Shown here in pieces: positions 1 through 64,000 of a stretch of 64,000 nucleotides of DNA (positions are counted from its first letter, which is position 1; each line of letters starts with the position of its first letter). Made by a program: the position numbers and the translations under genes. Origin of the DNA: Candidatus Aphodosoma sp. (lineage in GTDB: Bacteria > Bacteroidota > Bacteroidia > Bacteroidales > Paludibacteraceae); NCBI GenBank assembly GCA_045658305.1, contig JAZOUT010000087.1, forward strand, positions 1,046 to 65,045, in the 5' to 3' direction. The notes below the pieces were generated by a model. That model made no database searches. It saw nothing but the letters and a program-made list of their open reading frames with translations, and was not told where the DNA came from.

Positions 1-3000
1 GTTCCCCAACATATTGTATCAACAATAGTTGTTGTTTGAGGTTCTATTACATTCAATGCAAGTGTTACGATAGAGTCACAACCATTTTTAGAAGTGAATT
101 TTTGTCTATAAACACCTGTTTGCATCAAACCTGTGAAACCATTTTCGTTGTAAACATTACCAGCACAGATTGCAGCATCAATATCAGTTTCAGGAGCATC
201 AGCTACATTGAGGTTCAATACGAGCAATGTATCAGAATTTTCTGAATTAAGTTGCCATTTAGAGAATTTGTTTTCACCAAGTTTAGTGTTGCTTGACAAT
301 ACAAAGAAGTCGTTGTCTTCGAAGTCGCAGAACTCACATGTTGTAGCTTGATACTCTTTAGTTGCATACTTGTTAATATGAACATTGTCAAGGTGAGCAT
401 CAATAGCTTGAGTACCACCATAGTAGAAGAGAACTTGAATATTTTTACCTTTATATTTATTCAAATCAATAGAATATTCTTTACCGCGATGAGGTATTTC
501 AAGGAAATTATATTCAGGGTTCATCATAGAAGCATTAGACTTCCATAAAGTAACATCTTCACGATTATAATAATAACCTTTTTCAGTATCGACAATCACT
601 ACCGCAAATATCATAATAGTATCACCTACCGACATTGAGAAATCGACTGGATTATTATTGCCTTTTTCGGTCAATCCCAAGTCGAATGACAAGTGTTGGT
701 CAGCTGTTTCGTCCAATTCGATTACTGGAGATATTGCCCACATCATAGATGTCGAACTTGTAGTAGAAGTAGTTGCAACCATGTGTTTTGATGCAAATTT
801 ACCATCTGCGAACAATGCTGGTTTAAGTTTCCAACCCCAAGTATTTCCCGAACCAGGAACACCTGGAGAAACTATAGTTGAACCCTTAACGAAATTATCA
901 AAAGAAGGGTTGAATGAGTGCAACCAATTTGCTGGGTAATGAGTTGGTTCCTCTGCAAATTCACTATCATAGCAAACACCTGTTGGAGTTACAAACTCTA
1001 TAGTACGAGAATAAACAGATTTATCCAAATCAGAGCAGAGTACTCTTGCTCTCAAATAATATTCAGTAAGTGGTTGCAAACCTGTCACTGTAAATGGATT
1101 GGTATTGAATGTATCGCGCGATACAACATTTGCAAAGTTTTCGTCAGTAGCTACCTCAACCTCAACAGTAGGAACACCTTCATAAGCATAACTTATAGTA
1201 ATAAGAGATTCTCCCACTTTATCAATCTTCATCATCTCAGGAGCTGGACATTCAGGAATTTCTTCAACTGAGATATCGTCGAGATACATGTGGAGATTTT
1301 TCAATGCAGTTGTAGTACCATAATGCTCGTAACGGAATGCAATATATTTACCTTTAGCATTTGCCAACGAAACAACAGCACGGTGCCAACCTTTATCGCC
1401 ACTAGGGTCTTTTTGTTTGAGGTTTTGTGAAGAAGAATAATCAGTACCGCGATAAGGATATTGAACTGTATCGAGAGGCACAAATGTAGTTGCATCGTTA
1501 GGGTCTGTCATAGTTCCGACAGTAATCTGACGAGATTGGTTGTCGAGAGCCATAGTCGAAGAGAACTGACCAGGATAATAATTTGTGATATACTCAACTG
1601 TTGCAGATGCTTCATATGAAGCAAAACCTCTCATATGGAATACCAAACGTTTATTTTCGAAATCGCCAGCATAAGGCAATGCAACTGTAGCACCAGCAAC
1701 GCTAGTTGATCTTGAGCCAAACCACAACGAACGTTTACCTGTGCGACCATATTTATAAAGGCTTCCATTTCTAAGTGAATCTTGTGCTATTTGAGGTTGG
1801 TAAGCAGCATAAGATTTAGAGAATTTAGCTATACTTGATGTAGAAGTAGTAGAGCGAGTCAACCATTTATGGAACAAAGTAGTGACGTTGTTATAAGTTT
1901 TATCACCATTAAATTCCCACATATGGCCATCAGTATAAGAAGGATAATATACCAAATCTTCTTCTTCGAAACTGAATACATAACCAGTAGGAACAGAAAG
2001 ATCGGTAGTAAACTCTACAGGATTAGCCCAGAAGTTATACTGGCCTGAACAAGTAGGACGAACATAAACATAATATTTTGTAGCATCCGCCAAACCTGTA
2101 ATAGTAGTTTTAGTAGTAGAAGCAGTTCCAACATAAGCTTTTTGAGCATCAGTTGCAGTGTTAGGGTCTACTTTGTCATTAAGCACAACCACATCGTAGC
2201 TTGTCACTGTATTGTCAGCACAATTCCAGCTCAAAGAGACCGAATTAGTTGAGAAACTATCTACTTTCACATCAGTTACATAAGGACACTCGCTCTTAAC
2301 GATAGACAAGTTGTCGATAACCGCAGCACGATAACCGTCAGTTGCAGTCTCAGCTTTAGTACCACCATAGAATAAGAACATGAGCATATAAGTACCAGCC
2401 AACTCTTCTGTGATTGTCACATTAGCAGTTTGGTGTTGCCATTGTTGTTCGAGAGGCAAAGACAAGTCAGTACCACATAAAGCACCATGAGTTTTTTCGC
2501 CAAAAGTGTGATAAACAGACAAATCAAACCAATCAGTAGGTATGTTTGACACAAGAGGATCGATGTATGATATTGATATAGTACGTCCTTCTTGAGTTTT
2601 GAAGCCAGTACCCGATGTCATAGTTACAGTTGAAGGCACCAAAAGAACACGGCAAAGGTTGCTTTCGAACATAGCTTGAGAAGTAGTAAGCCTTGGCTTA
2701 CCAGGAGCAATCCAATCGTAAGAGAACTGATAATTACCAGCTTCGAGTGTAATATAGCGATAAGTATTTACACCACCAGTTTTGTTATCAGAAGTAGCAT
2801 TAGTTCCATCATTGTAAGAGTAATAGAGGGCATTGTCAGTTGAATTTTTCTTGTCAGCAACAAGACTATCTACGTCGACACCCATATACCAGCCACGAGA
2901 AGATGATCTTTTATGTTTCCAATTTGCATTTTCAACAGCATCGCTAAAGTCGTTGTTGTAAGGGAATTCAGAAATGAGCGATGGCAATGTTGTGTATTTT

Positions 3001-6000
3001 CCAACATATACCCACTTAGATGCATCTTGCTCAGTACATAATGCTCTCACATACACATCGTATGGCACTTCAGAATATAAAGAGTCAATCTTAAATTGAG
3101 TGCCAGTGAATGAGAGTGTTTTAGCACTAGGATGTATTGCGTTAGTATTAAGATCTTCTAATAAGCCCGCCATAGCATATACAGCCTCATATCCAATAGC
3201 TCCATCATGAGTGAATGACAATTCAATAGAACGGTCGGTGATGTTTTCAGTTACAAATGAATTTGGCACGTAACAAGAAGGGATATAATCCACCACAACA
3301 TTATCAATATAGATTACTGTATATGGATATTGAGGATAGATTGTTGCAGTAAGATTTGCATCGACCTTAAATCCAATGTGTTTAGAATTGCCAGTATATT
3401 TAGACAAATCTATTCTGAAATAAGCCCAATTAGCTCTCATTTCAGGTGTAATTATAATAGTATCGAGAGGCTCGAATGTAGCTTCGATATTGTTAGGATC
3501 GCTAACGAAACCGACAATAAATGGTAGAGGTTGATCAGGGAAAGATGAAACAGGAGCAGAAGTGTAAGCTCTAAATTCTAAGTAACAATCGCTTAGTTTA
3601 TCAACTTTCAACTTAGGAGTTACCAAATAAGTGCGAGTTGAGCCAGTGTTATTTCCTATCAAATAAGCACTATATTTACCACCTGTCACTGAAGAAGCAG
3701 AAAGGGTTGGATAAGTTTTCAATTGAGATTCACTTTGAACATAATAGCCATACCAATCGTGAGGCAATGCTCCATAAGAAGCAGAATAAGGATTGCTTTC
3801 AAAATCATCTTTGAAAGGAATGCTTCTCTCTAATGAATCGGCAGGATATGCAGAAAGCACGAGTTTCCAATCTTGACATGTGTTATCTACAGTAGAACGA
3901 GCAAAGAAGAAGTACTCTTTGTGATTTTGCAAGCCATCGATAGTAATAATATTAGATGTACCAACTTCAGATGGATAAGTATTCAATGTATCGTTGTTGA
4001 AATCATTGTTAGTTGTAGTTGCACTTGTAGAAACTTTAACTTCGTAAGAAGCAGGAGCCTCATCAAATTTGATAGTAACCGAAGAAGGAGTTACTGCCTC
4101 TACATGACCTTTGAAACGAGGGCAACTATCAATTAATTCAAGTGAGATATCATCAAGATAAATATTATTACGAACATCAAAGTTGCTATAGAATGCTACA
4201 AATTTACCTGTATCGCCATTAAGGTCACATACATATTTGTCTAAATAAACCTCATATGGATAAGGACTGTAGTGTATATTCTCTATAGTTTCGATTGGTG
4301 TGAATGTCGACATGTCGTAAGGGTTTGTAACCACACCAACAATAACAGAGCGAGCATAGTCGTTTGAACCAGAACCTGTGTACATGTAAGATGTGGTAGT
4401 AAACGCTTTAAACATAACTTTGTATTTGTTGATATTGTCGATATCCATACTTGGTGTAACAATATATGTACCATTGATGTTTGGTTGACCTGTTGTCAAC
4501 ACAGCACCATTGGTAGAAGAGAGCAACAATACTTGACCATAGTTACTAAGCGATACTACTTTAACATAATTTACGAGAGTATTGGTTGATTGGTATACAC
4601 CACTTGTTTTTCCAGCAAACCAGCAATCAGGAATTTGACCAGATGTATCATCTGTGAAATTAGCAAAGAATGTTTCTGGCGATGTTGCAGGACAGTAAGT
4701 ACTGAATGTATAAGCGTCAGAGTAGTCGGTGTAGATACCTGAACAGAACGACTTCATATAGACATAATATTCTTTATTAATTGTGAGTTCTGTTAGTTTA
4801 TAATTTTTAGCACCAACGATAGTATCGACAGAGATAATAGATGCAGCATGAGCAAAGTTAGGCAAATTACCTGCTACGTAATCATCCAAATCAATCAAAT
4901 CAGTGAATGCCAATGCTTTGTCAGTTACAATAGAGATAAACTCATTAGCATCTGATTTCCAATTGAGTTGAGCCGAATTAGGAGTTACGTCAGAAGCGTA
5001 GATATCGTAAGGGATATCGCATGGAGCAGCAATATTAACCTCGATATTGTCGATATAAACACTATCGGTATTAGTACCACAAATATATTCGCTACCCTTT
5101 TCAGGAGAAGATGTATACTTATCTGTTTCGCGGATAGCGATGTGTTTACCATTGCCTGTGTAGTCATCGAATTTAACAAGAATACGTTCCCAAGTTTTTT
5201 CTTTCGAAGGTTTAACAAGAGCAACTTGTTCGAATGTATTAATATCCATAGGGTCGGTCATAACACCAACTGCAAGCTCTTGAGCATTCCAATAAGTCGA
5301 AGAATTCTTCAAAGAATAGAGACGGAATGTGATTTGCAAAGAATCGATAGGTTTATCGAGTTGAGGCAAAGCCACATAGTAGCGACTAGAAGAATTATAT
5401 TTTTTGCAGACAGGCAAAGAATTTTCGCCATTGTAAGCAACAGAATTAGTTACGTATGGATAGTAATATTTGTTTTTGTAGTTACTTGTTGCATTAGGAA
5501 TGTTACGAGTCCATTGTTTTGTAATCATACATTCTACAGCAAAACCATCCCAAACGTTGCTACCAATAGCAGTAACATCATCGAAATCTTGAGTATAAGG
5601 CACAGAGTGAACTGCAGGACAGAAAGTTTCGAACGAATTAGGCATAGTCCAATCGGCAGCAACACCACCACATACTGGTTGCAACCAGTAGTAATATGTT
5701 TGGTTAGGATATTGCAAGCCTGTGACTACGGCTTTAGGCTCAGTTACTTTACCTTCGAATGCAAATTCGAAATCTTCGTTTATACCAAATTGATTTTTAT
5801 CATATTCGGTAGTAGCCACTTTGACATTCCATTCTGTAACACCATTAGCAGCCCATGTGATTGTAGCTTTAGAAGGGTCGTTTACATCAACCTCAGCAGC
5901 AATTTCAGATGGAGATTTGCAATCTACAGATTTAGCAAATGTCACATTGTCGACATGGATTTTGTTGGTATAAGTAGTTACGCTTGTGTGAGTATATTCA

Positions 6001-8240
6001 AACTCATTTACTTTAATAGCAAAGAAATTACCTTTAGCCTCTGGATACAAAGAGAAGTCATATTCATAGTAAGTATACTCTTCGAAGCTTGGTTCGATTG
6101 TGTCGATAGCGATGAACGAATTGATATCGTTGGCATCGGTCATAATACCAATAGCTGCTTTCGATTTATAATTGTTTTGGTTTGAAGCAGAATTTGGGTC
6201 TAGACTTTTAGAAGACATACGACCAACTGCATAGAACGAAACTTTAGTTTTCGACATATCCACCTCAGGGAATACTGCAATAGTAGTAGCTTTGTAAGGC
6301 CAATAACAACCAATTTGGAAATCAGTTTTACTAATAGGCTCAGCCATACGATAGCTAGCACCAGCCCAGTCGAGAGAGTCGACAAGTTTGAATGTAGATG
6401 AAAGATATGTACAGAGAGGTTTAATTACCTTAGGTAGAGTAACAGATGAAGAAGAATAGCCGTTTATATCAAGAGATACTTTAGAGATATTTTCGAAATC
6501 CATTACATAAGGCAATGTATTGTAATCTAAACGAGAAGGCATTTCGACGTAACGAGGATAATTCCATCTGCCTTTTTTGTCGCCTTTGACACCACGAACA
6601 TAAACATAATATCTTGAATCAGGAGTTAAATCTTCGATAGAACCCAAGTCAGAGATGTTATGTTTAGAGTAATAACCTAAAGTATCAGGGAAATCGCTAT
6701 CACGATCGATTGTATATTCAGATGAAGTGAGGATAATTTCGTAAGAATCGAAAGTTTGTTCGAAATCGAATTTCATTGTAGATGCAGTAGGCATCATGAT
6801 GTCGAATTGAACATTTTCTTTTTCGTCGCGAGGTTCGATGATGAGATTTTCGATAGTAAAGTGGTTTGATTTCGAGAAATCAGACATGAACGCGATATAT
6901 TTACCATCGCCAGTATAGTCTTCGAACGTAACAGTGAAATCTTCGTAAATGTAAGGACGGTCGTTGATGATAGTTTTAACTGGAACGAAAGTTGAGCGGT
7001 CTTCAGGGTCGGTCATAACACCAACTATGATACCAAATTGGTCTGCTACATAACGATTATAAATGAAAGATTCGAAAGAAATTTGCAAATCTTTTATATT
7101 ACCTTTGATTTCAGGAGTTGCAGCATAAGCCCAAACGCCAGCAGGCAAAGAACCTGAATAACATTGAGGTGTTAGTTTGCCACTTGATAAATAGTAAGTA
7201 AATACCATACTTGCAGTACCATTGTAAGAGCCACCATATTTCCAGTCAGAACCATAGGCATTTACATAAGGTTTGTACTCTGGAGAAGATGCAGCATAAT
7301 ACCAACCATCAAGAAATGCTAATTGACCTTTTTTAGAATCGTCGGCTGGGAGGTCGAAAGTAATAGTATCAGGAATATTAAAGATGTTGGCTGTTTTAAA
7401 TTCGATAGAAGCCCATCCTGAGATTTCGTGTTCGCATTGAGATCTTACATAGCAATAGTATTTTGTGCCTTGGGTAAGACCCTCGAAATCCATAGAAACG
7501 CCATCAGTTGTAGTATCGCAAACCAATTCAGTTGCTGATGATTCGAGTTCGGCTGCAGAGAGCGTATCTTTTGAAAGTTTTACATAGAAATACTCAGCAT
7601 CGAACGAACCCATCCAGTTAACTGTGATAGAGTTGTTAGTTACGTTTGATGTGTAAAGATCTTCTGGGTTGAAACAGCTTGGAGTAGAACGGATGATAAC
7701 ATCGTCGATAACAACACCACGACCCAAGTTATCTGCAGCTTCGAATGCAATTTGGCAATAAGAAGCAGAAGGCAAGAAGATCGTGTCGCGTTGCCATCTT
7801 GCGATGTAGTTGTCGTAAGCTGTCAAAGTTTTCCACTCGCCATCGGCTGATGTACGACACAATACGCGAAGAGAGTCGAAGTCGCCACTCCACTTGTCTT
7901 GAGCGTGAGAGAAAACAAGGATAGGTTGGAACAAAGAAGCCACCTCAACAGGAGGTAATACTAAACGAGTAACTGCTTTGTTAGTCACGCCTGAAGTGTT
8001 GCGGAAAGCAACACGTGCAAGACTGTCGGCAGCACCATTAGGATAGGTGAGATTTTGACTCTCTACTACCCAATTGACTTGACCAGAAACATTTTCTTGT
8101 TTCCAGTCGGCTGGAATACCTTTTTCGAAACTTTCGTCAATACGGATACCATAAGCAGGGTCGACATACTGAGCGAAAAGAGCGAAAGGCAAAAAGAGCA
8201 TTGCTATAAAAGCAATCATTTTTTGAAAATCTCTTTTCAT
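1..8240 (-). CDS. Giant secreted surface protein, 5' end complete and 3' end beyond the window (>2,746 aa). Built from repeated beta-sandwich (choice-of-anchor-J/MAM-like) plus Fn3-like modules. Paralog of 9019..19575.
   Basis: ATG at 8240-8238 (rc) reads MKRDFQKMIAFIAMLFLPFALFAQ (signal peptide), then FEKGIPADWKQENVSGQVNWV and YYCYVRSQCEHEISGWASIEFKT. The track has no complete ORF ending at 8240, so that frame must stay open to the window edge; all minus ORFs listed in 1-8240 are in another frame. Hand translation of 1-130 gives GCDSIVTLALNVIEPQTTTIVDTICWG, matching the Cys-repeat stalk of the neighbour. I did not check every codon. Confidence 0.85.
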   Translation of the reverse strand, partial: MKRDFQKMIAFIAMLFLPFALFAQYVDPAYGIRIDESFEKGIPADWKQENVSGQVNWVVESQNLTYPNGAADSLARVAFRNTSGVTNKAVTRLVLPPVEVASLFQPILVFSHAQDKWSGDFDSLRVLCRTSADGEWKTLTAYDNYIARWQRDTIFLPSASYCQIAFEAADNLGRGVVIDDVIIRSTPSCFNPEDLYTSNVTNNSITVNWMGSFDAEYFYVKLSKDTLSAAELESSATELVCDTTTDGVSMDFEGLTQGTKYYCYVRSQCEHEISGWASIEFKTANIFNIPDTITFDLPADDSKKGQLAFLDGWYYAASSPEYKPYVNAYGSDWKYGGSYNGTASMVFTYYLSSGKLTPQCYSGSLPAGVWAYAATPEIKGNIKDLQISFESFIYNRYVADQFGIIVGVMTDPEDRSTFVPVKTIINDRPYIYEDFTVTFEDYTGDGKYIAFMSDFSKSNHFTIENLIIEPRDEKENVQFDIMMPTASTMKFDFEQTFDSYEIILTSSEYTIDRDSDFPDTLGYYSKHNISDLGSIEDLTPDSRYYVYVRGVKGDKKGRWNYPRYVEMPSRLDYNTLPYVMDFENISKVSLDINGYSSSSVTLPKVIKPLCTYLSSTFKLVDSLDWAGASYRMAEPISKTDFQIGCYWPYKATTIAVFPEVDMSKTKVSFYAVGRMSSKSLDPNSASNQNNYKSKAAIGIMTDANDINSFIAIDTIEPSFEEYTYYEYDFSLYPEAKGNFFAIKVNEFEYTHTSVTTYTNKIHVDNVTFAKSVDCKSPSEIAAEVDVNDPSKATITWAANGVTEWNVKVATTEYDKNQFGINEDFEFAFEGKVTEPKAVVTGLQYPNQTYYYWLQPVCGGVAADWTMPNSFETFCPAVHSVPYTQDFDDVTAIGSNVWDGFAVECMITKQWTRNIPNATSNYKNKYYYPYVTNSVAYNGENSLPVCKKYNSSSRYYVALPQLDKPIDSLQITFRLYSLKNSSTYWNAQELAVGVMTDPMDINTFEQVALVKPSKEKTWERILVKFDDYTGNGKHIAIRETDKYTSSPEKGSEYICGTNTDSVYIDNIEVNIAAPCDIPYDIYASDVTPNSAQLNWKSDANEFISIVTDKALAFTDLIDLDDYVAGNLPNFAHAASIISVDTIVGAKNYKLTELTINKEYYVYMKSFCSGIYTDYSDAYTFSTYCPATSPETFFANFTDDTSGQIPDCWFAGKTSGVYQSTNTLVNYVKVVSLSNYGQVLLLSSTNGAVLTTGQPNINGTYIVTPSMDIDNINKYKVMFKAFTTTSYMYTGSGSNDYARSVIVGVVTNPYDMSTFTPIETIENIHYSPYPYEVYLDKYVCDLNGDTGKFVAFYSNFDVRNNIYLDDISLELIDSCPRFKGHVEAVTPSSVTIKFDEAPASYEVKVSTSATTTNNDFNNDTLNTYPSEVGTSNIITIDGLQNHKEYFFFARSTVDNTCQDWKLVLSAYPADSLERSIPFKDDFESNPYSASYGALPHDWYGYYVQSESQLKTYPTLSASSVTGGKYSAYLIGNNTGSTRTYLVTPKLKVDKLSDCYLEFRAYTSAPVSSFPDQPLPFIVGFVSDPNNIEATFEPLDTIIITPEMRANWAYFRIDLSKYTGNSKHIGFKVDANLTATIYPQYPYTVIYIDNVVVDYIPSCYVPNSFVTENITDRSIELSFTHDGAIGYEAVYAMAGLLEDLNTNAIHPSAKTLSFTGTQFKIDSLYSEVPYDVYVRALCTEQDASKWVYVGKYTTLPSLISEFPYNNDFSDAVENANWKHKRSSSRGWYMGVDVDSLVADKKNSTDNALYYSYNDGTNATSDNKTGGVNTYRYITLEAGNYQFSYDWIAPGKPRLTTSQAMFESNLCRVLLVPSTVTMTSGTGFKTQEGRTISISYIDPLVSNIPTDWFDLSVYHTFGEKTHGALCGTDLSLPLEQQWQHQTANVTITEELAGTYMLMFLFYGGTKAETATDGYRAAVIDNLSIVKSECPYVTDVKVDSFSTNSVSLSWNCADNTVTSYDVVVLNDKVDPNTATDAQKAYVGTASTTKTTITGLADATKYYVYVRPTCSGQYNFWANPVEFTTDLSVPTGYVFSFEEEDLVYYPSYTDGHMWEFNGDKTYNNVTTLFHKWLTRSTTSTSSIAKFSKSYAAYQPQIAQDSLRNGSLYKYGRTGKRSLWFGSRSTSVAGATVALPYAGDFENKRLVFHMRGFASYEASATVEYITNYYPGQFSSTMALDNQSRQITVGTMTDPNDATTFVPLDTVQYPYRGTDYSSSQNLKQKDPSGDKGWHRAVVSLANAKGKYIAFRYEHYGTTTALKNLHMYLDDISVEEIPECPAPEMMKIDKVGESLITISYAYEGVPTVEVEVATDENFANVVSRDTFNTNPFTVTGLQPLTEYYLRARVLCSDLDKSVYSRTIEFVTPTGVCYDSEFAEEPTHYPANWLHSFNPSFDNFVKGSTIVSPGVPGSGNTWGWKLKPALFADGKFASKHMVATTSTTSSTSMMWAISPVIELDETADQHLSFDLGLTEKGNNNPVDFSMSVGDTIMIFAVVIVDTEKGYYYNREDVTLWKSNASMMNPEYNFLEIPHRGKEYSIDLNKYKGKNIQVLFYYGGTQAIDAHLDNVHINKYATKEYQATTCEFCDFEDNDFFVLSSNTKLGENKFSKWQLNSENSDTLLVLNLNVADAPETDIDAAICAGNVYNENGFTGLMQTGVYRQKFTSKNGCDSIVTLALNVIEPQTTTIVDTICWG

Positions 8241-8481
8241 AGTTGATAGATTAAGTTAAACAATGTATTAATAATAAAAAAAATAAGTCCAAAAAGCAAA
8301 AAAAATAATAATAAATCACAAATCAACAAATGTCATATACATTATGTATAATGTGTAAAGCTTTCTTTAATAAGCAAATAACGCCCAATAAACACAACTC
8401 ACAAAATGAGGGATAAAGATACAAAAATATTCAACAAATTCCAAATTTTATTTTACCTATTTTTATTTTATTCTTCAAACA

Positions 8482-8489
8482 CAAAGATA
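8482..8489 (-). promoter_or_regulatory. Candidate Bacteroidetes -7 promoter motif (TATCTTTG on minus strand) for the giant gene starting at 8240
   Basis: The plus strand reads caaagata, whose rc is TATCTTTG and matches TAnnTTTG. It lies about 240 nt upstream of the ATG, an unusually long leader. Confidence 0.3.
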
Positions 8490-8648
8490 TAAATAGTAAC
8501 AATTATAAACCACAATGCGCAATATTTTTATATTTTAAAAGCAAATATAAACATATATCTTAATAAAAAGAATTAAAAAATGTAAAATAATAAAAAATGT
8601 AACTTTAATAATAAAAAAAAGACAGGTTATCAATCTACAATGTCTATT

Positions 8649-8702
8649 TTATGTGAGTTTGATATAATTTTATGGCTCAACGGAAGGCACGGATGATAGA
8701 GA
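8649..8702 (+). repeat. Left copy of a ~50-bp imperfect direct repeat flanking 11-mer array A
   Basis: ttatgtgagtttgatataatttt...ggcacggatgatagag here compares with ttaatgtgagttcgatatattttt...cacacggatgacacggatacc at 8899-8949. Confidence 0.5.
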
Positions 8703-8788
8703 TTAGCTCTAACGTTTTATATCGAACTGACATTAATTTACCTTAAATTTTCTCAAACGTTTATCATAGATGATTATACAGATTGTTT

Positions 8789-8876
8789 TATAATATATTT
8801 ATAGTATGTTTATAGTATATTTATCCTATATTTATAATATATTTATAATATATTTATCATATGTTGTAGTATAAGA
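8789..8876 (+). repeat. 11-bp tandem array A (7 units plus 1 degenerate)
   Basis: tataatatatt tatagtatgtt tatagtatatt tatcctatatt tataatatatt tataatatatt tatcatatgtt gtagtataaga, with exact 11-nt phasing read from the sequence. Confidence 0.9.
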
Positions 8877-8898
8877 GAAGTTGGGGTTCTTCGTTAGT

Positions 8899-8949
8899 TT
8901 AATGTGAGTTCGATATATTTTTTTATTGCACACGGATGACACGGATACC
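8899..8949 (+). repeat. Right copy of the direct repeat flanking array A
   Basis: See 8649..8702. It contains a tandem 9-mer, cacggatga cacggatac. Confidence 0.5.
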
Positions 8950-8962
8950 AGTTGAAATAAAT

Positions 8963-9001
8963 AAAAAAGGCTGAGTCAGATAATTCTTCTCAGCCTTTTT
9001 A
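8963..9001. terminator. Bidirectional Rho-independent terminator downstream of 9019..19575
   Basis: Stem ggctgag (8969-8975) pairs with ctcagcc (8989-8995). An A-run precedes it and a T-run follows. Confidence 0.8.
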
Positions 9002-9018
9002 TTTTATGTTATAGTTGA

Positions 9019-12000
9019 TTACTTAACTATCAATTTGCCTACATATAAATCGCCTGTTCCAGTGATAACTCGGATGTAGTACAAACCACTGACATTTATT
9101 CCACTAATAGAAATTGGATATTGAGTTGGATATTGCATTGCAATAATCTGACCCATAGAATTAACCACTTCTACACGCAAACCACATTGCTCTTCGGCAG
9201 TAAATTCACGATTTATGTAAGTTGTTTGTCCTTGACCTATAGGGTTAGGTGCAACAATCAATGGTAATGCATACACATTATCAATCGATGTACCTACTTC
9301 AAGAGTGAGAGTTACAATAGAATCACAACCTAACGATGTTACGAATGTCTCTTTATAAACACCAGCTTTAGTCAATGTTTTCTCTCCAAATTCGTAATAC
9401 TCACCTTGAATAATACCAACCGTAGTATCAACATGGACAGTAGGAACAAAGTCAACATGCAATTCAATAATAGAGTCGCAACCTTCGATAGTTTTCACTG
9501 TGCGATACAATACTGTGTCGGTCTTGATTTCTCCTGCTTGTGTTTTGAACCCGAAACCTACATATTCATATCCTTCACAAACATAATCTTCAAAGATACC
9601 GCGAGCTGGCTCCCTAACCGCTAAATTCAATGTAATGATAGAGTCACACCCAAGAATATTAACCATAGAGTCAACATAAACTCCTGCCTCGGTAAGCTCA
9701 CGTGCACCAAACAAATAACTTGAACCTTGACAAATAGTAGCATTAAGCTCTACAAATGTAGATAATACAGTTAAATTCAAGACTTCAATACTATCACAGC
9801 CATTTGCATTTGAATATCTACGTTCATAACGACCTGATGTAGTCAACAAAGTATCATTCCATTCAAAAGGCTCACTTTGACAAATAGTCAACGATGATTC
9901 ATGTGTTGTAGGAATAACAACAAGAGTAAGTATCTTGACAGAATCGCAAGAGCCAGAATTTGGAATTGTATCAACATAAATACCTGTTTCAGAATAAACG
10001 TTATTGCCAAATTTATAGCTTTCGCCTTCACAAATAGTGGCATAAATATTCTCACGCAAATCAAGCACCTCAAGGTGCAAATAAGCTACAGAATCACAGC
10101 CACAACTTGACATTCCACGATACCAAACTTCATATACATTAGTCTCAATACAAGCAATATCGCCCCACATGTAAATATCGCCACGACAAATTGTGTCGTA
10201 TGAATGACTTGAAGACATAGGGTTGACAGTAACTTCAAGATGCTTAAGCGTATCGCAATTGTCAGATGTAACAAATTTAGTAAATGTATTTACTCCAACA
10301 AACAATTCGTTACTTGAAACAGAAAATCCATAACCAACAAAGCCTTCACCTTGGCAAACTGATACTTTATCCGTTTTCTCGCCAGCATAACAAGCAACAC
10401 GCATATCATCAATACCAATTACTCCACCTTCTTTATTAGCTTTTGCATCAACTATAAATGCCAATTGGATAGTATCACCTTTATAAGCTGAAAGATCTAA
10501 CAATTTTTGTTGCCAACCTGAATGTCCACCTTCAAGAATTACATCAGAGAATTGACGTACACCTACACCTCTTACTTCTACTTTCAACTTATCGGTATGA
10601 GTGAGATTTCGATAACTATAGGAAAGAATGGTGTTATCTTCAACAAATACCATCGGTGAAAGAAGAACTGCAGTACCATACAACTCAGAAGTATTTACTG
10701 AAGCTGATTTATTACCAGCGTCCACTTTAATACTCCAATTTTTAGTATTATCAGTAAGAGTAGTTTCAGACATGTTATCCCAACATACAGGAATAGAGCC
10801 AGATGCAACATTTTCAAAGTTTTGCACAAATGTAGGCAATGCAACATCACAATCAGTTGTAAACATTGTCTCAATCCAATCAGACTCTTGACGAGGATTA
10901 TCAATAATACCACGTACTCGAACCCTATAAGTTGTAGCAGGAGACAAATTACTAAATAGATATGCCAAATTTGGAGTTGTACTATCTACTAACAATTCAG
11001 TTTCTTTATAAAGCTGCACCTGATAACGGTCGGCAAGACCCACCCATGAAACTTGAGCTAAAGTTTTTGCTATTGTGTCAACCTCCAATTGGTCAGGCGC
11101 ACCAAATTTAAGCACCTCTACTTTGAAATTATCAACACTTGCAAAAACTACTGAAAGTCCTGCATTCAACGTAAATCCTAAATCATAAACACCAGTCTCA
11201 CGAGGCACAAATACACGACGGACTTCACAATATTTCTCAGAGCTTACTTCTTGCTCAGCAAGCACCTCTTCTCCATTCTTCAACTGTAATGTTGTACGAC
11301 CATACTCTTTATCTACCACAGGCGACATGATACTCCATGCAGAAATACAATAATAAACCCCGCCTTCAAGATAGAATTGACGTGAAGCATTCACAACATT
11401 ATTACCATCAGCAAGAGTCAAATATTTAACACCTTCCATAGCATAAGCATTATAACCCATATCAACATCTGAAGAAACATAAACTAATTGACCAGCATGC
11501 TTATATGATGTAGTCCAACAATTATCCAAATTAGCTTCGTTGAGATAATTTTCAAAACCTTCAAAATAAGGATTTGCTTCTGTAACCTCAATTGGAGAGC
11601 AATCTGTTGTAAATGAAATCATTTGCCATTCAGATGCAATATTTTCATAACATTGTGCTTTCACGAACAAATAATATGTAGTACTACCCTTCAAACCTTC
11701 AAACGAAATTGTATCAGCAAATGTAGTATCAGTAGCAAATGCCAAATCCACATTATTAGATGCCGAAATCGCACAAACTGTAGCCGATTCATTATAATTT
11801 TTGAATGTTGCTGTAACAGATTGATAGTCCGAATCAAGCACTTTCAATTCATCAATTACAGCACAACTTTCCTTGTTAACCTCTACATTATCCAACCACA
11901 AAGGAAAAGTACCAGTATAATCACCCTTATTATACCATTGGACAACAAGTTTATATCTTCCAGGTTCAGAAATGAAGAATGGATTTTCAACATGAGTACT

Positions 12001-15000
12001 TGACAATTTACCCGACAATATACCACCATCAAGAGCTATACATTCGGCAGGAAGTGTAGCCACATAAGTTGTAACATTAACATTACCTATACGTTTACCA
12101 GCCTCAATATCATAAGATGCTGGAACAAGAAATACACGACCATAATCTAATTTAGAACCTTCAGATTTCCAATCGTATGATACGGCATATTGTCCTTTTT
12201 CAAAACTAAACAATCTATATGCATACGCAGCAGTCTCAATATTACTATCATAACCATATACCGCTGTTTCTGCTTTTTGAGGTTCAGATGTAATATACAA
12301 TGATTTAGAATCGTTACCAATTACAAAACCATTTTTTTGATTTCCATTCACAATTATCCATTGTGAATTTTCATCAGCATTACTAAAATCAGACACATAA
12401 GGGATAACCGCAGCGGCTTTTTCTGTTCGGAATGCTATAGATTGATAATTTGAACTTTCATCCTCACCACAAACCGAACGTACAAACAAATAGTAATCAG
12501 TAGCAGGTGTAAGATTTGTCAATTCTATTGTTTTTGTAGCAGATGAACCAGCAGATAGATAATCCTCAACATCGTTAGATTTACACAAACGATATTCATA
12601 AGTATCAGCATCTGAGATTGTATTAATTGCAATCTTGGCATTTACATCATCCACCATAATCAATTGCAATGACTGAGGCATTGGACATTGCACTTTACGA
12701 ACTGAAATATCATCTATTGCCAATGGAGTTTGAGCACCACCAGAAGCATTGTTATACCACTCAATAACCAAGTTATACTTAACTGCTTTGTCAAATACAA
12801 CATCGACTACAACATCATTCCATTTTGGAGAAACATTCAAACCTTTGTTGTCATTAGAAAGCATAATACAACCTGAAACTTCATCCATATAAGAACTAAT
12901 ACGTCTACCAGCAACAATCTCTTTATCAACAGGAGCAAGATAAATTTTTCCATAGTCGGCATTATAAGCATCAGTACGTTCACCCACACATTTCCAAGAA
13001 TAAGAAATAGTGTATTGACCTGGTTCAAAATCAAATAAGCGATAAACATACGAAGATGATGCACTTCCTATTGAATATTGATTCAATTGACCATCATTTG
13101 TAATATACAACGCTTTATCACCAGATTTAACACCTAACTTATCGTCTCCAACAACAAAATAGTTAGTTTGACCTTCACCACAATATACCCAGTTGTTACT
13201 TTCTTCATCTTCAAATCCTAAAGCATAAGGCAAAGTTGGAGCATTTGCAAGTGTACGGAAACTTATTGTTTCCCAATCTGAATATTTATCAGCAGAACAT
13301 TGACAACGAACTTCAAATTGATAATTAGTAGCAGGCAACAAATCAGTCAAAGAGACAGAAGGAGTTGCAACCGTTCCAGTCTTAACTTCTGTATTATTCC
13401 ACAAAAGACGATACTCGAACGCAGTTACTGAACTATTTTCGTGATTCCATGTCAATGTAACTCCATCAGACAATCGTTCAGAAACAACCAAACCGTCAAC
13501 AGTATAACAATAGTCAGATGGAACAATTTCGATATTATCGAGACCAGCCCAAATTGCTTGTCTATCTTTAGGGTTTTTATTGTAGCGGAATACGATATAT
13601 TTATCACTCAAATCAATCTTCGCATCTGCATCGGCAAATGAATAGAAATAAGATTCAAAACCATGAATTGATGTAAATGGTAATTCTACGAGACGAGTAT
13701 AAGATTGCTCAACATTAAGGTCTGCCATAACACCCAATTCCAAAGATGTTGCAACCGTTGGATAATCTGCATCATACTCATTACGATAATCGAATGATAT
13801 TTTAAGCTCACGAAGAGGTTTGCTCATCAATGGCAATGCAAAATACATACAGTTGTTAGGCGATGAAACCAATACCAAACCTTGAGTACCTGCACTTACA
13901 TAAGTACGAGTATTTAATTCAGCTGTAGGATATGGTTCTTCCAATGACTTAAAGCTAAATAATTTAAAGCAATTATCATTTAAAGAAGTTATTCCTTCAA
14001 AACCTTCGTAATAAGGGAAATCCACATCCATTAAACATGCAGTTTGGAATTCGATAGGTCCACGCCAATCGCTATAAGTATTAGAACCACAAACGGCACG
14101 AACATATACCTCATAATTTGAAAGCGGATTCAAACCTTGTATTTCAAAGTTTTTACTACTAATTGATATTGGAGTAGCTTTATTAGGGTCAAAGCCAACT
14201 TGCCCTACAACATACTGCCAATTTGAATTAAGAGTAGTATCATTCAAAGTGAATTTAGCAAAAGTATCATACGCCACAATGAGTTTTATACTTACCGGAC
14301 GTTTGCAGCTTTGCACTTCTTCGATTGAGAAATTATCAATCAAAACAAATGATTCACCTACACCAGAAGAGGTAGCTTCAATTCCGATACAAATATCATT
14401 ACCTACATATTTAGACAAATTAAAGTGTAATGACAAAGTATCAGTCATAAATGTATAACCGCTACCTAACACAATATCAAAATTATTTCCTCCATCTTTA
14501 GACAATAAAATACGAACACTACCACTATTTTCATTATACAAATCAAAAGACAACAATGCATCTGTAACGTCTTTTAAGTCAATAATTGGAGAAACCAACA
14601 TTGATGTATAATCCTTAGAATAAACAATTTGATTATAATCATCTACATCATATGGTTGTTTATAATAATAAGCACCCATTGTATGTATCCAATAGTTACC
14701 CTCTTTATTTGGATAAGCTAACCCTTGTTTCCAACATTGAGGATGGTCTGTACCTATAAATGTTTGATCATAAGGTAATCCGTAAGAAGCACATTCTGTT
14801 TTTATTTCACCAGCCTTAGACCACCAACTTCTATCTACATCAGAACAAATTGCACGAATTTCAAAGTTATATGTCGATGCTGAATTCAACCCTGAAATAA
14901 TTGCAGGATTTGTTGTTACAATAGTATCTACGACTAACTCACTCTTATAGTAACCATTTACTTGCCACTTAGTTGCAGAACCATTCTCATACCAACGAAT

Positions 15001-18000
15001 TTCACAACTATTTGTAGTTACATTTTCTGTATACACCTCTGTTGGAGACAAACAAGTAGGTATTTCAACAACTTCTAAATCATCGATAAAGAACTCAGTG
15101 CCATTACCTACAACAAATGCAATATGTTTAGCATCCGCAAATTCAGCGAAATCAGGTTTAGCCAAATCAGAAAGGTATGCAACAAACTCACTCCATTCAT
15201 AACTTTTACGCACAAAGACATCCGCAACAGATTCAAATGTTTCCAATGGATTTGTAATATCTTTCACAACACCTACTGAAATATGAGCATTATCTTTAGA
15301 GGCATGCACATATCCTTTCACAAGATAATTAGCCAATGACGAAACATTAAATTCAGGCAATATTGTCATTGATTCATACATCTTATACGAAACTTTACCA
15401 CTATATGCAACATAATTTGATGGTTCAGATTTACTTGTATATTCATTTGTCAAATTAGAAGACCAACAAACAATATTATTCAACTCTGGATCATCAAAAT
15501 TATCATAATACGGCAATTCAAAAGTAGAACAAATTGTACGAAATGTCTTCACATGACTCCATTCGCTTGGTTCAGCACACAATGAACGGAAAGAATAGTA
15601 ATACTCTTTGTTTGTTTGTAAGCCATTGATTTCATAGTGTTTTTCACGTATTGTATCGTGAGCAATATCTGCCACACCATACTCAGGGTCGAAATTAACA
15701 CTTGCCACCTTAACTTCCCAAACATCAGCAATAGAATGGAAGTCTATCTCTGCTGATTTTGCTGTAATTTTAGATTCTTTAATTTGAACAGGAGGAGCAC
15801 ATTCTATTTCTTTAACACTGAAATTATCAATAACAGAATTATTTTGCTGAACAGATATACCCCAAGTTATTGTATTTATACCAATATAATATACCCCATC
15901 TTTAGGTGCATTTATCCAACCTTTATACTCGCGCCACTCACTCACAAGTTCTTGTGTTACCATTGTATCTACGAGCATTGACATTTCAGGCTCAACAAAA
16001 TAAGCCAAACTCAAATTCATACCAAAATCACAATCTTGACGAGCCATTACAGACACTTCATAATTGCTATTTGCCTTCAAATAAAATGGACGTAACAACC
16101 ATGTATCATTATTATAAGGCAACGCAGCAAACATACTACCTTCATATGGCGTCATTGTAATTACTCCATCATCATTATATGTTCCTGTTTTTGCCACAAA
16201 TATACCATCAGCAGAAACATTAGCAACTTGTTGATAACAACCAAAAACATATTCGTCGACTGTAAAATTCTCAAATCCTTCAAAAAATGGATTATCAAAA
16301 TCAACAACAATAGGAGCACATTGAGTAGAGAATTGAAGAACAAACTCACTCCATGGTCCGTATGTACCATCAGCACATTTACGACGAGCATATAATTCAT
16401 AATCAGTTTGAGGAGTCAAGTCAGTAATAGTAACACTTGCACCAGTTGCATCAAAAATATTTCCTGTATTAGGATTAAATCCAGGCAAACCAACACTAAC
16501 TTGCCATACATCAACTTCAGAAGTCAAGTTTGTTACACGAGCTACATTTGTTTTAATAGAGTCAATCTTGACATCCATATAATCACACGATGTTTTCTCT
16601 CGTATCACAACATTATCAATATACATCGCCATTGTGCCTTGGTGTACACCTTCGAAGATTACGTACTTATTGCCTGACGCTGTAATAGTAAATTCATATT
16701 TATACCAACCTTCTTTTTCTACTTTTGGAGCAAACTGACTACCAACATTGATATATCCTAATTTAGTAGCATTATCAACATTAGGTTGATCATTAACCAA
16801 AATATTCAAACCCTCGTTATCAACAGCAGAAGTATTATCCATATCTTTAGGCTCAGGCATACGATAAAACCAGAACGAAACCACATATTCTTTGCCAGAA
16901 TTAAAAGTAAACTGAGGTGACACTAACGCCGACTTAATACCCGAACTTGATGTCTGCAATTTAGCAGATGCATCTCCAGACTTAATCAATTCTGGATTCC
17001 AAAATTTATCATCATTGCGCACCCATGCTTCATCTTTATAGTCTGTAGCAAATTGATCATTAGGATTTCCATATGCCTGACTTTGATATTGTCTCCAACA
17101 ATGAGGAGGGAAACGCTGTTCATCAAATGTTTGAATATATGGTAATGCTGTTATAGCATCACAATCAGTTTCAAATTTTTGAGCAAACTCAACAGGCTCA
17201 CCCATATCATCAGCACCACAATTTGAAATAACACGCGCATTAATTGTATATTGAGCACCTGGCGATAAGCTTGTAATATCTAATTCTGGTGTACCTTCTA
17301 CAACCAAAGTATTAGATATTTCATGTTGCCCACTTACCAAAGTGTATCTTACATTCCATTTAGATTCATTCAAACCTTTAGTCCATGATAATTTAACAGA
17401 ATTTGTAGTTATATTACTCAATTTAATATCGGACACCTTGCGACACAAAGGAGCTAATTTAACCTCTACATCATCAATAAACGTACCATACGAACCACCA
17501 CTCACACCTTCAAAAATAACATATACATTTCCAGCCAAAGGAATATTATATTCATATTTGTACCAACCCTCTTGTTCCTCTACTGGATACATTGTATAGA
17601 TACTATTAATAAAACCTAATTTTGTTCCACCAATAGTATCAGGACGATTGTTAACCCAAATATTCAAACCTTCATGTTCTTTTGCAGCATAAGTATAAAC
17701 AGCATCACGATACACCCACAATGACAAATCGTAATGAGTTGGAATATCAACGTATATAGGCTGAGTAACCAAGAGCGTATGAATTCCAGCTCTTGAATCA
17801 CGCAACTTAGCCGCATACTTTCCTTCGTACACTTCATCATAACTTGAATTTGATTTACTTAAAGTCCAAGCTTCATCACCATAATCAATTCCAGATGACA
17901 AACCGCCAGTAGAAGTAGGTTTTATTGTTTGACGCGAGAACCAACATTCAGGAGGAAATATTCCAGCTTCAAAACCTTCGAAGAAAATAGTCTCAGCTCT

Positions 18001-19575
18001 CACCCCACAAGATGTATGTATAGATATAACATTACTCCAAATAGAAGTGTCATTTTCACTACATATAGCACGCACTTTAATAGTATATGCCATATTTTTC
18101 TCTAAATCATCTATGGTGCAAGGATGAGAATTAACTTTATAAGATTTAGAAATTGTTATAACAGAATCTTTATCAGCAACTTTAGATTTTCCCACACTAT
18201 CTTTAGAAACCAATACCTCATAATTACCTGCTACAATATACTCATTCCAATCAATTATAGTGAAAGTAGAATCTGACACTATCTCTCTCAAATTTTCCAA
18301 TTTAGGACATGTTGGAGCTGTAGTAAATTTCATATTATCTACATACACTGTTGCATCTACCCCCGATGGCATAAACACAACCACAGCCATACCAACATCA
18401 ATCAAATCTGTCACAAGTGTATTAAATGTCAAATCTTCCCATTCATTATTTTTTTGAATTTCAACATTTTCCCACAAAGGAACAGCTTGCGACATATCAG
18501 TAGGATCTGGAGTTAAGAAAATAGAATATTTAGTACCCTTTTTCCCATAAATACTCATTCCTATTTCTATATTATTAGCAGCCTTATTCAATTGAGGAGA
18601 AATAAGATATGCTTCTGAAGAACTCGTTGATGTTAACTTAACTGCAGAAGTTCCTATTTTAATAGCTTCTTGCACTGACACACCAGATTTAGAACCCAAC
18701 CAACAATCAGGCAAAGTGTTCCAACCATCAAAAGAATGAGAGTATGGCAAATTTTGATTTGGACATAATGTTGTAAATTTTACAGTAGCAAAATCAGAAA
18801 TACCTTGTCCAGAAGCACTACAATTGGTTTTTAAAACAACCTCATAATTAGTAGAAGGAGTCAAACCTTCAACCTCATACATATAATCTTCAGCAACAAT
18901 TGTTTGATTAAAGACATTGGCATTTGTTTTCAAATCTTTAACCTGTAAATCAAAATCTGGTGATTTTGCTCCATCTTTACTCATTGACCAAATAAGAGAA
19001 ACCTTATTTTGATTAACGGACATTACAGACAAATCGATAGGACGAGCACAATTAGGCTTAGTAGCAACTTTAACATTGTCTATAATATACCATTCTGTTT
19101 CAAAAGTACCTTTACCGCCACATTCCAAACGAAAACCTATAGTTACACTATAACCTGCATAATCAGACAAGTCACAAGAAACCTCAGTCCAGCCTTTAGT
19201 TTGCACCTTAGCTAAAATAACCTCCTTAGCGCCATATTTCAGAAAAACAGACATTTGCGCTATTTGGCCAGGAGCATTAACATTAAAAGTCAATTGACAA
19301 CCAGCTGGTAACTGATTCAACATTGGAGTTGTTAAAGTGGCATACCCCTTTTGTGTTCCATTAATGGCTTGACATGCCACCGCTGATGAACCATTAAACC
19401 CAGAAGCATAATAAGCCCATTGATTCAAACCAGAAACATAGTCGCTATTATCCCAACCATTTGGAACTCCATAGCGAAGATTGTCGAAAGTTTCATTTAA
19501 TTGCGCACTTACATTTGATGCAAAAAGCACAAAAGAAACAATCAAAACAGCATAGTTTATAAAACGCTTAAACAT
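9019..19575 (-). CDS. Giant (3,518 aa) T9SS-secreted surface protein: signal peptide, ~12 beta-sandwich modules alternating with ~11 Fn3-like modules, a 7x Cys-repeat stalk and a T9SS C-terminal sorting domain
   Basis: Complete ORF. N-terminus MFKRFINYAVLIVSFVLFASNVSAQ. The module-start motif recurs (LPY..FD/FEGFE...CW, e.g. FFEGFEAGIFPPECW, PYIQTFDEQRFPPHCW, NPYFEGFENYL..NCW). The Fn3-like signature Y.[FV].[VA]R..C...S.W.....F.T.C occurs about 11 times. The C-terminus SGLYYIRVITGTGDLYVGKLIVK is typical of a T9SS CTD. Confidence 0.93.
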   Translation of the reverse strand: MFKRFINYAVLIVSFVLFASNVSAQLNETFDNLRYGVPNGWDNSDYVSGLNQWAYYASGFNGSSAVACQAINGTQKGYATLTTPMLNQLPAGCQLTFNVNAPGQIAQMSVFLKYGAKEVILAKVQTKGWTEVSCDLSDYAGYSVTIGFRLECGGKGTFETEWYIIDNVKVATKPNCARPIDLSVMSVNQNKVSLIWSMSKDGAKSPDFDLQVKDLKTNANVFNQTIVAEDYMYEVEGLTPSTNYEVVLKTNCSASGQGISDFATVKFTTLCPNQNLPYSHSFDGWNTLPDCWLGSKSGVSVQEAIKIGTSAVKLTSTSSSEAYLISPQLNKAANNIEIGMSIYGKKGTKYSIFLTPDPTDMSQAVPLWENVEIQKNNEWEDLTFNTLVTDLIDVGMAVVVFMPSGVDATVYVDNMKFTTAPTCPKLENLREIVSDSTFTIIDWNEYIVAGNYEVLVSKDSVGKSKVADKDSVITISKSYKVNSHPCTIDDLEKNMAYTIKVRAICSENDTSIWSNVISIHTSCGVRAETIFFEGFEAGIFPPECWFSRQTIKPTSTGGLSSGIDYGDEAWTLSKSNSSYDEVYEGKYAAKLRDSRAGIHTLLVTQPIYVDIPTHYDLSLWVYRDAVYTYAAKEHEGLNIWVNNRPDTIGGTKLGFINSIYTMYPVEEQEGWYKYEYNIPLAGNVYVIFEGVSGGSYGTFIDDVEVKLAPLCRKVSDIKLSNITTNSVKLSWTKGLNESKWNVRYTLVSGQHEISNTLVVEGTPELDITSLSPGAQYTINARVISNCGADDMGEPVEFAQKFETDCDAITALPYIQTFDEQRFPPHCWRQYQSQAYGNPNDQFATDYKDEAWVRNDDKFWNPELIKSGDASAKLQTSSSGIKSALVSPQFTFNSGKEYVVSFWFYRMPEPKDMDNTSAVDNEGLNILVNDQPNVDNATKLGYINVGSQFAPKVEKEGWYKYEFTITASGNKYVIFEGVHQGTMAMYIDNVVIREKTSCDYMDVKIDSIKTNVARVTNLTSEVDVWQVSVGLPGFNPNTGNIFDATGASVTITDLTPQTDYELYARRKCADGTYGPWSEFVLQFSTQCAPIVVDFDNPFFEGFENFTVDEYVFGCYQQVANVSADGIFVAKTGTYNDDGVITMTPYEGSMFAALPYNNDTWLLRPFYLKANSNYEVSVMARQDCDFGMNLSLAYFVEPEMSMLVDTMVTQELVSEWREYKGWINAPKDGVYYIGINTITWGISVQQNNSVIDNFSVKEIECAPPVQIKESKITAKSAEIDFHSIADVWEVKVASVNFDPEYGVADIAHDTIREKHYEINGLQTNKEYYYSFRSLCAEPSEWSHVKTFRTICSTFELPYYDNFDDPELNNIVCWSSNLTNEYTSKSEPSNYVAYSGKVSYKMYESMTILPEFNVSSLANYLVKGYVHASKDNAHISVGVVKDITNPLETFESVADVFVRKSYEWSEFVAYLSDLAKPDFAEFADAKHIAFVVGNGTEFFIDDLEVVEIPTCLSPTEVYTENVTTNSCEIRWYENGSATKWQVNGYYKSELVVDTIVTTNPAIISGLNSASTYNFEIRAICSDVDRSWWSKAGEIKTECASYGLPYDQTFIGTDHPQCWKQGLAYPNKEGNYWIHTMGAYYYKQPYDVDDYNQIVYSKDYTSMLVSPIIDLKDVTDALLSFDLYNENSGSVRILLSKDGGNNFDIVLGSGYTFMTDTLSLHFNLSKYVGNDICIGIEATSSGVGESFVLIDNFSIEEVQSCKRPVSIKLIVAYDTFAKFTLNDTTLNSNWQYVVGQVGFDPNKATPISISSKNFEIQGLNPLSNYEVYVRAVCGSNTYSDWRGPIEFQTACLMDVDFPYYEGFEGITSLNDNCFKLFSFKSLEEPYPTAELNTRTYVSAGTQGLVLVSSPNNCMYFALPLMSKPLRELKISFDYRNEYDADYPTVATSLELGVMADLNVEQSYTRLVELPFTSIHGFESYFYSFADADAKIDLSDKYIVFRYNKNPKDRQAIWAGLDNIEIVPSDYCYTVDGLVVSERLSDGVTLTWNHENSSVTAFEYRLLWNNTEVKTGTVATPSVSLTDLLPATNYQFEVRCQCSADKYSDWETISFRTLANAPTLPYALGFEDEESNNWVYCGEGQTNYFVVGDDKLGVKSGDKALYITNDGQLNQYSIGSASSSYVYRLFDFEPGQYTISYSWKCVGERTDAYNADYGKIYLAPVDKEIVAGRRISSYMDEVSGCIMLSNDNKGLNVSPKWNDVVVDVVFDKAVKYNLVIEWYNNASGGAQTPLAIDDISVRKVQCPMPQSLQLIMVDDVNAKIAINTISDADTYEYRLCKSNDVEDYLSAGSSATKTIELTNLTPATDYYLFVRSVCGEDESSNYQSIAFRTEKAAAVIPYVSDFSNADENSQWIIVNGNQKNGFVIGNDSKSLYITSEPQKAETAVYGYDSNIETAAYAYRLFSFEKGQYAVSYDWKSEGSKLDYGRVFLVPASYDIEAGKRIGNVNVTTYVATLPAECIALDGGILSGKLSSTHVENPFFISEPGRYKLVVQWYNKGDYTGTFPLWLDNVEVNKESCAVIDELKVLDSDYQSVTATFKNYNESATVCAISASNNVDLAFATDTTFADTISFEGLKGSTTYYLFVKAQCYENIASEWQMISFTTDCSPIEVTEANPYFEGFENYLNEANLDNCWTTSYKHAGQLVYVSSDVDMGYNAYAMEGVKYLTLADGNNVVNASRQFYLEGGVYYCISAWSIMSPVVDKEYGRTTLQLKNGEEVLAEQEVSSEKYCEVRRVFVPRETGVYDLGFTLNAGLSVVFASVDNFKVEVLKFGAPDQLEVDTIAKTLAQVSWVGLADRYQVQLYKETELLVDSTTPNLAYLFSNLSPATTYRVRVRGIIDNPRQESDWIETMFTTDCDVALPTFVQNFENVASGSIPVCWDNMSETTLTDNTKNWSIKVDAGNKSASVNTSELYGTAVLLSPMVFVEDNTILSYSYRNLTHTDKLKVEVRGVGVRQFSDVILEGGHSGWQQKLLDLSAYKGDTIQLAFIVDAKANKEGGVIGIDDMRVACYAGEKTDKVSVCQGEGFVGYGFSVSSNELFVGVNTFTKFVTSDNCDTLKHLEVTVNPMSSSHSYDTICRGDIYMWGDIACIETNVYEVWYRGMSSCGCDSVAYLHLEVLDLRENIYATICEGESYKFGNNVYSETGIYVDTIPNSGSCDSVKILTLVVIPTTHESSLTICQSEPFEWNDTLLTTSGRYERRYSNANGCDSIEVLNLTVLSTFVELNATICQGSSYLFGARELTEAGVYVDSMVNILGCDSIITLNLAVREPARGIFEDYVCEGYEYVGFGFKTQAGEIKTDTVLYRTVKTIEGCDSIIELHVDFVPTVHVDTTVGIIQGEYYEFGEKTLTKAGVYKETFVTSLGCDSIVTLTLEVGTSIDNVYALPLIVAPNPIGQGQTTYINREFTAEEQCGLRVEVVNSMGQIIAMQYPTQYPISISGINVSGLYYIRVITGTGDLYVGKLIVK

Positions 19576-19623
19576 AGATATATAGATTTATTTGTTAATA
19601 AATAAACAAAACAATTCACCTTG

Positions 19624-19631
19624 CAAATTTA
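19624..19631 (-). promoter_or_regulatory. -7 promoter motif TAAATTTG for 9019..19575
   Basis: The rc of caaattta matches TAnnTTTG, 49 nt upstream of the ATG at 19575. Confidence 0.55.
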
Positions 19632-19661
19632 ATAAAAATACTCGAAAATTACAAATATCAA

Positions 19662-19696
19662 CAAAAAGAGGTTAACTATCTATAAGCTAACCTCTT
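19662..19696 (-). terminator. Rho-independent terminator of ileS
   Basis: Stem agaggtta pairs with taacctct. A T-run follows on the minus strand (plus-strand aaaaa at 19663-19667). Confidence 0.7.
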
Positions 19697-19718
19697 AAAA
19701 TACCACAAGTAATATTTA

Positions 19719-22700
19719 TTAGACTTTTTTCACTGATACTTTTACGATATACTCCTCAAAATCGAGTTCTGTAGCCTCTGCAATTGCATCAACCAACTTG
19801 ATTTCGTTAGCAAGCACTTGACCACCAATATAGTCAGTGTAATTAACTACTGCATCATTGATAGCATCGAGGCGTTCGATTTCAACCACAATCTTATCGG
19901 TGATTTCGTAACCATTCGACTTACGGATGTTTTGGATACGGTTAACCAATTCACGAGCAATACCCTCTTGACGAAGTTCTTCTGTTACAGTAACATCAAG
20001 TGCAATAGTAAGTGTACCTTCGTTAGCAACCAACCAACCTGGCATATCTTCAGTAGCGATTTCTACATCGGCAAGTTCTACTACAACTGCGCCCGAAGCT
20101 AATGGCAATTCAACCGAGCCATTACGTTCGATTGTAGAGATGTCAGCTTGATCCCAAGCAGAGATAACAGCAGCAATCTCTTTCATTTGTTTACCATATT
20201 TTTTACCTAACGTTTTGAAGTTAGGTTTAATACGTTTCACAAGCGAAATAGACGAATCATCAGCACCTACAATTTCAAGTTCCTTCACATTCACCTCAGT
20301 CTTAATCAGTTCAGCGATATATGACAACTGCTCGCGTGTCTTATCATCTGCAGCAGGGATAACTGCTTTTTGAAGTGGTTGACGCACTTTTTTCTCTGCT
20401 TTACGACGCAATGCAAGAATCATAGACGATGATGCCTGAGCAAGTTGCATACACTCTTCGAGGTTTTTGTCGATGAGCGAATCGTCGCATACAGGGAATT
20501 TAGCCAAGTGAACTGATTCTGCAGTCTCTTTGCCTGTAGCGGCATTCAAGTCAAGATACAATTGGTCAGCAAAGAATGGTGCGATAGGAGCCATAAGTTT
20601 TGCTACAGTAGCAAGACAAGTATAAAGAGTTTGATAAGCAGAGATTTTATCTGTATTGTACTCGCCACCCCAATAGCGTTTGCGGTTGAGACGTACATAC
20701 CAGTTCGAAAGGTTTTCACCTACGAAGTCTTGAATTGCACGCCCTGCACGAGTTGGCTCGTAGTTTTCGAAGTGCTCTGTGCACTCTTTAACCAACGTAT
20801 TCAAAAGAGAAAGAATCCAACGGTCGATTTCAGGACGTTCTGCTACTGGCACATCAGCCTCTTTGTATTCGAAGCCATCCACGTTAGCGTAGAGAGCGAA
20901 GAATGAGTAAGTATTGTAGAGTGTGCCAAAGAATTTACGGCGCACCTCTTCTACACCATCAACGTCGAACTTGAGGTTATCCCAAGGCGATGCGTTTGTC
21001 ATCATATACCAACGCAATGGGTCAGAACCGTATTTCTCGATTGTAGAGAATGGGTCAACAGCATTGCCAAGGCGTTTCGACATCTTGTTACCATTCTTAT
21101 CAAGCACAAGACCATTAGAGATAACATTCTTGAATGCTACTGAATTAAATACCATTGTGCCGATTGCATGAAGAGTAAAGAACCAACCACGAGTTTGATC
21201 GACGCCCTCAGAGATGAAGTCGGCTGGGTATACTGATTTAGAGTCGAATGCTTCTTTATTTTCAAATGGGTAGTGGATTTGAGCGTATGGCATAGCACCA
21301 GAGTCGAACCAAACGTCAATCAAGTCGAGTTCGCGTTTCATTGGTTTGCCCGATTCGCTGACAAGGATAATACCATCAACGTATGGACGGTGAAGGTCGA
21401 TATTTTTAGGGTCCCAGTTCTCTTTGCTCATGTCGCCGAGACGGAAGTTTTTGTATGGGTTTTCAGTCATGAAACCTGCAGCAATAGATTTCTCGATTTC
21501 GCCCATCAACTCTTCAACAGAACCGATACATTTCTCTTCTGAACCATCTTCAGTGCGCCAGATTGGGAGCGGAGTACCCCAATAACGAGAACGTGATAAG
21601 TTCCAATCTTGCAAGTTTTCAAGCCATTTACCGAAACGACCAGTACCAGTAGATTGTGGTTTCCAGTTGATAGTTTCATTAAGAGCAATCATCTCGTCAC
21701 GTACGGCAGTTGTGCGGATAAACCAAGAGTCAAGTGGATAATAAAGCACAGGTTTGTCAGTACGCCAGCAATGAGGATAGTTGTGGACATGTTTTTCGAT
21801 GCGGAATACTAAATTTTGTTGTTTCAACATCATACAAATAGCCACATCAAGAGTTTCATCCTGGTCAGTGAGAGCTGGGTCGTAAGCATTTTTCACGAAA
21901 CGACCAGCAAATTCATTATATTTTTCTACATCAACTTGTACTTTAACAAAATCCGCATCAAGATCTTCGAGCAAGAAGAATTTACCTGTCATATCCACCA
22001 TCGGACGAGTTTCGCCCTTAGCAGTAGTCATAGTCAAGCCAGGAACACCTGCTTTTTTAGCCACGAATGCGTCATCCGCACCAAATGTTGGCGCAATGTG
22101 TACAATACCAGTACCATCTTCAGTTGTTACATAGTCACCTTGAATTACTCGGAATGCACCTTCTCCTGGATTTACCCAAGGAATAAGTTGTTCGTATTCA
22201 GAATCAACCAAATCAACACCCATACACTCGCCCACTACGCGATAAGGCACAAGTTTGTCGCCTGGTTTATAGTCTTCCATAGCTACTTCAGCAGCTTTAG
22301 GATTGAACAACGAAGCAAACAAAGGTTTAGCCACGATATATGTAGCAGGGATGCCAGTATATGGATTAAAGCTTTCTACTGCGAGATATTCAATTTTAGG
22401 ACCAACGCAAAGGGCAGTATTTGAAGGCAAAGTCCAAGGAGTAGTAGTCCAAGCCAAGAAATATACATCACCTTTGAGGTTGTTGAAACCATTTACTTTT
22501 TTAGCTTTGAATTGAGCAGTACAAGTTGTATCTTTTACATCACGATAGCAACCTGGTTGGTTCAATTCGTGAGTAGAAAGACCTGTACCAGCAGCTGGCG
22601 AATATGGTTGGATAGTATAACCTTTGTACAACAAGCCTTTGTTATACAACTGTTTGAGCAACCACCAAAGTGTTTCAATATATTTATTATCGTAAGTGAT

Positions 22701-23147
22701 ATATGGGTCATTCATATCTACCCAATAACCCATTTTATGAGTAAGATCTTCCCACTCACGAGTATATTTCATAACGTCAGCACGACAAGCAGCATTATAT
22801 TCGTCAACCGAAATCTTCTTACCAATATCTTCTTTAGTGATACCAAGGCGTTTTTCCACACCAAGTTCAACAGGCAAACCGTGAGTATCCCAACCTGCTT
22901 TACGTTTCACTTGGAAACCTTGCATTGTTTTATAACGACAGAAAGTATCTTTAATTGTACGCGCCATAACGTGATGAATACCAGGCATACCATTAGCCGA
23001 AGGTGGTCCTTCATAAAACACAAACGAAGGATAACCCTCACGTTCAGCAACACTCTTGTGGAACAAATCTTTTGCGTCCCACTCCTCTAACATTCTCTTG
23101 TTCACATCGGACAAATTTAGTCCGCCATACTCTTTGAATTTTTTCAT
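19719..23147 (-). CDS. ileS: Isoleucine--tRNA ligase (type 2, long form, 1,142 aa)
   Basis: PSANGMPGIHHVMARTIKD (HIGH-class motif), KMSKRLGN (KMSKS), a WCISRQ-like NLSRSRYWGTPLPIW, and length typical of Bacteroidetes IleRS. Confidence 0.96.
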   Translation of the reverse strand: MKKFKEYGGLNLSDVNKRMLEEWDAKDLFHKSVAEREGYPSFVFYEGPPSANGMPGIHHVMARTIKDTFCRYKTMQGFQVKRKAGWDTHGLPVELGVEKRLGITKEDIGKKISVDEYNAACRADVMKYTREWEDLTHKMGYWVDMNDPYITYDNKYIETLWWLLKQLYNKGLLYKGYTIQPYSPAAGTGLSTHELNQPGCYRDVKDTTCTAQFKAKKVNGFNNLKGDVYFLAWTTTPWTLPSNTALCVGPKIEYLAVESFNPYTGIPATYIVAKPLFASLFNPKAAEVAMEDYKPGDKLVPYRVVGECMGVDLVDSEYEQLIPWVNPGEGAFRVIQGDYVTTEDGTGIVHIAPTFGADDAFVAKKAGVPGLTMTTAKGETRPMVDMTGKFFLLEDLDADFVKVQVDVEKYNEFAGRFVKNAYDPALTDQDETLDVAICMMLKQQNLVFRIEKHVHNYPHCWRTDKPVLYYPLDSWFIRTTAVRDEMIALNETINWKPQSTGTGRFGKWLENLQDWNLSRSRYWGTPLPIWRTEDGSEEKCIGSVEELMGEIEKSIAAGFMTENPYKNFRLGDMSKENWDPKNIDLHRPYVDGIILVSESGKPMKRELDLIDVWFDSGAMPYAQIHYPFENKEAFDSKSVYPADFISEGVDQTRGWFFTLHAIGTMVFNSVAFKNVISNGLVLDKNGNKMSKRLGNAVDPFSTIEKYGSDPLRWYMMTNASPWDNLKFDVDGVEEVRRKFFGTLYNTYSFFALYANVDGFEYKEADVPVAERPEIDRWILSLLNTLVKECTEHFENYEPTRAGRAIQDFVGENLSNWYVRLNRKRYWGGEYNTDKISAYQTLYTCLATVAKLMAPIAPFFADQLYLDLNAATGKETAESVHLAKFPVCDDSLIDKNLEECMQLAQASSSMILALRRKAEKKVRQPLQKAVIPAADDKTREQLSYIAELIKTEVNVKELEIVGADDSSISLVKRIKPNFKTLGKKYGKQMKEIAAVISAWDQADISTIERNGSVELPLASGAVVVELADVEIATEDMPGWLVANEGTLTIALDVTVTEELRQEGIARELVNRIQNIRKSNGYEITDKIVVEIERLDAINDAVVNYTDYIGGQVLANEIKLVDAIAEATELDFEEYIVKVSVKKV

Positions 23148-23241
23148 ATCTTATCAGTAATAAGCGCAAGTAGTAAATCACAAGACTTACTCGCTATGCT
23201 CGTTTTATTTTAATCAAAATACAATAATCCCAAATAAAGCG

Positions 23242-23249
23242 CAAAGGTA
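23242..23249 (-). promoter_or_regulatory. -7 promoter motif TACCTTTG upstream of ileS
   Basis: The rc of caaaggta matches TAnnTTTG, about 95 nt upstream of the ATG at 23147. Confidence 0.5.
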
Positions 23250-23273
23250 CAAAAAAAAATTAAAACTTCAAAC

Positions 23274-23301
23274 AAAAAGAGACGCAAAATATTGCGTCTC
23301 T
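23274..23301 (-). terminator. Rho-independent terminator of the acyl-CoA ligase gene (TAGAGRYGCAA-family hairpin)
   Basis: Stem agagacgcaa (23278-87) pairs with ttgcgtctct (23292-301), loop aata, with a T-run on the minus strand. Confidence 0.8.
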
Positions 23302-23326
23302 ACATATTATATAATACAAAACTACC

Positions 23327-25228
23327 TTATTTCAATGCATCAAGGTTTTGTTGGTTTTGAGATTGTTTACCTTCTGCGGTGTACATATAATCGATACGCT
23401 CAGCATAGGCTTTCTCAATTTTACCACGTACCATCTTCATTGTGCTGTTGATCATTTGGTTTTGTTCAGTAAATGGCTCTGCCAATACAGCAAAAGCACT
23501 AGGAAGCCAACGTTCTGGGAACATACCTTCAAATTCACCACCTTTCTTATATTTAGCCAATTCTTCTTCAAGTTTCTTAACTGTTGCTTTGCGACCTTCT
23601 TCAGAATCAAGAGTAAGATTGAGATAAGAAAGTTTACGTTTAAGAGCTTCACGATTAGGAACAATCAAAGCAGTTGTGAAAGGTGATTGGTTATTATAGA
23701 GCATCACTTGATCAATATATTTAGATTTTTCAACCAATGCTTCTTCGATACCTTCTGGGCTATATTTTTCGCCATCGCTTGAGATAAGGAGAGATTTGAA
23801 ACGACCTTTCACATAGAGAAGACCCTCTTTAGTCATATAACCAAGGTCGCCAGTATAGAGATAACCATCACGAACAGTTTCGGCAGTGGCTTCAGGGTTT
23901 TTCCAATAGCCTTTCATGACGTTTTCGCCTTTGACTACGATTTCGCCCATCTCGCCAAGAGGAAGTTCTTTGCCATCACTATCGCAGATTTTGAGTTCGA
24001 TAGGCTTAACGAGTTTACCACTTGAGCCAAAGCGGTAGAGGTCAGGACCATTAGACGAGAGAACAGGGGTAGCCTCAGAGAGACCGTAGCCTTGGAACAT
24101 AGGGATGCCGACACCGACATAGAACTTTTGGAGGTCTTTATCGAGAAGGGCACCGCCACCGATGAAGAAACGGAGTTCGCCACCGAAATTGTCGCGGACC
24201 TTAGAGAATATAAGTTTGTCGAAAAGAGCTACAAGGGGATAGAGCAAGAGACGAAGACCTTTGCTGTCGAGATTGCTGTCGCCAAAATAGATTTGACGGA
24301 GACGAAGTCCGAAGTTGAATAGGCTGACAGTGAAATTGCCTTTGGCGCGGATTGCTTGCTCAATGTTCTTTTTGAACGTTTTGGCAAGAGCAGGCACAGA
24401 GAGAATGAAGTGAGGGCGCACCTCTTTAATATTAAGAGGTATGTTTTTGAGCGTTTCGAGCGGAGTGCGACCTACTTGCACGGTAGCCACAGATGCACCC
24501 TTAGACATCATAATATAGAAGCCTACGACGTGAGCGAAACACTGGTCGAGAGGCAGAATGATGAGCGTGCGCCAAGTTTCGTCGATATTGACAAGCGTGC
24601 AAGCTTGCTCGACGTTGGCTGTGTAGTTGCGGTGAGTGAGCACCACACCTTTAGGGTCGGCAGTTGTGCCTGAAGTATAGGTGATTGTGGCAATATCGTC
24701 GTTTTGGAGCGATTTGCCCACGGCGAGGAATTCCTCAAGAGAGTGAGTGTTCATAAACTCATCGCCGAGAGTCATCACGCGGCTGTAAGAGACTTCGCGC
24801 TCTTCGTAGTCTTGAATATCGTCGAGAACGATAATGTATTTGACATTAGGGAGTTGGTCTTTGATAGCGCGGACTTTTTTGAGTTGAGTGCGCGACACCA
24901 TAATATATTTCACGTCACCATGTACGAGACGGAAAAGGAGGTCGTTGGACTCTTCGAGCTTGATAGACAAAGGCACATTCATCGCACCAGCATAGAACAT
25001 AGCCAACTCGCCAATAATCCATGAGTTGCGACCCTCGCTAAGAAGCGCCATGCTGTCGCCTTTTTTCACACCAATAGCCTGAAGACCAGCACCAAGACGA
25101 TACACTAAAGTTTTTACTTCGGCATAAGTAGTAGGCTCGAATTTGTTAGATGTTTTTTCGAGCAAAAATGTATTGTTAGGGTATAAACGTACCGATTCCT
25201 CGAATAAGTCGACAAGTGTTTTTTTCAT
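23327..25228 (-). CDS. Long-chain-fatty-acid--CoA ligase / AMP-dependent synthetase (633 aa)
   Basis: AMP-binding signature ITYTSGTTADPKGVVLTHRN, plus later GYGLSE and YTGDLGY...GRFKSL motifs of the ANL superfamily. Confidence 0.9.
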   Translation of the reverse strand: MKKTLVDLFEESVRLYPNNTFLLEKTSNKFEPTTYAEVKTLVYRLGAGLQAIGVKKGDSMALLSEGRNSWIIGELAMFYAGAMNVPLSIKLEESNDLLFRLVHGDVKYIMVSRTQLKKVRAIKDQLPNVKYIIVLDDIQDYEEREVSYSRVMTLGDEFMNTHSLEEFLAVGKSLQNDDIATITYTSGTTADPKGVVLTHRNYTANVEQACTLVNIDETWRTLIILPLDQCFAHVVGFYIMMSKGASVATVQVGRTPLETLKNIPLNIKEVRPHFILSVPALAKTFKKNIEQAIRAKGNFTVSLFNFGLRLRQIYFGDSNLDSKGLRLLLYPLVALFDKLIFSKVRDNFGGELRFFIGGGALLDKDLQKFYVGVGIPMFQGYGLSEATPVLSSNGPDLYRFGSSGKLVKPIELKICDSDGKELPLGEMGEIVVKGENVMKGYWKNPEATAETVRDGYLYTGDLGYMTKEGLLYVKGRFKSLLISSDGEKYSPEGIEEALVEKSKYIDQVMLYNNQSPFTTALIVPNREALKRKLSYLNLTLDSEEGRKATVKKLEEELAKYKKGGEFEGMFPERWLPSAFAVLAEPFTEQNQMINSTMKMVRGKIEKAYAERIDYMYTAEGKQSQNQQNLDALK

Positions 25229-25303
25229 AAAATTCTAAGTTTTAAGCATTCGATAATAAAATAAAAACTCACCATTTTATCGAAAATAGTTGATAATAAT
25301 GTG

Positions 25304-25311
25304 CAAAGTTA
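25304..25311 (-). promoter_or_regulatory. -7 promoter motif TAACTTTG for the acyl-CoA ligase gene
   Basis: The rc of caaagtta, 76 nt upstream of the ATG at 25228. Confidence 0.55.
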
Positions 25312-25379
25312 CTAAAAAATATTAAATGTTGTATAAAAATCATATAAAAATTTAATAGATGGGTGGTAGGATGGTGCGT

Positions 25380-25456
25380 GCAGTATGATTTATAGTATAT
25401 TTATCCTATATTTATGGTATATTTATCCTATATTTATAGTATATTTATGGTATGTT
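25380..25456 (+). repeat. 11-bp tandem array B (6 units plus 1 degenerate)
   Basis: (gcagtatgatt) tatagtatatt tatcctatatt tatggtatatt tatcctatatt tatagtatatt tatggtatgtt. Confidence 0.9.
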
Positions 25457-25460
25457 GTGG

Positions 25461-25527
25461 GTAGGGAATAAAGAGCAGAGAGTAGGGAGCAAGGAATACG
25501 GAAAAAAGAATAAGGAAAAGGGAGGAG
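25461..25527 (+). repeat. Purine-rich heptamer array directly following array B (9 units)
   Basis: gtaggga ataaaga gcagaga gtaggga gcaagga atacgga aaaaaga ataagga aaaggga, phased every 7 nt. Confidence 0.75.
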
Positions 25528-25550
25528 TTGCGTGTTTGGATTTTTTTTTG

Positions 25551-25558
25551 TAACTTTG
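25551..25558 (+). promoter_or_regulatory. -7 promoter motif TAACTTTG upstream of the His/Cys-rich protein operon
   Basis: Exact TAACTTTG. It is only 5 nt from the GTG at 25563, which implies a leaderless or near-leaderless mRNA, or a different true start. Confidence 0.45.
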
Positions 25559-25562
25559 CAGC

Positions 25563-26045
25563 GTGAAGAAGTATGTTTTTCAAATAGTTAGTCTTTGTTT
25601 AGCAATGTTCATTGCGTATATTGGTGGTGGATTGAATATCTATCACTATTGTTGCGATGCTTGCGAAAAACATGGACACGATATATTTCAGACTATATCG
25701 TGCGAAGAGGTGCATGCAGAGCATCATTGCACAGAGGATGATTGCCACCATGAGCATCATAATCACACTCGTATTATAGAAAATAGAGATGATTTGTGCA
25801 CTCATTTGATGGCAAATTCGGCTCACTGCGATGTGCATCATGTGGAAGCACCTTATTTTTCACAATCTAATCCTTTGAAAGTGAACTTTGTGTCACCATT
25901 GATTGCGATACACCCTATATCAATGCACAATGCACAATGCATAATGCACAATATTGAGTGCAAGATACAAAGTGAGGCTATTCCTTTAGTCCAAATTCTC
26001 ACAGGACGAGCCATAATTGTGCGAAAATCTGCGTATTTGATTTAG
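25563..26045 (+). CDS. Small N-terminally membrane-anchored His/Cys-rich protein (160 aa), putative metal-binding. Reminiscent of the Bacteroidota HYC_CC_PP-type small proteins found next to TonB-dependent receptors (from memory, unverified).
   Basis: GTG start, one TM helix (VFQIVSLCLAMFIAYIGGG), then IYHYCCDACEKHGHD...HAEHHCTEDDCHHEHHNH. First gene of a same-strand cluster with a TBDR and an HMA protein. Start codon uncertain. Confidence 0.7.
   Translation: MKKYVFQIVSLCLAMFIAYIGGGLNIYHYCCDACEKHGHDIFQTISCEEVHAEHHCTEDDCHHEHHNHTRIIENRDDLCTHLMANSAHCDVHHVEAPYFSQSNPLKVNFVSPLIAIHPISMHNAQCIMHNIECKIQSEAIPLVQILTGRAIIVRKSAYLI
25921..25952 (+). repeat. Heptamer array (AATGCAC x4.5) in frame inside the His/Cys-rich protein CDS
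   Basis: c aatgcac aatgcac aatgcat aatgcac aat, translated as SMHNAQCIMHN. Confidence 0.9.
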
Positions 26046-26055
26046 CCAATAATAT

Positions 26056-26100
26056 AATTAGTTGAATTGGACTAATTAGTCAAATTGGATAGATTAGATA
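26056..26100 (+). repeat. 9-bp tandem array (5 units) in the spacer between the His/Cys gene and the TBDR
   Basis: aattagttg aattggact aattagtca aattggata gattagata. Confidence 0.7.
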
Positions 26101-26149
26101 TTAAAAATAAATCACATAATAATTAATTTTCACCCCTACAAAATATATT

Positions 26150-28540
26150 ATGAAAAAAATAATAATGATTGTATTGTGCGTGATGCATTGTGCATTGTGC
26201 ATTAACTTGAAAGCTCAAGAGTCGACTGGAGGCACACTTTCGGGTAGCGTGATTGATGAGAACGGCGAACCAGTAATTGGAGCTGAGATATTTTGGTTAA
26301 ACTCGACTATCGGTGCGGTTACGGATATTGATGGCAATTTTACTATTCCAATGACTGTGGATAGCCACCACTTGATTTTTAATTATTTGTCGTACAAAGC
26401 TGATACAGTAGATATTACTAAGGCTTCGATGCCTCTTGTTGTGCAGATGAGCGAAGATACAAAAGAGTTGCAAGAAGTAACAGTTGCAGCACGTGGAGCA
26501 AGTACGATTGCGAGCCGCGTGAGCGCATTGCAAACTACTAAAATCACTGGTGCAGAGTTGTGTAAAGCGGCTTGTTGCAACTTGTCGGAGTCGTTCGAAA
26601 CTAATGCCTCAGTGGACGTAGCGTATGCTGATGCTGCTACTGGCGCAAAAACAATTAAATTACTCGGTTTGTCAGGCACATACGTTCAGTTGTTGACCGA
26701 AAACACTCCAGGAGTGCGTGGTTTGGCTCAAAACTATGGTATGGAATATATCCCTGGTGCTTGGATGGAGAGCATCCAGGTATCGAAAGGTACTTCGTCT
26801 GTTATAAATGGTTATGAGGCCACTACAGGTCAAATCAATGTTGAATACTTGAAACCTCAAACCCAAGACCCTATTGCGTTGAATGGTATGGTGAGCACAT
26901 CGCTTCGCGCTGAGTTGAACGCTACTGGCGGTTGGGATATCAACGAAAAATGGAGCACTGGCGTGTTGGCTCACTACAAAAATGAGAGTATGGAACACGA
27001 CACAAATGGCGACGGATTTATGGATTTGCCAAAAGGTCAACAAGCCAATTTGTTGAATCGTTGGTATATGAAAGATGGTGCATATACAGGTCAATACCTC
27101 GTGCGAGGCTTGTATGACGAGCGCAATGGCGGTCAGACAATGAAATATATTGACGAAAATGGCATTGCTGACCCATATAAAATTGGCATTCGCACATGGC
27201 GCATGGATGCGTTTATGAAACAGGGCTATGTGTTTGATGAAGCAAAAGGTACAAGTATCGGGATTATTGCAAGTGGTTCGTACCACAATCAACACAACGT
27301 ATATGGTCATCGCGTGTATGATGGCGTACAAGGCAACTTCTATTTGAATGCTATGTTCCAAACATATTTTGATGAAACTGACAAACACAAAATCACTGCG
27401 GGTTTGAGCCTCAATTATGATAACTATAAAGAAGGGATGATATCAGACAAGGCGGAGTTTATACTATCATACGATAATAATCCGATGGGAGATTCACCAG
27501 ATGCACCTGCTGGATTACCATTAGGTGATTACACTAAACTATTAGATATGACTCGCGATGAATGGACTCCGGGTGTATTTGCAGAATACTCATTGAAAGT
27601 AGATGAAAAATTGTCGCTTTTGGCAGGTGTTCGTGGCGATTATAGCACACAGTATGGATTCTTTGTAACACCACGTTTCAACGTGCGCTACTCGCCATGG
27701 GAATGGTGGAACTTGCGCGGTTCGGTGGGTATGGGCTATCGCTCGCCTAACTTGTTGAGCGACCACGCTTCAGTGTTACCTTCGTCGAGAACAATAGCAA
27801 TTGAAAGCGATGTATTAAAACAAGAACGTGCAGTAAATGCAGGTGCAAGCACTACGTTCTATATTCCTATTGCGGGTCGCGAATTGCAAATTACGGCAGA
27901 CTACTACTACACTCATTTCTTGGAATGTATGGTTGTAGATATGGACTCTGACCCATATACTGTTATATTCTCTAACCTCACAGAGGAGGGCGTAGAAGGA
28001 GGCAAAAAACCTCGCTCGTATGCAGGCAACTTCCAAGTAGAGGCATCGATGGAGGTGTTGAAAGGTTGGACTATGACACTCGCCTACCGTATGTCGGACG
28101 TAAAAAGTACAATCAATGGTGAATTACGCGAAAAACCTCTTACAAACCGCTATAAAGCACTCATCACAACTTCGTATATGACACCACTAAAACACTGGCA
28201 ATTCGACGTTACAGCACAATTTAATGGTGGTGGTCGTATGCCTGATAATTTTTATAAAGGCAATGAATCACTTCGTCCATCATGGACTATCGACCGTGGC
28301 AATGGTCAATATGATTTTCCTTGGCATGCGCAGTTGATGGCTCAAGTAACTCGTTATTTCCGCACATGGAGTATCTATGTCGGAGGCGAGAATATCACTA
28401 ACTTTACACAAGATACACCTATTATTGGCGCCGGTGACCCATACGGACAAAACTTTGATGCATCAATGGCTTGGGGACCTATCCATGGATGGAAAGTGTA
28501 TGCAGGCTTCCGTTGGGCTTTGAACCGTAAGGAAAAATAA
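26150..28540 (+). CDS. TonB-dependent receptor with N-terminal carboxypeptidase-regulatory-like domain (796 aa)
   Basis: Signal peptide; GSVIDENGEPVIGAEIFW...TDIDGNFTI (CarbopepD_reg-like); plug-like ESFETNASVDVAYADAATGAKTIKLLGL; long barrel ending in an aromatic-rich strand (YAGFRWAL). Confidence 0.88.
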   Translation: MKKIIMIVLCVMHCALCINLKAQESTGGTLSGSVIDENGEPVIGAEIFWLNSTIGAVTDIDGNFTIPMTVDSHHLIFNYLSYKADTVDITKASMPLVVQMSEDTKELQEVTVAARGASTIASRVSALQTTKITGAELCKAACCNLSESFETNASVDVAYADAATGAKTIKLLGLSGTYVQLLTENTPGVRGLAQNYGMEYIPGAWMESIQVSKGTSSVINGYEATTGQINVEYLKPQTQDPIALNGMVSTSLRAELNATGGWDINEKWSTGVLAHYKNESMEHDTNGDGFMDLPKGQQANLLNRWYMKDGAYTGQYLVRGLYDERNGGQTMKYIDENGIADPYKIGIRTWRMDAFMKQGYVFDEAKGTSIGIIASGSYHNQHNVYGHRVYDGVQGNFYLNAMFQTYFDETDKHKITAGLSLNYDNYKEGMISDKAEFILSYDNNPMGDSPDAPAGLPLGDYTKLLDMTRDEWTPGVFAEYSLKVDEKLSLLAGVRGDYSTQYGFFVTPRFNVRYSPWEWWNLRGSVGMGYRSPNLLSDHASVLPSSRTIAIESDVLKQERAVNAGASTTFYIPIAGRELQITADYYYTHFLECMVVDMDSDPYTVIFSNLTEEGVEGGKKPRSYAGNFQVEASMEVLKGWTMTLAYRMSDVKSTINGELREKPLTNRYKALITTSYMTPLKHWQFDVTAQFNGGGRMPDNFYKGNESLRPSWTIDRGNGQYDFPWHAQLMAQVTRYFRTWSIYVGGENITNFTQDTPIIGAGDPYGQNFDASMAWGPIHGWKVYAGFRWALNRKEK
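26165..26202 (+). repeat. Heptamer array (ATTGTGC family, opposite orientation) inside the TBDR signal-peptide coding region
   Basis: gattgt attgtgc gtgatgc attgtgc attgtgc att, translated as IVLCVMHCALCIN. Confidence 0.8.
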
Positions 28541-28643
28541 TTGAGTGATTAAACTTAATTTAATACATATAGTCTAATCATATAAACAGAATATTTAATA
28601 ATAACAACGGACACGGGATACGTGTTCAAACAAACTCTAAAAT

Positions 28644-29012
28644 ATGAAAAAAGTATTTCTTACACTTGCTCTTGCAGCAGGTATTTCGGTAGCCGTAATG
28701 GCAGAAAAACAGACAGTGCGCCTTTATGTTCCTGAAATGGAATGTGACAATTGTAAAGGTAAAGTAGAAAATGTATTGGCTTATGAAAAAGGAGTAAAAA
28801 AACTTAATTTCGATGTAGCTCACCGCATCGTAACAATCGTATTCGAAGACAAACGCACTAACGTAGAAAAACTTCAAGCAGCTTTAATGAAATATATTAA
28901 ATATGAATCAAAAGAGTTGAAAGAAGGCGACCACGTAGAGTGCAACCACGAACACCATCATGGACACGACCACGGTCATGGACATAATCACGACCACGGA
29001 CATAAACACTAA
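28644..29012 (+). CDS. Secreted heavy-metal-associated (HMA) domain protein with His-rich C-terminal tail (122 aa)
   Basis: Signal peptide MKKVFLTLALAAGISVAVMA; HMA CxxC motif MECDNCKGKVENVL; tail HEHHHGHDHGHGHNHDHGHKH. Confidence 0.88.
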   Translation: MKKVFLTLALAAGISVAVMAEKQTVRLYVPEMECDNCKGKVENVLAYEKGVKKLNFDVAHRIVTIVFEDKRTNVEKLQAALMKYIKYESKELKEGDHVECNHEHHHGHDHGHGHNHDHGHKH

Positions 29013-29028
29013 ATAAATCACCACTTGT

Positions 29029-29070
29029 AAAAAAAAAGTCCATTTCGATTAACATCGAAATGGACTTTTA
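29029..29070. terminator. Bidirectional Rho-independent terminator between convergent genes
   Basis: Stem gtccatttcgat (29038-49) pairs with atcgaaatggac (29054-66), flanked by an A-run and a T-run. Confidence 0.85.
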
Positions 29071-29084
29071 TAGTATTGATCATA

Positions 29085-32000
29085 TTATTGTACGAACACT
29101 TTAGCTACACCTACAGCAGTTCTTACCAAATAAACACCTGCTGGCAAACCAACTACATTCATACGATTTTCACCTCGCATTACCAACTGTCCGTTTATAT
29201 TGAAAATGTACATATCTCCTTCTGCCACCAAATCATCACCTTCGAACCAAACTACCATCTGCGAATTATCTACAATATTTTCCACATTATCTGCCTCTGG
29301 CTCTACTACCTCTTCAAAAGTCTCAAACCACAAACGTATATCGTTCGCTTCTTCCATTACCCATGGAGAATCAATATTTTCACCAAATACAAAACCATGC
29401 TCTACTAACCATTCTGTAGTCATCAATGAGCGTGCCATTGTAGCACCTTCTGTAGTTGTATCATTCAACTCTATTGTCGTATCAATTGCCGCCAAATCTG
29501 ACACTACATAATTATTTTTCAAGCATTTTTCAGGATCATTATAAATTTTTCCTCCTGAATCTAAATTATCCCAATCATATTCAAAACTATCTCCATTTGA
29601 ATAACCGACTATACGATGCGCATACAATTCTACATCAATAGGCACTTTTATATCTTCGATAGCCACAATATTGTTAGCCACCAAAGCATATACCGAATCA
29701 GATAATGTACTACCCATAGCACCTATTACACCCCCTACTTTTACAACATTTGCATTATCACTCAATTCCATAGTGCCTTCTACATAGCAATTCAATACAT
29801 ACGAACGGTCGCTTGTTCCGACAATACCACCAGCAGTTCCTTTAGTATAAATATCTGCTGTAACATGGCAATTATTAATCACATCATCAGCACCAGACAC
29901 AGATACAATACCACCGGCTTCTATACCTGCCTCAATATTTCCATCAAAAGCACAAGCAGAAATCTTAGTCGATGTTGCTATTTTACCTGCAATACCGCCG
30001 ACACTTTCTGCTATTGGAGCATAAATATTAGCATACGACATAGAACAACCCTCTATATTCGCATACAATGAAACATCCCCAACAATACCACCCAACACAC
30101 CATTAAAACCATCCAATCCAACAATATACGGACATACGACATGCACATTACTGATTCTACAACCATAACCCGCACCTGACTCAGCAAAGGTACCCACCAC
30201 CTCATTAGCCAAAATACCTATACCTATAGCATCAGTAAACATCGAAGCCGACAATACAGAATTACGCAAAACAATATTTTCCACTACTGCCGAATCACGC
30301 AAAGAACGGAACAATCCACAATCATCCAACACAAGATTTCTAATCTCAAAATTACCACCATCCAATTTACCCGTAAACTCACCAACAACACCACCAAATA
30401 CAGCATTCATAAAGTCAATATCATTAACTACCTTATAATAAGCATCAAGATCATTATCTATTTTAGTAAAATCATAGGCACATGCTATTTCATAAGGATT
30501 TTCAGCTGTACCCTCTCCCTTCATATCTGCAACATTCAAAGGCAACTCTGTATATTGAAGCATAATTGTCCTTCCGTCACTGTAAGGGCACATCAATAAT
30601 GGTTTTATATGCGTATTCAACAAACAAATCGAACCCAAATCCCCTCCTTTTGTAGCATCAGAACCAAGCTCAAGCAACATTTCACCATTTGTACTACAAA
30701 TAGCCAAAACCTTATCTTTCGCATCCGAATTTTTACGAGTTTTAGTCAACAGCACCATATACTCTCTCTCATCATCGCTATTAAACAAATGAGGATTCAA
30801 TGCCTCTGTCGTAATATTAAACATCGCATTCTCAACTCCCTTACCCAAATTCAACACATCATAACGATCAAACGAACCATCTTTATCAAACCAAGCTATT
30901 CTATGTTGAGCCGAACCATCTTTCGTTCCCTCACCTTGCAACAAAGCAACAGCATACTGATACGAAGTCCCCTTTCCATAACGGTCAATTGAAGACGACA
31001 ATACCACCTCATCTTTTGTCACTACAGGCAACTCCGCCACCACATCGCATGCCGGAAAATCCACAAACGTAAACACTCCATACTCTCCCTCTTCTCTCGC
31101 AAACATCCATTGGTCTGAGTGCCCAACAATCGAACCCATCATCCTACTACTTATCACATTATTCGCAATATCTTTCAATTTATTACCCTCCACATCATAC
31201 AATTTATACGACGTAACATAACTATCCGAACTTGTTTGATAATTCTTTTCAGTAATAATATAGGCAGGTGCATCACCTCCATTATAATTAACAAACACAT
31301 CACCCGACATATTCAAACTACCCAAATGTGGAAACGAATACAAATATTCAAGACTCAATTCCACAGGAATCTTAGTCTCATACTTAAGCCCAAATTTATC
31401 ATCATAATACTTAACAACCAAACTATTCCCCTCATTAACAATCATATCCTGATTCACATCTTCTGGAATTGTGAAATAAGGCTTTTCATATTGTACCAAC
31501 ACATAATTAGCCTTACCCCCATTGTTCACCATCAAAATTGGCGAAGGCTCCTCGCCCGACGACGAAATATATTTATAATCCACCGTAAACGTATGTTTCT
31601 TCTCTGCCTTATAATCCGAAAAATAAGTCGCCTTTGTATACACATCATAATGATACAACAAACTATTATCATCGCCCCTCTCTTCTCTTTGAAACACCAT
31701 TGTGTACGCCTCGCTATACGAATTCACCGACATATTCTCTGCCATATGAAACGTCCCCTCTATATCATACAACCTCGTAGCCTCACCATCTGTCAACGAA
31801 TATATATAATGCAAATACTTACCCTTATAATCCAACGTATTAGCATACACAAACACCATCACCTCATAATTATTATCCTGATTGAAGAACTTTTTAGTCA
31901 AATAAGGCTGCACATTCACCATTCTCACACCAGTCGCACCCTCCACATTCAAACTATCCGCAATCGCACTAACCAACCTATTCTCCCCATCATAAATCTT

Positions 32001-32195
32001 CACTTCCATATAGGTATAATACCCATTCTCCTCCTCAAACGAAGTAGTATACACCCAGTCCAAACCATCAGGACCATTCAAAAAACCATAGCCCATAGCC
32101 GGACCAATCGTTATCGTTTGCAACTCAGCAGACACACCGCCCACCACAGCAAACATTGCCACAACAGCAACAAATAAACGTAGAAATCTTTTCAT
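29085..32195 (-). CDS. T9SS-secreted protein (1,036 aa) with GLUG-motif beta-helix region and T9SS C-terminal domain
   Basis: Signal peptide MKRFLRLFVAVVAMFAVVGGVSA. Repeated GG[IV][IV]G motifs (VGGIAGKI, AGGIVSV, AGGIVGT, VGGVIGAM), preceded by GTAENPYEI...DIDF...F.GKLDGGNFEIRNL, as in GLUG-domain proteins. C-terminus AGVYLVRTAVGVAKVFVQ. Confidence 0.85.
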   Translation of the reverse strand: MKRFLRLFVAVVAMFAVVGGVSAELQTITIGPAMGYGFLNGPDGLDWVYTTSFEEENGYYTYMEVKIYDGENRLVSAIADSLNVEGATGVRMVNVQPYLTKKFFNQDNNYEVMVFVYANTLDYKGKYLHYIYSLTDGEATRLYDIEGTFHMAENMSVNSYSEAYTMVFQREERGDDNSLLYHYDVYTKATYFSDYKAEKKHTFTVDYKYISSSGEEPSPILMVNNGGKANYVLVQYEKPYFTIPEDVNQDMIVNEGNSLVVKYYDDKFGLKYETKIPVELSLEYLYSFPHLGSLNMSGDVFVNYNGGDAPAYIITEKNYQTSSDSYVTSYKLYDVEGNKLKDIANNVISSRMMGSIVGHSDQWMFAREEGEYGVFTFVDFPACDVVAELPVVTKDEVVLSSSIDRYGKGTSYQYAVALLQGEGTKDGSAQHRIAWFDKDGSFDRYDVLNLGKGVENAMFNITTEALNPHLFNSDDEREYMVLLTKTRKNSDAKDKVLAICSTNGEMLLELGSDATKGGDLGSICLLNTHIKPLLMCPYSDGRTIMLQYTELPLNVADMKGEGTAENPYEIACAYDFTKIDNDLDAYYKVVNDIDFMNAVFGGVVGEFTGKLDGGNFEIRNLVLDDCGLFRSLRDSAVVENIVLRNSVLSASMFTDAIGIGILANEVVGTFAESGAGYGCRISNVHVVCPYIVGLDGFNGVLGGIVGDVSLYANIEGCSMSYANIYAPIAESVGGIAGKIATSTKISACAFDGNIEAGIEAGGIVSVSGADDVINNCHVTADIYTKGTAGGIVGTSDRSYVLNCYVEGTMELSDNANVVKVGGVIGAMGSTLSDSVYALVANNIVAIEDIKVPIDVELYAHRIVGYSNGDSFEYDWDNLDSGGKIYNDPEKCLKNNYVVSDLAAIDTTIELNDTTTEGATMARSLMTTEWLVEHGFVFGENIDSPWVMEEANDIRLWFETFEEVVEPEADNVENIVDNSQMVVWFEGDDLVAEGDMYIFNINGQLVMRGENRMNVVGLPAGVYLVRTAVGVAKVFVQ

Positions 32196-32230
32196 AGTAT
32201 ATAGTTTTAATTACAATATTTCCTAAACTA

Positions 32231-32238
32231 CAAAGTTA
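32231..32238 (-). promoter_or_regulatory. -7 promoter motif TAACTTTG for 29085..32195
   Basis: The rc of caaagtta, 36 nt upstream of the ATG at 32195. Confidence 0.6.
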
Positions 32239-32404
32239 CAAAAAACTTTTGAATCTCGCAACCCACCCACCAACCCTTAGACTAAAAAATAATAGTTCCG
32301 CAGCACGCCCTATCCGCCCAATCCCCCGACCAAACAACAGTAGAGACGTAGCCCGCTACGTCTCCAAAAAGCAAAACCTCCAATCAGCCGCAAGGCTGAC
32401 CCCA

Positions 32405-32444
32405 CCAGACAAGCGCAGCGTTCCAGAATCTCTGGAATATCCGC
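32405..32444 (-). repeat. 40-nt conserved hairpin module (copy 1). About 37/40 identical to 62387..62426 when reverse-complemented.
   Basis: The rc reads gcggatattccagagattctggaacgctgcgcttgtctgg, against gcggatagtccagatattctggaacgcttcgcttgtctgg at 62387. It contains the hairpin ttccaga-N3-tctggaa. Confidence 0.8.
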
Positions 32445-32469
32445 CCCAAAACACCCCAAAGCCCACCAT

Positions 32470-32518
32470 CTTCCCTACTCCCTGCACCCTATTCCCTGCT
32501 CCTTATCAACTCCCATAC
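32470..32518 (-). repeat. Heptamer array (purine-rich on the minus/sense strand) adjoining array C
   Basis: Plus strand: cttccct actccct gcaccct attccct gctcctt atcaact cccatac. The rc gives GGGAnnn-type units. Confidence 0.65.
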
Positions 32519-32530
32519 CTCACCCATACT

Positions 32531-32598
32531 ACAACATACAATAAATATACTATAAATATAGGATAAATATATCATAAATATACTATAAACATACCATA
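32531..32598 (-). repeat. 11-bp tandem array C (6 units, minus orientation)
   Basis: The rc reads tatggtatgtt tatagtatatt tatgatatatt tatcctatatt tatagtatatt tattgtatgtt gt. Confidence 0.9.
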
Positions 32599-32662
32599 AC
32601 CCTATCCTCTCCCTCCCCTCACCCACCCCAATCACAAAAATCCACACACACCAACACACAAC

Positions 32663-32695
32663 AAAAAAATAGAGGCGCAACACATTGCGCCTCTA
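32663..32695 (-). terminator. Rho-independent terminator of 32723..38104 (TAGAGRYGCAA family)
   Basis: Stem agaggcgcaa (32671-80) pairs with ttgcgcctct (32685-94), with a T-run on the minus strand. Confidence 0.8.
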
Positions 32696-32722
32696 TTACC
32701 ACTATATAATTCCTATCAGAAA

Positions 32723-35700
32723 TTATTTCACAAATACTTTATAAGCCACACCATTCACACGGATAATAGCAATATCAGTAAGACCATTGATAACAGTAGT
32801 ATTAGTATTAGAAACACCACCATATACGCGAAGACCGTTCACTGTATAAACTTCAATCATCACGCCAGCCTCAGTTTCTACATATACCGAACCATTGTTA
32901 GCATAAATATTAACAACAAGCTCACCATTTTCAATGTCTACTTTATTTTCAGTTTCACCTACTTTAATAGTTGCACCCTTAACAATCAATGTTTGACCTT
33001 GAGCGATAGAGTTCCAGTCGAAACGTGCTTTAGTCACATCGATAGTAGCTGCATCTTCAAATGTAGCTGCTGGAAGATTTTCAGCTTTCACATTGAACAA
33101 TTCACCAGCGAAGTTGTAATAGTCTTCTGTTAATTTAGGAGATACAGATACGTATGTTGTACCCTCTTCTTCGTATGATTCTACATCAAATGCAGTTTCT
33201 GCATCCCAATACATATAAGCATTAGTTGAAGTAGTACCTGTAAGATAATCCATAGATTGTTCTGCATAGTAAGAAGCTGTTGTATCAACAACCAACAATT
33301 TACCAGCGTATGCCATACGATTAGCAAGCACATCAAGAAGCGAAGCCTCTACTGCTTCTTCTACGAAGTCACTTGCAACACAAGCACCAACGAAGTCTGC
33401 ATTAGATTCTGAGATATCCCAACCTTCTGCATCAACACCTGTAACTTTAGACACATAAGTCAACACAGGAGCGCCATAAACTTCACCTGTAGGCAACCAT
33501 GTTTCATCATCAACTAAACACTTAAAGTCAACAGTAGCCAATAAGCCAGCAGGAAGTTTTTTACCTACTTCAATATTAAGACCTTCAATTGGTTCTGGGA
33601 AACCATTAGGATCATCAGCTGGAGCTTGAAGAACGATAACACCTGTACCATCATTGAGATAGTAGTTGTTCATTGGACCCATGTGACCAAGAGCTGTTAC
33701 TTTATCAACAACTGTTGGTTGTGAGTTGAGACGTGCAAGAAGTGATTGAGCTGAATAATCTGCATAACGAGATTTTTCCCACATACCTTGATCATAGATA
33801 GCTTTGATATTAGCGAAATCAATAGCAAAGATATCGTGAGAAATATAGTTGAGTTGTTTATTTTCTTTATAAATACCAACTGTACCTACGATAGAAACTG
33901 GAGTCATAGTACCCCAAGCAGCATCAAATTTATATTGGTTGTAGATAGAAGCTTCTTCTTCTTTATCATTAGCCACAGTAGCATTACGATTTGAAGATGT
34001 AAATGCAAGAGGTTCAGTAAATCTAACTTCATTAAGAACTACATATTCGCTAAGTTCTGCAGTTGCCAAATCAGCCACTGAAATAGCACGTGGAGCAATA
34101 GCTTCACCAGCTTTAGCAGCAGGAAGAGTTGCATCTACCATTTCTGGAAGACCATTGTAATCTTTATATTTACCTTTTACGCCTACCAAGCGGTCGCCAT
34201 TCACGTAACCTGCATTTTGATAGTCAAAGTCATAAATCAACAATGAACCTGAGTTATCGCGTACATAGATGTTTTCACCATTTTGATAAGTAACAACCAC
34301 TTCGTTAAGGATTACAACCTCATTTTCTGTATCAGCAGCAGCCAAGAAGCCTGCAATATTTTCAACAAATTTGAAGTCAGCTTCGATATTAGCCAAATCA
34401 GAAACATAAAGAGAAGGAAGATCCTCAAGAGCATAACCAATATCAAAATTACCTTTAACTGTTACCTCTTGGTTAGCGAATGCACTAAAGTTAATACCGC
34501 TGAGACGAAGTTTATTTTCACCAACTTTGATACAAGCAGAATATTCATAAACGGTTTCACCATCCCACTCATATGAAGTAGTATCAATAACCACAGTACC
34601 TGTAATAGCATAGTTTTTAGCTTGATATTCTACAGCTCCAGCACCGAAGAAACCTGTAATATCACTAACTTCTGTATAAGTAATTTCATTACCTGAATTA
34701 AGTTTTTTGATGAGAGTACCAAGTTGAACTTCTACAATATTAGGAAGAACCATCTCTCCATCAACCTCAATAGAATCCACATCTGCAGGATAATCAATAT
34801 CACCAATATGGTAGTCATAACGATACGCATTGATAGAACGACCACGAGCATAACCTTCTTTACCATAAGTAGAAGAAAGATCTTCATATGGATAATAACC
34901 ACCTTTACAGAAATAAATAGAGTCACCAGCTTGGAAATTAACACCTTCTGCTACTTCCATAGCCCAAACTGTAAGACCTGTGATTGAGCCATCAGCATTT
35001 GTTTGTTGCACATTAAGAGCAGTACCACCTTGCGAAGAGAATACACTATTAACAAGAACTGGAGATGTAAAACCAGAAACTGTATATTGTTCACCAGTCA
35101 CAGGAGCCCATTTAGCCATGTAGTCTTTCAACTCGTGGAACATGAGCACGCGATTAGAACCTGTATTATAGAAATCATAAGATTCTACTGTGAATGCTTG
35201 ACCTTGTTCTGCACTTGTGTGATATACAATACCTGACAACTTAGCATCTGCAGGAACAACTGCACCTCTAACAGCGATAGTTTTACCATCTGTTGTAGCC
35301 ATTGTATAAATACCTTCTGATATACGAGTTGTTTTAGCTACTGCAATATCAATAAGCTCACCTTCAAAGTTAGCAATATTATTCACAAGTGAATCAATTG
35401 TAATAGTCTCTTTAGAGAAACGACCACGTCCCGATACTTCAAGTGCAGTAGGAACGATACGAGCCATACAATCTGCACTTGATGGATAATATGTACCTTC
35501 CACGTTAGTTACTTTTTGACTGAGAGCAATAGAGTCAACTCCATCAAGAAGAATAGCACCTGTACCATCTTGAATAAGAAGACCACGATCTGTCAAATAA
35601 GTTGTAGTTGCTGAACCTGTAAATTTAACAGGTTTAGACGCTGTATTATTGCGGATACTAAGAATAGTTGCACCTTCTTCTTGTGAAACAGCATTTTCAA

Positions 35701-38104
35701 TAGCTGATTGGCTGATTGGCATGAAACCATAAGTAGAAGTCATCCAAGAATTATCTGCGATAGCAGTAATGTTGTTTGTTGGATAGAAAGTAAATCCACC
35801 AAGATAATCTTCAAAGTTAGCTCTTGAATAAGTAATTTTGTATGCACCTTGAATGAAATCACGGTCTTTACGAGTAGTAGAATAGATCGTTGTATCGCGC
35901 TCTACAAAATCAACACCTTCAAAACGAACAAGCTTAGCGTTGTAAGTACCAGCTGTTTTAGCTTCGAGATATTGTTGAATTGTAATCACTTCTGGAACAA
36001 GTGCATTGCCTGAATTTTTAACAGTATAAGTAGTCTCTGCACCAGCAATTTTAAGACCGTATGTGCTATATGTACCTTTGAAACCAACGATAGAGTCACC
36101 TACAACACCAGCAAATACTCGTGTCGCAACAGTATCAAGTTCAATACGCAAACCACCAGTAGCATCTTGAACATAAAGATAATATTTAGCAACATCTTCC
36201 ATTGTAGTCCAATTAGTTTCAGAGCTTTGTTGGATATATGTCAAAATAACTGGGCTTGTAAGCTCATAAGTGATACCAGAAGCTGCATTACCAGCAGCTT
36301 TCATATCTGCAATCGAGTTGAATTTTACGTTAGAAGGAACAATGTCTGACTCTTGAGTAAGGATAAGTTGAACATTAGCACCAGAGTTCATTACGTCAGT
36401 AAATGCTTTAAGACCAACGCGACCAAGCATTGCTTCTGTAATTTGGAATGTAGGAGCAATAACAAGAATTGAGTCACCTTTATCACTGAAGAACCAGTGT
36501 TGATTATCAATAAGTTTAAGTTCACCTACGTTAATTGTCATATAACGAGCTTCGTAAGAACCAGCTGAACGTTTACTTGAACCAACAAGGTATGCAAGAT
36601 CGTAAAGTGAGGTAGCTGCAGGTGTTGCATTGCCTGTACTGATAATTTCAATAGTGTTAGCTTCTCTTGGATTAGTTTCCACATAAGTACCTGTTATGAT
36701 TTCACCTGCAGTTTGATCAAAGCCAAATGCAGCCAAGAAACCTTTAACGCCTTTGATAGAGTCACCTGCTGCGTATGCTTTACCGTTTTTATCAGTAGCC
36801 GATTGTGTGCGAATCGCAGCGTAATAATAAGTACTATAACCTACTTTTTGTGTTACAAACAAAGTAGTTGCGCCACTACGTGGGTTAGAAACTACATGCG
36901 TAACAAGCATTGGATCAACAATTGCAGATGAAGTAGTAGATTTATTACCTGCACCTACAGCTGTTTTATATTCATTAATGTCAGAATAACCTGTTGCTAC
37001 TGATGTAAGAACATACAAGAATTTGTTTGTGCCTGAAGATGTAGCTTTTTCAATAAAATAACCTGTAACGGTACCCATACCAGGAATTGTTACACCATAA
37101 GGAGCAGTCAAATATACTTTTTCTCCATTATAAACTACACATTTATAAGAACTATAACCAACAGTTTCTGTTGTAGCAACAAAGTCAGCTACAGTAATAG
37201 TTTCATAAGTGAAATCAACCACTACAAACACTTCGCGAGTTGCTTGAAATACATTATAATTTTCGTCATAATACTCGTAAGTCTCAGTAGCTTTATAACC
37301 TTTAAGAGTAGTTGCTACTTTAGGAAGCTCGTTGTCACCTGAATAAGAAACACGAACTTTTTCTTCTCCAATCATAACATATTGAACTTCAGTATAGTCT
37401 TCTTTACTATATTCTGAAATAATATTAGCATTTTGAATAGTTGTATATTCGATTTCTGCTTCAATTACGTTGAACACAGTACCACGACTTTCACCGTATG
37501 GGTGAGGTCCATAGTAACCATAAAGTACTGCTTCGCCAGGAAGGTTACCATTATAATAAAGAGCAAGAGTAGTGTCAGTGCCTGCTGCTATTGCAGGATT
37601 GCCACTCTTATCACTAATGATAGCTGTTTTAGCAATTTTCACTGCTTTATACTCATAACCTTTGTAATTGGCAATAAGTTCAGCAGCTGTAGCAGTAACG
37701 TATGTAACGCCTACTGAATCGCCAAGAGTGTAAGTGAGGGCTTCATCTTCTGGATTATAAATAACCCCAGGATACTCTATTGTACCAATTGAATCACCCC
37801 ACCAGTCATATTCTACACCTTCATAATTAGCATAACCATTTACAGAAGTGATTTTTTTACCTGGAACAAGACCTTTTGCTTCCTCTCTTGCCCAATAATA
37901 ACTTTGACATTTAATAGCACCACTTGCATCTTCAATAATGATACCATCTGTGGTAAAGAAAGTAACAACTGCATTAGGAGAATTAAGAGTCACAGGCACT
38001 GATTTTCCTGTAATAGCCTTAACCTCAGCAATCGTTGAATAAGATTCGGCCATTGATATCACCGACACCAATAAAGCCATCATGAAAAGAGAAATCTTTT
38101 TCAT
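32723..38104 (-). CDS. T9SS-secreted multidomain surface protein (1,793 aa) with repeated OB-fold-like modules
   Basis: Signal peptide MKKISLFMMALLVSVISMAES. Recurrent module signature: YLYVQDATGGLRIEL, LLIQDGTGAILLDG, IYVRDNSGSLLIYDF...GDRLVGVKGKYKDYNGLPEM, YYLNDGTGVIVLQA. C-terminus IAIIRVNGVAYKVFVK. The domain assignment is inference. Confidence 0.85.
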   Translation of the reverse strand: MKKISLFMMALLVSVISMAESYSTIAEVKAITGKSVPVTLNSPNAVVTFFTTDGIIIEDASGAIKCQSYYWAREEAKGLVPGKKITSVNGYANYEGVEYDWWGDSIGTIEYPGVIYNPEDEALTYTLGDSVGVTYVTATAAELIANYKGYEYKAVKIAKTAIISDKSGNPAIAAGTDTTLALYYNGNLPGEAVLYGYYGPHPYGESRGTVFNVIEAEIEYTTIQNANIISEYSKEDYTEVQYVMIGEEKVRVSYSGDNELPKVATTLKGYKATETYEYYDENYNVFQATREVFVVVDFTYETITVADFVATTETVGYSSYKCVVYNGEKVYLTAPYGVTIPGMGTVTGYFIEKATSSGTNKFLYVLTSVATGYSDINEYKTAVGAGNKSTTSSAIVDPMLVTHVVSNPRSGATTLFVTQKVGYSTYYYAAIRTQSATDKNGKAYAAGDSIKGVKGFLAAFGFDQTAGEIITGTYVETNPREANTIEIISTGNATPAATSLYDLAYLVGSSKRSAGSYEARYMTINVGELKLIDNQHWFFSDKGDSILVIAPTFQITEAMLGRVGLKAFTDVMNSGANVQLILTQESDIVPSNVKFNSIADMKAAGNAASGITYELTSPVILTYIQQSSETNWTTMEDVAKYYLYVQDATGGLRIELDTVATRVFAGVVGDSIVGFKGTYSTYGLKIAGAETTYTVKNSGNALVPEVITIQQYLEAKTAGTYNAKLVRFEGVDFVERDTTIYSTTRKDRDFIQGAYKITYSRANFEDYLGGFTFYPTNNITAIADNSWMTSTYGFMPISQSAIENAVSQEEGATILSIRNNTASKPVKFTGSATTTYLTDRGLLIQDGTGAILLDGVDSIALSQKVTNVEGTYYPSSADCMARIVPTALEVSGRGRFSKETITIDSLVNNIANFEGELIDIAVAKTTRISEGIYTMATTDGKTIAVRGAVVPADAKLSGIVYHTSAEQGQAFTVESYDFYNTGSNRVLMFHELKDYMAKWAPVTGEQYTVSGFTSPVLVNSVFSSQGGTALNVQQTNADGSITGLTVWAMEVAEGVNFQAGDSIYFCKGGYYPYEDLSSTYGKEGYARGRSINAYRYDYHIGDIDYPADVDSIEVDGEMVLPNIVEVQLGTLIKKLNSGNEITYTEVSDITGFFGAGAVEYQAKNYAITGTVVIDTTSYEWDGETVYEYSACIKVGENKLRLSGINFSAFANQEVTVKGNFDIGYALEDLPSLYVSDLANIEADFKFVENIAGFLAAADTENEVVILNEVVVTYQNGENIYVRDNSGSLLIYDFDYQNAGYVNGDRLVGVKGKYKDYNGLPEMVDATLPAAKAGEAIAPRAISVADLATAELSEYVVLNEVRFTEPLAFTSSNRNATVANDKEEEASIYNQYKFDAAWGTMTPVSIVGTVGIYKENKQLNYISHDIFAIDFANIKAIYDQGMWEKSRYADYSAQSLLARLNSQPTVVDKVTALGHMGPMNNYYLNDGTGVIVLQAPADDPNGFPEPIEGLNIEVGKKLPAGLLATVDFKCLVDDETWLPTGEVYGAPVLTYVSKVTGVDAEGWDISESNADFVGACVASDFVEEAVEASLLDVLANRMAYAGKLLVVDTTASYYAEQSMDYLTGTTSTNAYMYWDAETAFDVESYEEEGTTYVSVSPKLTEDYYNFAGELFNVKAENLPAATFEDAATIDVTKARFDWNSIAQGQTLIVKGATIKVGETENKVDIENGELVVNIYANNGSVYVETEAGVMIEVYTVNGLRVYGGVSNTNTTVINGLTDIAIIRVNGVAYKVFVK

Positions 38105-38285
38105 AAAATGCGTGTTTTTAAGTTAATGAATAATGTTAATAATTACAATTTTGTTCTATATCTTTATTATAGTAGATAAGCTCAGTTCCATTTATTATTC
38201 GTATTTGTATAAACACAACCAAACTACACCAATATATATTTTAGTATCCTTTTTTACTATGGCACAATACCCCAAAATAAGACGA

Positions 38286-38293
38286 CAAAGGTA
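38286..38293 (-). promoter_or_regulatory. Candidate -7 motif TACCTTTG for 32723..38104
   Basis: The rc of caaaggta, about 185 nt upstream of the ATG at 38104. Confidence 0.35.
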
Positions 38294-38340
38294 AGACTTT
38301 TTTTTCAAATAACAAAATTTTTTACAAAAAAAACAAATAA

Positions 38341-38375
38341 AAAATAGAGATGCAAGATATTGCACCTCTATTTTT
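38341..38375 (-). terminator. Rho-independent terminator of 38394..42005 (TAGAGRYGCAA family)
   Basis: atagagatgcaagatattgcacctctattttt. On the minus strand agaggtgcaa pairs with ttgcatctct with one G-U pair, then a T-run. Confidence 0.75.
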
Positions 38376-38393
38376 ACCTTCAAACTATAAATA

Positions 38394-41300
38394 TTATTTA
38401 ACCACAACTTTACCTACAGCAGTAGCAGTACGAACTACATAAACACCACTTGGGAGGCTACCATTCATATCTGTTACATTTTGACCTGTGACAGTAAAGA
38501 TTTGGAATTCACCATCTACTACAATCAAGCCATTTTCAGTATAAAGGTCAGCAAGTGTTACATATTCTACTTTAACACCACTACCTGCAACTACAGATTC
38601 GGCATTCAATGGTTGGATTGAAGCAGTTTGACCATTAATGATTGTATAGTCAGCAATACCTGTAAGAGAAGTAATTGCATAAGGAACTGCTATCCTACCC
38701 CAATAGTAAGTTGACACTTTAATTGAATCTTCTCCTTGAACTAACCAAGGCCATTTTTCATCTTCTGGATCATCTGTACGTGTAAGACCTTTCACGCGAA
38801 CCACTTTATTTGCATATTTTGACAAATAGAAGTCGCCCATCATAATTGCGTCTAGAACCAATGCTACGTCTGCATTAAATTCAGCCAATGTAATATCAAT
38901 AGGTTCAACAACACCTTTTGACACTTTTTCTAACTTGAGGTTGCTAACATACTCATCACCTGACCACATAAACGCAGCCGCGTCTCCAAATGTTGTGAAA
39001 CCTTCAACTCCCTTGATAGAGTCGCCAGCAACTACATCATAAGGGAATGGAGCTGTATATTCACCCATTTCGTCAGCTTCACCAAGACCTTTGATAGCGA
39101 TAGCACCTGTTGAGTCTTGTACAAAGATTGTGTAACCAGCAAATTGGTTATGGCTGATGTAAGTCAACAATACTGGGTTACGCAATGCGCTTGACATTGT
39201 GTAATCTGTTTGAGCACCAGCAGCAAGCAATTCAGCAATAGTATTATAATAAAGTTTAGACTCTTGAAGTTCTGTTACATAGAAAACAGGAGCACCTTCA
39301 GAAGGATCCAAATCAATAACACCAGCCACAAGTTTATCTAAATCTTTACCTACGTATGCAGAAAGGTCAACAGGACCAGCAACCATCAATTTAAGAGAAT
39401 CTGTTACTAATACCTCATCATACATATTTGTTTCTGGATTTTCAACATAATCCACATAAGAAATTACATAATAGTAACCATAATCATCTTCTGCAATTTT
39501 ACCACCTTTTGACAAACGGCCCAAAGAAGCATAATATTCAGATACATATTTAAGACCATAAGAAAGGTCAATAGAAGCATAATTAAGTTTATTATTTTCA
39601 CTTACAACTGTAGCTGTTTCAAGAGCGAAATATGCAGGGCGTTGCATTACATCGTTTTCATCATAAACCGCAGGAGAATAAGAACCCTTAATTTGGATAG
39701 CATCACCTGCTTTTGATTGATACATTGACATACGGCCAGCTTGAACCATAAGACCTTGCCAAGAAGATCTGCCCATCATATTTTTAACTTCATATTGAAC
39801 ATAGAAGCTAAACATACTTGCCATTGTAACTACTACAGGCTCTTTAATTTCGTAAGAAGCCATTTTTTGTTCGTCAGTAGCTTCGTTTTCAACGAAATCA
39901 ACGAGGTCGCCCATATTATTAAATGCATAAATAGCTACAACTGAATCTACTACGAATGTAGGAGTTGCTTCCGACCATTCATCAGCAACGTATGCTGAAT
40001 TATAAGTACCATAAACATCCATTTTTGCAGGAATTACATTACCTAAATAGTTCAATACAGTTACACTATCTGGCATGAAATATTCAGTATAAGAACCCCA
40101 ACCTCCACCTATAGTCACTTTCGCAGGTTCCAAACCTTTATACAATACACGTTTACCCTCATTTGCTTTAAGTTCTACCATTGTTGTTACTTCACCTGAT
40201 TGTACTTTACCTACTGTATAGTTCAATACAATTTCCTTGCTAATACCTGTAGTACCAAATGTTACTACTCCAGCAGGAATTCTAACTACATATTTACCTT
40301 CTCTTGCAAATGACTCTTCACCACCAGTATACATAGGATCTACATAAAGACGAAGACCATTTGCTGAAAGTGTATCTGCTTTAAACATAATGTAACCAGC
40401 AGGCATCATTGAACTTGTCAATTCATCTTCAATATATACTTGAGGAATATTTGAACCATTTACAAAATCAGGCTCCGCAACTGCAATTGCTGTATATTCA
40501 GTAAATTGAAGCACTATTTCACGAATTTCTGACACTATACTATTATTAGCAGGTGTAGCAGTATAAACCGCATCAACCTCAGGAAGAACAACTACATCAT
40601 TTTCTATTACAAAATTCAAAACATAATCTACTGTATTCTTATTTGCATTGTCATCGTTGAATTTAACCATGCCAGCAGAAAGAACAATACGATATTTTCC
40701 AGATGTAATTTTACCTTCATAGCATCCAGCATCTTCATCTACCCAAAGTTTAACCGAAGCACCCGAAGCTATTCTATCAAGAACACCATCACCAGAACAA
40801 TTTGTTTTCACAAGTGTTGCAGTACCATCTTCTGCCACTTTATAAAAACAAGCAGGATACATACTTGTAGTTGTTGCCTTTTCTACACCTGTAAATGTAA
40901 TTGTCGCTTCTGTAAATGACTTAAGTGTATCGCCCTCTTCAATATCCCATGTCGCTGTGATAGCAGGAGCTGGTTCTGCTATTACTGTATAAGTTGCACC
41001 TTGTGCTGTTTCTGGAGTAGTATTGTATTTTGTAAGATAACCCACAACCTCAATATAATCACCAACTTTACAAATTGTTTCATTTGTTGATTTACCTCTA
41101 TACAATTCAAATACTTTACCACCATCTTTTGTATCAGCCATCCATACCGAAATATTTTTATAGTTTTCATCGTATGCTGTAGCAATTTCTGTTACGTAAC
41201 CTTTAACCACATACTGACCACCAACATAATTTACATTATTACCAGAAACAGAAGCAGCATATTCAGCAGCTTTAGCGCAAGTCAAAACTGTAGCTTCTTT

Positions 41301-42005
41301 AACAGTAACCGCACAAGTAGCTGTAAGTTCTCCTGCCTTAGCAGTAATAGTAGCTGTACCAATAGATTTTGCAGCAACAGAGCCATCAGCTACTGAGACA
41401 ACGTCATTATTAGACGAAGTCCAAACAACTGTAGTTGTAGCATTAGATGGAGTAAGTGTAGCAGTCAATTGCGCTTCACGATATTGCTCAAGAGCCAAAG
41501 TTGTTTGATTAAGAACAATAGCTGTAGCTTCTACTTTTTCACCACCTGCTATATATGTTATTGTGAGAGCATCAAAACGAACTTGACCATCTGTTAAAGA
41601 AAATTTATAAGTATTTTTTGTGCCATCAAGAGCAACAACTACTTTATCTGAACTTGCAGATGCAGTACTACCTATTGATTTTTGCAAAGATGTTGCATAA
41701 GCTGTACTATTGCAATCAAATTCAATTTTTGAAATTTTATAATCCTCTGCAATTGCAATAGTTACACTTGTACCTTTATAACAACGCATAGGATTATAAT
41801 ACTCTGCCAAATCATTTGCATAACCTGCCTTATCATAAGTAAAAGTAATTCCATTCTCTACCCATACTTGTTGTGATGTTGTACTAACAGTACGCTTTGA
41901 CGCATTGTCAAATGTTAAAGTTGCAGTCTCGGCCCAAACAGAGAATGAGAAAAAACTCAACGCTAATACTACGAATAGCGATTTTAAAAAAGTAATTTTT
42001 TTCAT
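38394..42005 (-). CDS. T9SS-secreted surface protein (1,203 aa) with a Big_2 (bacterial Ig-like) domain and OB-fold-like modules; partial paralog of 32723..38104
   Basis: The track ORF begins at a TTG (42044). I prefer the ATG at 42005 (MKKITFLKSLFVVLALSFFSFSVWA) because the TAACTTTG motif sits at 42053-60. Big_2-like LTATLTPSNATTTVVWTSSNNDVVSVADGSVAAKSIGTATITAK. Also IFVQDSTGAIAIKGL...GDSIKGVEGF. C-terminus SGVYVVRTATAVGKVVVK. Confidence 0.85.
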   Translation of the reverse strand: MKKITFLKSLFVVLALSFFSFSVWAETATLTFDNASKRTVSTTSQQVWVENGITFTYDKAGYANDLAEYYNPMRCYKGTSVTIAIAEDYKISKIEFDCNSTAYATSLQKSIGSTASASSDKVVVALDGTKNTYKFSLTDGQVRFDALTITYIAGGEKVEATAIVLNQTTLALEQYREAQLTATLTPSNATTTVVWTSSNNDVVSVADGSVAAKSIGTATITAKAGELTATCAVTVKEATVLTCAKAAEYAASVSGNNVNYVGGQYVVKGYVTEIATAYDENYKNISVWMADTKDGGKVFELYRGKSTNETICKVGDYIEVVGYLTKYNTTPETAQGATYTVIAEPAPAITATWDIEEGDTLKSFTEATITFTGVEKATTTSMYPACFYKVAEDGTATLVKTNCSGDGVLDRIASGASVKLWVDEDAGCYEGKITSGKYRIVLSAGMVKFNDDNANKNTVDYVLNFVIENDVVVLPEVDAVYTATPANNSIVSEIREIVLQFTEYTAIAVAEPDFVNGSNIPQVYIEDELTSSMMPAGYIMFKADTLSANGLRLYVDPMYTGGEESFAREGKYVVRIPAGVVTFGTTGISKEIVLNYTVGKVQSGEVTTMVELKANEGKRVLYKGLEPAKVTIGGGWGSYTEYFMPDSVTVLNYLGNVIPAKMDVYGTYNSAYVADEWSEATPTFVVDSVVAIYAFNNMGDLVDFVENEATDEQKMASYEIKEPVVVTMASMFSFYVQYEVKNMMGRSSWQGLMVQAGRMSMYQSKAGDAIQIKGSYSPAVYDENDVMQRPAYFALETATVVSENNKLNYASIDLSYGLKYVSEYYASLGRLSKGGKIAEDDYGYYYVISYVDYVENPETNMYDEVLVTDSLKLMVAGPVDLSAYVGKDLDKLVAGVIDLDPSEGAPVFYVTELQESKLYYNTIAELLAAGAQTDYTMSSALRNPVLLTYISHNQFAGYTIFVQDSTGAIAIKGLGEADEMGEYTAPFPYDVVAGDSIKGVEGFTTFGDAAAFMWSGDEYVSNLKLEKVSKGVVEPIDITLAEFNADVALVLDAIMMGDFYLSKYANKVVRVKGLTRTDDPEDEKWPWLVQGEDSIKVSTYYWGRIAVPYAITSLTGIADYTIINGQTASIQPLNAESVVAGSGVKVEYVTLADLYTENGLIVVDGEFQIFTVTGQNVTDMNGSLPSGVYVVRTATAVGKVVVK

Positions 42006-42052
42006 AATTATTAAATATTTAGTTAGTAAAAAATTGATTACCAATTAGCACA

Positions 42053-42060
42053 CAAAGTTA
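42053..42060 (-). promoter_or_regulatory. -7 promoter motif TAACTTTG for 38394..42005
   Basis: The rc of caaagtta, 48 nt upstream of the ATG at 42005. Confidence 0.6.
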
Positions 42061-42231
42061 CACATTATATCTTACATACACAAACTTTACACTCAAATAT
42101 TGAATTTCAAATTTAAATTTTTCTCAAAAAAATAAAATTCAAAAGCACAAAAAACAAAAACCTCCATAAAAACCACTTCCAAAACCCTCCTCCTCAATCC
42201 CCAACTCTCATAACAACATCTCTCCAATATT

Positions 42232-42299
42232 ACAACATACTATAAACATACTATAAATATAGAATAAATATACTATAAATATAGGATAAACATACTATA
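42232..42299 (-). repeat. 11-bp tandem array D (6 units, minus orientation)
   Basis: The rc reads tatagtatgtt tatcctatatt tatagtatatt tattctatatt tatagtatgtt tatagtatgtt gt. Confidence 0.9.
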
Positions 42300-42344
42300 C
42301 AAAAACCTTCACCCTACAAAAAAGAACAATCCACCCCTATCAAA

Positions 42345-42383
42345 AAACAAAAAAAATAGAGATGCAAAACACCTGCACCTCTA
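42345..42383 (-). terminator. Rho-independent terminator of lplA, overlapping its TAG stop (TAGAGRYGCAA family)
   Basis: tagagatgca (42357-66) pairs with tgcacctcta (42374-83). The long A-run on the plus strand is a T-run on the minus strand. Confidence 0.7.
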
Positions 42384-43358
42384 CCTTTTCTCTACCAACA
42401 GCAAAAAATCTTCTGCCGTAGCACCCAATATATAATCCCCAATTTTCACCCTATCCAGCACTTCTCGCATCGCCTCAATCCGAAACTCAACATCAACAAA
42501 CGCATCATACAACGATTGCAAATCCTGATGCGTAAAAAAATCACCATTACACTCCATCGCCCTAATCCTCCCATTCTTCACATCCAAGCGCACCTCTATC
42601 CCACCCCATGCAAAACGCTGACGATTCTTGAATGTATAAGGTGGATTATTGCCCCACATCCATTCGTCAGAAAGATATTCAGGTTCGATACCACACACCT
42701 CAGCGAATTCATCGGCAGAGAGAGCCACTCGCTCAGGAGCAATAGAATTTTCGAGATGACGCATAAGTTGCTCACGCCCAAGATCCATATAGTCGCCTAC
42801 ATTGATAACTCGTTGGCGCACACTCTCTATTCCCTTAGAAATCAACTTCTCATTGTCGGGGGTAATAGTGCGCACGAGTTGCTCTATATCGGTCTTATAT
42901 AATAATGTGCCGTGCAAGATAGAGCCATTGTCGTTGCGATAATAGGCATTGCCTGAGAATTTTTTGCCTTGAAAAATTAAATCATTGCGTCCCGAGAGTT
43001 CAGTTTCGAGTCCAATCTGGGCAAATGCCTCTACCACAGAAGAGAGACAATGACGGAAAACATCGTCGCGCTTGCCTTCACGCTTCACAAATGTGAACAT
43101 AAAGCAACCTTCGTCGGCAAAGATAGTACCTCCACCAGAATGACGACGATAGATAGGTACACCGATTTTGCGCGCATGCTCAAGATTCACTTCAGCCTCA
43201 ATAAGTTGGTGTTTGCCACAAACGATAGCCGGATGGATGTCCCAAATAAAGAAAAGGTCGTCGTTACGCCAATTGGGCGAATTGAGAAGATAACGCTCTA
43301 ACGCTAAATAAAACGATACCGTCTGACGTCCATATTTACTTAAATCAATAGTTTTCAT
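42381..43358 (-). CDS. lplA: Lipoate--protein ligase A (325 aa)
   Basis: RRHSGGGTIFADEG (the LplA RR.SGGGAV.HD motif), GKKFSGNAYY, and overall length and organisation. Confidence 0.9.
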   Translation of the reverse strand: MKTIDLSKYGRQTVSFYLALERYLLNSPNWRNDDLFFIWDIHPAIVCGKHQLIEAEVNLEHARKIGVPIYRRHSGGGTIFADEGCFMFTFVKREGKRDDVFRHCLSSVVEAFAQIGLETELSGRNDLIFQGKKFSGNAYYRNDNGSILHGTLLYKTDIEQLVRTITPDNEKLISKGIESVRQRVINVGDYMDLGREQLMRHLENSIAPERVALSADEFAEVCGIEPEYLSDEWMWGNNPPYTFKNRQRFAWGGIEVRLDVKNGRIRAMECNGDFFTHQDLQSLYDAFVDVEFRIEAMREVLDRVKIGDYILGATAEDFLLLVEKR

Positions 43359-43380
43359 ATTAAATCAATAGTTTTCATAT
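43341..43380 (-). repeat. Perfect 20-bp tandem duplication spanning the lplA start codon and the mtnN stop codon
   Basis: taaatcaatagttttcatat occurs twice (43341-60 and 43361-80). Confidence 0.95.
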
Positions 43381-44088
43381 CATTTCAATAAGTTGTCGCA
43401 ACACCGCAAACGTCATCTTTGGTGCTTCTGCAAAAAAATCAAGATATTGCGCTGTATTATCCGTCTCCATACCTGGAGTATCGCTCACAATACGAAGACT
43501 CATAAATGGCACATTCTTAACATAACACACCTGTGCAATAGCAGCACTCTCCATATCAACAGCCTTACCATCAGGAAAATTACGTTTAATACCCCGCAAA
43601 ATAACCAAATCCGAAATAAATTGGTCGCCAGTACAAATCAAACCAAAAACGAGTCGCGAATTAAGATTCAATTGTGCATTGTGCATTATGCATTGTACAT
43701 TGTTCATTACCTCAAGCAAATGCTCATTAGCAGAAAATTTCAACGGAAAACCTTGCACTTGCCCCCACTCGCCTTCGCCACACCACACATCATGATAACA
43801 AGTTTCAGTACCGACAACAATATCCCCTTGATGCATACCTTCGCCAATGCCACCAGCTACACCACTATTAATAATGTAGTCAAGATGCATTTCGGCAATC
43901 AACGAAGTGACTTGCATTGCCGCATTCACCTTACCTATACCCGACTTAAGAAGTATAATTTGCTTACCAAAAAGCTCACCCACAAGAGCCTTAGCGCCTC
44001 CAATTTCTCGAGACTCAGCATTCTCCAATATATTGCTCACAAGATTAAACTCGCTTTGCATTGCAACTATAATTGCTATTCGTTTCAT
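43375..44088 (-). CDS. mtnN: 5'-methylthioadenosine/S-adenosylhomocysteine nucleosidase (237 aa from the ATG at 44088)
   Basis: MKRIAIIVAMQSEF, SGIGKVNAA, NSGVAGG, VDMESAAIAQV and LRIVSD match MtnN/Pfs motifs. The track ORF starts at an upstream TTG (44100). Confidence 0.9.
   Translation of the reverse strand: MKRIAIIVAMQSEFNLVSNILENAESREIGGAKALVGELFGKQIILLKSGIGKVNAAMQVTSLIAEMHLDYIINSGVAGGIGEGMHQGDIVVGTETCYHDVWCGEGEWGQVQGFPLKFSANEHLLEVMNNVQCIMHNAQLNLNSRLVFGLICTGDQFISDLVILRGIKRNFPDGKAVDMESAAIAQVCYVKNVPFMSLRIVSDTPGMETDNTAQYLDFFAEAPKMTFAVLRQLIEMI
43674..43720 (+). repeat. Heptamer array (ATTGTGC family, ~6 units) in frame inside mtnN
   Basis: attgtgc attgtgc attatgc attgtac attgttc atta, translated on the minus strand as NNVQCIMHNAQLN. 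Confidence 0.9.
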
Positions 44089-44096
44089 ATATATCC

Positions 44097-44154
44097 TCAA
44101 AAAAGACAGAATAACATAATAACAAAAATTTATGTTTTTATGTTATTTTGTCTT
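44097..44154 (-). terminator. Rho-independent terminator of the decarboxylase gene
   Basis: Long stem aagacagaataacata (44103-18) pairs with tatgttattttgtctt (44139-54), followed on the minus strand by a T-run. Confidence 0.7.
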
Positions 44155-44164
44155 CTTATATTAA

Positions 44165-45556
44165 TTAGTACCCAAGTATTTTCAACATTGATTTATACGA
44201 TTGTTCTTTTGCAAACAACTTAGTAAACCACTCGCCCTCTTCGTCACGGTCTATTACCACCAATTTAGGTCCTGGTATCAAACAGTGTTGAATACCACCA
44301 TAACCACCAAGACTCTCTTGATAAGCCCCCATATGAAAAAAACCAACATATTGGTCCTCTCCCTCCTTGATTTTAGGCATAAAGACCGCATTCGAGTGCG
44401 CTTCAGCATTATAGAAGTCCTCTGAGTCACAAGTCAAACCTCCAAGGTTGACACGTTCATATTCCGAGTTCCAATTATTTATCGCCAATAGGACAAAACG
44501 TTGATTGATACCCCACGTATCTGGCAAAGTTGTCATAAACGACGAGTCAATCATATTCCACTTCTCACGGTCATTTTGTTGCTTTTGGTTAACGATGCTA
44601 TAAAGCATAGCACCACTTTCTCCAACAGTATAACTACCAAACTCCGTAAAGATATTTGGCTCAGGCACATTATTGTTTTGACAAATTGTTTTCACTTGTG
44701 CTACAATCTCTTCGACCATATATTCATAGTCAAACTCAAAGTCCAAGTGCGCTTGAATAGGCATACCACCACCAATATTAAGCGAATCAAGTTCAGGGCA
44801 AATCTCTTTCAAATCACAATAAAGATTCACTGCTTTTGCCAACTCATTCCAATAATAAGCCGTATCGCGAATACCTGTATTCACAAAAAAGTGAAGCATT
44901 TTAAGTCGCACATTCGGATTATGTTGTATCTTATTTTGATAATAAGGAATGATATCATTATAACGAATACCAAGACGAGACGTATAGAATTCGAACTTAG
45001 GTTCCTCTTCCGATGCAATTCGAATACCCACATTCAACTCTTTTACTTCATTCATATCAAACAAATCCAACTCAAATTTATTATCAAGAATTGGAATTAC
45101 CTTATTAAATCCACGCTTAATCAAGTTTTGAATATTCTCTACATATTGAGGACGTTTGAATCCATTACATAATATATATGTATCAGTTTTCAAATGACCT
45201 GACTCATGCAAAGCCTCAAGCATATTGATATCAAAAGCCGAAGAAGTCTCAATATTCACCTTATTTTTAAGCACTTCCTCCATTACAAATGAAAAATGCG
45301 ACGATTTAGTACAATAACAATAGTTATATGAGGCATTATAATCTACCTTTGCCATAGCTACATTGAACATACGACGAGTCTTCTGTATATTCGCTCCAAT
45401 CTTAGGTAAATAACATATACGCAAAGGTGTACCATACTGTTTAATAACCTCCATCAAAGGAATACCAAACCATTGAAGTTCACCATCTTCCATAGTAAAC
45501 TCTTCATTAGGCACTTCGAACGCCTGCTGAATCAAATCGATATACTTATTTTTCAT
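44165..45556 (-). CDS. Type III PLP-dependent (Orn/DAP/Arg family) decarboxylase, arginine-decarboxylase-like (463 aa from the ATG at 45556)
   Basis: YCTKSS (PLP-Lys region), LNIGGGMPI (GGG motif), GGLTCDSEDF (catalytic Cys motif). The track start at 45574 is a TTG. Confidence 0.8.
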   Translation of the reverse strand: MKNKYIDLIQQAFEVPNEEFTMEDGELQWFGIPLMEVIKQYGTPLRICYLPKIGANIQKTRRMFNVAMAKVDYNASYNYCYCTKSSHFSFVMEEVLKNKVNIETSSAFDINMLEALHESGHLKTDTYILCNGFKRPQYVENIQNLIKRGFNKVIPILDNKFELDLFDMNEVKELNVGIRIASEEEPKFEFYTSRLGIRYNDIIPYYQNKIQHNPNVRLKMLHFFVNTGIRDTAYYWNELAKAVNLYCDLKEICPELDSLNIGGGMPIQAHLDFEFDYEYMVEEIVAQVKTICQNNNVPEPNIFTEFGSYTVGESGAMLYSIVNQKQQNDREKWNMIDSSFMTTLPDTWGINQRFVLLAINNWNSEYERVNLGGLTCDSEDFYNAEAHSNAVFMPKIKEGEDQYVGFFHMGAYQESLGGYGGIQHCLIPGPKLVVIDRDEEGEWFTKLFAKEQSYKSMLKILGY

Positions 45557-45659
45557 AGCAATGAATTTTATCAATCCAACTCACTCGGATTGTATTTTTT
45601 TTTACCAATGTAATCAACTTAGTTTATCCACAAACAAGACAACCTAAATATTTCGACTG

Positions 45660-45667
45660 CAAAGTTA
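45660..45667 (-). promoter_or_regulatory. -7 promoter motif TAACTTTG for the decarboxylase gene
   Basis: The rc of caaagtta, about 104 nt upstream of the ATG at 45556. Confidence 0.5.
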
Positions 45668-46159
45668 CACAATATTTCACAAATACACAATACCCCAATC
45701 CAACAATCTATCATTCTTTTCTAAACAAAATCAAATAGATATAAAAAATAACACTATTTATATATTAAAATACTTTTATACCTATTCTTTACGCCTTATT
45801 CTCTATCAACACTCACTCTCATTGTGCATCATTTTTGAATGTTTACTTCGGTGCAGATTGCTCAAAGTTACTTAAAGTAAGTACACACTCTCATTGGGTA
45901 TTTAGGATAAAAATCATAATCTTTATCACAAAACACCGAATATTTCGCACAAAATCAAATTTAATCATTTTTACTAATTAAATATACATTGATTTTCAAA
46001 TACATAAATATATACATTCAGAAAAACATCGAATTACACCCAAGCAAACTACCTTAGACCGCCAACGTCTCAATAGGATGTTGTAACTTTGCAAAAAATT
46101 TAAAACAGATTAGACATCATCTTCTTAAAGATCAAAATCCACAACCAACAGAACAAACA

Positions 46160-46202
46160 CACAAAAACAAAATAGCACCGATAACCATATCGTTATCAGT
46201 GC
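46160..46202 (-). terminator. Rho-independent terminator downstream of the tRNA
   Basis: gcaccgataac (46175-85) pairs with gttatcagtgc (46192-202) with one G-U pair. The minus strand then reads tattttgtttttgtg. Confidence 0.7.
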
Positions 46203-46209
46203 CATCAAG

Positions 46210-46281
46210 TACCCCCGTCGAGAATCGAACTCGAATCTACGGTTTAGGAAACCGCTATTCTATCCGTTGAACTACAAGGGC
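46210..46281 (-). tRNA. tRNA-Arg (anticodon CCU)
   Basis: The rc folds by hand as GCCCTTG TA GTTC AACGGATA GAAT A GCGGT TTCCTAA ACCGT AGAT TCGAG TTCGATT CTCGA CGGGGGT A. It has a canonical T-loop GTTCGATTC and the anticodon loop TT-CCT-AA. The acceptor stem has several G-U pairs, including position 1:72, so isotype and ends need tRNAscan-SE confirmation. No encoded CCA. Confidence 0.75.
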
Positions 46282-46287
46282 TTTGTT

Positions 46288-46374
46288 CAATGCACAATGC
46301 ACAATTCACAATGTAAGATGCTCAATTAGCCATTCGGCATCAAATAATTAATTATAAATTGTGCATTGTGAATT
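46288..46374. repeat. Inverted pair of heptamer arrays between yidC and the tRNA
   Basis: Left arm caatgca caatgca caattca caatgta (46288-315). Right arm aattgtg cattgtg aatt (46357-374). At least 13 nt are complementary, with a spacer of about 41 nt. Confidence 0.8.
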
Positions 46375-46377
46375 ATT

Positions 46378-48306
46378 TTAGTGTCTGCCTTTTGAGTTTG
46401 ACTTCATTTGACGTGCTTGTTGCTCACGAAGGGCTTGTTGTTGCGCTTTTTGAGCTTCTTCAAGACGTTGCATGAAACCTGATTTCTTTTGTGGTTTTGT
46501 TTTATTTTTCTCGAGTTGCGCAAGCACTTTTTTGTCATCAACAAAAAGACGGAACAAATATGTTTGAAGTATTGTAATCAAAAGCGATACGAAATAGTAG
46601 TATGAAAGACCTGACGCATAATTATTAAAGATGAACATAAACATCACTGGCATCATATACATCATAGTTTTCATCATACCTGCACCTGGCTGGTCGCCTG
46701 CACCTGTTGTTGCCATATTGATTTTTGTATAGATGATGTTTGTAACTGTCATCAAAAGGCAAAACAAAGAGATGTGGTTACCGAAATATGGTGTGATAAG
46801 TGGAATATACATATCCCAAGAGAGGATAGCATCGTAAGATGAGAGGTCGTCTGCCCAAAGGAATGATTGTCCACGAAGCTCAAATGCTGTTGGGAAGAAG
46901 CTGAACATAGCGAACAAAATAGGCATTTGGAATAACATAGGAAGACAGCCACTCATAGGACTTACGCCTGCTTTTTGATAAAGAGCCATAGTGGCTTGTT
47001 GGCGTTCCATTGCTTTTTCGGCAGGGATGCGAGCATTGATTTCATCGATTTGAGGACGAAGTACACGCATTTTTGCCGACGACATATATGATTTGAATGT
47101 AAATGGAAGTATCACCAATTTGATAATGATAGTCAACAAGAAGATGATAAGACCATAACTACCGATATATTTACCGAGGAAATTGAACACAGGAATGATA
47201 ACACAAGTCGTAATCCAACGGAAAAGCGACCAACCCATAGGGATGATGTGTTGGAGACGGAGTTTATCTTCGCCATCAATGTGCTTATCGTAAGATTTCA
47301 ACACACGATATTGGTTAGGACCATAATATGTATGAAATTTAGTTGAACGGGCACCATTAGGGTCGAACGCAACGCTTGCTTCCATCGAGTGTTTTTTGAT
47401 AAACTCAGAACGCTCAGGCATAATTTCAGTTTCAACAGCTGTAGCAGTGAAAGCATCATCGGCAATCATAATAGTGCTAAAGAAGTGGTCTTTGAATGCC
47501 ACCCAACGCACTTTACCTGCAAGTTTTTCTGAATCATTGCGAAGTTCAGAAAGACGTTCCATATCGTCAGAAACAAACTTATAATTAAGTGTTGCATAAC
47601 GAGACTCAAATTTGCGACCCTTCTCGTTTTGACGAATGAGCGATTGCCATTGCATATCGAGCGACGATGTATTTGGCGAGAGATATTGAGCCATATTGTG
47701 AGCTTTAATCTCCATCGAAGTCATAAAATCGTCATTAGGAATTGTATAGATGAAGTCAATATGAGCATCTGCATCAACAGCAAGACGCATAGTTACGATT
47801 TGAGCTTCATCAGTTTTGCTAACTATTGGTTCAAAATAGAGGCTCTTAGTGCTGATAATACGATTGTCGCTTGTGAAGAGAGTAAAACCAAGAGAAGCAT
47901 CACCATCAGCAAAAAGCATCAAAGGAAGCGAGTCATAACGAGTGTAATTCTTCATTTCGGCAGCACAAACGCGACCACCTTTGTTAGAAAAAGTAAGACG
48001 AATTTTCTCATTCTCTACAGCAAATTGCTCTTCTACACCAACGCCTGCAGCCGCAAAATAGCCATAAGTTTTTTCAAGACGAGCTGAATCAAGAGTCATT
48101 TCGCCAATAGCAGCAAGAGAATCCGCAACTGCTTGCTCTCGTTCAAGTTCTAACTGAGCAAGATATGCCGCCTCATTAGCAGCAGCAATAGAGTCACGCA
48201 CATGTTGACGACGCGCCAACTCTTCTTTACTTGGTTGGTTCAACCAACTGAAACCGAATATTACGGCCATTATTAGGACTAAGCCTATGACGGTGTTTTT
48301 ATCCAT
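46378..48306 (-). CDS. yidC: Membrane protein insertase YidC (long Bacteroidetes form, 642 aa)
   Basis: N-terminal TM, large periplasmic domain, conserved core GCLPMLFQMPILFAMF...SLLITILQ, and a basic C-terminal tail. Confidence 0.93.
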   Translation of the reverse strand: MDKNTVIGLVLIMAVIFGFSWLNQPSKEELARRQHVRDSIAAANEAAYLAQLELEREQAVADSLAAIGEMTLDSARLEKTYGYFAAAGVGVEEQFAVENEKIRLTFSNKGGRVCAAEMKNYTRYDSLPLMLFADGDASLGFTLFTSDNRIISTKSLYFEPIVSKTDEAQIVTMRLAVDADAHIDFIYTIPNDDFMTSMEIKAHNMAQYLSPNTSSLDMQWQSLIRQNEKGRKFESRYATLNYKFVSDDMERLSELRNDSEKLAGKVRWVAFKDHFFSTIMIADDAFTATAVETEIMPERSEFIKKHSMEASVAFDPNGARSTKFHTYYGPNQYRVLKSYDKHIDGEDKLRLQHIIPMGWSLFRWITTCVIIPVFNFLGKYIGSYGLIIFLLTIIIKLVILPFTFKSYMSSAKMRVLRPQIDEINARIPAEKAMERQQATMALYQKAGVSPMSGCLPMLFQMPILFAMFSFFPTAFELRGQSFLWADDLSSYDAILSWDMYIPLITPYFGNHISLFCLLMTVTNIIYTKINMATTGAGDQPGAGMMKTMMYMMPVMFMFIFNNYASGLSYYYFVSLLITILQTYLFRLFVDDKKVLAQLEKNKTKPQKKSGFMQRLEEAQKAQQQALREQQARQMKSNSKGRH

Positions 48307-48315
48307 TTATTTTTT

Positions 48316-48350
48316 AAGTTGAAAATTAAAAGTTGTAAGCTAAAAGTCCA
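48316..48350. repeat. Heptamer array (5 units) in the yidC 5' leader, 10 nt from the start codon
   Basis: aagttga aaattaa aagttgt aagctaa aagtcca. Confidence 0.65.
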
Positions 48351-48411
48351 CCTAACCTTAAGAATATTGCCTTCCGACTTACCACTTTTTATTTGTTACC
48401 AATAAAGTGTG

Positions 48412-48419
48412 CAAAGTTA
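48412..48419 (-). promoter_or_regulatory. -7 promoter motif TAACTTTG for yidC
   Basis: The rc of caaagtta, about 106 nt upstream of the ATG at 48306. Confidence 0.55.
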
Positions 48420-48471
48420 CAAAAATTTATTGAAATGTGCAAATCTGTTTTTCATCCCACCCCCAAAAAAC

Positions 48472-48513
48472 AAAAAAAGTCTGAAAAATATTTAACATAT
48501 TCTCAGACTTTTT
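48472..48513. terminator. Bidirectional terminator-like hairpin downstream of the 50136-48545 operon
   Basis: agtctga...tcagact with extended imperfect inner pairing. An A-run precedes and a T-run follows. Confidence 0.65.
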
Positions 48514-48544
48514 ATCATAATTACTAAAATTCGCCAATAAACAT

Positions 48545-48898
48545 TTAACCAATAAAAGATAAAATCTCCATTAGTCTATCAGTCTCACTTAAAATAGGAG
48601 ACCAAATTAAAAACTGAAGAAAATACATCACAATAACAAAACTTTCCAATAAACGAACCCCAGTCCCATTGTCCCTTCTCACTTCTGCATTATCTTTTAT
48701 AATTAGAGCTAATATAAACATAAAAAACAATACATTTATAATCCACGCTATCAACTGAACTATAAGAGCCACACTCTCTGTTTCAAACAATGTCGGCAAT
48801 AACAAGTCTATAGGCAACAACAATATTGGTGTCCACCACATCCATCCACGAACTGCAACAGTTCGTATAGGGCGAAAGAAGCAAAATTTGTTTTTCAT
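48545..48898 (-). CDS. Small 3-TM membrane protein (117 aa), tandem paralog of 48910..49254
   Basis: Shares AVRGWMWW/AVRGWMYY, LFE[ST][EK]SV, VQLI.W.I..L.F.F..A.IIKDN and FLQFLIW.P with its neighbour. No family recognised. Confidence 0.8.
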   Translation of the reverse strand: MKNKFCFFRPIRTVAVRGWMWWTPILLLPIDLLLPTLFETESVALIVQLIAWIINVLFFMFILALIIKDNAEVRRDNGTGVRLLESFVIVMYFLQFLIWSPILSETDRLMEILSFIG

Positions 48899-48909
48899 GA
48901 TTTCAAGAT

Positions 48910-49254
48910 TTAATTAAAAAAAGATAAAACATCTACAAGTTTATTAGCTCCACTCATCATAGGAGTCCAAATTAAAAACTGAAAAAAGAATAATACAGTA
49001 AGAAAACAATAAACCAAACTAATATTAGTCTCTTTATTTTTGTTCAGTTCTATATTATCTTTTATTATTACCGCTATAGTAAAAAGGAAACACAATATAT
49101 GTATTGCCCATATAATCAGTTGAACCGTATACTCTACAGATTTAGACTCAAATAATAAAGTAATAAAATTAGCACATAGCAACAAAAATGGCACATAATA
49201 CATCCATCCCCGAACTGCAATACTTCCCATGAAGAAAAATTTTACGTCTTTCAT
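48910..49254 (-). CDS. Small 3-TM membrane protein (114 aa), tandem paralog of 48545..48898
   Basis: See the paralog. An 11-nt spacer separates it from the downstream gene and 15 nt from the upstream gene. Confidence 0.8.
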   Translation of the reverse strand: MKDVKFFFMGSIAVRGWMYYVPFLLLCANFITLLFESKSVEYTVQLIIWAIHILCFLFTIAVIIKDNIELNKNKETNISLVYCFLTVLFFFQFLIWTPMMSGANKLVDVLSFFN

Positions 49255-49269
49255 AATCTATTTTTTTAA

Positions 49270-50136
49270 TTAAGGTTGAATAAAAATAACTTTTTGAATT
49301 GACTCTAAACAGTCCATATACTCTCTCCAATATTCCAATCTCTTTTGCGCATATATAACCAAATTATAAGCCAATGTTACTGTATAACTATTTACACCAA
49401 AAAGCAAAAAAACTGTAGATGCCAAAAAACCTGATATCAAATCCTCATCTGCTTGCATAACATTTTCCCTATAAGTATGCAAGCAATCATCTTCAGTTTC
49501 TTCTTCTTCATTTGCATAATAAGCGTTAAGTGCTGTTACAAAATCAGAAGAATTACTAAACTCTAAAACCGAAAAAGCCCCTACGTCATAAGGTTGATAA
49601 ATTATAGTATTCGGATTTGTAATATTGAGTTCATAATCGTTTATATAACTTACAGGATTTCTATCTATCAAAAACTTACCTTCATTAGTTTCCATAACCA
49701 AATAAACATCAATATATCGATTAAAACTATTAATCGCAGCTGCTGTTATACACAACGACAACTTTTCCTCATTTGTCAAATCAACACCATCAAACATAGA
49801 CATCAAATCTGCTACAGAAACAGAATACGCTCCCTGAATCTGCTCTAAATATTCCATACACAACTCCGACACCTCACAAGAATCATAATAATTCACAACA
49901 AATCCATATTCCTCACAAATAAAATGAAATTCAGAGTTAAAAGTCCCCGCATCTAAACCTCCACCAAAATAATTAAAATAAAGTTCATGCAAAGATTCAT
50001 AAAGCGCATAATTATTATTTAAAGAATCTAAAGAGCGAGGGCTTTCTTGTACATCAACTACTTCGACAGAAGCTTCTTTTGAGCAAGAAACCAAAACAAA
50101 AATCAAGCTCAAACAAAAAAATATTATTTTTTTCAT
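49270..50136 (-). CDS. Lipoprotein of unknown function (288 aa)
   Basis: Lipobox LVSCSKE after MKKIIFFCLSLIFV, an acidic patch ANEEEETEDDC, and a hydrophobic C-terminal segment. First gene of a three-gene operon. Confidence 0.8.
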   Translation of the reverse strand: MKKIIFFCLSLIFVLVSCSKEASVEVVDVQESPRSLDSLNNNYALYESLHELYFNYFGGGLDAGTFNSEFHFICEEYGFVVNYYDSCEVSELCMEYLEQIQGAYSVSVADLMSMFDGVDLTNEEKLSLCITAAAINSFNRYIDVYLVMETNEGKFLIDRNPVSYINDYELNITNPNTIIYQPYDVGAFSVLEFSNSSDFVTALNAYYANEEEETEDDCLHTYRENVMQADEDLISGFLASTVFLLFGVNSYTVTLAYNLVIYAQKRLEYWREYMDCLESIQKVIFIQP

Positions 50137-50293
50137 AGTCTAAATAAATTAAAAGAATTATACTCAAGTTCACTAATTCACAATATGATAAGCTCGATAC
50201 ACCTCTGTGTATCAAATAACTAACCCAAGTTATTCTTACCTAATTGTGACAATAAACGATTCATATAAACTTTATTTATAGACTAAACTGCCA

Positions 50294-50301
50294 CAAAGTT
50301 A
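50294..50301 (-). promoter_or_regulatory. -7 promoter motif TAACTTTG for the lipoprotein operon
   Basis: The rc of caaagtta, 158 nt upstream of the ATG at 50136. Confidence 0.45.
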
Positions 50302-50380
50302 CAAAAAAAACAACAATAAAAACAACACATCTTCACAATATTTTCAAAAAAATCAACAACAACCATACCCTCACCAAATC

Positions 50381-50451
50381 TATAACATACTATAAATATA
50401 CTATAAACATACTATAAATATAGGATAAACATATGATAAATATACTATAAA
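50381..50451 (-). repeat. 11-bp tandem array E (6 units, minus orientation)
   Basis: The rc reads atagtatatt tatcatatgtt tatcctatatt tatagtatgtt tatagtatatt tatagtatgtt at. Confidence 0.9.
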
Positions 50452-50514
50452 GCAACCATCACCCACACCCAAAACACACAAAACAACCATCTTGCCCAAA
50501 CAAAAAAAAATTCG

Positions 50515-50522
50515 TAACTTTG
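50515..50522 (+). promoter_or_regulatory. -7 promoter motif TAACTTTG for 50554..52224
   Basis: Exact motif 32 nt upstream of the ATG. Confidence 0.6.
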
Positions 50523-50553
50523 CACCCTGAAAATTAAAACATTAAAACACCCT

Positions 50554-52224
50554 ATGAAAACTACATTTTTAAAAACCCTTATGATGCTTGTTCTCACAAG
50601 CACAATGTTCATTTTCTCGGCTTGTGACAACACAGAACAACCAGAAGACCAATCAATAAAAGAAACAAAACTCATCGGCTATTGTGGCAACAACATCAAC
50701 GTCAACATCGCCGCAGGTCAAATGGCACGCATGGGCGGTGGCACAACACTCCCGAAAGCAATGTTTGGCGACTCCAAATACATCGTCGGCGCGCGCGTCT
50801 ATATCGGCGCCGAAGCCACCGACACAAAAATCTTCATCTCTAAAGACCTACAAACCAACCTCTACGAACAACCATTCGAAGTCGTTCCTAACGCATGGAA
50901 TTACGTCAAATTCACTACCCCATTCGAACTTACCGACTCTCTCGCAGGTGTTTACATCGGCTACATCGGCATATCCGACGGAGCTATGCTCGGCATGGAA
51001 AGCGGAGAATTCCAACTAAACTCAGGCGGAATGGGCATGGACATCTACTACGATAGCACAGAAGCCGAACAATGGCAATTCTTCACCAAAGTAGGTGGCT
51101 ATGGCTACAAAGGCAAACTCGGCATCCAAGCCGTAGTCACAGGCGGAGACTATAGCGCAGACATACAAAACGACATCTGCATCGCAAATGTCCGTACCGA
51201 CAACAAACTACCTATCAACTCATTGAACAACATCAAATTCGACGTATTCAACTACGGCATCAAAACAGTCAACGACCTCACAATCGAATACGAATACAAC
51301 GGCGAAAAAAATTCTATAACATACAACAAACTCGACCTCTGGAACGGCATGGGCAAAACAATCAACATCACCAATCTCAAAACCCCAGCCACAGAAGGCA
51401 AATACACACTCAAAATCACAGCCAAAACAACAAGCGACCAACAACAAGACAACAACACATACTCAACCGAACAAGAAATCTACGCATCTGGCTTCCCTCG
51501 CAAAGTCCTCATCGAAAAATTCACAGGCCAAAGCTGTTCTGCTTGCCCTAATGGTGCCGAAATCATAAAAGCCACTCGCGCAGCATTCGAAGGTCGTTCA
51601 ATCGAAGTCGCTCACCACGAAGGCTTTGGTCCCGATGCTTTCACAATTGACGAAAGTAAAGAATACGCAAACTTCTTCTACTCTCAACCTAAATTCTCGC
51701 CTGCTATAATGATTGACCGCAATGTTGCTAACTCAGAGAATCCCGAATCAGTCGTAGGTCGAGTAAACGATAACGCAACTCCACTCTTCACCGAAGACGC
51801 CCTCGCCAAAGCACTCGAATCAATCGCACCACTCAACATAAACATCACACACACATATAATGAAACAAACCGCCAACTCGCAGTTACCATAAGTGGAGAA
51901 GCAATCCAAGCACTCCCTAATGCGCGTGTTAACGTATGGCTCACACAATCCAACATCAAAGCATTCCAAATAAAAGGTGGCGACGACTACTCTCACAACC
52001 ACGCCATCCGCGCTACTCTAACAGGCACTTGGGGACAAGAACTCGTCCTCACACCTGACAACAAATACGAAATGACATTCCGCTACCAACTCCCTGAAAA
52101 AATCGGTGACTTCGACGTAGTCATCGACGACATGGAAATCGTAGCATTCATCGCCGACTACGACGCTACAAGTAGCTTCAACTGCCGCGTCCACAACGCC
52201 GAAGCCATAGCACTCAAAAAATAA
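50554..52224 (+). CDS. Outer-membrane lipoprotein with thioredoxin-like CxxC motif, Omp28-related (556 aa)
   Basis: Lipobox MFIFSACDN. VLIEKFTGQSCSACPNG resembles the conserved E.FTG..C..CP motif of Omp28-family proteins (family assignment from memory). Confidence 0.6.
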   Translation: MKTTFLKTLMMLVLTSTMFIFSACDNTEQPEDQSIKETKLIGYCGNNINVNIAAGQMARMGGGTTLPKAMFGDSKYIVGARVYIGAEATDTKIFISKDLQTNLYEQPFEVVPNAWNYVKFTTPFELTDSLAGVYIGYIGISDGAMLGMESGEFQLNSGGMGMDIYYDSTEAEQWQFFTKVGGYGYKGKLGIQAVVTGGDYSADIQNDICIANVRTDNKLPINSLNNIKFDVFNYGIKTVNDLTIEYEYNGEKNSITYNKLDLWNGMGKTINITNLKTPATEGKYTLKITAKTTSDQQQDNNTYSTEQEIYASGFPRKVLIEKFTGQSCSACPNGAEIIKATRAAFEGRSIEVAHHEGFGPDAFTIDESKEYANFFYSQPKFSPAIMIDRNVANSENPESVVGRVNDNATPLFTEDALAKALESIAPLNINITHTYNETNRQLAVTISGEAIQALPNARVNVWLTQSNIKAFQIKGGDDYSHNHAIRATLTGTWGQELVLTPDNKYEMTFRYQLPEKIGDFDVVIDDMEIVAFIADYDATSSFNCRVHNAEAIALKK

Positions 52225-52228
52225 ATTA

Positions 52229-52387
52229 TTTTTTTAACATAAGTACATAACTATCTCGCATTAAGTACATAAACAAACTTTTATATGTACTTAAAAAAGA
52301 TTTTATCCACTGAAAAACACAAAATGTAAAATAAAATCAGTGAACCTACTAACAATTTTTTTGTACTTATGTTGAAAATAAAAAAAC
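52229..52387. repeat. Nested-palindrome element (motif order F F R R of TAAGTACAT), copy 1
   Basis: Outer arms aacataagtaca (52236-47) and tgtacttatgtt (52362-73). Inner arms ttaagtacat (52261-70) and atgtacttaa (52285-94). T/A runs flank it. Confidence 0.75.
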
Positions 52388-52416
52388 AAACTATTGCACA
52401 ATCAAAATATTTATTA

Positions 52417-52424
52417 TAACTTTG
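52417..52424 (+). promoter_or_regulatory. -7 promoter motif TAACTTTG for rpsO
   Basis: Exact motif 70 nt upstream of the ATG at 52494. Confidence 0.6.
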
Positions 52425-52493
52425 CAATCCGAAAGTGCTTCACGGAGTGAAAGCTCTTAAGTAACTAATTATTAACCAATAAACTTTATCTGT

Positions 52494-52763
52494 ATGTACT
52501 TAGACGCAGAAAAAAAACAAGAAATTTTTGGTAAATACGGTAAATCAACTACTGACACAGGTTCTCCTGAGTCTCAAATTGCGTTGTTCTCTTTCCGTAT
52601 CGCTCGTTTGACAGAACACCTTCAATCAAATCGTAAAGATTATAGCACTGAGCGTGCTTTGCGTATGTTGGTAGGTAAACGTCGTCGTATGCTCGACTAC
52701 TTGAAACAAGTTGACATCGAACGCTACCGTGCTATCATTAAAGAATTGGGCCTCCGCCGCTAA
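52494..52763 (+). CDS. rpsO: 30S ribosomal protein S15
   Basis: 89 aa. MYLDAEKKQEIFGKYG...DTGSPESQIALFS.RI..LTEHL..N.KD..S.R.L..LVGKRRR.L.YL is the canonical S15. Confidence 0.97.
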   Translation: MYLDAEKKQEIFGKYGKSTTDTGSPESQIALFSFRIARLTEHLQSNRKDYSTERALRMLVGKRRRMLDYLKQVDIERYRAIIKELGLRR

Positions 52764-52780
52764 TTCTGAAAAGCACACAG

Positions 52781-52819
52781 AAAAAAAAAAGAAGCCTCTA
52801 TTACGAGGCTTCTTTTTTT
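52781..52819 (+). terminator. Rho-independent terminator of rpsO
   Basis: agaagcctc (52790-98) pairs with gaggcttct (52805-13), followed by T6. Confidence 0.85.
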
Positions 52820-52905
52820 CATAACCATCTAACACGCCATGCAACTTTACAACCTATCTTAACAAACTAATAAAAACCTTAAAAAAATCACTTCAACAAA
52901 TACCA

Positions 52906-53304
52906 ATGAAAAAAATCCACCTATTAATAACAGCAGCAATTATTTGGGGAATACCTGGCATCTCATTAACCATCAAAGGCATATCGGCATATCTCGCTCA
53001 ACAAAAATCTGACCTTTGGTGGCTTTTGCTCATTACTCTTTTCGTATTAACCTCATTCTTCTTCATATTCCGAAAGATAGTCAATCGCTACTCCGACAGA
53101 ATAATAAATCTCCCAGAGCGAAACAACCTACTACAAACATTCCCCTTTCGCGGCTGGTTTCTTCTTATATTCATGATGGGTTTAGGCATATCACTCAAAT
53201 ATATACCAAACATTCCTCTTGCTTTCACCGCTTGCTTCTATTCTGGATTAGGACCAATGTTAATTCTATCAGCAATAAAATTTCTTACATACACAAAAAA
53301 ATAG
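52906..53304 (+). CDS. Small 4-TM membrane protein of unknown function (132 aa)
   Basis: Complete ORF with four hydrophobic helices and its own terminator. No family recognised. Confidence 0.7.
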   Translation: MKKIHLLITAAIIWGIPGISLTIKGISAYLAQQKSDLWWLLLITLFVLTSFFFIFRKIVNRYSDRIINLPERNNLLQTFPFRGWFLLIFMMGLGISLKYIPNIPLAFTACFYSGLGPMLILSAIKFLTYTKK

Positions 53305-53335
53305 AGATGCCAACATTACGCATCTCTATTTTTTA
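53295..53335 (+). terminator. Rho-independent terminator overlapping the TAG stop of 52906..53304 (TAGAGRYGCAA family)
   Basis: atagagatgc (53301-10) pairs with gcatctctat (53320-29), followed by a T-run. Confidence 0.8.
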
Positions 53336-53340
53336 TCATA

Positions 53341-53559
53341 ACCATTAAGCGAATAATTCTACATTATGAACCGAAGGTCATGAGCCTTTAGGCGAATAAT
53401 TGTGAATTGTGAACCGAAGGTCATGAGCCGTTAGGCAAATAATTATGCATTATACATTGTGAACCGAAGGTCATGACCGTTAAGGCGAATAATTGTGAAT
53501 TGTGCATTGTGCATTATGCATTGTGCATTGTGAATTGTGAATTGTGAATTGTGCATTAA
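53341..53559. repeat. Composite satellite downstream of polA: three ~44-52-bp units (GCGAATAATT-heptamers-GAACCGAAGGTCATGAGCC) followed by a 9.5-unit heptamer array
   Basis: gaaccgaaggtcatga(g)cc occurs at 53368, 53412 and 53461. The pure array 53491-53557 reads aattgtg aattgtg cattgtg cattatg cattgtg cattgtg aattgtg aattgtg aattgtg catt and ends 2 nt before the polA stop codon. Confidence 0.9.
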
Positions 53560-56541
53560 CTAATGCGCCTCAAGCCAATTCGACCCCACACCAATATCCA
53601 CTCGCAATGGCACCGACAATTTCACGGCTCCTTCCATCTCTTCGCGCACCAATGCCTTCACTCTTTCCACCTCATCAAGCGGAACGTTAAAGTTCAATTC
53701 GTCGTGCACTTGCAATAGCATCTCTGCCTTCAATCCCTCGCGCTTTAATCTATCGGCTATCTTCACCATTGCTATCTTTATAATATCTGCCGCCGTGCCT
53801 TGTATTGGCGCATTCACAGCATTGCGCTCGGCATATCCTCTCACATTTGCGTTCCGTGAATTTATATCTGGCAAATATCTCCTGCGGTGCAACATCGTCT
53901 CTACATACCCATCTCTACGCGCATTCTCTATCGTTGTGTCAATATAATCTTTCACACCTGGGAAGCTCATAAAGTATCCATCTATCAACTCCTTAGCCTC
54001 AGCACGCGATATACCCAATCTCTCCGACAACCCAAAAATAGAGATACCATATATAATGCCAAAATTCGCAGTCTTAGCCTTCCTACGCATATCGCTCGTC
54101 ACCTCCTCAATCGGCACTTTATAGATATTTGCTGCCGTTGCCGCGTGAATGTCATGGTCGGCATTGAACGCCGCCAACATATTCTCATCTTGCGACAAAT
54201 GCGCCATCAATCTTAGCTCTACTTGCGAGTAGTCGGCCGACATAAACACGTGCCCTTCAGATGCTATGAATGCCTTGCGTATCTCTTTGCCTTGCTCATC
54301 GCGAATAGGTATATTCTGCAAGTTTGGGTTCGACGACGACAATCGTCCCGTAGCCGTAACGGTTTGGTTAAACGATGTATGCACTCTGCCTGTCCGCCCA
54401 TTTATCAATTTTGGCAATGCATCTATATAGGTGCTGAGCAACTTCTTCACTCCCCTATATTCCAATATCTCGCCCACCACTGGGTGTTTCGCTCTCAATC
54501 CCTCCAATGTCTCCTCGTCCGTAACATATTGTCCACTTTTTGTTTTCTTAGCTTTATCGCTTATTTTCAACACATCAAACAACAATTCTCCCACCTGTTT
54601 AGGCGAACTAATATTTAGGTTCGAGCCCGATATTTCACGTATATGACGCTCTATGCGCTGCATTTCGGCTGTCATCACGCCCGACGATTGCGCCAATGCA
54701 AAGTCGTCTATTATCACCCCCGTGCGCTCCATCTCTGCCAACACTCTCACGAGTGGCATCTCCACTTCATAAAACAATCTCGCCAAACTTCCATTGTCCC
54801 CACTATTGTCCCCCTGTCTTAGGGGGACGAGCGTAGCGGAGGGGGTCAAACCCACAGGGGGCAAACTCACGGGGGTCAAACCCTCGGGGGTCAAACTCAA
54901 TTGTGGCTCCAACACACCCCTCAATCGCAACGTAATATCAGCATCCTCTGCCGCATAATTGGTTATCTTATCCAACGGCACATCGCGCATCGACCCCTGA
55001 TTCTTTCCCTTCGCGCCTATCAACTCATCGATATGTATTGTCTTATATTTCAACAATATCTCTGCCAAGTAGTCCATACTATGACGCAACTCTGGTTGCA
55101 ACAAATAGTGCGCTATCATCGTGTCAAATAGTTGTCCTTTCAACTCAACACCATAATTTGCCAGCACCATCAAGTCGTATTTAATGTTATGCCCCGTCTT
55201 CTCAATCGCCTCATTCTCAAATACTGCGCGAAACAAATCTACCGTCTTTTGAGCCTCTGCCCTATCCTCACTCACCGGCACATAATATGCTGTAGGCAAT
55301 TGTGAGTTCTCCGACAAGTCCGACAGGTCTGACCCGTCCAACAAATCCGAATTGTGCATTGTGCATTGTACATTGTGCATTGCAAAAGAAAATCCCACCA
55401 ACTCCGCATCCAACACATCCAACGACGTAGTCTCTGTGTCGAACGCAAACATCTTCACCCCCATCAACATCTCCACCAACTCCCTCTGCTTCTCCTCCGT
55501 ATCCACACACACATAATTCACCTTCTCAACATCAAAACTCGCAAACTTCACCTCCTCATTCTCAATTCTCAATTCTCCATTCTCAATTCTCAATTCCTCA
55601 TTCCTAATTCCTAACTCCTCATTATCAAAAAGCGACCCCATCCCCGAATTATCCTTCACTCCTAACTCCTCATTCCTAATTCCTAATTTCTTAATGTGGC
55701 TCCTAAACTCCAACTCCTCATAGATTTCCACCAACGCCTTCACATCTGGCTCCTCTATCACAAATCGCGCCTCATCAAACTCTACAGGCGCATCGGTCTT
55801 TATCGTAGCCAAGAATTTCGAGAACCTAATCTGCTCCACATTTGCCTCCACCTTCGCCCTTAGCGCACCTTTTATTTCATCCGTATGCGACAACATATTG
55901 TCTATACCGCCAAATTGTTGCAACAACTTCACCGCTGTCTTCTCTCCCACGCCTGGGCAACCAGGTATGTTGTCCGACGCATCACCCATCAATCCCAACA
56001 AATCAATCACTTGCGCAGTCGATTCCAACCCCCATTTCTCCAACACCTCTGCCACGCCGAGCGTATCAAATCCCGACCCGCCAAATCGTGGTTTATAGAT
56101 TTTAATATTCTCTGTCACCAACTGCCCATAATCCTTATCAGGCGTCATCATCAACACCTCAAAACCCTCCTTCTCAGCCAACCCTGCCAACGTACCAATC
56201 ACATCATCTGCCTCATAGCCCGGCACCTCAATCACCGGTATTCTATATGCCTCCACTATCTGCTTGATGATAGGCACCGCCTTACGAATATCCTCTGGCG
56301 TAGCCTCACGATTTGCCTTATACTCCTCGTATGCCTCATGCCTGAATGTCGGACCCGACGGGTCGAACACCACTGCCAAATGCGAAGGCTTCTCCCGTGT
56401 CAACACATCCTCCAGCGTATTCACAAAACCAAATATCGCCGACGTATTCATCCCCTTCGAATTAATCCTCGGCATACGCATAAATGCATAATAAGCCCTA
56501 TAAATCAACGCATAAGCATCAAGCAAAAACAATCTTTTCAT
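53560..56541 (-). CDS. polA: DNA polymerase I (993 aa) carrying three in-frame short-repeat insertions
   Basis: 5'-nuclease N-terminus (LFLLDAYALIYRAYYA), 3'-5' exo (FAFDTETTSLD), polymerase motifs (DYSQVELR, RRKAKTANFGIIYG, QVHDEL). Low-complexity inserts are detailed under findings. Confidence 0.96.
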   Translation of the reverse strand: MKRLFLLDAYALIYRAYYAFMRMPRINSKGMNTSAIFGFVNTLEDVLTREKPSHLAVVFDPSGPTFRHEAYEEYKANREATPEDIRKAVPIIKQIVEAYRIPVIEVPGYEADDVIGTLAGLAEKEGFEVLMMTPDKDYGQLVTENIKIYKPRFGGSGFDTLGVAEVLEKWGLESTAQVIDLLGLMGDASDNIPGCPGVGEKTAVKLLQQFGGIDNMLSHTDEIKGALRAKVEANVEQIRFSKFLATIKTDAPVEFDEARFVIEEPDVKALVEIYEELEFRSHIKKLGIRNEELGVKDNSGMGSLFDNEELGIRNEELRIENGELRIENEEVKFASFDVEKVNYVCVDTEEKQRELVEMLMGVKMFAFDTETTSLDVLDAELVGFSFAMHNVQCTMHNSDLLDGSDLSDLSENSQLPTAYYVPVSEDRAEAQKTVDLFRAVFENEAIEKTGHNIKYDLMVLANYGVELKGQLFDTMIAHYLLQPELRHSMDYLAEILLKYKTIHIDELIGAKGKNQGSMRDVPLDKITNYAAEDADITLRLRGVLEPQLSLTPEGLTPVSLPPVGLTPSATLVPLRQGDNSGDNGSLARLFYEVEMPLVRVLAEMERTGVIIDDFALAQSSGVMTAEMQRIERHIREISGSNLNISSPKQVGELLFDVLKISDKAKKTKSGQYVTDEETLEGLRAKHPVVGEILEYRGVKKLLSTYIDALPKLINGRTGRVHTSFNQTVTATGRLSSSNPNLQNIPIRDEQGKEIRKAFIASEGHVFMSADYSQVELRLMAHLSQDENMLAAFNADHDIHAATAANIYKVPIEEVTSDMRRKAKTANFGIIYGISIFGLSERLGISRAEAKELIDGYFMSFPGVKDYIDTTIENARRDGYVETMLHRRRYLPDINSRNANVRGYAERNAVNAPIQGTAADIIKIAMVKIADRLKREGLKAEMLLQVHDELNFNVPLDEVERVKALVREEMEGAVKLSVPLRVDIGVGSNWLEAH
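54791..54898 (-). repeat. In-frame repeat insertion 3 in polA: 2x12-bp units, a 7-bp-stem palindrome and 4x15-bp units
   Basis: attgtcccc recurs at a 12-nt spacing. Palindrome gtccccc-tgtctta-gggggac. Four 15-mers, (g)gggtcaaac-type, at 54839-54898. Translated as LTPEGLTPVSLPPVGLTPSATLVPLRQGDNSGDNGS. Confidence 0.85.
55311..55383 (-). repeat. In-frame repeat insertion 2 in polA: 5x9-bp (CCGACAAGT family) abutting 4.7x7-bp (ATTGTGC family)
   Basis: ccgacaagt ccgacaggt ctgacccgt ccaacaaat ccgaattgt, then attgtgc attgtgc attgtac attgtgc attgc. Translated as AMHNVQCTMHNSDLLDGSDLSDLSE. Confidence 0.9.
55554..55688 (-). repeat. In-frame repeat insertion 1 in polA: 10-unit and 4-unit heptamer arrays (AATTGAG/AATTAGG/AATGAGG on the coding strand)
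   Basis: Plus strand 55554-55623: cctcatt ctcaatt ctcaatt ctccatt ctcaatt ctcaatt cctcatt cctaatt cctaact cctcatt. 55661-55688: cctaact cctcatt cctaatt cctaatt. Translated as NEELGIRNEELRIENGELRIENEE and LGIRNEELG. Confidence 0.9.
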
Positions 56542-56582
56542 AATTCAAATATTTAATATCTTAATAAAAATCAACAACCATT

Positions 56583-56624
56583 ATTGACCATCGACTATCG
56601 ACGATTGTCCATCAACATTTCAAC
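56583..56624. repeat. Heptamer array (ATTGACC/ATCGACT family, ~6 units) in the polA upstream region
   Basis: attgacc atcgact atcgacg attgtcc atcaaca tttcaac. Confidence 0.65.
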
Positions 56625-56690
56625 CACAAAATTAACAAAAAAAATCCAAACAACCATCACATTCCCACAAAAAATCCACACATAACAAAC

Positions 56691-56776
56691 CAGTGCAACC
56701 AGTGCAAGCAGTGCAACCCCCAAAAAACTGAAAATGCACCTTGCACACCTTGCACTACTTGCACTACTTGCACTCC
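56691..56776. repeat. Two 9-bp tandem arrays in inverted orientation (potential ~27-bp imperfect stem)
   Basis: cagtgcaac cagtgcaag cagtgcaac (56691-717) against ttgcacacc ttgcactac ttgcactac ttgcactcc (56741-76). cttgcactg is the rc of cagtgcaag. Confidence 0.8.
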
Positions 56777-56859
56777 CAATCATGAGCGAAGCGAATAACT
56801 CTTAATTAACACAACGCCGCATGGCAATTTTATCGCCAAAGGCACAAAGACCTTCGGTT

Positions 56860-56887
56860 CTTAATTCTTAATTGTTAATTATTAATT
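56860..56887. repeat. Heptamer array (CTTAATT x4), preceded by gaccttcggttc, the rc of the GAACCGAAGGTC module seen at 53368/53412/53461
   Basis: cttaatt cttaatt gttaatt attaatt. Confidence 0.8.
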
Positions 56888-57189
56888 CCCCCCCACTCAT
56901 AGTGTGTACTACCCCACAGCAACCCTCAAGCAACCTGCAAGCAAGCAAACAGTCAAGGAGAGAACGCAAACACACACTCACAGTATGTGTTTTGCTGAGC
57001 GACGCAGACTGTTCACGACCGAAGGGAGTAAACCGTCAAAAAGCGAACGCAAAAATACACAACGAGAGTGTGTATTCCGCAGTGTAGGGACACTCGGTTC
57101 GAGTGTCCTCTCAACCGACAGGTTGAAAAAAACATAATCATTTGTCTCTAACGAAACATCGGACGCACGAACCGAGCATCCCTGCTAAT

Positions 57190-57221
57190 AAGATACATCC
57201 CTCACGATGTATCTCTTTTTT
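57190..57221 (+). terminator. Orphan plus-strand Rho-independent terminator with no annotated gene upstream
   Basis: agatacatc (57190-98) pairs with gatgtatct (57205-13), followed by c plus T7. Confidence 0.7.
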
Positions 57222-57402
57222 TAATGAGTAAACAACATTAAACAATCATTTCTATCTTAAACAATCACAAACCGTCAGTGCCCCAGCAAAATATCGTAAC
57301 TTTGCACCGCATTTCATCACCCAACATAGCACTCCACAACACCCATCATCACATTAATCAAAAAAACATAAAAAAACTTATTGCCAATTACAAAAAAATC
57401 AC

Positions 57403-57410
57403 TACCTTTG
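57403..57410 (+). promoter_or_regulatory. -7 promoter motif TACCTTTG for the hydrogenase gene (a second motif, TAACTTTG, lies at 57297-57304)
   Basis: Motif 92 nt upstream of the ATG at 57502. The upstream copy is 198 nt away. Confidence 0.5.
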
Positions 57411-57462
57411 TACCTTGAAAAATTATACACAAAAAAACTTCATCAAAGTGAGATAAAAAGCT

Positions 57463-57497
57463 CACTAATAACTAGTAACTAGTAACTAATCACTAAA
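57463..57497 (+). repeat. Heptamer array (5 units) in the hydrogenase 5' UTR, ending 4 nt before the ATG
   Basis: cactaat aactagt aactagt aactaat cactaaa. Confidence 0.75.
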
Positions 57498-57501
57498 TAT
57501 T

Positions 57502-58962
57502 ATGGCTTTTACTAACAATGTAATGATTGTTCGCCATGGTCTTTTGGCGAAACTCGTAAAACTTTGGAAAGAAGACAAACTCGTTGAAGAAATCGACGAG
57601 CTCCCTATCCAGCTCTCTCCACGTCAATCTAAAGTTCGTGGCCGTTGCTGTATTCACAAAGAACGCGCAGTGTGGAAATACAAAACTTTCCCTCTCCTCG
57701 GCTTCGATATGTCTGACGAAGTGAGCGAAAACACTCCACTCTCTCACTATGCTAAAGAAGCTCTTGCTCGCCAAGAACGCACTAAAAAGAACATCATGTG
57801 CGTGATGGACGAAGCTTGCTCTTCTTGCGTTCAAACTAACTACGAAATCTCTAACCTCTGCCGTGGTTGCGTTGCTCGTAGTTGTTATATGAACTGCCCT
57901 AAAAACGCAATTCACTTCAAATCTAATGGTCAAGCCGAAATCGACCACGATGTTTGTATCTCTTGCGGTATCTGTCACCAAAGCTGTCCTTACCACGCTA
58001 TCATCTACGTGCCAGTGCCTTGCGAAGAAGCTTGCCCTGTAAAAGCTATCACTAAAGACGAACATGGCGTAGAGCACATCGACGAAAACAAATGTATCTA
58101 TTGCGGTAAATGCGTCAACGCTTGCCCATTCGGTGCTATCTTCGAAATATCTCAAGTATTCGACATCCTCGAAACTATCAAAAACCCTAACAAAAAAATC
58201 GTGGCAATGGTAGCTCCTGCTATCCTTTCACAATTCAACACTACTCTCGAACACCTCTACGGCGCACTCAAAGAAATCGGCTTCGACGACGTTATCGAAG
58301 TTGCCCTCGGTGCTGACGAAACTACTCGTCGCGAAAGCCACGAGCTCATCGAGAAACTCGAAGAAGGTCAACCATTCATGACTACTTCATGCTGCCCTTC
58401 TTACATCCAACTCGTAAAGAAACACATCCCAGAAATGGAAAAATATGTTTCTACTACTCTCTCTCCAATGCGCTACACTGCCGAAATTGCTAAAGAAAAA
58501 TATCCTGACTGCAAAACAGTATTCATCGGCCCATGTATCGCTAAACGTAAAGAGGCTGAATATAGCGAAAACGTTGACTTCGTAATGACTTTCGAAGAAC
58601 TTGGCTCAATCCTCGACGGTATGGAAATCAACCTCGAACAAGTTGCTCCATTCCAAATCGACAAAGAAGCTTACCTCTCTTCTCATGGTTATGGTTCTAC
58701 AGGCGGTGTAACTAAAGCTGTTGTTGAACACCTCGGTGGTCCAGAAGTTAACGCTCTTCTCCTCAGCAACCTCAACAAGAAAAACATCGGTCTCCTCCGT
58801 GCATACGCTAAATCTGGCAAATGCCCTAACCAATTCATCGAAGTTATGGCTTGCGAAAACGGCTGTATCAGCGGTCCTGTGACTCGTATTGACAAAGCTA
58901 CTGCAGCTAAAGTCTATACAAAAGAATTAGCTAAAATGGCAACTCAACGAGAGCAAAAATAA
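57502..58962 (+). CDS. Monomeric [FeFe]-hydrogenase-type protein (486 aa) with two 4Fe-4S ferredoxin motifs and H-cluster motifs
   Basis: CISCGICHQSCPYHAI and CIYCGKCVNACPFGAI (4Fe-4S). TSCCPSY, GPCIAKRKE and EVMACENGCISGP match H-cluster signatures L1-L3. Confidence 0.85.
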   Translation: MAFTNNVMIVRHGLLAKLVKLWKEDKLVEEIDELPIQLSPRQSKVRGRCCIHKERAVWKYKTFPLLGFDMSDEVSENTPLSHYAKEALARQERTKKNIMCVMDEACSSCVQTNYEISNLCRGCVARSCYMNCPKNAIHFKSNGQAEIDHDVCISCGICHQSCPYHAIIYVPVPCEEACPVKAITKDEHGVEHIDENKCIYCGKCVNACPFGAIFEISQVFDILETIKNPNKKIVAMVAPAILSQFNTTLEHLYGALKEIGFDDVIEVALGADETTRRESHELIEKLEEGQPFMTTSCCPSYIQLVKKHIPEMEKYVSTTLSPMRYTAEIAKEKYPDCKTVFIGPCIAKRKEAEYSENVDFVMTFEELGSILDGMEINLEQVAPFQIDKEAYLSSHGYGSTGGVTKAVVEHLGGPEVNALLLSNLNKKNIGLLRAYAKSGKCPNQFIEVMACENGCISGPVTRIDKATAAKVYTKELAKMATQREQK

Positions 58963-58988
58963 AATCATACAGATTACATAAACAAAAA

Positions 58989-59022
58989 AGAGTGTGTTAG
59001 TTTTTTAACACACTCTTTTTTT
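58989..59022 (+). terminator. Rho-independent terminator of the hydrogenase gene
   Basis: agagtgtgtta (58989-99) pairs with taacacactct (59006-16), followed by T6. Confidence 0.85.
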
Positions 59023-59065
59023 ATAAAAAAAACAAAAACTGCTCTACCCACACTCGCCCTATATA

Positions 59066-59098
59066 ACAAAAAGGCTGTAAAAAAATCTTTACAGCCTA
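59066..59098 (-). terminator. Rho-independent terminator of 59121..61673
   Basis: aggctgtaaa (59072-81) pairs with tttacagcct (59088-97), with a T-run on the minus strand. Confidence 0.8.
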
Positions 59099-59120
59099 TA
59101 TCATAAACATTTACAAATCA

Positions 59121-61673
59121 TCAAAAATCCATACCTTCGTCCATACCTTCGCCACCCATATCCATACCGCCTGATTGTGGACGTTGTTTTTTAGCACGCA
59201 TATTACCAAAGTTGTAGGTCAATGTCACTGAGAACATTGTGCCTCGTGGCTCGTGAGATGAGTATTGCCAGAAGTTGTCGCCCCATGTAGTACTTGCCCA
59301 ACGACGTGAGTTCAACAAGTCGCGAACCGAAATTGCAAGATTCAACTTACGGTCTAAGAAGCTTTTACGCACACCTAGGTCAACTACATATTGCGAGTTC
59401 ATCTTGCCTTGTGCCACTACATCTGCCGAACGATACATACCGGTCAACTGAGCCGACCATCCCATTGGTATCAAGAAGTTTGCCATCAATCGTGCATTCC
59501 AAGAGAAACTTTGTTGGAATGGGTAGAGCAAATCCAATTCGCCATCGAGGTTTGTATCGTAGAACACACTATCCATCGCTGCATAATAGCAGTTTACGGT
59601 TGTGGTGAGATTCAACCATTTTGTGACTTTATTTTTTGCAACTACTTCAAGACCTGCACTCTGGCGGCGCGACACGTTTTCGAATGTCGAATACATCACG
59701 TTATCATCCAAATAACGCACACGTTCGATTGCATTGTCTGAGAAACGATAGTACAATCCTGCCGATATTGCGTGGTCATCCCAAGTTTTAAGGTAGTTCA
59801 ACTCTACTGCGCTCGAAATCTCTGGGTCCAATAATGGGTTACCGAACGAGATATTTGTCGAGTCGCTCATATCGCGGAACGAGTTGATCTGACGGCCACG
59901 AGGACGATTGATACGACGTGTGTAGTTGGCTTGCAACTCGTGATTATTTGGGAATGCATACGACAAAAATGCTGTTGGATACACCTCGAAATAGCCTCGA
60001 CGAGTTGACGACCACGCCGACTCTTCTTCTACATCGCGCGTACGCACAAACGTATTTGTATATTCGCCACGCAAACCAAGCGACATACTGAATGGACCGA
60101 ATTTCGCACCATAAGTAGCATACATCGCCGCAATCCACTCTTCATAATTGAAGTCATTGAATTGAATCAAAAGGCTATCTATATACGACGTAGATGAATT
60201 CATGTCCAAATCCCAAGCTCTCGATGGCGACAAGCGTTGTTGCCATGAACCATACAATCCAGCTTCGACTTTTTGTGTCTGTCCAATTTTTTGTGTATAA
60301 TCCAATTTATAACGCGCACTTTGATTCTTTCCATCTTGGCGTTGAACTTGAGTATACTCATGAGTATATTCAGGACTCATTCCCAATTCTCCATTCCAAC
60401 CATGAACAGCTGATTGGTCATAAATATAATCTCCCGAACGTTTATGACCCGAATATTCGATACTTGTACGCACCTCCGAGCCCATCTTGTCTATTTCATA
60501 CACATAATCTAACGCCATACTATAGGATGGATTTTTTCCATTCTGACGACTTTTTCTTACATACATTGTTGTATCCATCATAGACCAATCGACCTCAGTA
60601 TAAAGAATATCATTCGCTGTTCCATTAACTCCACCATGACCCATCAACGAGATGCCGATTGTGCTCTTTTTAGAGATATGGAAATCGGCACCCATACGAC
60701 CAAACAAGCCTAAAAACTTACGACTACTTGCCGACAAGGTGTTCAAATACGAAAGCGTATCGCCCCATTGTTCACGCACATCTTCATACGAATCCAACGG
60801 CAATCGCTCGAACGAATAACGATCTGTGTAGTTCTCCGACTCATGACTCATATAGCGCGCACCAAGATTGACATAAAAATCTACCAAACTACTATTATAA
60901 TTGAAGTTAGCACCCACGTGTGCACCTGGTGCTGGAGATCCGATATTATACATACCACCTGCCGACACCGAGCCGTAATAGCCTGCTTTACGGTCTTTTT
61001 TCAACACGAGGTTGATGATACCAGCTGTACCCTCTGGGTTGAATTTTGCCGATGGATTGGTGATAACCTCCACTGCTTCAATACTTCCCGCAGGCATCTG
61101 CTCCAATATCTGAGCGCGGTTCTCTTCGGTCAAACCACTTGGTTTACCGTTAATCCACACCTCCACGCTCGACGAGTTTCTCAACGAAATATTACCCTCA
61201 TTGTCAACATCTACCGATGGTATACCTTGCAACATCTCCGATGCCGAAGCACCCGATGCCGCCAAGTTTTGGTCTACATTAAACACTTTTTTGTCGATAT
61301 CAAATCGCATTTGTGACGCCTGACCTACTACTTCCACCTCGCCCAACATCTTGGCATCTTCACGCAACACAAGTCGGCCCAATGCCACTTGGTCACTCAA
61401 TGATTTCACGCTCACGTCACGTTTAATAGTTTGATAACCAACAAACGTAATATCCAATTCATACTCACCTGCAGGCACATTCAATACCTCGAAATGACCA
61501 GTCGCGTCAGATATTGCGCCATACACCGCGCTCTTATCCGACTTCGAGGTCAACATAACATTCACAAAATCCAATGCCGAACCACCAGCATCTACAATTT
61601 TACCTTTTACTACGGCCGCCTCCATTGCCATCACAGCAAATACAGCCACCAAAAACAATACAATTCTTTTCAT
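59121..61673 (-). CDS. Outer-membrane beta-barrel / TonB-dependent-receptor-like protein with carboxypeptidase-regulatory-like N-domain (850 aa)
   Basis: Signal peptide; VVKGKIVDAGGSALDFVNVML...ATGHFEV (CarbopepD_reg-like); plug-like region; barrel ending TLTYNF, followed by a 25-aa repeat-encoded tail ...GGMDMGGEGMDEGMDF. Confidence 0.85.
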   Translation of the reverse strand: MKRIVLFLVAVFAVMAMEAAVVKGKIVDAGGSALDFVNVMLTSKSDKSAVYGAISDATGHFEVLNVPAGEYELDITFVGYQTIKRDVSVKSLSDQVALGRLVLREDAKMLGEVEVVGQASQMRFDIDKKVFNVDQNLAASGASASEMLQGIPSVDVDNEGNISLRNSSSVEVWINGKPSGLTEENRAQILEQMPAGSIEAVEVITNPSAKFNPEGTAGIINLVLKKDRKAGYYGSVSAGGMYNIGSPAPGAHVGANFNYNSSLVDFYVNLGARYMSHESENYTDRYSFERLPLDSYEDVREQWGDTLSYLNTLSASSRKFLGLFGRMGADFHISKKSTIGISLMGHGGVNGTANDILYTEVDWSMMDTTMYVRKSRQNGKNPSYSMALDYVYEIDKMGSEVRTSIEYSGHKRSGDYIYDQSAVHGWNGELGMSPEYTHEYTQVQRQDGKNQSARYKLDYTQKIGQTQKVEAGLYGSWQQRLSPSRAWDLDMNSSTSYIDSLLIQFNDFNYEEWIAAMYATYGAKFGPFSMSLGLRGEYTNTFVRTRDVEEESAWSSTRRGYFEVYPTAFLSYAFPNNHELQANYTRRINRPRGRQINSFRDMSDSTNISFGNPLLDPEISSAVELNYLKTWDDHAISAGLYYRFSDNAIERVRYLDDNVMYSTFENVSRRQSAGLEVVAKNKVTKWLNLTTTVNCYYAAMDSVFYDTNLDGELDLLYPFQQSFSWNARLMANFLIPMGWSAQLTGMYRSADVVAQGKMNSQYVVDLGVRKSFLDRKLNLAISVRDLLNSRRWASTTWGDNFWQYSSHEPRGTMFSVTLTYNFGNMRAKKQRPQSGGMDMGGEGMDEGMDF

Positions 61674-61772
61674 TATAATTATTATAGTCCAAATTATTTA
61701 TACACTTCCAACTCGATAGACTACAAACCCACCAATAAGTTTAATCCAAAATTAAAAAAATTATAAAAATTC

Positions 61773-62195
61773 CTAATTCCTCATTGCAATCGCTTCCACT
61801 GCCAATCTATACGACTCCAATCCAAACCCCGAAATCACACCCACACAAGCTTTCGACAACAATGACACCCTACGCTCCTCTTCACGAGCATAGATGTTGG
61901 TGATATGCACCTCTACCACAGGCGTTGTGATTGCCGCCACTGCATCAGCTATAGCCACCGAAGTATGAGTATAGCCACCAGCATTCAACACCACTCCATC
62001 TGCCGAAAATCCCACTTCGTGCAATTTATTGATTATCTCACCCTCTACATTCGACTGATAATACTCTATCTCGCAATCGGCATATTGCGCTTTCAACACC
62101 TCTAAATAATCCTCAAATCGCGTAACCCCATACTTTTCTGGTTCACGAACACCCAACAAATTCAAGTTAGGACCATTGATTATCACTATTTTCAT
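61773..62195 (-). CDS. aroQ: Type II 3-dehydroquinate dehydratase
   Basis: MKIVIINGPNLNLLGVREPEKYG...NAGGYTHTSVAI.DA...EVHI.N is the canonical AroQ (140 aa). Confidence 0.95.
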   Translation of the reverse strand: MKIVIINGPNLNLLGVREPEKYGVTRFEDYLEVLKAQYADCEIEYYQSNVEGEIINKLHEVGFSADGVVLNAGGYTHTSVAIADAVAAITTPVVEVHITNIYAREEERRVSLLSKACVGVISGFGLESYRLAVEAIAMRN

Positions 62196-62213
62196 AATTC
62201 AAAAAAATTTTTG

Positions 62214-62221
62214 CAAAGTTA
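62214..62221 (-). promoter_or_regulatory. -7 promoter motif TAACTTTG for aroQ
   Basis: The rc of caaagtta, 19 nt upstream of the ATG at 62195. Confidence 0.55.
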
Positions 62222-62275
62222 CAAAAAAAAACACAACTACCCAAAGGCATTCTTTCTACATTTTCAAGATTGCTT

Positions 62276-62330
62276 TATAGTATGTTTATAGTATATTTAT
62301 CATATATTTATAGTATGTTATAGTATACTT
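62276..62330 (+). repeat. 11-bp tandem array F (4 units plus 1 degenerate)
   Basis: tatagtatgtt tatagtatatt tatcatatatt tatagtatgtt atagtatactt. Confidence 0.9.
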
Positions 62331-62341
62331 AAGGTAATACT

Positions 62342-62382
62342 AAAGAGAATCGAGAATACTCTTATTTTTATTCTCTTTTTTT
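62342..62382 (+). terminator. Terminator-like hairpin plus T-run immediately downstream of array F
   Basis: aaagagaat (62342-50) pairs with attctcttt (62370-78), with the T-run running to 62382. An alternative inner hairpin is aagag/ctctt. Confidence 0.5.
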
Positions 62383-62386
62383 AAGA

Positions 62387-62426
62387 GCGGATAGTCCAGA
62401 TATTCTGGAACGCTTCGCTTGTCTGG
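62387..62426 (+). repeat. 40-nt conserved hairpin module (copy 2), homologous to 32405..32444
   Basis: gcggatagtccagatattctggaacgcttcgcttgtctgg. Confidence 0.8.
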
Positions 62427-62687
62427 AGGAGACACTCTAAAGAATTGATTTTCAAATAAATTACATCTAATTTTAAAACTTATTTGTCATGAAACCAAAG
62501 AAATTCATACTGCGTGGGGGAATGCAAATATGATTAATAAATACTCATCTTTGAATTATTAAATAGAAAAGCAAAAAATAATTAGGTTATATTGCCGTAG
62601 CTTTTGGAGGTGCGACAATATTGTTTTTATAAAAGTTAAACTCCATAAAAAAAAGAAAAAAGACTTGCATTTAGCACAAAAATTTTG

Positions 62688-62695
62688 TATCTTTG
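62688..62695 (+). promoter_or_regulatory. -7 promoter motif TATCTTTG for 62731..63780
   Basis: Motif 36 nt upstream of the ATG. Confidence 0.6.
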
Positions 62696-62730
62696 CAAAA
62701 TATTATATAAAATTCAACACCTAATAATTT

Positions 62731-63780
62731 ATGAAACACTTGATAATCGCATGCCTCACAATCGCATCAACACTTACTGTCTTTGCTAAAACCGTAGTAA
62801 CCCCTTTCGATGCTTCCAAAGACTATCTCAACGGTATCACATATTCACTCCCTAAAACAAAAATCGACATTGTAATTACCGCACGCCACACAATCGAAAA
62901 ACCAGGTCCTTTCTACCAATATGCCGAACGCTACCTCGCCACTAAAGAGATTATCACCATCAACAACGAGACTTGGCAAATCGACAACATCGAAATCAAA
63001 TCGAATGCCATTGCCGACCCTAATCGCACATTCCAAGTTGCAATCGACAACAAAGGCATCGCCAACAACATAACATACGCCCACGACAACATCATCGCCG
63101 GAGTGAATGTTTTGTCGGACTGGTTGAACAAATCGGACAAATCGGACGAATCGGACAAGTCAGACAAAACGATTAAATTCGACTACTCCGTCCTCAACGA
63201 AGACGCCCTTGTTGCTACTTCTATTCCTAAAATGGCTGAAATGGTAGCACGCCAAATCTACCACATCCGCGAGAGTCGTACTGCACTTCTCTCTGCCGAC
63301 CTCGACCAAATACCTGACGGCAAAGCTCTCAAAACTATGCTCGCTCAACTTGATAAAGAAGAAACCGAATTAGTTGCATTCTTCGTTGGAAAATCTACAT
63401 CTTACACTGTAACAAAAACTTACAGTATCACTCCCGACGACGACCTCAAAGATTACGTCATCGCCCGCATCAGCATATCAGAAGGTCTAACCAGTGCAGG
63501 CAACGTCATCGGCGAACCTATCTATCTCAACGTTGAAGGCACTTACATCAACACCCCTCTCACCGACCCTAAAAAAGAAAAAGCCCCTAAAGGCTTCTAC
63601 TACAACGTGCCAGGCAAAGCCAAAATCACTATCGAAAGTCCCGACTTCACCACACAAACAACTCTAACTATCGCCCAATTCGGCTACACTACATATCTCA
63701 ATGCCAAATTGACCAACAACAAAACAGCACGCATCACCTTCAACCCCGAACTTGGCACAATCATCAAAATCGAAAAATAA
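62731..63780 (+). CDS. Secreted protein of unknown function (349 aa), DUF4831-like
   Basis: Signal peptide MKHLIIACLTIASTLTVFA. YSLPKTKIDIVI...GPFYQYAERYL resembles DUF4831 proteins of Bacteroidales (from memory). Contains an in-frame 9-bp repeat insert. Confidence 0.75.
   Translation: MKHLIIACLTIASTLTVFAKTVVTPFDASKDYLNGITYSLPKTKIDIVITARHTIEKPGPFYQYAERYLATKEIITINNETWQIDNIEIKSNAIADPNRTFQVAIDNKGIANNITYAHDNIIAGVNVLSDWLNKSDKSDESDKSDKTIKFDYSVLNEDALVATSIPKMAEMVARQIYHIRESRTALLSADLDQIPDGKALKTMLAQLDKEETELVAFFVGKSTSYTVTKTYSITPDDDLKDYVIARISISEGLTSAGNVIGEPIYLNVEGTYINTPLTDPKKEKAPKGFYYNVPGKAKITIESPDFTTQTTLTIAQFGYTTYLNAKLTNNKTARITFNPELGTIIKIEK
63112..63165 (+). repeat. In-frame 9-bp tandem array (6 units, TCGGAC core)
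   Basis: ttgtcggac tggttgaac aaatcggac aaatcggac gaatcggac aagtcagac, translated as LSDWLNKSDKSDESDKSD. Confidence 0.9.
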
Positions 63781-63792
63781 TTTTTTGAATTT

Positions 63793-64000
63793 AAACATAA
63801 GTACATACTTAATTCTATAGGACGATTAATGTATTTTGCCACTAAAAATTCCCTACGGCTTAATTTTTTCTAAGTACATATATTCCAAGCTAATCAATCA
63901 AATACAAGGCTTGTACTTAAATAGATAATTATCCTCACCAAAACCCTAAAAGTCCAACCTAAGACACACAAACCTATAAACAAAAATATGTACTTCTGTT
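63793..64000. repeat. Nested-palindrome element (TAAGTACAT motif, order F F R R), copy 2, possibly cut by the window end
   Basis: aaacataagtacata (63793-807), ctaagtacatat (63870-81), cttgtacttaaat (63910-22), atatgtacttctgtt (63986-64000). Confidence 0.7.

Follow-up and report, generated by a model that had tools for sequence, protein, structure and literature searches.

Stop-carrying heptanucleotide repeats read in frame within the DNA polymerase I gene of a Paludibacteraceae bacterium

Results

Heptamer arrays in polA

The window (the whole 64,000-nucleotide stretch of Candidatus Aphodosoma sp. DNA analyzed here) carries on its minus strand, at 53560-56541, a polA gene for which computational re-translation gives a DNA polymerase I of 993 aa. 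The protein comprises a 5'-nuclease domain (aa 3-267), a linker (aa 268-342), a 3'-5' exonuclease domain (aa 343-548) and a polymerase domain (aa 616-991). The limits of the two nuclease domains were taken from Pfam and, since the first ends at aa 267 and the second begins at aa 343, two heptamer arrays lie inside the linker. Re-translation and Pfam agree with the first-pass annotation on the peptide at aa 285-330, KLGIRNEELGVKDNSGMGSLFDNEELGIRNEELRIENGELRIENEEVKF, and on its location in the linker.

Array 1 (55554-55623, minus strand) consists of 10 heptamers of the AATTGAG/AATTAGG family and encodes NEELGIRNEELRIENGELRIENE(E). On the coding strand, from 55623 to 55554 and with the codon phase of each unit in brackets, it reads AATGAGG (0), AGTTAGG (1), AATTAGG (2), AATGAGG (0), AATTGAG (1), AATTGAG (2), AATGGAG (0), AATTGAG (1), AATTGAG (2) and AATGAGG (0). 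The heptamers group into 21-bp superunits whose phase-0 member is AATGAGG or AATGGAG. TRF scored the linker arrays at period 7 (5.6 copies, 93% matches) and at period 21 (3.6 copies), and together with the unit listing it confirmed head-to-tail 7-nt units in register within array 1. Array 2 (55661-55688, minus strand), with the units AATTAGG (1), AATTAGG (2), AATGAGG (0) and AGTTAGG (1), encodes (K)LGIRNEELG(VK); its first unit overlaps conserved K-L codons, and it is followed by a degenerate unit, AGTGAAG (2), that reaches 55654. The 30 nt separating the two arrays (55624-55653, minus strand) encode DNSGMGSLFD, an island present in all close relatives and as QxSLFD in distant ones; nothing else in the linker is constrained. 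Array 1 is followed after 10 aa by NYVC, with which Klenow residue 6 aligns.

A plus-strand ORF lying over the arrays (55354-55614) was rejected as unsupported, being open because the reverse complement of the array has no stops. We also rejected FASFDVEKV of the window as an inverted copy of the relatives' heptamer segment NSQLSTFNSQLS (~50% identity by hand), and therefore placed the end of array 1 at ~55554; FASFDVEKV aligns with the ancestral DFESYDTQKANY of one relative (L086).

Other parts of polA are repetitive as well. A third heptamer array, of the AATGCAC family (55351-55382, minus strand), is stop-free in every phase and encodes MHNVQCTMHN, which sits in a beta-hairpin loop of the exonuclease domain and is missing from the E. 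coli Klenow fragment and from relatives at <=69% identity. Adjoining it are 9-bp repeats (55310-55350, minus strand; TCGGACTTG-like, encoding SDLLDGSDLSDLS) that form, together with the array, one lineage-specific insert in the loop. A separate insert at aa 547-585 (54787-54903, minus strand), where the exonuclease and polymerase domains join, contains 15-bp repeats and the hairpin GTCCCCCTaagaCAGGGGGAC. This insert varies by presence or absence among alleles, empty-site alleles having been seen, and no second copy of its hairpin was found in the 64-kb window. The AlphaFold pLDDT is <50 for every repeat-derived segment of PolA (288-339, 391-413 and, in the junction insert, 551-584); at 288-339 it is 24-42, with no helix or other secondary structure predicted.

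Codon phase and stop codons

Read in phase 0, a unit with a T at position 4 yields TGA or TAG. For AATGAGG the stop comes in phase 1, as TGA. In the window's two arrays, all phase-0 units (5/5) are AATGAGG or AATGGAG, and all canonical AATTGAG, AATTAGG or AGTTAGG units (9/9) fall in phases 1 and 2. With five T-less units placed at random in 14 slots, all of them occupy phase 0 in only 1 of 2002 arrangements. Re-translation and unit phases thus bear out the earlier observation that every frame-0 unit in both blocks is a stop-free variant. To a large extent this rule is forced, and from two sides: the intact ORF makes stop-free units obligatory in phase 0, and the AGG-type pattern is constrained from the other side too, because AATGAGG carries TGA in phase 1. 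Phase 2 is the sole phase free for AGG-type units, and there I and M alternate among relatives. The informative point is that GAG-type units retain their T in phases 1 and 2, although AATGGAG is open in all phases. Across 8 polA alleles, 24/24 phase-0 units are of the stop-free type; phases 1 and 2 hold 33 stop-type and 9 stop-free-type units.

A special T-to-G repair as the source of these variants is not supported, as T or G at position 4 (T4/G4) is already a standing polymorphism of the satellites in non-coding arrays. It varies without 3-unit periodicity in these arrays and in 57 satellite-derived small ORFs, which served for the T4/G4 statistics and do not represent independent in-gene insertions. 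In a search with synthetic peptides, all matches were small ORFs, probably spurious, that lie on satellite DNA. We infer that the G-variants of polA were drawn from this standing variation and not made in place.

Heptamers elsewhere in the window

Eight strong period-7 arrays were found in the 64 kb. This corresponds to 12.5 per 100 kb, against 43 at the polA loci of close relatives and 0.6 at other Bacteroidales polA loci, that is, ~20-70x the density of the last, a background made of 80 loci from relatives at <=65% identity among the matches listed. Periods 5, 6, 8 and 10 are near zero in the window, close relatives and background loci alike, and 0/100 shuffles reached the observed double-heptamer pattern counts. 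TRF, density and shuffles together uphold the proposed satellite origin, from a genome-wide heptamer family, and exclude a chance pattern.

Identical or kindred families occur in the window's non-coding DNA and in other ORFs. A non-coding array of 9 AATGCAC/AATTCAC units (53491-53557, minus strand) begins 2 nt past the polA stop and shows no 3-unit periodicity of T/G at position 4; further AATKCAC units lie at 46288, 25921 and 43671. The last of these is an AATGCAC-family array (43671-43708, minus strand) inside the MTA/SAH nucleosidase gene (43375-44100), where it encodes MNNVQCIMHNAQL. A TonB-dependent receptor (26150-28540) has its signal peptide, IVLCVMHCALCI, encoded by ATTGTGC heptamers (26173-26203, plus strand). 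Two arrays had been suggested for comparison with the linker. One, the intergenic AATTAAG/AATTAAC/AATTAAT array upstream of polA (56858-56887, minus strand), retains T4 (TAA) in 4/4 units, with no T-less variant. The other, AATGAGG AATTAGG (61772-61785, minus strand), had been taken as simply intergenic; it lies at the 3' end of aroQ, whose TAG stop is supplied by the phase-0 AATTAGG unit, so that the protein ends in ...AIAMRN. A plasmid megablast with the locus gave no match, and an Rfam scan of the window found one tRNA only, with no known RNA over the arrays.

Alleles in close relatives

The relatives are metagenome assemblies, 11 DNA alleles of which entered the comparison of allele mosaics; the array structure was recovered in independent ENA and NCBI assemblies. 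Copy number is polymorphic between strains. Among 83 close PolA relatives the superunit AATGAGG-AATTGAG-AATTGAG occurs in 1, 2, 3 or 4 copies, in frame, and the orthologous non-coding array after the polA stop varies in single-unit steps, the counts across the window and its relatives being 1, 1, 3, 4, 4, 6, 9 and 9. The first-pass annotation had offered two origins for the linker tract, heptamer expansion followed by selection against stops, or expansion of a 21-bp derivative unit. The 21-bp unit expands and contracts in frame, and the heptamer expansion came first, since each 21-mer is itself three heptamers.

Heptamer-free orthologs (L086/P0081 at 78% identity, and all at <=69%) have an unrelated, non-repetitive linker without the peptide. 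The same peptide in such orthologs had been named as the finding that would count against a satellite origin, and this objection therefore falls away. The term "insertion" is not supported, because relatives without heptamers have linkers at least about as long: HIKKL to NYVC spans 64 aa in the window vs 66 aa in L086, and the median length from LEFRSH to FDTET is 87 aa for close relatives vs 84 aa for distant ones.

At the same three PolA sites, relatives carry other unit families (GACACGA, AATKCAC, TCAACAG, CAGATTA), and at 86-91% identity the NEELRIE-type peptide is replaced by the chemically unrelated NAQFTMHNSQL and NVDSSQQSTVNSQ. For this peptide we found neither conservation in heptamer-free orthologs nor a defined structure or partner. 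With unrelated families at the same sites in close relatives, predicted disorder and no sign of function, the proposal that the arrays were "domesticated" is not supported. The two linker sites, separated by 30 nt, show all 3x3 combinations of unit families, and many more are seen once the exonuclease-loop site is included; for the 3x3 mosaic, slippage and descent alone are insufficient. Between the window and one relative with identical flanks (L082), 30 nt of the AATTAGG family are swapped for exactly 30 nt of GACACGA. Site 2 holds an old array, common to species at 83% PolA identity (L088, L089), and selection may have helped to retain it.

Split polA alleles

In two relatives (L090, ERZ27298660, and L091, GCA_017559505.1) a linker array is exactly one heptamer shorter. 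Their polA is consequently two ORFs, one for the 5'-nuclease and one Klenow-like (341+606 aa and 328+623 aa), the remaining gene being intact. The 7-bp deletion of L090 lies in a gene otherwise 98.3% nt-identical to that of L085. The one-unit losses of L090 and L091 sit in TCAACAG and AATTCAC arrays, in strains other than that of the window, and the second ORF starts with GTG in L090 and, as called, with ATA in L091. In two more alleles, P0121 and P0253, whose backgrounds differ, a frameshift lies in the exonuclease-loop array. Many short, truncated PolA fragments stop within arrays; these reflect contig ends or chimeric joins and were left out of the count of frameshifted alleles. Split alleles are rare, about 2-5 vs 83 intact clusters, and their natural occurrence weakens the earlier description of polA as an essential gene. 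In the window's own tract at most two identical heptamers follow each other, every third unit interrupting, and the array is thus not the uninterrupted, slippage-prone tract of a contingency locus.

Discussion

We interpret the polA heptamers as tolerated spacer DNA that passes a frame and stop filter and comes from a lineage-wide, fast-evolving heptamer satellite, and we give this reading a probability of about 0.8. The Paludibacteraceae lineage carries fast-evolving heptanucleotide simple-sequence repeats throughout its genomes, many of the units being built from a palindromic AATT core and three variable bases. Within PolA they occupy three segments that are structurally permissive: one is a loop of the exonuclease domain, and the other two lie in the protease-sensitive linker that joins the 5'-nuclease to the Klenow part. 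As 7 equals 1 modulo 3, consecutive units rotate through the three codon phases, and because AATTGAG and AATTAGG bring stops in phase 0 and AATGAGG in phase 1, such an array is readable only with a G-variant every third unit. Readable arrays behave as a 21-bp (7-codon) minisatellite slipping in frame, and single-unit (7-bp) slips occur too and split the gene. The diversity of alleles and the predicted disorder suggest that the arrays are neutral spacer in a linker constrained in length but not in sequence.

Other explanations differ in what they make of the same data. One could see in NEELRIE an acidic 7-residue module selected as such, with 21 bp as the true unit and the heptamer similarity secondary, and the in-frame change by superunits in intact alleles would fit, as would the keeping of an array in species at 83% PolA identity. 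Such a functional repeat is very unlikely, given that AATGAGG AATTGAG AATTGAG matches itself at lag 7 in 11/14 positions, that the same heptamers form non-coding arrays, that relatives at 86-91% identity have unrelated peptides and those at <=78% lack this one, and that the peptide has no predicted structure (pLDDT ~24-30). That the pattern is simply that of any ORF, or that the arrays were mis-assembled, is scarcely credible: an intact ORF does logically demand stop-free phase-0 units, and assemblies do break at these repeats, but the TRF scores, the shuffles, the 1 in 2002 placement and the recovery of one array structure from independent ENA and NCBI assemblies all stand against it.

More can be said for repeated replacement of the arrays by ectopic conversion or template switching from heptamer arrays elsewhere in the genome, the PolA sites serving as landing pads. 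The exact 30-nt swap relative to L082, the nine of nine family combinations at neighboring sites (more with the loop site) and the return of the same few families at different sites and in other genes would all follow. We regard it as possible but doubtful: donor arrays or conversion tracts were not identified among the 11 DNA alleles, and homologous recombination between strains acting on old allele classes could yield the same mosaic. The linker could also be a contingency (phase-variation) locus, in which slippage would reversibly toggle between fused Pol I and a split pair, or no Klenow part, and so alter repair capacity or mutation rate. Two independent relatives one unit short in an otherwise intact gene, the frameshifted loop arrays of P0121 and P0253 and the coincidence of the break with the natural Klenow boundary all point this way, and the 5'-nuclease part of Pol I by itself suffices for the survival of E. 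coli. Against this, the interruption of the window's arrays by T/G differences at every third unit, with at most two perfect heptamers running, favors 21-bp over 7-bp slips; split alleles are few among the 83 intact clusters; the second ORF has no clear start; and the variants may be of an ordinary kind, deleterious or neutral, or minority haplotypes taken up by the assembler. Phase variation is accordingly a rather improbable account. A combined system, in which family cassettes are actively rewritten at permissive sites in PolA and other proteins and single-unit slips form a heritable Pol I split switch, is improbable as well; if true, it would make a replication and repair gene a contingency locus in a gut anaerobe.

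As tolerated satellite DNA, the arrays resemble several known repeats. Prokaryotic long simple-sequence repeats (LSSRs) with 7-nt units, the STRR heptamers of cyanobacteria and the GGGAATC repeats of Xanthomonas are reported to be under-represented in coding regions (Mrazek et al. 2007, summarized in PMC4679880 and PMC4692102). Like the heptamers of this lineage, they are head-to-tail, lineage-specific, abundant and genome-wide, vary in copy number between strains and lie mostly between genes and near gene ends. With tandem 7-nt units, many loci and strain copy-number polymorphism, the polA arrays belong with them. Unlike the repeats as described there, arrays here occur within conserved genes (three in polA, one in the MTA/SAH nucleosidase, one in a receptor signal peptide), and for one family it is the stop-containing orientation that is translated, by way of a 3-unit periodic variant. 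The TAACTGA heptamers of Beggiatoaceae, Cyanobacteria and some Bacteroidetes including Paludibacter (MacGregor 2015, PMC4679880) differ in unit sequence. Their "reverse" arrays are translated to 7-residue repeats at peripheral parts of proteins, and their "forward" repeats, with a stop in each of the three frames, are found only at ORF ends (PMC4679880). "Forward" arrays terminate ORFs, as AATTAGG does in aroQ; unlike them, the sense-orientation array of polA can be internal because every third unit is stop-free.

As in the contingency loci of Haemophilus and Neisseria (PMC2651432, H. influenzae), a unit whose length is not divisible by 3 lies in an ORF and a one-unit change shifts the frame, and natural one-unit-deletion alleles exist in relatives. 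In contrast to those loci, the tracts here are short and interrupted, and the gene encodes a housekeeping polymerase rather than a surface or modification function. The partition of E. coli Pol I into Klenow and small fragments is made by protease in vitro. The polA arrays lie exactly in the linker whose cleavage yields the Klenow fragment, and the relatives' split alleles recreate this partition genetically, by a 7-bp repeat slip rather than by a protease. Rickettsia palindromic elements reportedly sit in frame within conserved genes. Like the polA heptamers they are repetitive "selfish" DNA tolerated in frame at surface-exposed sites of essential proteins. They are 100-150-bp palindromic mobile elements that add residues, whereas the linker arrays are tandem heptamers without net gain in length, and a hairpin occurs only in the separate aa 547-585 insert. 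As direct repeats in a linker of unchanged length, the linker arrays are not mobile elements of this kind.

The polA linker offers a clean natural case of a stop-carrying repeat, not a multiple of three, living inside a conserved gene, where selection turns the heptamer into a phase-locked 21-bp minisatellite. This is selection filtering a fast-mutating repeat, and no new molecular device. Heptanucleotide simple-sequence repeats were already known; the loss of one heptamer splitting polA in two relatives is new. In annotation and in quality control of metagenome-assembled genomes, truncated or split polA genes of this lineage should be taken to reflect repeat slippage or contig breaks. More broadly, the results show that in a whole Paludibacteraceae lineage an unusually active heptanucleotide repeat process is at work. 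It remodels disordered parts of housekeeping proteins and causes metagenome assemblies to break, and from time to time it divides polA where the Klenow fragment classically begins.

Heptamer arrays in polA

The window's polA (DNA polymerase I, 993 aa) was placed by ORF translation at 53560-56541 on the minus strand, with Pfam domains for the 5'-nuclease (aa 3-267), the 3'-5' exonuclease (aa 343-548) and the polymerase (aa 616-991); NYVC (aa 342-345) aligns with residue 6 of E. coli Klenow. Two heptamer arrays, for which TRF gave periods of 7 and 21, lie in the linker before the exonuclease, both on the minus strand. Array 1 (55623 to 55554) has ten heptamers: units 1, 4, 7 and 10, which start in codon phase 0, are AATGAGG, AATGAGG, AATGGAG and AATGAGG, and phases 1 and 2 are taken up by one AGTTAGG, one AATTAGG and four AATTGAG units. 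Array 2 (55688 to 55661) reads AATTAGG, AATTAGG, AATGAGG and AGTTAGG, in phases 1, 2, 0 and 1. The first-pass annotation had recorded that all frame-0 units are stop-free, and computational re-translation matched its units and frames exactly.

Placing all five T-less units in phase 0 is one of 2002 arrangements among 14 slots; stop-free phase-0 units are, however, obligatory, because an intact ORF cannot contain a stop. The stop constraint is two-sided. A table of stops by unit and phase shows phase 0 closed to AATTGAG, AATTAGG and AGTTAGG, and phase 1 closed to AATGAGG, whose positions 3-5 read TGA; AATGGAG is open in all phases. The order G, T, (T or G) at position 4 is thus imposed on AGG-type units (AATTAGG, AGTTAGG, AATGAGG). 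Phase 2 is polymorphic among relatives (GIR vs GMR), with AATGAGG in this phase at the related loci L081 and L083. Across eight polA alleles, which are related and do not represent independent events, phase-0 units were of the stop-free type in 24 of 24 cases, and phases 1 and 2 held 33 stop-type and 9 stop-free-type units. The non-trivial remainder of the rule is that, in every allele, GAG-type units (AATTGAG, AATGGAG) standing in phase 1 or 2 retain their T.

A heptamer satellite in the window and its lineage

A period-7 scan identified eight strong arrays in the 64-kb window. They include AATKCAC arrays directly 3' of the polA stop (53491-53553) and at 46288, 25921, 43671 and 55351, an AATTAAG array (56858-87) and an AACTAGT array (57464). 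For the GAG and AGG families, double-heptamer patterns were far in excess of shuffled expectation. The density of period-7 arrays per 100 kb was 12.5 in the window, 43 in the polA loci of close relatives and 0.6 in 80 other Bacteroidales polA loci; the same comparison gave essentially none of periods 5, 6, 8 and 10. Many heptamer families add three bases to AATT, and both orientations occur.

Variation between T and G at position 4 of the unit is native to the satellite. In the non-coding array after polA this position reads G T T T G G G G T, without a three-unit period. Repeats of the form N[GEWR]E[LW]R[IM]E are also encoded by 57 short ORFs of public metagenomes, themselves probably spurious, where 47/180 phase-1 and 61/180 phase-2 units have the G variant. 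There is thus no need for the stop-removing G to have originated in polA.

AATGCAC heptamers are translated in four window ORFs: an MTA/SAH nucleosidase (43671-43708; MNNVQCIMHNAQL, net +6 aa relative to PDB 4qez_B), an unassigned 160-aa ORF (25921-25948; SMHNAQCIMHN), a receptor signal peptide (26173-26203; IVLCVMHCALCI) and the PolA exonuclease loop (55351-55382; MHNVQCTMHN). At 46288-46385, just downstream of tRNA-Arg(CCT) (46209-46281, minus), two inverted AATKCAC runs about 50 nt apart (CAATGCACAATGCACAATTCACAATG ... AATTGTGCATTGTGAATT) could pair as a long hairpin. An element of ~30-36 nt, GAACCGAAGGTCATGAGCCGTTAGGCGAATAATT, occurs in three copies interleaved with AATKCAC heptamers at 53345-53504 (43-bp composite period). 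The element also lies 3' of polA in the relatives L084, L087 and L088, and a variant at ~56840-56858 adjoins the AATTAAG array upstream of polA; the heptamer arrays of non-coding DNA thus seem to come joined to it.

The window also carries intergenic tandem arrays of 11-bp period (approximately TATAAATATAG / TTTATAGTATA, 5-7 copies) at 8787-8862, 25382-25453, 32536-32599, 42234-42299, 50387-50451 and 62274-62331, mostly 100-200 bp upstream of gene starts. The feature is conserved in L088 (15272-15335 and 22137-22212), and a spacing in phase with the DNA helix hints at curved DNA or at an element associated with promoters.

Turnover of the arrays among relatives

We aligned 83 PolA clusters from Paludibacteraceae MAGs (77-100% identity, 937-1006 aa), and used DNA of eleven polA alleles. 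The array encoding NEEL is homologous across L081, L082 and L087, and also L088 and L089 (83% identity), with alleles differing by point changes and by whole 21-bp superunits (AATGAGG AATTGAG AATTGAG). Superunit copies numbered one in 30 clusters, two in 8, three in 7 and four in 1; in 37/83 another sequence takes the place of the repeat. In contrast to these whole-superunit steps, the orthologous non-coding array 3' of the polA stop has 9, 1, 6, 1, 4, 4, 3 and 9 units. Two relatives, P0004 and P0065, carry a 10-aa block (PKVFEPLAIK) within one NGELRIE unit of the linker array, seen at the protein level only.

Different heptamer families occupy three polA sites in close relatives: AATTAGG (LGIRNEELG), AATKCAC (NAQFTMHNAQ) or GACACGA (DTRHETRDTR) at site 1, that of array 2; the GAG/AGG array, AATKCAC or TCAACAG (QQSTVNSQQ) at site 2, that of array 1; and AATGCAC (the window's MHNVQCTMHN), GACACGA, CAGATTA or TCAACAG in the exonuclease loop, where the alignment showed no insert in distant relatives or Klenow. 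All nine combinations of site 1 and site 2 families are present. Between the window and L082, 30 nt of one family replace 30 nt of another at site 1 within identical flanks, and the two linker sites are separated only by a conserved 30-nt island (55624-55653). This mosaic fits repeated overwriting of the sites and equally recombination between allele classes of long standing.

The island, DNSGMGSLFD (aa 298-306), is the sole conserved one in the linker, and distant relatives have Q(G/A/S)SLFD. It resembles the beta-clamp-binding motif QL[SD]LF; if this holds, its survival between two turning-over arrays would be explained.

An AlphaFold2 model from a 42-sequence alignment (mean pLDDT 76) gave pLDDT <50 at 288-339, 391-413 and 551-584, the three repeat-derived segments, each flanked by confident domain elements (the exonuclease-loop insert, for instance, by strands 381-388 and 417-422). 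Confidence is also low in a fourth segment, 723-753, which does not derive from repeats. The predicted disorder and the unrelated replacement peptides argue for spacer that is tolerated, not used. At the exonuclease-polymerase junction, the window, L081, L084 and L085 have an insert (54787-54903, aa 547-585) that is predicted disordered and contains 15-bp repeats and a hairpin with a perfect 7-bp stem, GTCCCCCTaagaCAGGGGGAC. L082, L083, L086 and L090 lack the insert, and no second copy was found within the window.

The polA arrays are a heptamer satellite specific to this lineage, which a permissive linker allows to be translated under a frame-and-stop filter and which evolves by 21-bp slips. 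Of the earlier proposal that a non-coding satellite had been inserted and domesticated, the satellite origin stands, as the peptide tracks the heptamers, the opposite of its occurring in heptamer-free orthologs. The linkers of L086/P0081 (78%) and of all relatives at <=69% identity are non-repetitive and of similar length, hence there is no net insertion in the window's linker. The unrelated peptides and low pLDDT likewise speak against a domesticated module.

Comparison with known heptamer repeats

According to accounts of Mrazek 2007 in PMC4679880 and PMC4692102, long SSRs in many bacteria are most often of the heptanucleotide class, and coding DNA is depleted in these repeats. TAACTGA repeats, found in Paludibacter too, have stops in all frames in "forward" arrays, hence confined to ORF ends, whereas "reverse" arrays are translated at protein peripheries (MacGregor, PMC4679880). 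Like the forward arrays, the window's aroQ (type II dehydroquinase, 61773-62195, minus) has a case at its ORF end, where the TAG stop is a phase-0 AATTAGG unit. Its C-terminus reads ...AIAMRN* (heptamers at 61772-61785) and that of the L088 ortholog ...CAEKKY*; the gene end seems to have been reset by a pair of heptamers. Unlike the cases in that paper, the polA array is sense-oriented, stop-bearing and ORF-internal, opened by a variant at every third unit. The polA arrays show the tested properties of a heptanucleotide SSR; they lack the perfect tract expected at a contingency locus and are not conserved as a functional protein repeat would be.

Split polA alleles

Short PolA products were searched for with the N-terminal 345 aa as query. 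The L090 locus (35-kb contig), 98.3% identical in DNA to L085, has three TCAACAG-type units against four, a 7-bp gap, which leaves one ORF of 341 aa for the 5'-nuclease and another, intact, of 606 aa for exonuclease and polymerase. In L091 (NCBI GCA_017559505.1, 26-kb contig) there are two AATTCAC units, one short of the three that would keep the frame, and the resulting ORFs measure 328 and 623 aa. A frameshift in the TCAACAG array of the exonuclease loop is common to P0121 and P0253, whose backgrounds differ. The remaining short fragments were rejected, since their contigs end at the repeats. Slippage by 7 bases is therefore real in polA arrays, and in the linker it reproduces the partition into Klenow and small fragment. 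These split alleles and the cassette pattern of family combinations are the parts most worth follow-up. E. coli is viable with the 5'-nuclease part of Pol I alone; this suggests a possible route by which a non-triplet repeat may have settled at precisely the linker.

Follow-up and report, generated by a model that had tools for sequence, protein, structure and literature searches.

In-frame heptamer and nonamer arrays expand an exonuclease-domain loop of DNA polymerase I in a Paludibacteraceae-like clade

The polA gene located in the analysed window (the whole 64,000-nucleotide stretch of Candidatus Aphodosoma sp. DNA) encodes a DNA polymerase I in which one loop of the 3'-5' exonuclease domain has been expanded by two abutting tandem arrays, one of 7-nt and the other of 9-nt units. 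The loop does not stand alone: in this Paludibacteraceae-like clade, an uncultured Bacteroidales lineage from animal-gut metagenomes, such repeats have proliferated throughout the lineage, at sites that include the polA loop, the interdomain linker, the exonuclease/polymerase junction, the DNA directly past the polA stop codon, a loop of the Pfs protein and signal peptides. The best explanation, to which we assign a probability of about 0.78, is that slippage generates the repeats, that permissive sites tolerate them and that the need to keep the reading frame filters them.

The polA gene (53560-56541, minus strand) is a single uninterrupted open reading frame (ORF) for a full-length protein of 993 aa, comprising 5'-3' exonuclease, 3'-5' exonuclease and family A polymerase domains in this order, as supported by Pfam matches (PF02739, PF01367, PF01612 and PF00476, with E-values from 1e-30 to 1e-166) and by PDB matches to Taq polymerase and the Klenow fragment. 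All catalytic residues of the motifs Exo I (DxE), Exo II (NxxxD) and Exo III (YxxxD) are present, and the corresponding positions D368/E370, N452/D456 and Y529/D533 were invariant in a 30-sequence alignment (A1). The Exo I motif itself (D368-T-E370; 55432-55440, minus strand) is intact and placed 17 residues ahead of the insert. The exonuclease activity of the enzyme is probably retained. The initial annotation had considered that the insert might break the exonuclease motifs and thereby indicate a pseudogene; this was ruled out, as the ORF is intact and the catalytic residues are all invariant.

The expanded loop (aa 388-417, MHNVQCTMHNSDLLDGSDLSDLSENSQLPT; 55291-55380, minus strand), recognized by translation, comparison with orthologues and AlphaFold2 modelling, belongs to the beta2-beta3 hairpin and separates the segments LVGFSFA and AYYVPV by 30 aa, in agreement with the earlier estimate of about 30. 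Its heptamer array (minus strand; ATTGTGC on the plus strand) comprises 4.6 units at 55351-55382 (TRF period 7, 92% matches; 55349-55382 in a second delimitation), and on the coding strand it is composed of GCACAAT or ATGCACA and translates as MHNVQCTMHN. It abuts a nonamer array of approximately 4.6-5 units of TCGGACNNN on the coding strand (55310-55350, minus strand; TRF period 9, 68% matches, consensus TCCGACAAG), which translates as SDL LDG SDL SDL SEN and whose number of units differs among orthologues. Both arrays are in frame inside polA, and their adjacency, already proposed in the initial annotation, was confirmed by TRF and by the sequence itself. With up to 3 mismatches allowed, (ATTGTGC)x3 gave 19 matches in the window versus 0 in 100 shuffles, and TCGGACNNNTCGGACNNNTCGGA gave 9 matches versus 0 in shuffles, the latter being confined to the polA loop and to 63115-63164. 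Both arrays exceed chance and are real, non-random features. In comparison with the shortest allele found in the clade (L081, loop ATGCACAATGCAGAACTCCCTACG, 8 aa), the window allele is longer by 21 nt (3 heptamers) and 45 nt (5 nonamers), each of which is a multiple of three.

The alignment with the Klenow fragment is interrupted at the loop, where approximately 25 query residues stand opposite 6 Klenow residues, which matches the spacing of about six residues given in the initial annotation for the Escherichia coli enzyme. In the AlphaFold2 model, residues 391-414 have pLDDT values below 50 and are flanked by strands 381-388 and 417-422, so that the surface loop suggested beforehand was recovered as a low-confidence loop between two strands. 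Values below 50 were obtained for all three repeat-built segments of the protein (288-339 in the interdomain linker, 391-414 in the loop and 551-584 at the exonuclease/polymerase junction), and confidence was also low at the non-repeat segments 610-616, 704-706 and 722-757. The insert is thus predicted by the model to be a disordered surface loop in a permissive position. An intein or another structured insertion is not supported, since the insert is only 30 aa long, of low complexity and predicted to be disordered.

The hairpin was then compared among orthologues. In outgroup Bacteroidales, it is a 5-residue turn in 62/62 loci in which the loop could be located (80 loci were inspected and in 18 the search pattern failed to find the loop), as well as in 32/32 matched outgroup proteins of at most 69% identity. 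Therefore, the possibility that the loop length is typical for the order was rejected, and the view of a repeat-expanded, atypical loop was upheld. Among 83 close relatives (77-91% identical, from Paludibacteraceae-like metagenome genomes), the loop is hypervariable, with lengths of 8-37 residues, and combines differing heptamer arrays with the same 9-mers and, in some cases, a palindrome. The expansion is thus specific to this clade. A contig scan of the genome collection found relatives at no more than 65% identity, and a protein search with the loop region alone retrieved just 20 short proteins, not the full-length set. An assembly artefact was ruled out, because the same architecture is found in dozens of independent ENA and NCBI assemblies.

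The loop DNA of the orthologues is modular, with a heptamer array (ATGCACA, AGACACG, TCAACAG or ATTACAG) followed by TCGGACNNN nonamers, AAYTCTC heptamers and CCTACA. Three allele pairs with backbones 99.9%, 99.3% and 98.8% identical (P0039/P0040, P0032/P0061 and P0073/P0079, respectively) differ by exactly 7 aa, equal to three heptamers. Other pairs (P0006/P0030 and P0016/P0058) have unrelated heptamer families at one position despite 99% identical backbones, and the loop peptides of such backbones (MHNAQCT, ITDYRLQ, TRHETRD and QQSTVNS) are unrelated as well. An ATTACAG array can be followed at one and the same site from a 2-unit proto-repeat in L083 to 11 units in L088.

Three further repeat regions are associated with polA. 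The linker joining the 5' nuclease and exonuclease domains contains heptamer arrays of the GAATTGA and AATTAGG families (55553-55688, minus strand), identified by TRF at 55553-55628 (period 21) and 55656-55688, which vary among relatives. In the GAATTGA family each third unit is GAATGGA, hence the period of 21, and in this way a TGA stop is avoided. A third insert within the protein is placed at the exonuclease/polymerase junction (aa ~549-585; 54787-54897, minus strand) and was revealed by TRF and by comparison of relatives, of which only about 15 of the 83 carry it (family D9); it consists of a 15-nt repeat (54840-54899) and a hairpin with an 8-bp stem, GTCCCCCT-aagac-AGGGGGAC (54808-54828). 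Small in-frame palindromes were observed in the loops of L083 and L088 and, in the window, at 54808-54828. Directly past the polA stop codon, TRF identified 9-10 units of AATTGTG/CATTGTG (53491-53557, no strand assigned); the position of this array is conserved across the clade and its copy number is variable (4.4-8.9 units in L084, L085, L086, L088 and L089). The heptamers of the loop recur both in the linker and immediately downstream of the gene.

The same units are present elsewhere in the window. A GCACAAT array in frame within a loop of the MTA/SAH nucleosidase Pfs (43668-43708, minus strand), reading MNNVQCIMHNAQL, adds 6 residues in comparison with PDB 4qez, and in clade members this loop is 35, 39, 43 or 46 aa long (baseline 28 aa), with the unit families of polA. 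In the opposite coding orientation, an ATTGTGC array (26173-26203, plus strand; TRF) reads CVMHCALCI and constitutes the hydrophobic core of the signal peptide of a TonB-dependent-receptor-like ORF, a use of this heptamer that is also seen in many metagenome contigs. Further GCACAAT arrays were identified by TRF in a small Cys/His-rich ORF (25563-26045), where the array reads SMHNAQCIMHN (25921-25952, plus strand), and in the intergenic region just 3' of the minus-strand ORF 46378-48306 (46284-46312, no strand assigned). In total, 7/12 heptamer arrays of the window are inside ORFs. The nonamers reappear as TCGGACAAA (SDK SDE SDK SDK) in ORF 62731-63780 (63115-63168, plus strand; TRF), and the kinship of this SDK array (placed at 63128-63168 in the comparison) with that of polA, claimed in the initial annotation, holds at the level of the common TCGGAC core plus three variable bases; one relative (L087) has an SDK unit, TCAGACAAA, amid SDG and SDL units in its polA loop.

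Across the window and nine of the ten clade loci, a sample of only about 170 kb, heptamer arrays reach a density of 1.9-12.9 per 10 kb, i.e. 10-80 times that of outgroup loci (659 kb, with 0.15 arrays per 10 kb), while none were found in the short (3 kb) sister-lineage locus L090. The GCACAAT unit is free of stop codons in all frames of both strands. Its polar reading, NAQCTMH, occurs anywhere in ORFs, and its hydrophobic reading, LCIVHCA, is concentrated just past an N-terminal Met-Lys/Arg, in a signal-peptide-like position, which means that the placement of the heptamer depends on orientation.

According to the preferred explanation, 7-nt and 9-nt arrays would grow in the beta2-beta3 hairpin of the 3'-5' exonuclease domain by slipped-strand mispairing, with whole units being gained or lost. 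The survivors of selection in coding regions would be those with heptamer steps of 3 units (21 nt, 7 aa) and with stop-free unit variants, a frame filter that can be seen in the GAATGGA units of the linker and in the stop-free GCACAAT unit. A point mutation in one unit could spread along the array by further slippage, so that arrays would drift among one-substitution neighbours such as AATTCTC, AATTCAC and AATGCAC, and recombination between strains may then shuffle the alleles. We infer slippage as the mutational process and neutrality of the insert; the loop would be tolerated because it is outside the catalytic motifs, and its peptide most likely forms a disordered stretch on the protein surface that has no function.

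Simple local slippage fails to explain how new families arise at one site, given the unrelated families on 99% identical backbones; in addition, ACACGAG and ATTACAG are at least three substitutions away from GCACAAT. For this step, recombination or ectopic conversion would be needed. An alternative is an active or horizontally spreading process that seeds repeats instead of their originating in place. Ectopic gene conversion, template switching between arrays or a repeat-adding enzyme might be its agent, acting with a limited heptamer repertoire and possibly across lineages. Such seeding would account for the recurrence of GCACAAT, AATTCTC, CAACAGT and ACACGAG at the polA linker, polA loop and Pfs loop, for the differing families at one site on nearly identical backbones and for the case of L085, whose linker and loop each contain an ACACGAG array at a distance of about 300 nt; moreover, exact (GCACAAT)x3 was found in at least 120 metagenome contigs with a GC content of 0.30-0.69, often with GC-rich flanks, which hints at more than lineage-specific drift. 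The main families, however, are one-substitution neighbours, and AATGCAC, AATTCAC, AATGCAG and AATTGAG are mixed within single arrays (including that at 53491-53557), as fits evolution in place, and the ATTACAG array is traceable at its site from 2 units to 11. Viral contigs gave 11 hits for GCACAAT versus 2, 2 and 74 for three composition-matched, stop-free control heptamers, most of the 74 coming from one sample; the first two controls speak for seeding, but with the third GCACAAT is not clearly special, and the scan is uninformative because heptamer abundance is idiosyncratic. A mobile element with defined ends is not supported, since the flanks of 104 GCACAAT arrays are not conserved (no information content beyond the unit itself) and no inverted repeats of at least 14 nt occur in 53300-56700; target duplications were likewise not seen around these arrays or in polA, and no candidate enzyme was identified. 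All in all, seeding is considered unlikely. The narrower proposal that GCACAAT/ATTGTGC arrays and their one-substitution neighbours form a family spreading between sites, and possibly lineages, through an unrecognised mechanism is slightly less probable still. If it were true, the polar orientation would enter cytoplasmic enzyme loops and the hydrophobic one signal peptides, polA would gain a slippage-prone site able to split the enzyme, and the family would be equivalent, in tandem-repeat form, to the Rickettsia palindromic elements and present in bacteria of 30%-69% GC.

The presence of a non-triplet repeat within an ORF also brings to mind a phase-variable contingency locus, in which a change of 1-2 units would switch polA between production of the complete enzyme and of a split one (the 5' nuclease with a dead exonuclease stub, and possibly a downstream restart), resulting in a reversible repair-deficient or mutator state. 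Two metagenome assemblies, both short contigs, do carry such alleles: L091 has 3 instead of 4 TCAACAG units (-7 nt) and L092 is shortened by 14 nt, and in both polA goes on in another frame, with the downstream frame still open. In the -7 nt frame a TGA overlaps a GTG (GTGA) at the V of PVS, from which the gene caller began a second ORF (400-873 in L091), and the frameshift would leave the 5' nuclease domain intact. These two fragments are set against 83 in-frame clusters, and each holds a further stop (stops at the 5' end of L091, TCG changed to TAG in L092), which is better explained by decay or poor assembly; they may be pseudogenes or poor assemblies. Arrays of 3-5 units would switch slowly, polA is a housekeeping gene rather than a surface or restriction gene, and the same repeats are found where switching would be senseless (post-stop DNA and Pfs), making phase variation very improbable. 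Even less credible is selection of the loop for a function at the protein level, e.g. as an acidic Ser/Asp-rich docking or regulatory segment. Although the SDL, SDG and SDK units do form a Ser/Asp-rich low-complexity peptide and a loop of at least 8 aa is kept in every clade member, neither sequence nor length is conserved (8-37 aa, with unrelated peptides on 99% identical backbones), the region is predicted to be disordered, and the same peptides are found in unrelated proteins, their DNA repeats occurring also in non-coding DNA.

The case indicates that non-triplet microsatellites can colonise core housekeeping enzymes, where they persist as three-unit blocks and result in strain-specific disordered loops in otherwise ~99% identical proteins. 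In practice, metagenome assemblies break at such loci, which also inflate the number of protein clusters and make alignments and domain boundaries misleading; their variation could be exploited for very fine discrimination of strains in this gut lineage. The clade also offers a natural experiment on where Pol I, Pfs and signal peptides accept arbitrary insertions. The same experiment could inform the frame filtering of repeat evolution (with its stop-avoiding third units and orientation-dependent placement) and bear on why heptamers in particular proliferate in some lineages, a question dating from a 2007 survey of bacterial simple sequence repeats.

The closest parallel at the DNA level are heptanucleotide long simple sequence repeats (LSSRs, a class with units of 5-11 nt), including the cyanobacterial STRR heptamers (Mrazek, Guo and Shah 2007, as summarised in PMC4679880 and PMC4692102). 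Here, too, there are three or more head-to-tail 7-nt copies above chance, over-representation in a lineage, copy numbers varying by whole units between close relatives and several unit families per genome, and polymerase slippage is the proposed cause. According to the same summaries, described heptamer repeats (STRR, Xanthomonas/Nostoc) are mainly intergenic and repeats of coding regions mostly have multiple-of-three units (PMC4679880, PMC4692102), whereas the arrays of the window are not predominantly intergenic: 7/12 are located in ORFs of housekeeping genes as in-frame 3-unit (7 aa) blocks, and one site hosts differing unit families depending on the strain. Literature searches for heptamer repeats in coding regions of Bacteroidetes did not find the phenomenon described, and CAACAGT was not confirmed there as a cyanobacterial STRR unit. 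The TAACTGA direct repeats of Beggiatoaceae, Cyanobacteria and a few Bacteroidetes (PMC4679880) are similar in that one heptamer forms tandem arrays scattered over the genome and distant lineages, the mechanism of mobility is not evident, and frame and stop content restrict the sites of arrays. They differ in containing stop codons and in being placed mostly just upstream of start codons, with a proposed regulatory role (PMC4679880), whereas GCACAAT has no stop codon on either strand and becomes part of the encoded proteins.

Phase-variable contingency loci are built on non-triplet simple sequence repeats in ORFs (PMC3315296), and as in polA a change in unit number shifts the frame. The polA loop differs in being a short array (3-5 units) in a housekeeping polymerase, not a long one in a surface, restriction-modification or host-interaction gene, in having alleles that are almost all in frame, and in that 3-unit steps alter protein length, not on/off expression. 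Rickettsia palindromic elements (RPEs) were reportedly described in protein-coding genes by Ogata and co-workers in 2000. They are approximately 100-150 bp long and have a defined palindromic consensus. The polA insert resembles RPEs (for background see PMC1458961 and PMC10969869) in being in-frame repetitive DNA at a permissive, predicted surface-exposed site of a housekeeping protein that is preserved, with outgroups free of the insert, and in being translated in many unrelated proteins. It differs in consisting of pure tandem arrays without defined ends, consensus, terminal inverted repeats or palindrome of the RPE or MITE kind, the nearby palindromes being much smaller. At the protein level, the counterpart is the Klenow fragment of E. 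coli (PDB 1KFS, 1DPI and others), which has the same fold, Exo I-III residues and flanking LVGxSFA and AYxxPV strands, and in which a tight turn of approximately 5-6 residues occupies the place of the 30 residues found in the polA of the window.

The polA open reading frame (53560-56541, minus strand) is uninterrupted and encodes 993 amino acids with a complete DNA polymerase I domain architecture, matching both Taq polymerase and the Klenow fragment strongly; the arrays read on the plus strand are its antisense. In the 3'-5' exonuclease domain, 30 residues separate the segments LVGFSFA and AYYVPV. The alignment with the Klenow fragment splits in two exactly at this insert (about 25 query residues versus 6 of Klenow), which agrees with the spacing of about six residues that the initial annotation gave for E. 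coli Pol I. A protein search yielded 83 clusters of close relatives (77-91% identity), all from metagenome assemblies and one of them labelled as Paludibacteraceae; the next matches are abruptly more distant, at no more than 69% identity. Loop length is 8-37 aa in these 83 relatives and 5 aa both in the 32 outgroup proteins that the loop pattern matched and in the 62 outgroup Bacteroidales genome loci in which the loop was located; the long loop is thus not typical for the order.

Nor are the exonuclease motifs disrupted, as the reading frame is continuous and the catalytic residues are unchanged throughout the alignment (Exo I D368 and E370, Exo II N452 and D456, Exo III Y529 and D533). In an AlphaFold2 model of the product (built from 30 homologues, mean pLDDT 74) the insert is predicted as a low-confidence coil (391-414, pLDDT below 50) between two strands (381-388 and 417-422), as expected for the proposed surface loop. 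The model has two more long stretches of low confidence (288-339 and 551-584), which coincide with the remaining two repeat-built parts of the protein. Low pLDDT alone is not diagnostic, since it was also obtained for non-repeat segments of the polymerase domain (610-616, 704-706 and 722-757). The known RNase H-like DEDD fold suggests that the turn between beta2 and beta3 faces away from the DxE-bearing end of beta1.

At the DNA level the loop is composed, as initially annotated, of a nonamer array joined to a heptamer array (55310-55382). On the plus strand these read tccgacaag tccgacagg tctgacccg tccaacaaa tccgaattg, followed by tgcattg tgcattg tacattg tgcattg. Tandem Repeats Finder delimited the nonamers to 55310-55350 (period 9, 4.6 copies, 68% matches) and the heptamers to 55351-55382 (period 7, unit ATTGTGC, 4.6 copies, 92% matches). 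The coding-strand heptamers (ATGCACA ATGTACA ATGCACA ATGCACA AT) encode MHNVQCTMHN and the nonamers (TCGGATTTG TTGGACGGG TCAGACCTG TCGGACTTG TCGGAGAAC) encode SDLLDGSDLSDLSEN. Both arrays are far above chance expectation: a search for three consecutive ATTGTGC units, allowing at most 3 mismatches, gave 19 matches in the window and 0 in 100 shuffles, and the spaced pattern TCGGACNNNTCGGACNNNTCGGA gave 9 matches versus 0 expected. The latter were confined to the polA loop and 63115-63164, which bears out, at the level of a TCGGAC core common to both and three variable bases, the suggested kinship of the polA nonamers with the SDK-encoding array. That array (SDK/SDE nonamers, 63115-63168) lies in the middle of the product of ORF 62731-63780, which carries a signal peptide.

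Loop peptides are highly dissimilar among close relatives (MHNAQCTMHN..., IERHETRDTRHE..., MQITDYRLQITD..., IKSTVNSQQST...) and are accompanied by SDL/SDG/SDK and NSQLSTLNSQ units. In the DNA of 10 close relatives, every 7-residue peptide period corresponds to three heptamer copies (GCACAAT gives MHNAQCT, ACACGAG gives TRDTRHE, CAACAGT gives QQSTVNS, ATTACAG gives ITDYRLQ and AATTCTC gives NSQLSIL); 7 and 3 have no common factor, so three units read all three frames. The modules follow the order heptamer array, TCGGACNNN nonamers, AAYTCTC heptamers and CCTACA. The loops of loci L083 and L088 contain a perfect 20-bp palindrome (GGACACGGCATGCCGTGTCC), which is in frame and encodes DTACRVP.

Copy-number change was visible in protein pairs whose backbones, compared after removal of the three variable polA regions, are nearly identical and whose loops differ by exactly 7 residues: clusters P0039 and P0040 (backbone 99.9%, loop +NSQLSTL), P0032 and P0061 (99.3%, +YRLQITD) and P0073 and P0079 (98.8%, +AQCTMHN). 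At one site, an ATTACAG array ranges from about 2 units in L083 (14-aa loop) to 11 units in L088 (35-aa loop). Two polA fragments are frameshifted within a TCAACAG array: L091 (873 nt) has 3 units instead of 4 (-7 nt) and L092 (725 nt) lacks 14 nt. Past the shift polA stays open in another frame, with one further stop in each fragment (in L092, TCG to TAG at S241). These may be pseudogenes or decaying copies, minor OFF variants, or poor or erroneous assemblies, and they are used here as evidence only for the one-unit size of the mutational step.

Selection for frame is visible in the linker between the 5' nuclease and exonuclease domains, where the repeat GAATTGA, which would produce TGA in one frame, is replaced by GAATGGA at every third unit, giving a 21-nt super-period. 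GCACAAT is free of stops in all frames of both strands, and the stop-containing heptamers TTCTTAA and TAACTAG are confined to intergenic DNA upstream of polA. This region (56548-57496, about 960 nt), between polA and a divergent Fe-hydrogenase-like gene (57502-58962), is dense with tandem arrays of 9-mers (AACCAGTGC, CTTGCACTA), 7-mers (TTCTTAA, ACTAATA) and one 11-mer. At the exonuclease/polymerase boundary, a junction insert (54787-54897, 15-nt repeat LTPEGLTPVSLPPVGLTPSATLVPLRQGDNSG) is polymorphic for presence or absence, occurring in about 15 of the 83 relatives in versions 23-44 residues longer than the standard 'IEEMGL'. It contains a perfect palindrome (54808-54828, minus strand, GTCCCCCT-aagac-AGGGGGAC), in frame and encoding VPLRQGD.

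The GCACAAT family forms six arrays in the 64-kb window: in the polA loop; directly behind the polA stop (9-10 units, a position kept in 5 other clade loci with 4.4-8.9 units); in a loop of the MTA/SAH nucleosidase Pfs (a 6-residue insertion versus PDB 4qez); in a small Cys/His-rich ORF; 3' of ORF 46378-48306; and, in reverse orientation, in a signal peptide hydrophobic core (MKKIIMIVLCVMHCALCINLKAQE). The Pfs loop behaves like that of polA, with a baseline of 28 residues, 35, 39, 43 or 46 in clade members, and AATTCTC, CAACAGT or GCACAAT arrays at one site. The window and 9 of 10 clade loci contain 1.9-12.9 heptamer arrays per 10 kb; the outgroup loci contained 10 in 659 kb, and the sister lineage P0081 (locus L090, 78% identity) contained none in 3 kb.

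Several other repeats and neighbouring genes were recorded. At 53345-53511, between the 3' ends of the convergent polA and ORF 52906-53304, 3.6 copies of a 43-50-nt repeat (GAACCGAAGGTCATGAGCC plus heptamers) run into the post-stop heptamer array. Six intergenic arrays of 11-nt units (5-7 copies, TTTATAGTATA / ATACTATAAAT family) were found at 8787-8862, 25382-25453, 32536-32599, 42234-42299, 50387-50451 and 62274-62331, five of them between divergent genes or 100-300 bp upstream of gene starts; their 11-bp period approximates the helical repeat of DNA, which suggests bent DNA in phase ahead of promoters. In L087 (8935-13118), two GmrSD_N-domain genes (634 and 759 aa, type IV restriction-like defence) separate polA from rpsO, which in the other loci are adjacent or have just a small ORF between them.

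Beyond the clade, at least 120 metagenome contigs contained exact (GCACAAT)x3, at GC contents spanning 0.30-0.69. The arrays in L093-L172 have up to 15 units and are often translated within long ORFs or signal-peptide hydrophobic cores (e.g. 'MKKIFLIILCIVHCALCIDLNAQE' in L103). The polar reading NAQCTMH is evenly spread along proteins, and the hydrophobic reading LCIVHCA clusters within the first tenth, right after Met-Lys/Arg, in a signal-peptide-like position; this orientation-dependent placement is a second sign of protein-level filtering. A scan of viral contigs did not clearly set GCACAAT apart: it gave 11 matches, and the counts for three stop-free control heptamers of matched composition were 2, 2 and 74. 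The 74 contigs with the control (AATCCAG)x3 (L228-L301) come mostly from one sample (IMG 3300045988), there on contigs of 20-45 kb, and their repeat looks like a conserved one in a single abundant phage group.

The reading we favour, with a probability of about 0.78, is that short tandem repeats expanded by slippage, under a frame filter and probably neutrally, at a surface hairpin that tolerates them, as part of a lineage-wide proliferation. Slippage would add or remove repeat units, and a frame filter would retain the in-frame results at the hairpin. Units are mixed in single arrays (AATGCAC, AATTCAC, AATGCAG and AATTGAG in the L089 linker; AATTGTG and CATTGTG behind the polA stop), and P0003 has IHNSQFT (AATTCAC) in place of MHNVQCT (AATGCAC) of the window. 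The commonest families are thus one-substitution neighbours that replace one another within arrays, as mutation and subsequent homogenisation through slippage would produce. ACACGAG, CAACAGT and ATTACAG stand further apart, and unrelated families occupy the same site on 99% identical backbones (P0006 and P0030, P0016 and P0058), which calls for recombinational exchange of alleles, for ectopic conversion or for very rapid turnover.

An active or ectopic process that deposits repeats would fit the fact that the same families recur at sites, and in genomes, unrelated to one another, but it is unlikely given the mixed arrays and the missing element ends; outside the unit itself, nothing was common to the flanks of 104 arrays, and hence there is no mobile-element signature. 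A phase-variable polA, for which the two frameshifted fragments might represent OFF variants, is highly improbable, and a selected function of the loop is the least probable explanation.

The excess of heptanucleotide repeats in some bacteria, and the proposal that slippage of the polymerase favours units of 7 nt, go back to Mrazek et al. 2007, as summarised by two later reports (PMC4679880, PMC4692102). According to these reports, arrays are mainly intergenic and coding-region repeats mostly have unit lengths divisible by three. TAACTGA repeats (PMC4679880) resemble GCACAAT in their patchy distribution across phyla but differ in containing stop codons and lying upstream of genes. Our literature search found no description of translated, strain-hypervariable heptamer arrays forming three-unit blocks in core-enzyme loops. 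Rickettsia palindromic elements are in-frame selfish DNA in housekeeping genes (background in PMC1458961, PMC10969869). They are defined palindromic elements, unlike the heptamer arrays. The in-frame palindromes of polA (54808-54828 and the L083 and L088 loops) recall protein-coding palindromes.
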